From Candidatus Bathyarchaeota archaeon (GTDB taxonomy: Archaea; Thermoproteota; Bathyarchaeia; Bathyarchaeales; Bathycorpusculaceae): a DNA stretch of 24,171 nucleotides. Below, piece after piece: positions 1 to 24,171 of the stretch. The notes below the pieces were generated by a model. It saw nothing but the letters and a program-made list of their open reading frames with translations. It ran no database searches and was not told the DNA's origin. The translations under genes and the position numbers were made by a program. Numbering within the stretch: position 1 is the first letter of the stretch; each line of letters starts with the position of its first letter. The stretch lies in contig DAOUSM010000001.1 of NCBI GenBank assembly GCA_030627225.1, positions 1-24,171 of the forward strand. Reading direction: 5' to 3'.

Positions 1-648
1 ATCTTAGCTCTCCAATCAGACATTTTAGGGGCACATTTACTGGGGATAAGAAACCTTTTCATCATAAGCGGCGACAAACCTGCCAAAGCACCTAAAAAGC
101 TAAAAGAAGTTTGGGAAGTTACCTCCATAAAGCTTGGTGAAATAGTGAAACATTTGAATGAAGGCTTCGCTTATAACGGTGAAGATAACCTTATCAAAAT
201 TGATGGTCGAACTAACTTTCTTTTCGGCGGGGCAGTCATATTTGAAAGAAAAATGGAAGTTGAAAGAATTTCTAAGAAAATTGAAGCTGGATTTGATTTT
301 TTCCAGTCGCAAATAACATTCAACGCTGAGAAAGTGCTAAAATTCTTTCAAGAGGCTGAAAAGTTAGGAGTAACCATAAATAAGCCAGTTCTGGTTGGCT
401 TATCACCCCTACCCTCTGAAAAGGCATTAAAAAGAGTTCTTAAATTTCTGCACGTAGAAATGCCTGAACGCTTATTGAGAAGGCTGACACGTGGCGATGA
501 TTTCGCAAACGAACTGATAATGATATGTTTGGAAATTGCAGATGAGTTAAAATCGACATTGTCTCCTAAATACAAAATTGGTTTTCACATGATGCCCTTA
601 GGTTATGATGACTTAGGAAGAAAAATCGTAGAGGAATTAAGAAGGTAA
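1..648 (+). CDS. metF: Methylenetetrahydrofolate reductase (MetF/MTHFR family), 5'-truncated by the window edge
   Basis: Frame 1 is open from base 1: ILALQSDILGAHLLGIRNLFIISGDKP...KKIEAGFDFFQSQITFN. This matches the MTHFR 'LQSxLLGAxxLGIxNxLxxxGD' and 'KxxAGAxFxxTQ' segments. The 145 start in the ORF track is internal. Confidence 0.85.
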   Translation: MLALQSDILGAHLLGIRNLFIISGDKPAKAPKKLKEVWEVTSIKLGEIVKHLNEGFAYNGEDNLIKIDGRTNFLFGGAVIFERKMEVERISKKIEAGFDFFQSQITFNAEKVLKFFQEAEKLGVTINKPVLVGLSPLPSEKALKRVLKFLHVEMPERLLRRLTRGDDFANELIMICLEIADELKSTLSPKYKIGFHMMPLGYDDLGRKIVEELRR

Positions 649-652
649 AGGA

Positions 653-1639
653 ATGATTGGTTGCTACCTTACAGGGATGCTACCAAGACCAAAAGAGCTA
701 ATAGAAATCACCAGAGCCTATGAGAGGAGAAAGGTCGACAAAAACGAGCTGGAAAAATCCTTCCGAAAAGCCACAGAAAAAGTAATAGAGGCTCAAATGG
801 TCGCTGGATTCAGTTATGTTACGGATGGAATGTTAAAATGGCAAGATCTGCTTAGACCGTTCACCGAAGGCTTAAGCGGAATAGAATTAGGAAGCCTCGC
901 CAGATGGTTTAACAACAACACCTTTTATAGAAAGCCGATCATAGTAAACGCCATTGAACGGAGAAAAAACATAGTCAAAGACATAACATACCTTGAACAA
1001 ATGCCAAAAAGTTTCCCGTGGAAAGCCATCTTACCGGCACCATACACTTTTGTCTCTATTTCAGAGAATCGATGCTACAAAAATGAGACTGAATTCATGT
1101 TTGATTATGCTCAAATAATCAACGAGGAGATTAAAAGCTTGGCTGAAGCTGGTTTTAGCTATGTTCAACTGAGCGACCCGGCCCTAGTTTATGAACCGTT
1201 AGCGTCTAGTGTTAAAAGGGATAAGTTGGCACTTGCGAATGATGCATTAACGATTGCTGTTAAAGGAACACCCGTCAAAACATGTCTCCAAGCATTTTTT
1301 GGGGATTTTTCAAGAATTTTACCTGAAGCGCTAGACTTTCCAGTAGACCATTTGGGAATCGACCTGTACGAAACAAATTTTGAAAAGCTGAAAGAGTATA
1401 GTTTTGAAAAGGGTGTTGCATTGGGCTTGGTAGACTCTAGAAGCTCACTGGTTGAAAATCAAGACGAACTGGTTACGGTTGCTAAAGAACTCATCGATTC
1501 TATATACCGCTCTAAGATGAGCGAGGTTTTCATTTGTCCGAACTGTGATTTGGAATTTCTGCCATGGGAAAGAGCGGAAGAGAAAATGAAAGTTATCGGC
1601 GGCGTATCTAAACGCCTCAGAGAGGAGTTTTATGAATAA
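653..1639 (+). CDS. Non-catalytic N-terminal-half homolog of cobalamin-independent methionine synthase (split MetE, putative folate-binding subunit)
   Basis: MetE barrel features (TGMLPRP, EAQ..AG...VTDG, RWFNNNTFYRKP, VQLSDPAL, PNCDLEFLP). The Zn-binding HxC is replaced by QAF. Starts 4 nt after the metF stop. Confidence 0.8.
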   Translation: MIGCYLTGMLPRPKELIEITRAYERRKVDKNELEKSFRKATEKVIEAQMVAGFSYVTDGMLKWQDLLRPFTEGLSGIELGSLARWFNNNTFYRKPIIVNAIERRKNIVKDITYLEQMPKSFPWKAILPAPYTFVSISENRCYKNETEFMFDYAQIINEEIKSLAEAGFSYVQLSDPALVYEPLASSVKRDKLALANDALTIAVKGTPVKTCLQAFFGDFSRILPEALDFPVDHLGIDLYETNFEKLKEYSFEKGVALGLVDSRSSLVENQDELVTVAKELIDSIYRSKMSEVFICPNCDLEFLPWERAEEKMKVIGGVSKRLREEFYE

Positions 1640-2783
1640 ACTGTTTCCAACGCAGGAGATAGGAAGCCTAGCTAAGCCGAAATGGAGAGTTAAGGGCTAC
1701 AGAGGGGAATCACTGTCAAAAGCGGAAATAGTTGAAGCTGTAAAATGGGGGAGAAAACTAAGAATTGAAAATCTAGACGGACTGGTTAAACTGTTGGGCG
1801 AAAGAGATTCTCCAAGCAGGAGAAAAGCTATACTTGAATGGTCCGCCAAATATGCCATTCGACTCTTCGAGAAAGCGGGCTTAGACATTATTTTTGATGG
1901 GGAACAATGGAGGTCAGAAATGTATGAGCACGTCGTAAGAAAGACTGCTGGTTTCAAGTTTTTAGGATATGTGAAATCCTTTGACTATCGATACTTCAAC
2001 AAAGCAGCCTGCATAGACAAACCAAAATATGTGAAACCCTTCTATCTTGACGAGTTCTTATTCACAAGGGAAAACACTGAAAAGGAGGTAAAGGTGCCTT
2101 TTACAGGACCTTACACGCTTGTTGATTGGACGTTTAACGAGTATTATGAAAAAAGGCTCAGCGGAGAATTTAGGGATTTTAGGATGAGGAAATTCGAGGC
2201 TAAGAGGGAGTTTCTTTTCGATTTGATAAAAGGTGTGATAAGACCCGAAATAAGCAAATTGGTGGATTCTGGAGCGAAGTGGATTCAGATAGATGAGCCT
2301 GCAGCAACAACCAACCCAACAGACGAGGAAATGGAGTTGTTTGTGGAATCCTTCAACGAAACAGTTAAGGGTTTCCACTGCACCTTCAGTCTGCACAACT
2401 GCTACAGCAACTACGAAGTTTTGGCTAAATACGCTTGCGAACTGCGAAATTGCAGCCAGTTGGCTCTTGAATTCGCAAATAGGGACAGCAGACAAACCGG
2501 AATAGGAAACGCAAGAACAGGCTACAAAGAAATAAAATTGTTCGAAGACTACGGTTTCCACGGAAATTATGGCCTAGGGGTAATAGACGTACATACCGAT
2601 TTTGTTGAGCCGCCAGAGCTTGTTAGAGACAGAATTTTGCATGCTGCGAAGATGATTGATGACCCAAGCAGAATACATGTAAGCACAGACTGCGGTCTAA
2701 GAACGAGAACATGGGAAATCAGCTTCCAAAAGCTTACGAACATGGTTTTAGGGGCTGAACTTACTAGAAAAGCTCTAGAATAA
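1632..2783 (+). CDS. metE: Catalytic (Zn/homocysteine-binding) domain of cobalamin-independent methionine synthase
   Basis: TQEIGSLAKP, DGEQWRSEMYE, WIQIDEPAA; Zn ligands LHNC, ALEFAN and TDCGLRTR. Overlaps the upstream gene by 8 nt (ATGAATAA). Confidence 0.9.
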   Translation: MNKLFPTQEIGSLAKPKWRVKGYRGESLSKAEIVEAVKWGRKLRIENLDGLVKLLGERDSPSRRKAILEWSAKYAIRLFEKAGLDIIFDGEQWRSEMYEHVVRKTAGFKFLGYVKSFDYRYFNKAACIDKPKYVKPFYLDEFLFTRENTEKEVKVPFTGPYTLVDWTFNEYYEKRLSGEFRDFRMRKFEAKREFLFDLIKGVIRPEISKLVDSGAKWIQIDEPAATTNPTDEEMELFVESFNETVKGFHCTFSLHNCYSNYEVLAKYACELRNCSQLALEFANRDSRQTGIGNARTGYKEIKLFEDYGFHGNYGLGVIDVHTDFVEPPELVRDRILHAAKMIDDPSRIHVSTDCGLRTRTWEISFQKLTNMVLGAELTRKALE

Positions 2784-2972
2784 AATACCATTATAAAAAA
2801 ATTATTAGAGCTTTTACCAAAGTAATGGTGGTTTTAGGTAAAGTTTCTGTGCGGCATGAAAAATACTTAGAAAAATTTTTTAAAATTGAAAATTTTCTCC
2901 TAAAAAAGCTTATAGAGATTGAAAGCTTGAATAAAGCTTGCAGAAGTCAAAATTAGGCGATGAGGCTTAGAA

Positions 2973-4802
2973 ATGTGTGGAATCTTCGGTTGCATTTTGA
3001 AGAGTGGAAACGTTGCGCCTGTAATACATGCTGCTTTAAAAAGGCTTGAATATCGCGGCTACGACTCTGTTGGAGAAGCAACCATATACAACGGTAGGCT
3101 CTACATAAAAAAGGACCAAGGAAAAATCGACGAAGTTCACAAAATCCATAACTTGGATGATTTACTTGGAAACCTCGGCATTGGACATACAAGATGGGCT
3201 ACGCATGGTGCCCCATTAGAGGTTAATGCGCACCCACATATTGATTGCAGCGGGCAAATAGCTGTTGTCCATAATGGTATTATAGAGAACTTTGCTGAGT
3301 TGAAGCTGGAGCTGGAGAACCGCGGTCACGTTTTCAGGTCCAAGACTGACACGGAAGTGATAGCCCATCTTATTGAGGAAAACTTGAAGACCAACCCTTC
3401 TCTTAGCCTCGCTGAGGCTGTGCTTGAAACTGTGAGGAGGCTTGACGGTTCATATGCGATTGCTGTGATTTCAACGAAGGAACCTGACAAGATAATATGT
3501 GCCAGATATGAAAGTCCGCTAGTTATTGGGGTGAATGAAAATGCGATTTACTGTGCTTCCGACATCCCTGCGTTTCTGCCTCTGACTAACAGAGCGGTTG
3601 TAATTGAAGACGGCGAGCTTGTTATTCTCTCACGGGAAGGCTTTGAGATTAGTAAGATTGCCGATTCAAACGTTGTGTTGCGGGAGCCCAAGCTTATTGA
3701 TTGGACATCTGAGATGGCTGTTAAGCAGGGCTATCCGCATTTTATGCTGAAGGAAATCCATGAGCAGCCAGCTTGTCTTCGAAACACGCTTAGATTGCAG
3801 GAGCATTATCTTGATTTGATGGCGACTTTTCTTGATCGTGCTCGTGAAGTCTTTCTTGTGGCTTGTGGGACTTCCTACCATGCTTGTTTGGCTGCGTCAT
3901 ATATGTTCTCCAAACTTGCTTTCTTAGCAACTTATCCAGTTATAGCTTCAGAGTTCGTTGAACAACACGGCAAATCTGTCAACATCGACAGCACAATCTT
4001 GACGGTAAGTCAATCCGGTGAAACAGCGGACACTCTAGCCGCTGTGAACTGCGCCCGTCAAAGAGCAGCGACTGTTCTTGGATTAACTAATGTCATTGGT
4101 TCGACATTAACTAGGGTTTCACGGGTTTACATTTGCCAGCAGTCCGGTCCGGAAATAGGGGTGGCGGCAACGAAAACGTTCACTTCCCAACTTTCGGTGC
4201 TGGCACAATTAGCCTTGAGGCTTGCGAAGAAAAGAGGCAAAGTTTCACAGGATGAAATGGACTTTTTAGCGGAAAAATTGGAGAAGCTTCCAGACACTGT
4301 TGAAACTATAATTCGGACACAAGAAGAAAATGTGAAGCAAATCGCGAAAAAATACAAGGATGTGAAAACATTCTTTTTCCTCGGTCGTGGAATAAGCACA
4401 GCCACAGCCTACGAGGGCAGACTGAAACTTATGGAGATAGCCTATGTGCCAGCCATAGCCTATCCAGCCGGGGAAAGCAAGCATGGACCCATAAGCCTCA
4501 TAGAGTCCGGCTTCCCTGTGGTCTTCATCTGTCCAAAGGATGAAACCCGAAAGACATTGATGGGCAACATTATGGAGATGAAAGCCAGAAATGCTTCTAT
4601 AATAGCTGTTATTGAGGAAGACGATGAAGAAGTGAAGAAACTTGCCGACGACTACATTGAAGTGCCTAAAGGCATCCCAGAAGTCTTGTCACCCATACCC
4701 TTCGTTGTTCCATTACAGGTTCTGGCATACTACATGGCTGTCGAAAGAGGACACAACCCAGACACTCCAAGAAACCTAGCGAAATCTGTTACTGTAAAAT
4801 AA
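2973..4802 (+). CDS. glmS: Glutamine-fructose-6-phosphate aminotransferase (isomerizing)
   Basis: N-terminal MCGIFG nucleophile, EYRGYDS, GHTRWATHG, HNGIIEN, SQSGETADT, GESKHGP and C-terminal PRNLAKSVTVK. Confidence 0.97.
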   Translation: MCGIFGCILKSGNVAPVIHAALKRLEYRGYDSVGEATIYNGRLYIKKDQGKIDEVHKIHNLDDLLGNLGIGHTRWATHGAPLEVNAHPHIDCSGQIAVVHNGIIENFAELKLELENRGHVFRSKTDTEVIAHLIEENLKTNPSLSLAEAVLETVRRLDGSYAIAVISTKEPDKIICARYESPLVIGVNENAIYCASDIPAFLPLTNRAVVIEDGELVILSREGFEISKIADSNVVLREPKLIDWTSEMAVKQGYPHFMLKEIHEQPACLRNTLRLQEHYLDLMATFLDRAREVFLVACGTSYHACLAASYMFSKLAFLATYPVIASEFVEQHGKSVNIDSTILTVSQSGETADTLAAVNCARQRAATVLGLTNVIGSTLTRVSRVYICQQSGPEIGVAATKTFTSQLSVLAQLALRLAKKRGKVSQDEMDFLAEKLEKLPDTVETIIRTQEENVKQIAKKYKDVKTFFFLGRGISTATAYEGRLKLMEIAYVPAIAYPAGESKHGPISLIESGFPVVFICPKDETRKTLMGNIMEMKARNASIIAVIEEDDEEVKKLADDYIEVPKGIPEVLSPIPFVVPLQVLAYYMAVERGHNPDTPRNLAKSVTVK

Positions 4803-4848
4803 TTCTCTCTCCTTATTCTACATCTTTCTTTCAAATGCGAATACGTTT

Positions 4849-4858
4849 AAAGCTTATT
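4849..4858 (+). promoter_or_regulatory. Putative BRE/TATA-like promoter element for pcm (AAAGCTTATT)
   Basis: About 20-30 nt upstream of the likely start. Similar AAAGCTT(T)AT strings precede glmS (2905) and the aminopeptidase (21977). Confidence 0.35.
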
Positions 4859-4885
4859 CCGACAATTATACATTCGGTGCTTAAT

Positions 4886-5594
4886 TTGGAAAAAAAGGAT
4901 TGGGAAAAACTCATTGAGAATCTGGTGAAAGAGGGCATTCTTCGCTCGCCGAAAGTTATTGGGGCTATGCGTTCAGTGCCTCGTGCAAATTTCCTTCCAG
5001 AAAACATGCTGTCTTACAGTGCTGTAGATACGCCGCTTCCAATAGGTTTTGGGCAGACTGTTTCAGCGCCACATAGCCTTGCTTAGATGCTAGGCTAGGC
5101 GAAACATGGTTTCAATAATGAATGAAGCCCTCCAATTGGAAGTCGGCCACAAAGTGCTTGAAGTCGGAGCTGGTTCGGGATGGCATGCCGCAACCATAGC
5201 TGAGATAGTTTCACCTAGCGACGTGCCCAGAAGTGAATGGGGCCACGTTTACACGGTGGAAATAATCCAAGGCTTGGCTGAATTTGCTAGAAGAAACATC
5301 ATGAAAGCTGGATACGGCGATCGTGTAACCATAATCTGCACAGACGGTTCCATGGGTTATTCTGAAAAGGCTCCCTATGACAGAATTCTCGTAACTGCTG
5401 CTGCACCGGACGTTCCAAAACCCTTAATCGAACAGCTAAAGCCTAACGGAATTATGCTAATCCCTGTTGGAAGCATGCACCTATTCCAAAGTCTCATGAA
5501 AATCAAGAAGGGAGCTAACGGAAAAATAAAGGAGGAAAACCTAGGCGGAGTTGCCTTCGTCCCATTAACCGGGCATTACGGTCACAGAATCTAA
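4886..5594 (+). CDS. pcm: Protein-L-isoaspartate O-methyltransferase; intron-containing gene (exon 1 about 4886-5072, exon 2 5104-5594; 225 aa after splicing)
   Basis: The first ORF carries the Pcm N-terminus ([28 protein letters not shown]). The second carries [15 protein letters not shown] (SAM motif I), [13 protein letters not shown] and [13 protein letters not shown]. Removing 5073-5103 gives CCA C|AC ATG GTT = P-H-M-V in frame. The TTG start at 4886 is my estimate; GTG at 4877 is an alternative. Confidence 0.9.
5073..5103 (+). other. 31-nt bulge-helix-bulge (archaeal tRNA-endonuclease type) mRNA intron
   Basis: Central 4-bp helix CGCC(5067-5070)/GGCG(5098-5101), 3-nt bulges ACA(5071-5073) and AAA(5102-5104), and intron stem UAGCCU(5074-5079)/AGGCUA(5092-5097). 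Cleavage after the 2nd nt of each bulge removes exactly 31 nt and restores the reading frame. Confidence 0.85.
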
Positions 5595-5609
5595 ATTTTA
5601 ATCTCTGGT

Positions 5610-6923
5610 TTATCGGCATTCCAGCTTTTCCTTATACGCCATCAAATCCAAGAAGCCGTGTCCGCTAATGTTCATACATATTACTTTTTCTTCACCAGCT
5701 CTCTCAGCTTCTAGGGCTTTGTCGATTCCAGCACGAATGGCGTAGCTGGATTCGGGTGCAGGCAACCATCCTTCATTTTGAAGGAAGATTTTTGCAGCTT
5801 CGAAGATTGATTTTTCGTCGATGGGATAAGCTATAGCCTTCACCAAGTTATGGTGCCTCAACAAGCTTATGATAGGTGCGGCTGCATGATACCGTAAGCC
5901 GTCAGCTTTAATCGGCGGCATCTCAATCTTATGACCCAAAGTATAAATCTTTAGAAGCGGCGTGTGTTCAGCCACGTCGCAAAAGTCATATCTGTATTCT
6001 CCTTTGATAAGATTTGGTGCGGCAAGCGATTGAGCCGCTAGGAATTCGCATTCTCGTTTACCCCTCAAAACTTCGCCGATGAAAGGCAGGGCTATTCCGC
6101 CAAAGTTGGAGCCGCCACCTAGACAGCCGATGATTAAGTCTGGTTTCTCATCGATTAAGTCAAATTGTTTAATAGTTTCTAACCCTATTATTGTCTGATG
6201 CATGAGGACATGGTTCAAAACTGAGCCTAAGCAGTATACGCAACCCTTATGTGTTTTGGCGTATTCTAGTCCTTCTGAAATTGCAATACCTAGCGAACCG
6301 GAGTGATTGGGATTTTTGGAAAGGACTTCTCTGCCAATGTTGGTTTCTTTGCTAGGTGAAGAGTAAACCTTTGCTCCTAAGAGTTTCATCAGGATTCTTC
6401 TGTCAACTTTCCAGTCGTAGACGGATTTGACCCAAAAAATTACGCATTCAAGGTCTAAGAGTTTTGCAGCGTAGGCAAGCGCTGTTCCCCACTGTCCCGC
6501 ACCTGTTTCTGTGCTTAGGGTTGTTTTCCCCTCTTTCAGCGCATAGTAAGCTTGGACGACTGCGGTGTTGGTTTTATGGGAGCCTGTTGGAGACAAATCT
6601 TCGCGCTTATAGTAAAGCCTAACCCTTTTCAACCCCAAACGTTTTTCTAAGCGTTTTGCACGATAAAGCGGCCTCGGTCTACCCATGTGAATATAAAGTT
6701 CGCGAATTTCCTCGGGAATGAGAACCCAACGTTCATTCGCCATTTCTTGTTTTAAACATTCATTGATCATGGTTCTGGCTAGAAATTCCGCTCGCGGCGG
6801 TCCGGTTTCGGGTTCCTTTGGAGGAGGAAGTGGTTCAGGAAGGTCTGGCAAAATATTATACCATTTAGCGGGTAACTCCTCCACTGGCAACGTGATTTGA
6901 CTCTTCTCCATAATTGTCACCAT
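5610..6923 (-). CDS. trpB2: Tryptophan synthase beta chain, type 2 (TrpB2)
   Basis: WYNILPDLPEPLPPP N-terminus, PLP lysine in PTGSHKTNTA, TETGAGQWG, GSVLNHV, GGGSNFGG, GLRYH, PAPESSYA and NISGHGFLD. The start may be at 6911. Confidence 0.92.
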   Translation of the reverse strand: MVTIMEKSQITLPVEELPAKWYNILPDLPEPLPPPKEPETGPPRAEFLARTMINECLKQEMANERWVLIPEEIRELYIHMGRPRPLYRAKRLEKRLGLKRVRLYYKREDLSPTGSHKTNTAVVQAYYALKEGKTTLSTETGAGQWGTALAYAAKLLDLECVIFWVKSVYDWKVDRRILMKLLGAKVYSSPSKETNIGREVLSKNPNHSGSLGIAISEGLEYAKTHKGCVYCLGSVLNHVLMHQTIIGLETIKQFDLIDEKPDLIIGCLGGGSNFGGIALPFIGEVLRGKRECEFLAAQSLAAPNLIKGEYRYDFCDVAEHTPLLKIYTLGHKIEMPPIKADGLRYHAAAPIISLLRHHNLVKAIAYPIDEKSIFEAAKIFLQNEGWLPAPESSYAIRAGIDKALEAERAGEEKVICMNISGHGFLDLMAYKEKLECR

Positions 6924-6997
6924 TTTGAAGACGTATACTATAACTGAGTTTTGAATTAAAGATTTCTATTGAAAAACTAGTTATTGTGCCTTGTGAG

Positions 6998-8032
6998 CTA
7001 TCCGAACCATTTCTCTAGCGTTGTTCTCCCCTTTAACTTCTCAGCGCCTTTCCGCATCTTTTCTAAAGCTTTTCTGACACGGTCTTCTGAGAAGTCTCTT
7101 TCTCTACAGATAAAGTCTATCACACCTTCCACGTCGGGTTCTCTCCATTCTATTTCGTATCTATCTGTTACCTTTGGATGTAGAAAGATTTCCCTTATTT
7201 TTTGCGGTTCAACTGGGAACTCTGCGTTTTTTATGTGTGGTAAGGCGTTTTCTAGGCTTCCATGCTCTTTTATCAGTTTTAAGGCTGTTTTCGGTCCCAA
7301 GCCTTTTATGCCATTAGGGTTGAAGTCTGTGCCTATGAGTATGCCTATGTCGATTAATTGCTCATAGGTTATTCCGCATTCCTTTAGAACATGTTCTAGC
7401 TCAACTACTTCTGGCACAACTTCAATATAGATATTTTTTCTTGGGAGTTTTCTCCGTCCTGAAATTGTCACGTTTCTCACGAGTCTTGGAGCGCCGAAGA
7501 GGATGCTGTCATAGTCTTGGCTTGCACAGTAATCTGCATCTCCGCGCTTTACCAGATGTGCTGCTTGGGCTTCCCCCTCGCTTGGTGCCTGAACCCATGG
7601 AATCCCCATCAAATCCAAAAGCCGTTTGCTGTCTTCGGCCATGTAGTCCTTTAGGCGGGATGTTGCTTGCGCGTACATGCGGGCTTCTTCTATTTTTCCC
7701 GCCTTCAAGGCTTGCTCATACCTTACTAGGGCTTCCTCTTTGGCTTTCATGCGCCTCTTGATTTCAACTTCTTTTAATGCTGGTGGAACTCCGTCAAAAA
7801 CGTATATTGGCTTTATGCCCATTTCTACAAGGTTGCTTGTTCTGTAAAGGAGTCCGCTTAAATGGCTTGTTATTCTTCCGCTGCTATCTTTTAATGGTGT
7901 GCCGTCTGGCTGACGGATTATGGCTAAGAACTGGTATAGGGCGTTGTAAGCGTCTATAGCAATGGATTTTCCACTTAAATCCTCAAGCCTAACAGTTGTT
8001 TTCGGAACAAGGTCACGCAGGTTTACGCCCAA
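6998..8032 (-). CDS. fen: Flap endonuclease 1
   Basis: MGV start, IDAYNALYQFL, ITSHLSG, VFDG.PP.LK, APSEGEAQAA, SQDYDSILFG, GTDFNP.GIKGLGPK and a C-terminal PIP-box-like TTLEKWF. Confidence 0.97.
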   Translation of the reverse strand: MGVNLRDLVPKTTVRLEDLSGKSIAIDAYNALYQFLAIIRQPDGTPLKDSSGRITSHLSGLLYRTSNLVEMGIKPIYVFDGVPPALKEVEIKRRMKAKEEALVRYEQALKAGKIEEARMYAQATSRLKDYMAEDSKRLLDLMGIPWVQAPSEGEAQAAHLVKRGDADYCASQDYDSILFGAPRLVRNVTISGRRKLPRKNIYIEVVPEVVELEHVLKECGITYEQLIDIGILIGTDFNPNGIKGLGPKTALKLIKEHGSLENALPHIKNAEFPVEPQKIREIFLHPKVTDRYEIEWREPDVEGVIDFICRERDFSEDRVRKALEKMRKGAEKLKGRTTLEKWFG

Positions 8033-8133
8033 AACAACCCCGTTAATATAACAACAAAAGTAAAATAATAAACTTGCGAAAGTAGAGCTTAGCGTAATTT
8101 CTGTTGAAGATTGCGAAAGCTGTCTTTAAAATG

Positions 8134-8456
8134 CTATATTTCTTTTAGGACTCTGCTGTCTATCCGTTGGAAGTACGTGTTCATTTGAGAAATTAGTTCT
8201 CGCCATTCTGGATTTCGGGCGAACTCCTTGGTTTTCTCTTCATCTTTATCAGTGCTGAATAGTTTGGGTATTCAAACCATGTTTCATACGTTGGTTCACC
8301 TATCAAAGTCACGAAATGCTTCACGGATTTCCACGTTGCACCATGAGATATAAGCCATTCATCAAGTCTTTTCTGCCATTCTAAGACTTTCCTGAAGTTT
8401 TCCTTCCCTTCAGCAGTCAACTTTTCTGTGATTACAAGGTATATCATACTTCTCAT
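8134..8456 (-). pseudogene. Small dimeric alpha+beta barrel (NIPSNAP-like) gene broken by a 1-nt frameshift near 8250 (pseudogene or sequence error)
   Basis: Frame A reads ...TWFEYPNYSAL and then becomes implausible. Shifting one base at 8250 gives DKDEEKTKEFARNPEWRELISQMNTYFQRIDSRVLKEI* (TAG at 8136-8134), a natural-looking C-terminal helix and strand. The fold call is from pattern only. Confidence 0.6.
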
Positions 8457-8535
8457 CTCATCCTTTTTTGCGGCTTTTAAACATATAAAATATAAGGGAG
8501 CTTCACAATAACAGAACCATCACCGAGGAATAAAA

Positions 8536-8724
8536 ATGGCTGAAAGGACAGCAACGTTAACTTTGGTTACATGCACAAGCTGTGGTAAACCGATACCGCC
8601 AGGAACAGAGGCTACAAAATTCCTTTGTCCAAACTGCGGAGAAATCCTGATAAGGCGATGTGCAAAGTGCAGAAAGTTTGGACGCCTATATAAGTGTCCG
8701 AAATGCGGTTTTGCTGGACCATAA
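8536..8724 (+). CDS. Zn-ribbon protein (DUF1610-like, conserved upstream of EF-1beta)
   Basis: CTSC, CPNCG, RCAKCR and [11 protein letters not shown]; directly upstream of EF-1beta. Confidence 0.88.
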
Positions 8725-8745
8725 AATGCAAAAGGAGGGTGAAAA

Positions 8746-9021
8746 ATGGGTAGTGTTGTAATTTCCTACAAAATCTTCCCAATAGACATAAAGGTTGACT
8801 TTAATGAATTGAGAAGGAAGATTGAAGATTGCTTACCTGAGTTTGCCTCGATTTACGGTTTTGGAGAAGAACCAATAGCTTATGGCTTAAACGCCTTAAT
8901 TGCCCACATAAAAATTCCAGAGGACAAATCAGGCGTGCTTGATGAGCTTGAGAAGAAATTTGAGGAGATAAGCGAAATAAGCCAAGTTCAACCGGTTATG
9001 GTGCGTAAAACGAGCAGATAG
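8746..9021 (+). CDS. ef1b: Translation elongation factor 1-beta
   Basis: KIFPIDIKVD, EEPIAYGLNALIAHI, LDELEKKF; 91 aa, the typical aEF-1beta size. Confidence 0.93.
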   Translation: MGSVVISYKIFPIDIKVDFNELRRKIEDCLPEFASIYGFGEEPIAYGLNALIAHIKIPEDKSGVLDELEKKFEEISEISQVQPVMVRKTSR

Positions 9022-9030
9022 CCTTAAACA

Positions 9031-9038
9031 TTTATATA
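9031..9038 (+). promoter_or_regulatory. TATA box upstream of cdc48
   Basis: TTTATATA preceded by an A-rich BRE-like TTAAACA, about 50 nt upstream of the TTG start. Confidence 0.55.
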
Positions 9039-9089
9039 GGAATGAAACTCTGTTTCGGACAGTACAGCATAATTATAGAAGGGTTCTAA

Positions 9090-11261
9090 TTGGTTGAAGT
9101 GCAATTACGTGTCGGTGATGCAAGACAGCGGGATGTTGGAAGGGGCATAGCCCGCATAGACCAGAGAACAATGCGAAAGCTAGGCATATCAGCAGGCGAC
9201 GTAGTAGAAATAGTTGGCAAAAGAACAACATCAGCCATAGCTTGGCCAGCCTACAGTGAAGACCAAAACCGAGAAATAATACGCATAGACGGTTTCACCC
9301 GCAAAAACGCAGGAGTAGCGATAAACGAATATGTTGTTGTAAGACCAGCAAAAGTCAAAAACGCCTTAAACGTCACACTTGCACCAGTGGATATGAGACT
9401 GAATGTTGACGAAGACTTCATGAACTTTGTTAAAAACCGCCTAATGGAGAGAACCTTGATTGAAGGTGACACAACGCTTGTTATGATGCTGGGTCATGCC
9501 ATACCCTTCACCGTGACAAAGACACGGCCACATGGCATAGTGAAAGTTACTCCGGAAACGAGACTGACAATTCTAAATGAGCCAGCACCTGAGGGAAGAG
9601 GACTGCCAAGAACAACATACGAAGACATCGGAGGACTACGTGAGGAAATGCAAAGAGTGAGGGAAATGGTTGAGCTTCCACTAAGGCATCCTGAACTGTT
9701 TCAAAGGCTGGGAATAGACCCGCCTAAAGGGGTGCTGCTTCATGGTTTTCCTGGCTGCGGTAAAACCCTTTTGGCTAGGGCTGTGGCAAACGAGTCGGAA
9801 GCAAACTTCTTCTCAATAAACGGACCAGAAATAATGAGCAAGTTCTACGGAGAATCAGAAGCAAGACTTCGGGAAATTTTCCAGCAAGCTCAGCAGAACT
9901 CCCCAAGCATAATATTCATCGACGAACTAGACGCAATAGCGCCTAAACGTGAAGAAGTCACGGGCGAAGTCGAAAGACGTGTAGTTGCACAGCTCTTGGC
10001 ATTAATGGACGGCTTATCTGGAAGGGGAAACGTTATAGTAATAGGGGCCACAAACAGGCCAGGCGCCCTTGACCCGGCCCTCCGCAGACCGGGCAGATTC
10101 GACAGAGAAATTGAGATAGGCGTTCCAGACAAGCAAGGAAGATACGAAATACTACAAATCCATACTCGCGGAATGCCATTGGCAGAAGATGTTGACCTTA
10201 AAAAGTTGTCTGAAATAACTCATGGGTACACTGGTGCAGACCTTGCCGCCTTATGCAGGGAAACAGCAATGAAAGCCCTACGCAGGTATCTGCCACAAAT
10301 AAACCTGGAAGAGGAACGCATACCACCAAGCGTGCTGGAGAAAATGGAAGTGAAAATGGATGACTTCATCAACGCTTACAAGGAGATAACGCCCACCGCC
10401 ATGCGAGAAGTATACATAGAAGTGCCCACAGTCCACTGGGACGCCATCGGCGGACTGGAAGAAGTTAAACAAGAGCTTAAAGAAGCCGTGGAATGGCCGC
10501 TAAAAAATCCTGAAATCTTTAAGAGGCTTGGGATAAATCCACCTAGAGGAATACTGCTTTATGGCCCTCCTGGATGTGGTAAAACCCTTTTGGCCAGAGC
10601 CGTTGCAACAGAGAGCGAAGCCAACTTCATAACGATTAAAGGTCCAGAAGTCTTCTCAAAATGGGTCGGCGAATCTGAGAAGGCAATAAGAGAGGTCTTC
10701 AGAAAAGCCAGAATGGCAGCTCCAGCAGTAATATTTTTCGATGAAATCGACTCGCTTGCGCCCAGAAGAGGTCTAGGTTTCGCAGACAGCGGAGTAACGG
10801 AACGAGTCATCAGCCAGCTTTTAACAGAGATGGATGGAATCGTAACCTTAGAAGACATAGTTATCATGGCCGCCACAAACAGACCAGATATTGTGGACCC
10901 AGCAGTGCTTCGCCCAGGAAGATTTGACAGGCTGATATATGTGCCTTCACCCGATGAGAAAAGCCGACTTCAAATATTCAAAATATACACTGAAACTATG
11001 CCGTTGGCAAAGGATGTAAACCTAGAACATTTAGCCTCTATAACCCAGAATTACTCCGGCGCAGACATAGAAGCCCTTTGCAGAGAAGCCGCCATGCATG
11101 CTCTGAGAAGAGATGTAAATGCTAAAGAAGTCACGAAGGAGGATTTCCAAGAAGCAATGAAGATGATTGGGCCTTCAGTCACGCCGGACATGGAGAAATG
11201 GTATAAAAGCTTTATCCGGCAAATTAGGCAAGTGCAGAAGCCAGCAACACCAGTTGCTTAG
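9090..11261 (+). CDS. cdc48: Cdc48/p97/VAT-family AAA+ ATPase
   Basis: N-domain [10 protein letters not shown], two AAA modules (GFPGCGKT / IFIDELD and GPPGCGKT / IFFDEID), and RRPGRFDR / LRPGRFDR arginine fingers. Confidence 0.97.
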
Positions 11262-11272
11262 GAGCACCATTT

Positions 11273-11506
11273 ATGACCATTAAAACTTGGAAAACCCATC
11301 CTGTCCACCATGTTATGCTGGAAATCTTAAAAAGAAAAAAAGCCATGACAGACATGGAGCTTTTCGAAGCTTTAACCGAGGAGTTTAAAGACATAGGCTT
11401 TAAAGATTTCAACGAGCTACTAATGCGATTAGAAATCGCAGGGAAAATCCGCACAACCTCCATGGCTCGTGGGAAGAGGCGAGTTGAGCTTATAACCGAA
11501 GAATAG
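11273..11506 (+). CDS. Small winged-helix-like hypothetical protein downstream of cdc48
   Basis: 77 aa with a helix-helix-helix-hairpin pattern (MTDMELFEAL...FNELLMRLEIAGKIRT...RVELI), 11 nt after cdc48. Confidence 0.6.
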   Translation: MTIKTWKTHPVHHVMLEILKRKKAMTDMELFEALTEEFKDIGFKDFNELLMRLEIAGKIRTTSMARGKRRVELITEE

Positions 11507-11545
11507 TCTTTTCATTTAAACGCAAATAGTTTAGCGTGTAAGTGC

Positions 11546-12769
11546 ATGAAATCTTTTTTAGACGTGGTTGTCGTTGGAGGTGGACCATGCGGTTCCTTCG
11601 CAGCCTTGAACCTCGCAAAATTTGGAGTTAACGTAAAAGTTTTTGAGGAGCACGAGGAAATAGGTGTTCCATCCCATTGCGCTGGTCACTTAAACATCAG
11701 TAGTCTAAAACTTTTGGGATTGCATCCTCTGCCTCCCGAAATTGTTGAAAACACTTTTTACGGAGCAATTTTTCACTCTCCAACAGATAAGGAATTTTCC
11801 ATACGCTTTTCTTCACCAGTAACATGCGCTGTCAACCGCGCCCTCTTCGACAAATACATCGCAGAGATGGCAAAAAAAGCTGGAGCGCACTATTCCCTAA
11901 ATTCAATGGTTGAATCTCTAATAATTGAAAACGATTTTGTAAAAGGAGTCGTTGTCAAGCGTGAAAACACCCGAAAAAGTTTTCCAGCTAAAATTGTAGT
12001 GGATGCGGAAGGATTATCTTCAAAAATTTTGAGGCAGGCGGGCTTGCTCGCATTTAATCGTCATATGCTTGTTAATGCTGTGCAGGCTGAGGTTGAAAAT
12101 GTTAAAGACACGGAAACAGGCATGGTTGAAATATTCCTTGGAAAGAATTATGCCCCAGGTTTTTACGCATGGCTAATGCCCAAGCATGATGGAAAAGCAA
12201 AGGTTGGATTGGCCGCAAAAATTGGGAATCCGAAAGAGCTTTTGCAGAAGCTGATGGCTAAACATCCAGCAGCGTCTAAAAAATTGCGCACGGCAAAAAT
12301 CTTGCAGACATCATTTCATCCCATAACGCTTGGAGGACCAATTCCCAAAACATATTCAGACGGATTCCTAGCCGTGGGAGACACAGCCTCGCAGGTGAAG
12401 CCTACAACGGGCGGTGGTGTAATCTTCGGGATAACGTGTGCACGCGTTGCAGCTAAAACTATCCATGAGGCTTTGCATGAAAACGATTTTTCATCAGGAT
12501 TCCTAAGTGCATACCAGAAAAGATGTGATGAGATTTTGGGTTTTGATGCGAAGTTTATGCTTAAGATGAGGAAAATGCTTAATGCAATGTCAGATGACAA
12601 AATCGACAAGGCAATTAACCTTTGCACAAAAATCGGCCTAGACAAACCACTTCAAAACATCAGAGACATAGACTTCCAGGGACGCTCCCTTTTACGCATG
12701 TTATGGAATCCACGAGTACCTGTGGCTCTTCTCTATTTCCTCTTCTCATACTTATCTGCGAATCCTTAA
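11546..12769 (+). CDS. Geranylgeranyl reductase family FAD oxidoreductase (digeranylgeranylglycerophospholipid reductase-like)
   Basis: DVVVVGGGPCG Rossmann motif, PSHCAG, NRALFDKYIA, FYAWLMP and VGDTASQVKPTTGGGV. Confidence 0.88.
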   Translation: MKSFLDVVVVGGGPCGSFAALNLAKFGVNVKVFEEHEEIGVPSHCAGHLNISSLKLLGLHPLPPEIVENTFYGAIFHSPTDKEFSIRFSSPVTCAVNRALFDKYIAEMAKKAGAHYSLNSMVESLIIENDFVKGVVVKRENTRKSFPAKIVVDAEGLSSKILRQAGLLAFNRHMLVNAVQAEVENVKDTETGMVEIFLGKNYAPGFYAWLMPKHDGKAKVGLAAKIGNPKELLQKLMAKHPAASKKLRTAKILQTSFHPITLGGPIPKTYSDGFLAVGDTASQVKPTTGGGVIFGITCARVAAKTIHEALHENDFSSGFLSAYQKRCDEILGFDAKFMLKMRKMLNAMSDDKIDKAINLCTKIGLDKPLQNIRDIDFQGRSLLRMLWNPRVPVALLYFLFSYLSANP

Positions 12770-12807
12770 AATCATAAAGAATGAACCTAAAAGCGGTTGA
12801 GAAAGAC

Positions 12808-13170
12808 ATGTCTGAATTCCATTACAAACAAGTCATTGTTTTCCGTTCCGACTTGAAAATGAGCAAGGGAAAAATTGCAGCGCAAGCTGGACACGCTGCA
12901 GTTTCAGCAGCGGAAGAAGCACGCAAACATTTCAAAGAATGGTGGAAAGCATGGATGAAAGAGGGGCAATGTAAAATAGCCGTTAAAGTGAAAAGCGAAA
13001 AAGAACTGCTGGAACTGGAAAAACAAGCAAAAGAGTTGGCACTACCCTGTGCCTTAATCATCGACAGAGGCCTCACAGAAGTTCCTCCCGAGACAATAAC
13101 ATGTTTGGGAATAGGCCCAGCACCCACCGAAAAGATAGACAAAATAACCAGCATGCTTCCCCTTCTCTAG
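12808..13170 (+). CDS. pth2: Peptidyl-tRNA hydrolase 2
   Basis: KQVIVFRSDLKMSKGKIAAQAGHA, KIAVKV, IIDRGLTEVPPET.TCLGIGP and TSMLPLL. ATG 12808 is preferred over 12781. Confidence 0.96.
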   Translation: MSEFHYKQVIVFRSDLKMSKGKIAAQAGHAAVSAAEEARKHFKEWWKAWMKEGQCKIAVKVKSEKELLELEKQAKELALPCALIIDRGLTEVPPETITCLGIGPAPTEKIDKITSMLPLL

Positions 13171-13182
13171 AAGGCACAAGCT

Positions 13183-14568
13183 TTGTTTGTTCCTAAATTG
13201 GAGAAGTTCATAGGCATTGAGGTTTATGTTACAAGTCCTCCGGGTATTGGTGGATTTATTCGGCACACTGCCGAAGATTTTGTTGTTGAGGAAGTTTTGG
13301 TTGATGGCTCCAAGGCGGAAGTAAGCCTGTCTGAAAACTATGTTAAGCATGGAGTGTTAGGGTCTTCCATTGCTGGGAATCGCTTTCTGCTGTGCGTTTT
13401 GGTGAAGCGAAACTGGGACATGTTTTTAGCTCTTAGGGCGATTGCTGAACAGTTGGGCATAAGCGTGAAGCGCATTCAAACTGCTGGCATAAAAGATGCG
13501 AAGGCTGTCACCGCCCAACACATCACAATTGAAGGTGTATCAGCCGAAGAAATTCAAAAAGTTCAAGTTAAAGACATAAAAATCCATCCAATAAACTATT
13601 TCCACAGCAAACTTTCATCATACTATCTTTTAGGAAATTGCTTCCATATCACCATCAGAGCCGTAAGCCACTTAAAACCCACAATTAAAGAACGAATAAC
13701 AAAAACTATTAAAGAGCTTAAAGCGATTGGTGGAGTTCCGAATTTTTTTGGTCACCAACGCTTCGGCACGATCCGTCCGATAACACACCTTGTTGGGAAA
13801 GCACTTGTTCAAGGAAATTTTAAGAAAGCTGCAATGATTTTTCTGGCGAAGCCAAGTCCTCATGAGCATCCAGAATCCAGACAAGCACGCCAACAGCTAC
13901 AAGCAACACAAGATTTCAACCAAGCCCTAGAGAACTTCCCAAAACAATTACATTACGAACGCTTAATGCTTAGACACTTAACAAAAAAACCAGATGATTT
14001 CATAGGCGCCTTTAGACGACTGCCAATAAAGCTGAAGGAGCTTTTTCCTCAAGCCTATCAGGCTTACCTTTTCAACAGGTTCCTAAGCAGAAGAATTAAA
14101 GAGGGGCTTTCGCTGAACAGAGCTGAAGTTGGAGACTATGTTGTAAACGTGGAGCGTTCTGGACTGCCAATGATAAGAATGCATAGAATGGCAAGCACAG
14201 AAACAGTTACAGAAATCAATAAGGCAATCCAAACTGGAAAAATGCGGTTGGCAATCCCATTAGTTGGCTTCAAACAGCAACTATCCAGAGGTGTTCAAGG
14301 AGAAATCGAAAAACAAATTCTAGAGGAGGAGGGGATGTCTTTGGAAAAATTCAAAATTGATGCAATGCCAGAAATCAGCGCAAGGGGAGAGCTGCGGACT
14401 ATGATAACCCCACTAAATAATTTCTTGCTAAAAGAAATTTCAAAAGACTTCACCAACCCATCAAGACAGAAAGCAGAAGTAAGCTTCACGTTATATCGCG
14501 GTTCCTACGCAACAATAATCCTGAGAGAACTTATGAAACCACGCAACCCAATAAAAGCAGGATTTTAA
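13183..14568 (+). CDS. truD: tRNA pseudouridine(13) synthase TruD
   Basis: EDFVVEE, AGIKDAKAVTAQ (catalytic Asp), VPNFFGHQRFG, QAYQAYLFNRFLS and FTLYRGSYATIILRELM. Confidence 0.95.
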   Translation: MFVPKLEKFIGIEVYVTSPPGIGGFIRHTAEDFVVEEVLVDGSKAEVSLSENYVKHGVLGSSIAGNRFLLCVLVKRNWDMFLALRAIAEQLGISVKRIQTAGIKDAKAVTAQHITIEGVSAEEIQKVQVKDIKIHPINYFHSKLSSYYLLGNCFHITIRAVSHLKPTIKERITKTIKELKAIGGVPNFFGHQRFGTIRPITHLVGKALVQGNFKKAAMIFLAKPSPHEHPESRQARQQLQATQDFNQALENFPKQLHYERLMLRHLTKKPDDFIGAFRRLPIKLKELFPQAYQAYLFNRFLSRRIKEGLSLNRAEVGDYVVNVERSGLPMIRMHRMASTETVTEINKAIQTGKMRLAIPLVGFKQQLSRGVQGEIEKQILEEEGMSLEKFKIDAMPEISARGELRTMITPLNNFLLKEISKDFTNPSRQKAEVSFTLYRGSYATIILRELMKPRNPIKAGF

Positions 14569-14638
14569 CTATCTTTGTTTGCTGTGAGAGTAAACGTAGA
14601 AAAACCACTTAGAACTAAGTATAAATGGTGGAGATCTG

Positions 14639-15487
14639 ATGAAATATCAACGTTTTTTAACTCCCGGCTTTAAACCTTTTGATCCTTTAGAGTTGGCGAG
14701 GGAAACAGAGAAGATAGTTACCAGACAAGGGTATGAGGGGCTTGAAAGGAAATACACAGATTTTTATTCCGTGCCGGTTTATAGAGGAATTGCAACTGGC
14801 TATGCGGCTGGTTGCTGTTTGCGCTGCGTATATTGTTGGAGCAATTGGTCGAGGGATTTCCCTGAAAGGTTCGGAAAATTCTATTCTCCTAAAGAGGTTG
14901 CCCAAAGACTCTTCAAAGCTGCGGAAGATGGCATAGTATACTCTGATTACTGGAGAAGGCTTATCCCCAAAGTGAATAAACTTCGCCTTTCAGGCTGCGA
15001 ACCAACAATAGGAAAAGAACACTTACTGGCAGTCTTAAAGTATGTAGAAGATTCAAAATATCCGCTTTTCATCCTTGAAACAAACGGAATACTATTTGGT
15101 GCTGACAGAGAATACGTGAAAAAAGTAGCGAAGTTTTCGTCAAAGATTTATGTTCGAGTCTCATTCAAAGCGGCGACTCCAGAAGGTTTCACCCAAAGAA
15201 CAGGAGGCATAGGCGAATACTATGAACTTCCATTTAAAGCATTAGAGTACCTTTTAGATGAAGGAATTTTTGCAAGGGCAGCGGCTATGACTGATCCTAA
15301 AATCATGCCCAAGAAAGAAAGGAAAATCTTGATAGAAAAGCTAAGCGAAATCGATCCTAGATATAGAAAAGGCGAGCTAGAAGAAGAAACAATAGATCCC
15401 TATGACACTTCAATCAAACGCTTAAAAGCCTTTACGGAGAGGGAATTTGCAAAGAAGCTTGAAGAAAAGCTGAAGACAAAGGTTTAG
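14639..15487 (+). CDS. Radical SAM protein of unknown function
   Basis: CxxxCxxC motif (GCCLRCVYC), LRLSGCEPTI, FILETNGI and VRVSFKA. Confidence 0.85.
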   Translation: MKYQRFLTPGFKPFDPLELARETEKIVTRQGYEGLERKYTDFYSVPVYRGIATGYAAGCCLRCVYCWSNWSRDFPERFGKFYSPKEVAQRLFKAAEDGIVYSDYWRRLIPKVNKLRLSGCEPTIGKEHLLAVLKYVEDSKYPLFILETNGILFGADREYVKKVAKFSSKIYVRVSFKAATPEGFTQRTGGIGEYYELPFKALEYLLDEGIFARAAAMTDPKIMPKKERKILIEKLSEIDPRYRKGELEEETIDPYDTSIKRLKAFTEREFAKKLEEKLKTKV

Positions 15488-15506
15488 AAAGAGTAACAGA
15501 GAGCAC

Positions 15507-16373
15507 TTAAAGGTTATAAAAAGCATCCTTAACCGGAAAACCGTAATCCAATCTACGCATATCTTCTTCGCTTAATCTCCATCCAATTGCACCCAAGTTT
15601 TCTTTTATATGCTCTATTCTTACCGCTTTAGGTATCGTAACGATGTTTGGCTTAGAGATAAGCCAATTGAGCGCTATCTGAGCCTGCGTCTTACCATACT
15701 TTTCCGCCAACTCATCCAACAGCTTTATCCCAGGCTTCGCTAATTCTCCTTTAGCAAGTGGCCTATAAGCAATAATCAGGATGCCCTTTTTCTGGCAATA
15801 AGGAATTATTTTCGATTCCATGTCCTTGGTATGCTGCCCTAAATCTCTAACTAGCAAGTTGTACTCTATTTCGTTGGCAACTATTTTGTTCTTGGCATGT
15901 TGCTGCGCTTCTTCAATTTGCTCGACTGAAAAGTTACTTACGCCAATAAATCTGGCAAGCTCGTTTTCGGCCACATAGTCCATCGCCTTCATTGTTTCTT
16001 CGATTGGAATACTTCTGTTGGGTGTATGAACAAGATACAAGTCGATGTAGTTCGTCTTCAACCTTTTTAGGCTTCTTTTAGCCGCTTCAATCACGTCTTT
16101 ATATCTCATATTTGACCACTTCACCTTGGTTGTTATAAAAAGTGCTTCCCTATCGAACTCTTTAATCGCTTCACCTACCAACTCTTCAGCGTGCCCATTT
16201 CCGTAAAGTTCCGCAGTGTCTATATGCGTCATTCCGAGTCTAACCGCAGTTTTTATGGCAAGCATACACTCCTTATCCTGTGTCCTATCCGCCCTCAATC
16301 CACCACCCATCTTCCAAGTTCCAATACCAAGAACAGGAATCTTAACACCATCAGCTAATTCTTTGAACTCCAT
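15507..16373 (-). CDS. Aldo/keto reductase
   Basis: LGIGTW, HIDTAELYGNG, ITTKV, DLYLVH, IGVSNFS, AYRPLAKG, AQIALNWL and IPKA...HIKENL. ATG 16373 follows GGAAGGT; the ORF extends to 16409. Confidence 0.93.
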   Translation of the reverse strand: MEFKELADGVKIPVLGIGTWKMGGGLRADRTQDKECMLAIKTAVRLGMTHIDTAELYGNGHAEELVGEAIKEFDREALFITTKVKWSNMRYKDVIEAAKRSLKRLKTNYIDLYLVHTPNRSIPIEETMKAMDYVAENELARFIGVSNFSVEQIEEAQQHAKNKIVANEIEYNLLVRDLGQHTKDMESKIIPYCQKKGILIIAYRPLAKGELAKPGIKLLDELAEKYGKTQAQIALNWLISKPNIVTIPKAVRIEHIKENLGAIGWRLSEEDMRRLDYGFPVKDAFYNL

Positions 16374-16473
16374 ACCTTCCACTTCAATGTTAAAATCATT
16401 TTTATTCACAATTTTAATAGGATTATTAGTAAATACCTTTGTTAAAAATTAAAAATCTCAGATTGAGGGATGA

Positions 16474-17094
16474 GTAATATTCGGACTTCTGTGTCTTCTG
16501 TTTCTCGGCTTCGCTGTTGGGCTCAGTGGTGCCATTATTCCTGGGCCTCTTTTAGCCTTTGTTATTTTTGATTCATCTAGAAAGCGTAAGATAACTGGTC
16601 ATTTGGTCATTGTTGGACACGCGTTATGGGAGGCATTGGTGATCTATCTGATTCTCCTAGGCCTAAGCAGTGTAATGACACAATATGGAAGCTTTATTTA
16701 CGTAGCAGGGGGATTTGTGCTAATTCTGATGGGTGCGTTTATGATTAAAAGCAGAAGCGAAGAGGTTAAGGTTGAACAATCTAAGGTTAACTCATCCATA
16801 CTTGGCGGGGTTTTCTACACAGCCTTTAACCCAACTCAGCCCGTGTGGTGGGCCACAGCAGGTTTGGCATTACTGCTTCAGGGCTTAGAGCTTATGGGAA
16901 CAGTTGGAATAGCCACTGTCACGATAGGCCACTGGCTCGCAGACCTAACCTACTACACCTTCATATCCTACATGATCTACAAATACGGCAGGTACATAAA
17001 CCCGTGGCAAAGGCAAATATCAATAATCCTCGGACTTTTCATCGCCATACTAGGCTTATATTTCATGATCCGTGGAATCAGTTTAACAGTATGA
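16474..17094 (+). CDS. LysE/RhtB-family transporter (start codon unclear)
   Basis: The frame is open from 16474: VIFGLLCLLFLGFAVGLSGAIIPGPLLAFVI...GHALWE...FNPTQPVWW. The LysE N-terminal 'SGAxxPGP' lies upstream of the ORF-track start at 16603. There is an in-frame TGA at 16471. Confidence 0.75.
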   Translation, partial: VIFGLLCLLFLGFAVGLSGAIIPGPLLAFVIFDSSRKRKITGHLVIVGHALWEALVIYLILLGLSSVMTQYGSFIYVAGGFVLILMGAFMIKSRSEEVKVEQSKVNSSILGGVFYTAFNPTQPVWWATAGLALLLQGLELMGTVGIATVTIGHWLADLTYYTFISYMIYKYGRYINPWQRQISIILGLFIAILGLYFMIRGISLTV

Positions 17095-17741
17095 GGACGC
17101 CTACCATGTTAAAAGTTGTATCCTTTGATGTGGGAGGAACATTAATAGATTTTTACTATGCGGACTATGTTTGGAACGTGGCAATTCCTCAACTATACGC
17201 TAGAAAAAAGGACATAAGTTTCGAGGAAGCAAAGGATTACGTTTTGAAGGAGTATGACCGCATAGGCAGCAACGACATCAGATGGTATTTACCCGAATAC
17301 TGGTTTAAACGTTTTAACTTGGATGAAGATCCGATGGAGGTTTTTAAATCCCACATCGATAAAGTGAGATTTTATCCAGAGGTGCCATCGGTTCTAGAAA
17401 ACTTAAGCCAAAAGTACGATTTGATTATTGTTAGCAGTACTCCAAGAAATGTTATTGAGATTGTGATAGAAAAAATCAAGCATTATTTCAAACATATCTT
17501 CTCCTCAGTTTCAGATCGTAGAGAAGTAAAGAAGACACCTCAGTTTTATGAAATGATCTGTAAGGTTTTGGGGATTGAACCTTTAGTTATGGTGCATGTT
17601 GGCGACGAATGGTATTCAGATTTTATTGCTCCAAGAAAGGCGGGCGTTAAGAGCTTCTTTCTGGAGAGAACTGGAGAAAAAAGCGGAAAATTTGTAATCA
17701 AAGATTTGATGGAACTGAAAAGATCGGTGGATTCCGTTTAA
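17091..17741 (+). CDS. HAD-superfamily hydrolase
   Basis: FDVGGTL (motif I), IIVSST, KKTPQFY and HVGDEWYSD. ATGA overlap with the LysE stop; the alternative start is 17106. Confidence 0.88.
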   Translation: MRTPTMLKVVSFDVGGTLIDFYYADYVWNVAIPQLYARKKDISFEEAKDYVLKEYDRIGSNDIRWYLPEYWFKRFNLDEDPMEVFKSHIDKVRFYPEVPSVLENLSQKYDLIIVSSTPRNVIEIVIEKIKHYFKHIFSSVSDRREVKKTPQFYEMICKVLGIEPLVMVHVGDEWYSDFIAPRKAGVKSFFLERTGEKSGKFVIKDLMELKRSVDSV

Positions 17742-17744
17742 TTT

Positions 17745-18512
17745 TTACCATATTATTGATAGGCATGTTAGGGCACCTTCTCCTTTGCGGAATTCTGACA
17801 TTTCCAACTCTTTGACGAAAAAACCTTCTTTTTCTATGAGTTTCTTGGTCTTAGGGTGACCCCTTGCCATCAAAACTGTTCCGTTTATCGCAAGGCAATC
17901 TGCAGCATATTCCTCTCCTCGTGGAACCACAATTTTCTTATAGTCTCGCAGAATGTCTGTGTCAAAGTGTCCCTTTGAAAGTATGACATAGTTATTTCCA
18001 AGATAAGTGCACGCAGACTTTAGATGAACTACGTTGCGAACCTTCACTGGAACTATCTCCAAGTTGCTGTTTTCCAGAATTTTTCTAAGTTGATGTATAG
18101 CGTGTGGATTAGTTCTATCTGAGAGCCCTACGAAAACTTTGTCTTCAATTTTAAGAACGTCTCCGCCGTCAATGGTGGCTGGCGGTTTAATGTAATATGT
18201 TTCTTTAAGTTTTTCCAGCACCTTGGCGACTTCAGTTACTTCCTTGACTCGGGATTTTATTTTCATGTTGCAGATTATGGCCTTTTCCCCTAATATTACG
18301 GCTGTGTCCTCTACAAAGCAGCTATCAGGGAGAGTATTGTCGCCCTCTATCCAGATGAGTTCCAATCCAAGCTTCTGTAAAGCCTTGCAATATTCTGCAT
18401 GTTGCCTCTTTGCGAGAGCAACATCTATTCTTTTGACATTTGTCCTTACACAACGATCATAGGAATCGGGTACAGGTCGAACAATGGCGTATTTGACTGT
18501 AGGCGTATTCAT
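17745..18512 (-). CDS. Dimethylarginine dimethylaminohydrolase (amidinotransferase superfamily)
   Basis: PDSCFVEDTAV, IDGGDV, HLKSA and EFRKGEGALTCLS, with the catalytic Cys/His and substrate-binding Glu-Asp present. Confidence 0.85.
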   Translation of the reverse strand: MNTPTVKYAIVRPVPDSYDRCVRTNVKRIDVALAKRQHAEYCKALQKLGLELIWIEGDNTLPDSCFVEDTAVILGEKAIICNMKIKSRVKEVTEVAKVLEKLKETYYIKPPATIDGGDVLKIEDKVFVGLSDRTNPHAIHQLRKILENSNLEIVPVKVRNVVHLKSACTYLGNNYVILSKGHFDTDILRDYKKIVVPRGEEYAADCLAINGTVLMARGHPKTKKLIEKEGFFVKELEMSEFRKGEGALTCLSIIW

Positions 18513-18581
18513 AAATTTCGTGCTCCGTTTTAACGCTATACCTTAACACACTGATTTGAGTAAACATATATCTCGCATCAA

Positions 18582-19760
18582 TCAGCGAGTTCTAATTGCC
18601 TTTTCGGCGTTTTCTACAAGTATCTCTTTTTTGTCTGTTGGCACTATCACGCTTGCGGCGTACTGGTGTCCGTCGGCTATTCCGAAGCCTTCAGAGGCTT
18701 TATCCAAAAGGTTTACTGCTCCTAGCAACTTTCCATCTTCAATTTGAGGCTGCATGGGCTTTGGCACTCTAGCAGAAGCCTTAACAAATTTTTCTTTTAG
18801 TTTTCCCCAGCCCGGAATTTCCGACGGCACGTTTACAAATCCTAGTATGTACTTGTCTGGTTTTATTAGGCGTGCTTGATACGACAGAAACGAGCAGAAT
18901 TGTCCTATCACTTTCGTGCCCATGCCTGCGTACATGTTTCCAGCGTCAAACCATTGAATGTGCTCCGTTTCCTTAAGCCTTTCATGGTAGAGCCTTCCTA
19001 AAAGCCGGCGGTTAGCTTCTTTGCGTCTAGCCTCCAAAACCTTCACCTTCTCTTCGGCTTTCTTGCTTAATCCCTCTAAACAAGCGTTTATCCCGATTTC
19101 TGGTCCGCCTTCATAATAGCCAACCGCCCCCAAGATCTGAAGCTTCGAAAATAAGCTGTCTATACGCGTTTTAAACTTCGTTATTTCAAAACTTTTACCC
19201 TTTTGCTGAACTACTTCGTTTTTTAAGGCTTCCTCCAAAATCATCCTATTTATTCCAAGAAAGCCCTTCGGGATTTCACAGCTTCCAACCAAAGCCAGAT
19301 AGCTCAAGTCCATATTATTGTCGCTTAAGGCTTTTGCAAACAAGTAGCAACACGTGGCTCCTGAAAAGTCTGTTTCGCCTTTAAAACCGAAGTGTTCAAG
19401 GTTTAAATCTAAAACTTTCGGGTCTCTTGATGGTTTTGGATCGTGATGGTCCAATACTATTGTTAGGTTTCTGCTGTTGTTGCATTCGGATATTAGGTCT
19501 GCATGCGACGAGCCAATATCTACATAAAAAATTGTTTGTCCAGTTTTTGAATGTAAATCTTCAATTACTTCCGTATAGATTTTTTCTAAGCAAAACGTTT
19601 TGGCTTTTATGCCCTCTCGTTCCAGAGCCCTTTTCGTTATTGCGGCTGAGCATAAACCGTCTGCATCATCATGATGAACTATTGTTGCTTCTTTCGGCTT
19701 TGCTGCTCTTAGCTCTGTGATTGCTTGGTTTGTTTTCTTTTTAAACTCTTCTGGCTCCAT
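18582..19760 (-). CDS. DHH-family phosphoesterase (RecJ-like)
   Basis: IVHHDDADGLCS, YVDIGS, VLDHH, CYLFA, LALVG and a C-terminal DHHA1-like VKASAR...DGHQYAAS. Confidence 0.8.
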   Translation of the reverse strand: MEPEEFKKKTNQAITELRAAKPKEATIVHHDDADGLCSAAITKRALEREGIKAKTFCLEKIYTEVIEDLHSKTGQTIFYVDIGSSHADLISECNNSRNLTIVLDHHDPKPSRDPKVLDLNLEHFGFKGETDFSGATCCYLFAKALSDNNMDLSYLALVGSCEIPKGFLGINRMILEEALKNEVVQQKGKSFEITKFKTRIDSLFSKLQILGAVGYYEGGPEIGINACLEGLSKKAEEKVKVLEARRKEANRRLLGRLYHERLKETEHIQWFDAGNMYAGMGTKVIGQFCSFLSYQARLIKPDKYILGFVNVPSEIPGWGKLKEKFVKASARVPKPMQPQIEDGKLLGAVNLLDKASEGFGIADGHQYAASVIVPTDKKEILVENAEKAIRTR

Positions 19761-19771
19761 ATATAACGCCT

Positions 19772-20305
19772 TTAACCTATTGTTTTCAGTATATCTGAAC
19801 GTGTTATTATTCCGATTACTTTCTTGCCCCTTGTGACTAATACGCCTTGGTGTCTTTCAAGTAGTGGGCGGATTGCATTTATGCTCGTTTCCTCAGAGGC
19901 TGTTGGCAGCGGTGGGTCCATGATGCTTTCTACTTTTTCGGTTGCTATGTTTGAACTTAGGTTTCTAATTATGCTTTCCTCGGTTACCGTTCCCACAACT
20001 CTGCTTCCGTTCATCACGGGCATTTGAGAAATGGCGTGTCTCACCATAACTTCGCTTACTTTTAGTATGCTGTCGTTTGGCTTTGCGAAAAGCACTCCCT
20101 TAGTCATTACGTCTCTACATTTCCTCTTTTCCCCTTCTGTTAAAACCTGTAAAATCTTATTTATAGTTGAAAGCCTCGGGTCAACCTTCCCCTGCTCTAT
20201 TTTCGCTATGTGAGCTTGTGAAACGCCGACAAGCTGTGCTACCCTTTTCTGAGTTAATCCCGCCTCTATTCTTAACTTTTTAAGCAAGCCTCTCGTTACT
20301 ACCAA
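19772..20305 (-). CDS. XRE-family HTH transcriptional regulator with a C-terminal CBS pair
   Basis: LKKLRIEAGLTQKRVAQLVGVSQAHIAKIEQGKVDPRLST, then CBS repeats (SQMPVM...VVGTVTE, GVLVT...GIITRSDIL). Shine-Dalgarno-like GGTGAT upstream. Confidence 0.9.
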   Translation of the reverse strand: MVVTRGLLKKLRIEAGLTQKRVAQLVGVSQAHIAKIEQGKVDPRLSTINKILQVLTEGEKRKCRDVMTKGVLFAKPNDSILKVSEVMVRHAISQMPVMNGSRVVGTVTEESIIRNLSSNIATEKVESIMDPPLPTASEETSINAIRPLLERHQGVLVTRGKKVIGIITRSDILKTIG

Positions 20306-20402
20306 AATATAATCACCAGTTATTTTTGGCTATAAATTAATACAGTAAAATATATATTTGTTGTTGTGCATACAAGCTAAACTTCACAAAGGATGGCTGA
20401 TC

Positions 20403-21611
20403 ATGCGGAACATAGTTGTAGAAGACTTGAAACAGACACCCCTTGAAAAGCAACGTATAGAAATAGTTGAAAGAAAAGGACTTGGGCATCCAGACTACAT
20501 ATGCGACGCAATAATGGATCAAATTTCCGTACGCCTAAGCAAGGAATATTTAGAGAAGGCTGGTGCAATACTGCATCACAATGTTGATAAGTCTTTACTT
20601 GTGGCTGGCGTGTCTGAACCAAAATTCGGCGGAGGATTGGTAAAGCAACCGATGCTTCTCGTGTTTGGTGATAGGGCAACCTCAGAGATTAATGGCGAAA
20701 AAATAGATGTTGAAGAAATCGCCGTAAATGTTGCCAAAGAATGGTTTAGAAAGAACATGCGTTTTGTAGACCCGGAAAAGCACGTAAAATATCAGGTTGA
20801 GCTGAAACCAGGCTCCGCGGGTCTTGTGGACATTTTTAAGCGGAAAGGAAAAGTTTTAGGAGCCAATGACACTTCGGCGGCCGTGGGTTATGCACCAATG
20901 ACCAGAACAGAGAAAATAGTCCTAAAAACTGAACAGTTTCTAAACTCGAAAGAGTTTAAACAACGTTTTCCAGAATCCGGCGAAGACATAAAAGTCATGG
21001 CCTATAGAAACAACAACGGCCTACACTTAACGATTTCCATGGCTTTTGTCGACCGTTACATAAATAGCGAAGAAGAATATTTCGAAAAGAGAGCGAAAAT
21101 CTTAGAAGAAACCGACAGATTCGTCAAGATGAACACAGATTTCGACACGGTTAACGTGGAGTTAAATACCTTGGATGTGCCTGGTAGAGGCATAGGCGGC
21201 ATATACCTAACAGTTTTGGGTACAAGCGCAGAGAGCGGCGATTCCGGACAGGTAGGTAGAGGAAACCGTGTAAACGGCTTAATATCGCTGAATAGACCTT
21301 TCTGTTCAGAGGCTGCCGCTGGCAAAAACCCTGTCAGCCACGTCGGAAAAATCTACAACGTCCTAACATACAAAATAGCCCAACACGTTTATGAAGAAGT
21401 GCCCGAAGTTGAAGAAGTCTACATTTGGTTATTAAGCAAAATCGGAAGCCCCATAGACCACCCAGCAATCGCAGCAGCCCAAGTTATAATGAAAGGAAAC
21501 AACTCACTAGAAAAAGTTAGACGCGAAATAGAAGAAGTATTAGACTACGAACTGGAAAACATAGAAAAATTCTGCATGGAACTAGCTCAAGGAAAAATCC
21601 CAATCTGTTAG
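20403..21611 (+). CDS. mat: S-adenosylmethionine synthetase, archaeal type
   Basis: IEIVERKGLGHPDYICD, LHHNVDK, GANDTS, GEDIKVM, GTSAESGDSGQVGRGNRVNG and AAAGKNPVSHVGKIYN. ATG 20403 is preferred. Confidence 0.96.
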   Translation: MRNIVVEDLKQTPLEKQRIEIVERKGLGHPDYICDAIMDQISVRLSKEYLEKAGAILHHNVDKSLLVAGVSEPKFGGGLVKQPMLLVFGDRATSEINGEKIDVEEIAVNVAKEWFRKNMRFVDPEKHVKYQVELKPGSAGLVDIFKRKGKVLGANDTSAAVGYAPMTRTEKIVLKTEQFLNSKEFKQRFPESGEDIKVMAYRNNNGLHLTISMAFVDRYINSEEEYFEKRAKILEETDRFVKMNTDFDTVNVELNTLDVPGRGIGGIYLTVLGTSAESGDSGQVGRGNRVNGLISLNRPFCSEAAAGKNPVSHVGKIYNVLTYKIAQHVYEEVPEVEEVYIWLLSKIGSPIDHPAIAAAQVIMKGNNSLEKVRREIEEVLDYELENIEKFCMELAQGKIPIC

Positions 21612-21727
21612 TTTTTACTTTCGTTCCGGAAGATTTTTACTCCGTTCATTTCTTGGGCATATTCGAAACTAGCTTCTATTAGCTCGCTTACCTTCTCCTT
21701 GAGGGAGGCAAAGAATAAGGTTTTCTA

Positions 21728-21919
21728 TTATTTTTTGAAGGCGTGGCTTAAAATCCATATAGCGAGTAAGAGCGCTATAATTGGCCACCAAGGTATGTTG
21801 ATGTTCATTTGAAACAATTCATTGGCAACTCCTACGATGCCAAAAATGAGAAGTAAAGTTCCAATCAAGAAAGCCCAAAAATTTATCCTCATTAATTTGA
21901 GCCCCCACTCCATGTACAA
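21728..21919 (-). CDS. Small two-helix membrane protein, hypothetical
   Basis: 63 aa with two hydrophobic segments (FWAFLIGTLLLIFGIVGV; IPWWPIIALLLAIWIL). Confidence 0.6.
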   Translation of the reverse strand: MYMEWGLKLMRINFWAFLIGTLLLIFGIVGVANELFQMNINIPWWPIIALLLAIWILSHAFKK

Positions 21920-22027
21920 ATATTTCTACCTTTTTAGAATACATATAACTTGTGGTTAATTAACTATGTATGTTGCAAAGCTTTATCATCTAGTTTGTTG
22001 CATTTGCTCTATAAAATTGGTGTTCAT

Positions 22028-23038
22028 ATGGATGCTTGGGAAGCTGCTAGAAACGCGTTGGAGTGTGTTTTAGAAGCAAAGGAAGGCGAAAGCATAGTTA
22101 TTTTTTGTGATGATGTTAAGATGGATGTTGGTAAGGCATTTGCAAATGGTGCCTTAAAGCTTGGCCTTCAGACACGTTTGGTGCTGTTGAAAACTGATGC
22201 AAACGTTTTCCGAAAAGAAATTCCGCAACAAATAGTGGGAATTTTGACAAAACAGACACCAGACATTTACATTAATCTTTTGCGTGGAGTTCGTGAAGAG
22301 ACGCCGTTCAGAATAAAACTCATAAAAATGGAGACAAAAGACCGTAAAACACGTTTGGGGCATTGTCCTGGCGTTACGTTAGACATGCTTACTGATGGAG
22401 CCTTAGCCTTAACAACCGAAGAGCATAAACAAATGCAAGGCTTTGCGAAAAACCTGATTCAAAAACTAAGTAAAGCAGTAAGAGTGAAAATAACGAATTC
22501 TGCTGGCACGAACGTTTACTTAAGTGTTGAAGGAAGACCTTTCTTTACAGACACCGTAATTGACTGGAAAACGATGAAGTGGATGAATTTGCCAACAGGC
22601 GAGGTCATAGTGGCACCAGTGGAAAACTCTCTTGAAGGCAAACTGGTGTGCGACATGGCTATAGGCGGAATAGGCTCAATAAAGACTCCTGTTAAATTAA
22701 CTGTTCAAAATGGCATAGTACAAGATTCTTCATCAGAAGACCCTCAAGCCTTGAGAAGGGTTAGGGATTCCTTGAACACGGATGAATGGTCAAACACGGT
22801 AGGAGAATTTGCCTTTGGAATAAACCCGAAAGCAAGATTTGTGGAAGAGTTTCTTGAATCTGAGAAAATATTGGGCACAATTCATATAGCCTTCGGCAAC
22901 AACTCCGACATGCCTGGCGGAAAAAACCATTCCAAAAACCACATGGATTTTCTAATATCGAAGCCTACGGTGAAAATCTTTAACAAAGATGGCTCAAGCA
23001 TGGATGTACTTGTGAGCGGAGTTTTCCAGCATTTATAG
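22028..23038 (+). CDS. M29-family (AmpS/thermophilic) metalloaminopeptidase
   Basis: NLPTGEVIVAP, GEFAFGINP, ESEKILGTIHIAFG and KNHMDF. ATG 22028 is preferred. Confidence 0.85.
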   Translation: MDAWEAARNALECVLEAKEGESIVIFCDDVKMDVGKAFANGALKLGLQTRLVLLKTDANVFRKEIPQQIVGILTKQTPDIYINLLRGVREETPFRIKLIKMETKDRKTRLGHCPGVTLDMLTDGALALTTEEHKQMQGFAKNLIQKLSKAVRVKITNSAGTNVYLSVEGRPFFTDTVIDWKTMKWMNLPTGEVIVAPVENSLEGKLVCDMAIGGIGSIKTPVKLTVQNGIVQDSSSEDPQALRRVRDSLNTDEWSNTVGEFAFGINPKARFVEEFLESEKILGTIHIAFGNNSDMPGGKNHSKNHMDFLISKPTVKIFNKDGSSMDVLVSGVFQHL

Positions 23039-23103
23039 CTCTGCATGGTTAAAACGTTTAAATGGTTGAAAATTGAACTTATGAACGAAAGGCGGAATGA
23101 GTA

Positions 23104-23364
23104 ATGACTGAAGCAAGTGAGAAGCTGCCTATATCTGACTTCTATAAAGTCATAGACTATGTCACAATTTTTAAAAGTGAAAAATGGTGGGAGGCAATAG
23201 TTGTTTTCGAATCCTTTGGAAGACGGTCGATTGGCATGTATCTTTGGCAGAACAGAAACGGCGTGTGGAAGAGAAAACACAAGTTTAATATAAGAAATCT
23301 TGATGAATGGAACAAGCTTAAGAGCGCAATAGAGCAGCTCACACCAAAACTTGTTTCAAAATAG
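23104..23364 (+). CDS. Small hypothetical protein, possibly with a PC4-like nucleic-acid-binding fold
   Basis: 86 aa with beta-rich aromatic/basic segments (WWEAIVV, IGMYLWQ, GVWKRKHKFNI) followed by a helix. The fold is my guess. Confidence 0.6.
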   Translation: MTEASEKLPISDFYKVIDYVTIFKSEKWWEAIVVFESFGRRSIGMYLWQNRNGVWKRKHKFNIRNLDEWNKLKSAIEQLTPKLVSK

Positions 23365-23451
23365 TCTATTATTTTTGGATTTTAAATCCTTATTCAAAAT
23401 AAGAATCCAAAATTGAATAATTTTATTAATTCACTCTCACAACACACAAGA

Positions 23452-23937
23452 ATGGCGAACATAATGGAGGCCGAACAGGAAACACAAGAAGACACGCAAT
23501 ACGAGGAAGAAACATACATAGAGGAAGGTGAGGGAGGCATCTCTGGAGAGCAAGAAACAGAACAACGCGAAGAATATGTTATTGCAGGGCAAGAGACGGA
23601 GCAAAGTGTTGTTGTAGAAGAAGAGAAGGAGCAAGCAGAAGAACTTGAAAAACAGGACTTAATACCAACGAAACGGAGCTTAATAATAAATAATCAAGGC
23701 GAAGACAGAAGCAGCTTCGTACACGGGCTTTCCGTGGGTCTGGGAATGGGCTGTATCACAACTTTCGTCATAATGTGGATTACAGTTTTCTTCATTCCAC
23801 AGCTACCATCAACAGTCACATATGAGGCCATGCTCTCAGTATTCATATACCCGCTCATCTACCTGTTGGCAGTAGGTTTAATTGCGCTAACAGCTGGCAT
23901 AGTAAGAGAATACTACACAAGAAAAGACAACTTCTAA
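23452..23937 (+). CDS. Membrane protein with an acidic low-complexity N-terminus and two C-terminal TM helices
   Basis: Glu-rich first ~80 aa, then GLSVGLGMGCITTFVIMWITVFF and VFIYPLIYLLAVGLIALTAGIV. Confidence 0.7.
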   Translation: MANIMEAEQETQEDTQYEEETYIEEGEGGISGEQETEQREEYVIAGQETEQSVVVEEEKEQAEELEKQDLIPTKRSLIINNQGEDRSSFVHGLSVGLGMGCITTFVIMWITVFFIPQLPSTVTYEAMLSVFIYPLIYLLAVGLIALTAGIVREYYTRKDNF

Positions 23938-24019
23938 TGCGAAAATCTAAAATTCCGCGTGTTTCTTTGTTGCTAAACAATTTAATAACTAACAGCCTAA
24001 ACTTATAATTGTGAAAGCG

Positions 24020-24171
24020 ATGCCCCACTCTTTCAAACAACTTTTAGAGAAAATCACAAGTGAAAAAGCCCCAGGGCCATCCCCAACATTCTCCACATTC
24101 CATGTATTGCGTGCCATAGAGCTCATAGCGGAAAAACCGATAGGCAGCAGCAAACTCGCTGAAGAACTAAA
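24020..24171 (+). CDS. Winged-helix protein (DUF4443-like), 3'-truncated by the window edge
   Basis: MPHSFKQLLEKITSEKAPGPSPTFSTFHVLRAIELIAEKPIGSSKLAEEL; open to the window end. Confidence 0.6.
   Translation, partial: MPHSFKQLLEKITSEKAPGPSPTFSTFHVLRAIELIAEKPIGSSKLAEEL

Follow-up and report, generated by a model that had tools for sequence, protein, structure and literature searches.

How a complete protein-L-isoaspartate O-methyltransferase (PIMT) could be made from a pcm gene that is broken inside the conserved SAPHMV motif is the question raised by the archaeal locus analyzed here. The locus lies in a stretch of 24,171 nucleotides (hereafter, the window), which represents one contig (C136) of a 1.06-Mb MAG that comprises 193 contigs and is 82.6% complete. 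Every record among the nearest relatives bears the label Candidatus Bathyarchaeota or Bathyarchaeia. Between glmS (positions 2973–4802) and the gene of a PLP-dependent enzyme (5610–6923, minus strand), the ORF list contains two ORFs of the same strand, located at 4835–5086 (ORF1) and 5106–5594 (ORF2). All elements of the pcm locus described below are on the plus strand.

According to the comparison with the Pfam PCMT profile (PF01135), ORF1 corresponds to profile positions 4–59 and ORF2 to positions 61–208, in agreement with the initial annotation, which had placed the split of pcm inside the conserved motif. Alignment with the PIMT structure of Pyrococcus furiosus (PDB 1jg1) showed the same relation, ORF1 covering residues 19–77 and ORF2 residues 79–227. 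Since the matches to both the profile and the structure adjoin, the ORF pair is, judged by these alignments, one pcm gene short of exactly one residue, namely, His in the motif SAPHMV. The gene is broken at this point by 31 nt (5073–5103), and the unspliced frame is closed by an in-frame TAG at 5084–5086. On re-reading, the coordinates and sequences given previously for the insert, its bulges and stems and the TAG were all correct.

Excision of positions 5073–5103 would leave an exon 1 at 4835–5072, ending at C5072, the first base of the His codon, and an exon 2 at 5104–5594, where AC completes this codon and the frame continues as MVSIMNE... to the stop codon. The predicted exon junction, ...GCGCCAC joined to ACAUGGUU, reads GCG CCA C|AC AUG GUU, i.e., Ala-Pro-His-Met-Val. 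As for the 5′ end of the gene, the pcm mRNA may be leaderless, starting well 3′ of ATG 4835, and the true start codon is likely GTG 4877 or TTG 4886. The TTG is a plausible start, as the similarity to relatives and to solved structures sets in close to it; in relatives, the homology starts at about residue 15–18. The length of 225 aa proposed earlier for the spliced product holds for a start at TTG 4886 and fails for ATG 4835, from which the product would have 242 aa. In addition, a TATA-like TTTAAA was noted at 4846–4851, approximately 25–35 nt upstream of GTG 4877 and TTG 4886.

The source genome (82.6% complete) yielded no further copy of pcm. A search of this genome for other copies of the 31-nt insert, allowing up to 5 mismatches, likewise gave none, and a mobile or repeated element was rejected because the insert is single-copy at this threshold. 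Neither Rfam nor a tRNA scan gave a match in the window. In the source genome, the unspliced ORF1 still reads the His (CAU) and ORF2 begins at the motif Met, so this sequence taken alone leaves two separate polypeptides possible.

The reading that we prefer, at a probability of roughly 87%, is that the 31 nt at 5073–5103 are an archaeal bulge-helix-bulge (BHB) intron of the pcm pre-mRNA. The enzymes of tRNA splicing very probably cut it from the message, since more than 100 related genomes keep the same shape at the same codon. In archaeal BHB motifs, the cut falls between bases 2 and 3 of the bulge (PMC2738675); the same paper cites Marck and Grosjean 2003 for the rule on BHB introns of archaeal tRNA and rRNA.

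At the pcm insert, two 3-nt bulges lie on opposite strands 4 bp apart, and an inner helix closes the 5′ bulge. The exon strand of the central 4-bp helix, CGCC (5067–5070), consists of positions 2–3 of the Ala codon and positions 1–2 of the Pro codon and pairs with the intron strand GGCG (5098–5101). The 5′ bulge is ACA (5071–5073), with the predicted cut after C5072, and the 3′ bulge is AAA (5102–5104), with the predicted cut after A5103. The inner stem (h′) of 6 bp is formed by UAGCCU (5074–5079) and AGGCUA (5092–5097), which are separated by a 12-nt loop region. Applied without adjustment, the cut rule yields Pro-His-Met-Val, as had been proposed and is confirmed here.

The outer flanking helix (h) that the strict hBHBh′ form includes is all but missing from pcm, where the sole conserved outer exon–exon pair is G5066–C5105; the positions beside it are mismatched and, on inspection of the alignment, exhibit neither constraint nor covariation. 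With an outer helix of a single G-C pair, the pcm motif is best classed from its sequence as a relaxed BHB and not as a full hBHBh′, and the 3′ cut site would lie in a relaxed context, so that processing would need a permissive endonuclease. The original statement that geometry, frame and motif all agree is thus borne out for the bulges, the central helix and the inner stem, but not for the outer helix, of which hardly anything remains. A 7-bp outer helix in the minimum-energy fold (5055–5061/5106–5112) was rejected as not conserved, its third-codon positions varying freely among relatives. The same fold puts the 3′ site of the intron in a 5×4 internal loop. With its 76-nt context, the insert gives a fold of −21 kcal/mol (z = −1.16), which is attained by 25 of 200 shuffled sequences. 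Folding energy by itself is not above chance here, and the significance of the structure comes from the comparison with relatives.

For this comparison, pcm loci were gathered from 40 relatives and 80 public contigs, which gave 98 distinct loci. The alignment of orthologs, suggested in the initial annotation as a check, spoke for an intron: an insert of 28–40 nt occupies the same site in 83/98 loci, whereas the other 15 have an uninterrupted His codon (CAC or CAT) and thus lack the insert precisely. In all 83 carriers, the 4-bp helix is paired, both bulges are 3 nt long and the closing pair G5066–C5105 is present as G-C; cutting after base 2 of each bulge restores SAPHM(V/I) in every one of them. 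The first four pairs of the inner stem are formed in 82–83 of the 83 loci. The 3′ bulge has the form ANA throughout. Its middle base may be A, G, U or C, a variability that is expected because this base is removed by splicing, and its third base, which becomes position 2 of the His codon, is always A.

When the named structure was placed on a MAFFT alignment, 96.7% of the cells were paired, and sliding one partner by 1–3 columns lowered the pairing to 12–43%. Compensatory double changes were detected in 7 of the 11 pairs, including all 6 pairs of the inner stem, and none of 500 shuffles matched the observed covariation values. The central helix is 100% paired; 82 loci have CGCC/GGCG, and a single locus (L081) has CACC/GGUG. 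The latter version was found again in two families (f10 and f46), and two genomes (G040 and G477) have G-U intermediates.

The exon side of the structure is visible in codon choice as well. The Ala codon is GCG in 82 of the 83 carriers, the lone GCA being offset by GGUG, as opposed to 4 of the 15 intronless genes. The third base of the Pro codon, which is the first base of the 5′ bulge, is A in 81/83 carriers, and all 83 have C as the third base of the His codon, the partner of G5066. Judged by these counts, which are not phylogenetically independent across the 83 carriers and 15 intronless genes, the synonymous sites included in the RNA structure are constrained in carriers only. In addition, the canonical cut is the sole way in which the His is regained in locus L026 and in 32 class-level genomes; in the latter, the codon after Pro, if left unspliced, is CUC, CUU, CAG, CAA, CGG or CGC, encoding Leu, Gln or Arg.

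These observations bear most directly on the possibility that pcm is a split gene, in which an N-terminal fragment of about 66–83 aa and a 162-aa C-terminal fragment starting from the motif Met would form an active two-piece methyltransferase, with the hairpin serving as a mere spacer between the two genes or coupling their translation. Two active pieces would not predict that the Ala-Pro codons pair with GGCG, that the bulges are fixed at 3 nt in 83/83 loci or that CGCC/GGCG is replaced by CACC/GGUG. It is true that ...SAPH is still encoded in ORF1 ahead of the stop and that ORF2 opens exactly on the conserved Met, and that AGGCGA 5′ of this ATG is loosely similar to a Shine-Dalgarno sequence, SD-like tetramers being present upstream of about a third of the long ORFs of the genome. 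The invariant His, however, would be lost without splicing in the 32 class-level genomes mentioned above. Moreover, 39 of the 83 inserts contain no stop codon, and ORF1 would there enter exon 2 out of frame, while intronless relatives code exactly for the fused protein. Production of the enzyme as two polypeptides is consequently regarded as quite improbable.

Selection on the coding parts was estimated from the spliced sequences of the carriers. The dN/dS ratio was 0.10 for exon 1, 0.06 (0.058) for exon 2 and about 0.07 overall, at saturating synonymous divergence (dS > 1); the maximal values were 0.12 for the whole spliced CDS and 0.29 in pairwise comparison of the short exon 1 alone. No extra stops and no further indels were found in the 83 spliced CDSs. 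These ratios indicate that both pcm exons are under purifying selection, which argues strongly against a pseudogene, i.e., a pcm inactivated by the insertion and now decaying. A stop and a frameshift are indeed present in pcm, and annotation pipelines would deem such a gene broken. The decaying, unstructured insertions in relatives that were named at the outset as the sign of a pseudogene proved to be the opposite, as the insert is structured in 83/83 carriers, covaries, and persists across several families and outside the class. As already noted, the source genome yielded no second copy that could stand in for an inactive one. Decay of the gene is very unlikely on this evidence.

Skipping of the 31 nt by the ribosome itself, either by programmed bypassing of the T4 gene 60 type or by frameshifts, is just as unlikely. 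The locus has a superficial similarity to gene 60 in the stem-loop in the gap and the stop shortly past the take-off region; however, no matched take-off and landing codons keep the frame of exon 2, and the CAU triplets at 5072 and 5105 would land out of frame. The length of the gap ranges between 28 and 40 nt, and its first codon differs among lineages, the conserved feature being the BHB geometry and not codon identity. Lastly, an assembly or sequencing artefact, or strain-specific junk inserted in a MAG, could be imagined for a source genome fragmented into 193 contigs, but its probability is negligible given that assemblies made independently, in numerous studies and from numerous habitats, have different inserts at the same site with the structure kept.

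The preferred reading, excision of the insert as a BHB intron, presupposes the tRNA-splicing enzymes, and the genes of the splicing endonuclease and RNA ligase were found in the source genome as two EndA paralogues, RtcB and archease. The EndA paralogue encoded by contig C94 (526–1083, minus strand of locus L112) is closest to crenarchaeal catalytic subunits (2cv8, 3p1z_B and 2zyz_B) and keeps the His of GPGIEHAPY. For the other paralogue, on contig C130, the best alignment was with the enzyme of M. jannaschii, and Ala stands in place of the catalytic His. This His-less EndA (PF01974 match at 7734–7988, minus strand; gene at 1471–2040 of locus L113, minus strand) adjoins a histidyl-tRNA-synthetase-like ORF, and its contig also carries the genes of archease (1671–2087) and RtcB (3837–5147), both on the plus strand. 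The two EndA sequences suggest a heteromer of a catalytic and a structural subunit. The relaxed motif has been assigned to hetero-oligomeric EndA, which has been linked to cleavage of such motifs in non-tRNA contexts (PMC2738675), and we infer that the host EndA would be permissive for the relaxed motif of pcm. Four intron-bearing tRNAs, with introns of 17–28 nt, were predicted in the genome by ARAGORN.

In the mechanism proposed here, the CGCC of the Ala-Pro codons in the transcript would form base pairs with GGCG from the intron's 3′ end; the intron hairpin would stack on this helix, leaving one 3-nt bulge on each strand at a distance of 4 bp. A two-subunit endonuclease, composed of the crenarchaeal-type catalytic EndA and its His-less paralogue, would cut at C5072|A5073 and A5103|A5104. 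RtcB, aided by archease, would join the exons and probably circularise the intron. The joined mRNA would read ...SAP-H-MV... and give one full-length protein-L-isoaspartate O-methyltransferase. The original reading as a BHB pre-mRNA intron is supported by conservation, covariation, selection, precise absences, the machinery and the cbf5 intron described below; the cleavage and ligation of the pcm transcript, and the enzymes responsible, we infer from the same genomic data.

A BHB intron was also found in cbf5 of the same genome. It is 22 nt long (contig C67, positions 2058–2079; positions 1366–1387 of locus L115), joins ...GHGGTL to DPHVTGVLP, sits in phase 1 of the codon of the catalytic Asp and has an outer helix of 4 bp. 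In about 27 of 35 relatives, cbf5 has the same closed frame; introns of 18–31 nt are present in the loci of 11 sampled relatives, with covariation of CUCU/AGAG to CCCU/AGGG. By its sequence, this lineage has the cbf5 intron where it was reported in Crenarchaeota, and the covariation is of the same type. As a separate observation, the cbf5 match in one genome of the same order (G032, contig C66, 1837–4209) consists of two pieces about 1.5 kb apart in a reported 873-aa frame, which would fit a large in-frame insertion, possibly an intein, better than a mini-intron.

The 1.06-Mb genome was further scanned for strict BHB geometry joining two long open frames. The scan gave 509 raw and 44 filtered candidates, and only pcm and cbf5 were convincing; relaxed motifs would escape such a scan, and the homology check was limited to part of the candidates. 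Candidates C22, C6, C134, C84 and C181 were rejected because they look like ordinary gene–gene junctions, having a nearby start codon or a downstream part that reads as the start of a separate protein; C84 and C181 were judged by their junction peptides or insert. The start codon near the C6 candidate is preceded by a ribosome-binding site, and the insert of the C181 candidate has a promoter-like AT-rich stretch. Two more candidates (C68 and C152) were rejected since their upstream peptides are implausible.

As for the distribution of the pcm intron, a strict pattern matched in 89 of 401 sampled Bathyarchaeia genomes, and the reversed control gave one match. The matches belong mainly to the order of the window's source, namely, to families f1 (41/103 genomes), f11 (23/25) and f7 (11/18), and a few well-folded matches were detected in other orders (genomes G088, G133, G239 and G325). 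With a looser pattern, 300 genomes of the phylum were searched, and two families outside the class were found to have the intron, f46 in 6/6 and f57 in 3/3 genomes; approximately nine unstructured matches were also obtained, which equals the control rate. In a quick tree of pcm proteins, poorly resolved and unrooted, intronless genes are nested among carriers, and a minimum of 9 changes is needed, the starred branches forcing at least two.

The simplest reading of this pattern would be an old intron with repeated precise losses. A bolder proposal is that the pcm intron is ancient, vertically inherited and selectively kept, that it is older than the separation between Bathyarchaeia and two or more other Thermoproteota families, that several precise losses followed, and that it acts as a PIMT checkpoint; we consider this conceivable, though doubtful. 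If it were true, PIMT production would depend on how much tRNA-splicing capacity is available and might be adjusted through it, and, together with cbf5, messenger BHB splicing would be a routine level of gene expression in Thermoproteota instead of an oddity confined to one gene.

Within family f1, to which the source of the window belongs, the genus with the best sampling (g17; 40 genomes of 1.5–3.1 Mb) almost never matched the intron pattern. In a genome of this genus reported as 100% complete (G016), a protein search found no close pcm homologue (best E = 2.3e-4). The whole pcm gene may have been lost in this genus.

Among known systems, the pcm element is most similar to the cbf5 pre-mRNA intron of Crenarchaeota, on which earlier work was reportedly done by Watanabe in 2002 and Yoshinari in 2006. 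Splicing of the crenarchaeal cbf5 intron was shown by cDNA and in vitro cleavage. According to Yokobori et al. (2009; PMC2738675), introns of further protein genes had been predicted, but confirmation was lacking. Both the cbf5 and pcm elements are short introns of a coding sequence with BHB-type sites cut, or predicted to be cut, between bulge bases 2 and 3, and both lie in phase 1, interrupting the codon of an active-site residue that is invariant, namely, Asp for cbf5 and His for pcm. They further share a motif that is often relaxed, a host with hetero-oligomeric EndA and a patchy distribution with precise losses. The differences concern the host gene, since pcm encodes a SAM-dependent protein-repair methyltransferase and cbf5 a pseudouridine synthase, and the lineage, which for pcm comprises Bathyarchaeia and two other Thermoproteota families. 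Moreover, the outer helix is 1 bp in pcm versus 4 bp in cbf5 of the same genome, and splicing of cbf5 has been demonstrated experimentally, whereas that of pcm is predicted. Because its host gene is pcm (PF01135) and cbf5 has a separate intron of its own, the pcm intron appears to be the same kind of element as the cbf5 intron, not a member of the same family.

In Haloferax volcanii, the 5′-UTR of HVO_1309 contains a BHB intron processed by the tRNA splicing endonuclease (PMC7714728; PMC10485636). The similarity to pcm is that an mRNA is processed at a BHB motif by this endonuclease; in HVO_1309, however, the intron lies in the untranslated leader and not in the reading frame, its removal changes expression and not protein sequence, and the host is a euryarchaeon with homodimeric EndA. 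BHB introns of tRNA and rRNA have the same structural signal, presumably the same enzymes and, in the tRNAs of the source genome, a similar length (17–28 nt), but in pcm the host RNA is a messenger, in which one helix strand made of codons constrains synonymous sites. In eukaryotes, HAC1/XBP1 mRNA is spliced by IRE1 and either tRNA ligase or RtcB, with ligation by RtcB in metazoans, and is regulated by stress. That system also represents splicing of mRNA by protein enzymes without the spliceosome, where removal of a short intron changes the frame, whereas its endonuclease, IRE1, and its RNA motif are unlike those of the EndA/BHB system.

Full-text literature searches found no report of a pcm intron. 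In the literature searched, cbf5 was the only coding-region case of a BHB intron, HVO_1309 being the 5′-UTR case (PMC7714728; PMC10485636). A second coding gene after cbf5 would widen the role of the tRNA-splicing machinery in archaeal mRNA maturation, and for pcm the evidence includes more than 100 carriers, clear covariation, and a phase and active-site placement as in cbf5. The pcm intron would also offer a compact substrate for the recognition of relaxed motifs by heteromeric EndA, and it bears on the origin of mRNA splicing by protein enzymes, as seen in HAC1/XBP1 with RtcB. There is a consequence for annotation as well. Most carrier MAGs have pcm annotated in two fragments or as a pseudogene, so that protein repair would be wrongly scored as missing.

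Two further observations were made in the window. A region of about 1 kb (8033–9089), located between a FEN1-like gene (6998–8032, minus strand) and a CDC48-like gene (9090–11261), contains no ORF of at least 120 aa, no tRNA and no Rfam match. In addition, two adjoining genes at 653–2783 each match the MetE catalytic domain (Meth_synt_2), and they look more like the pair of short MetE-like genes of archaea than like a single full-length MetE.
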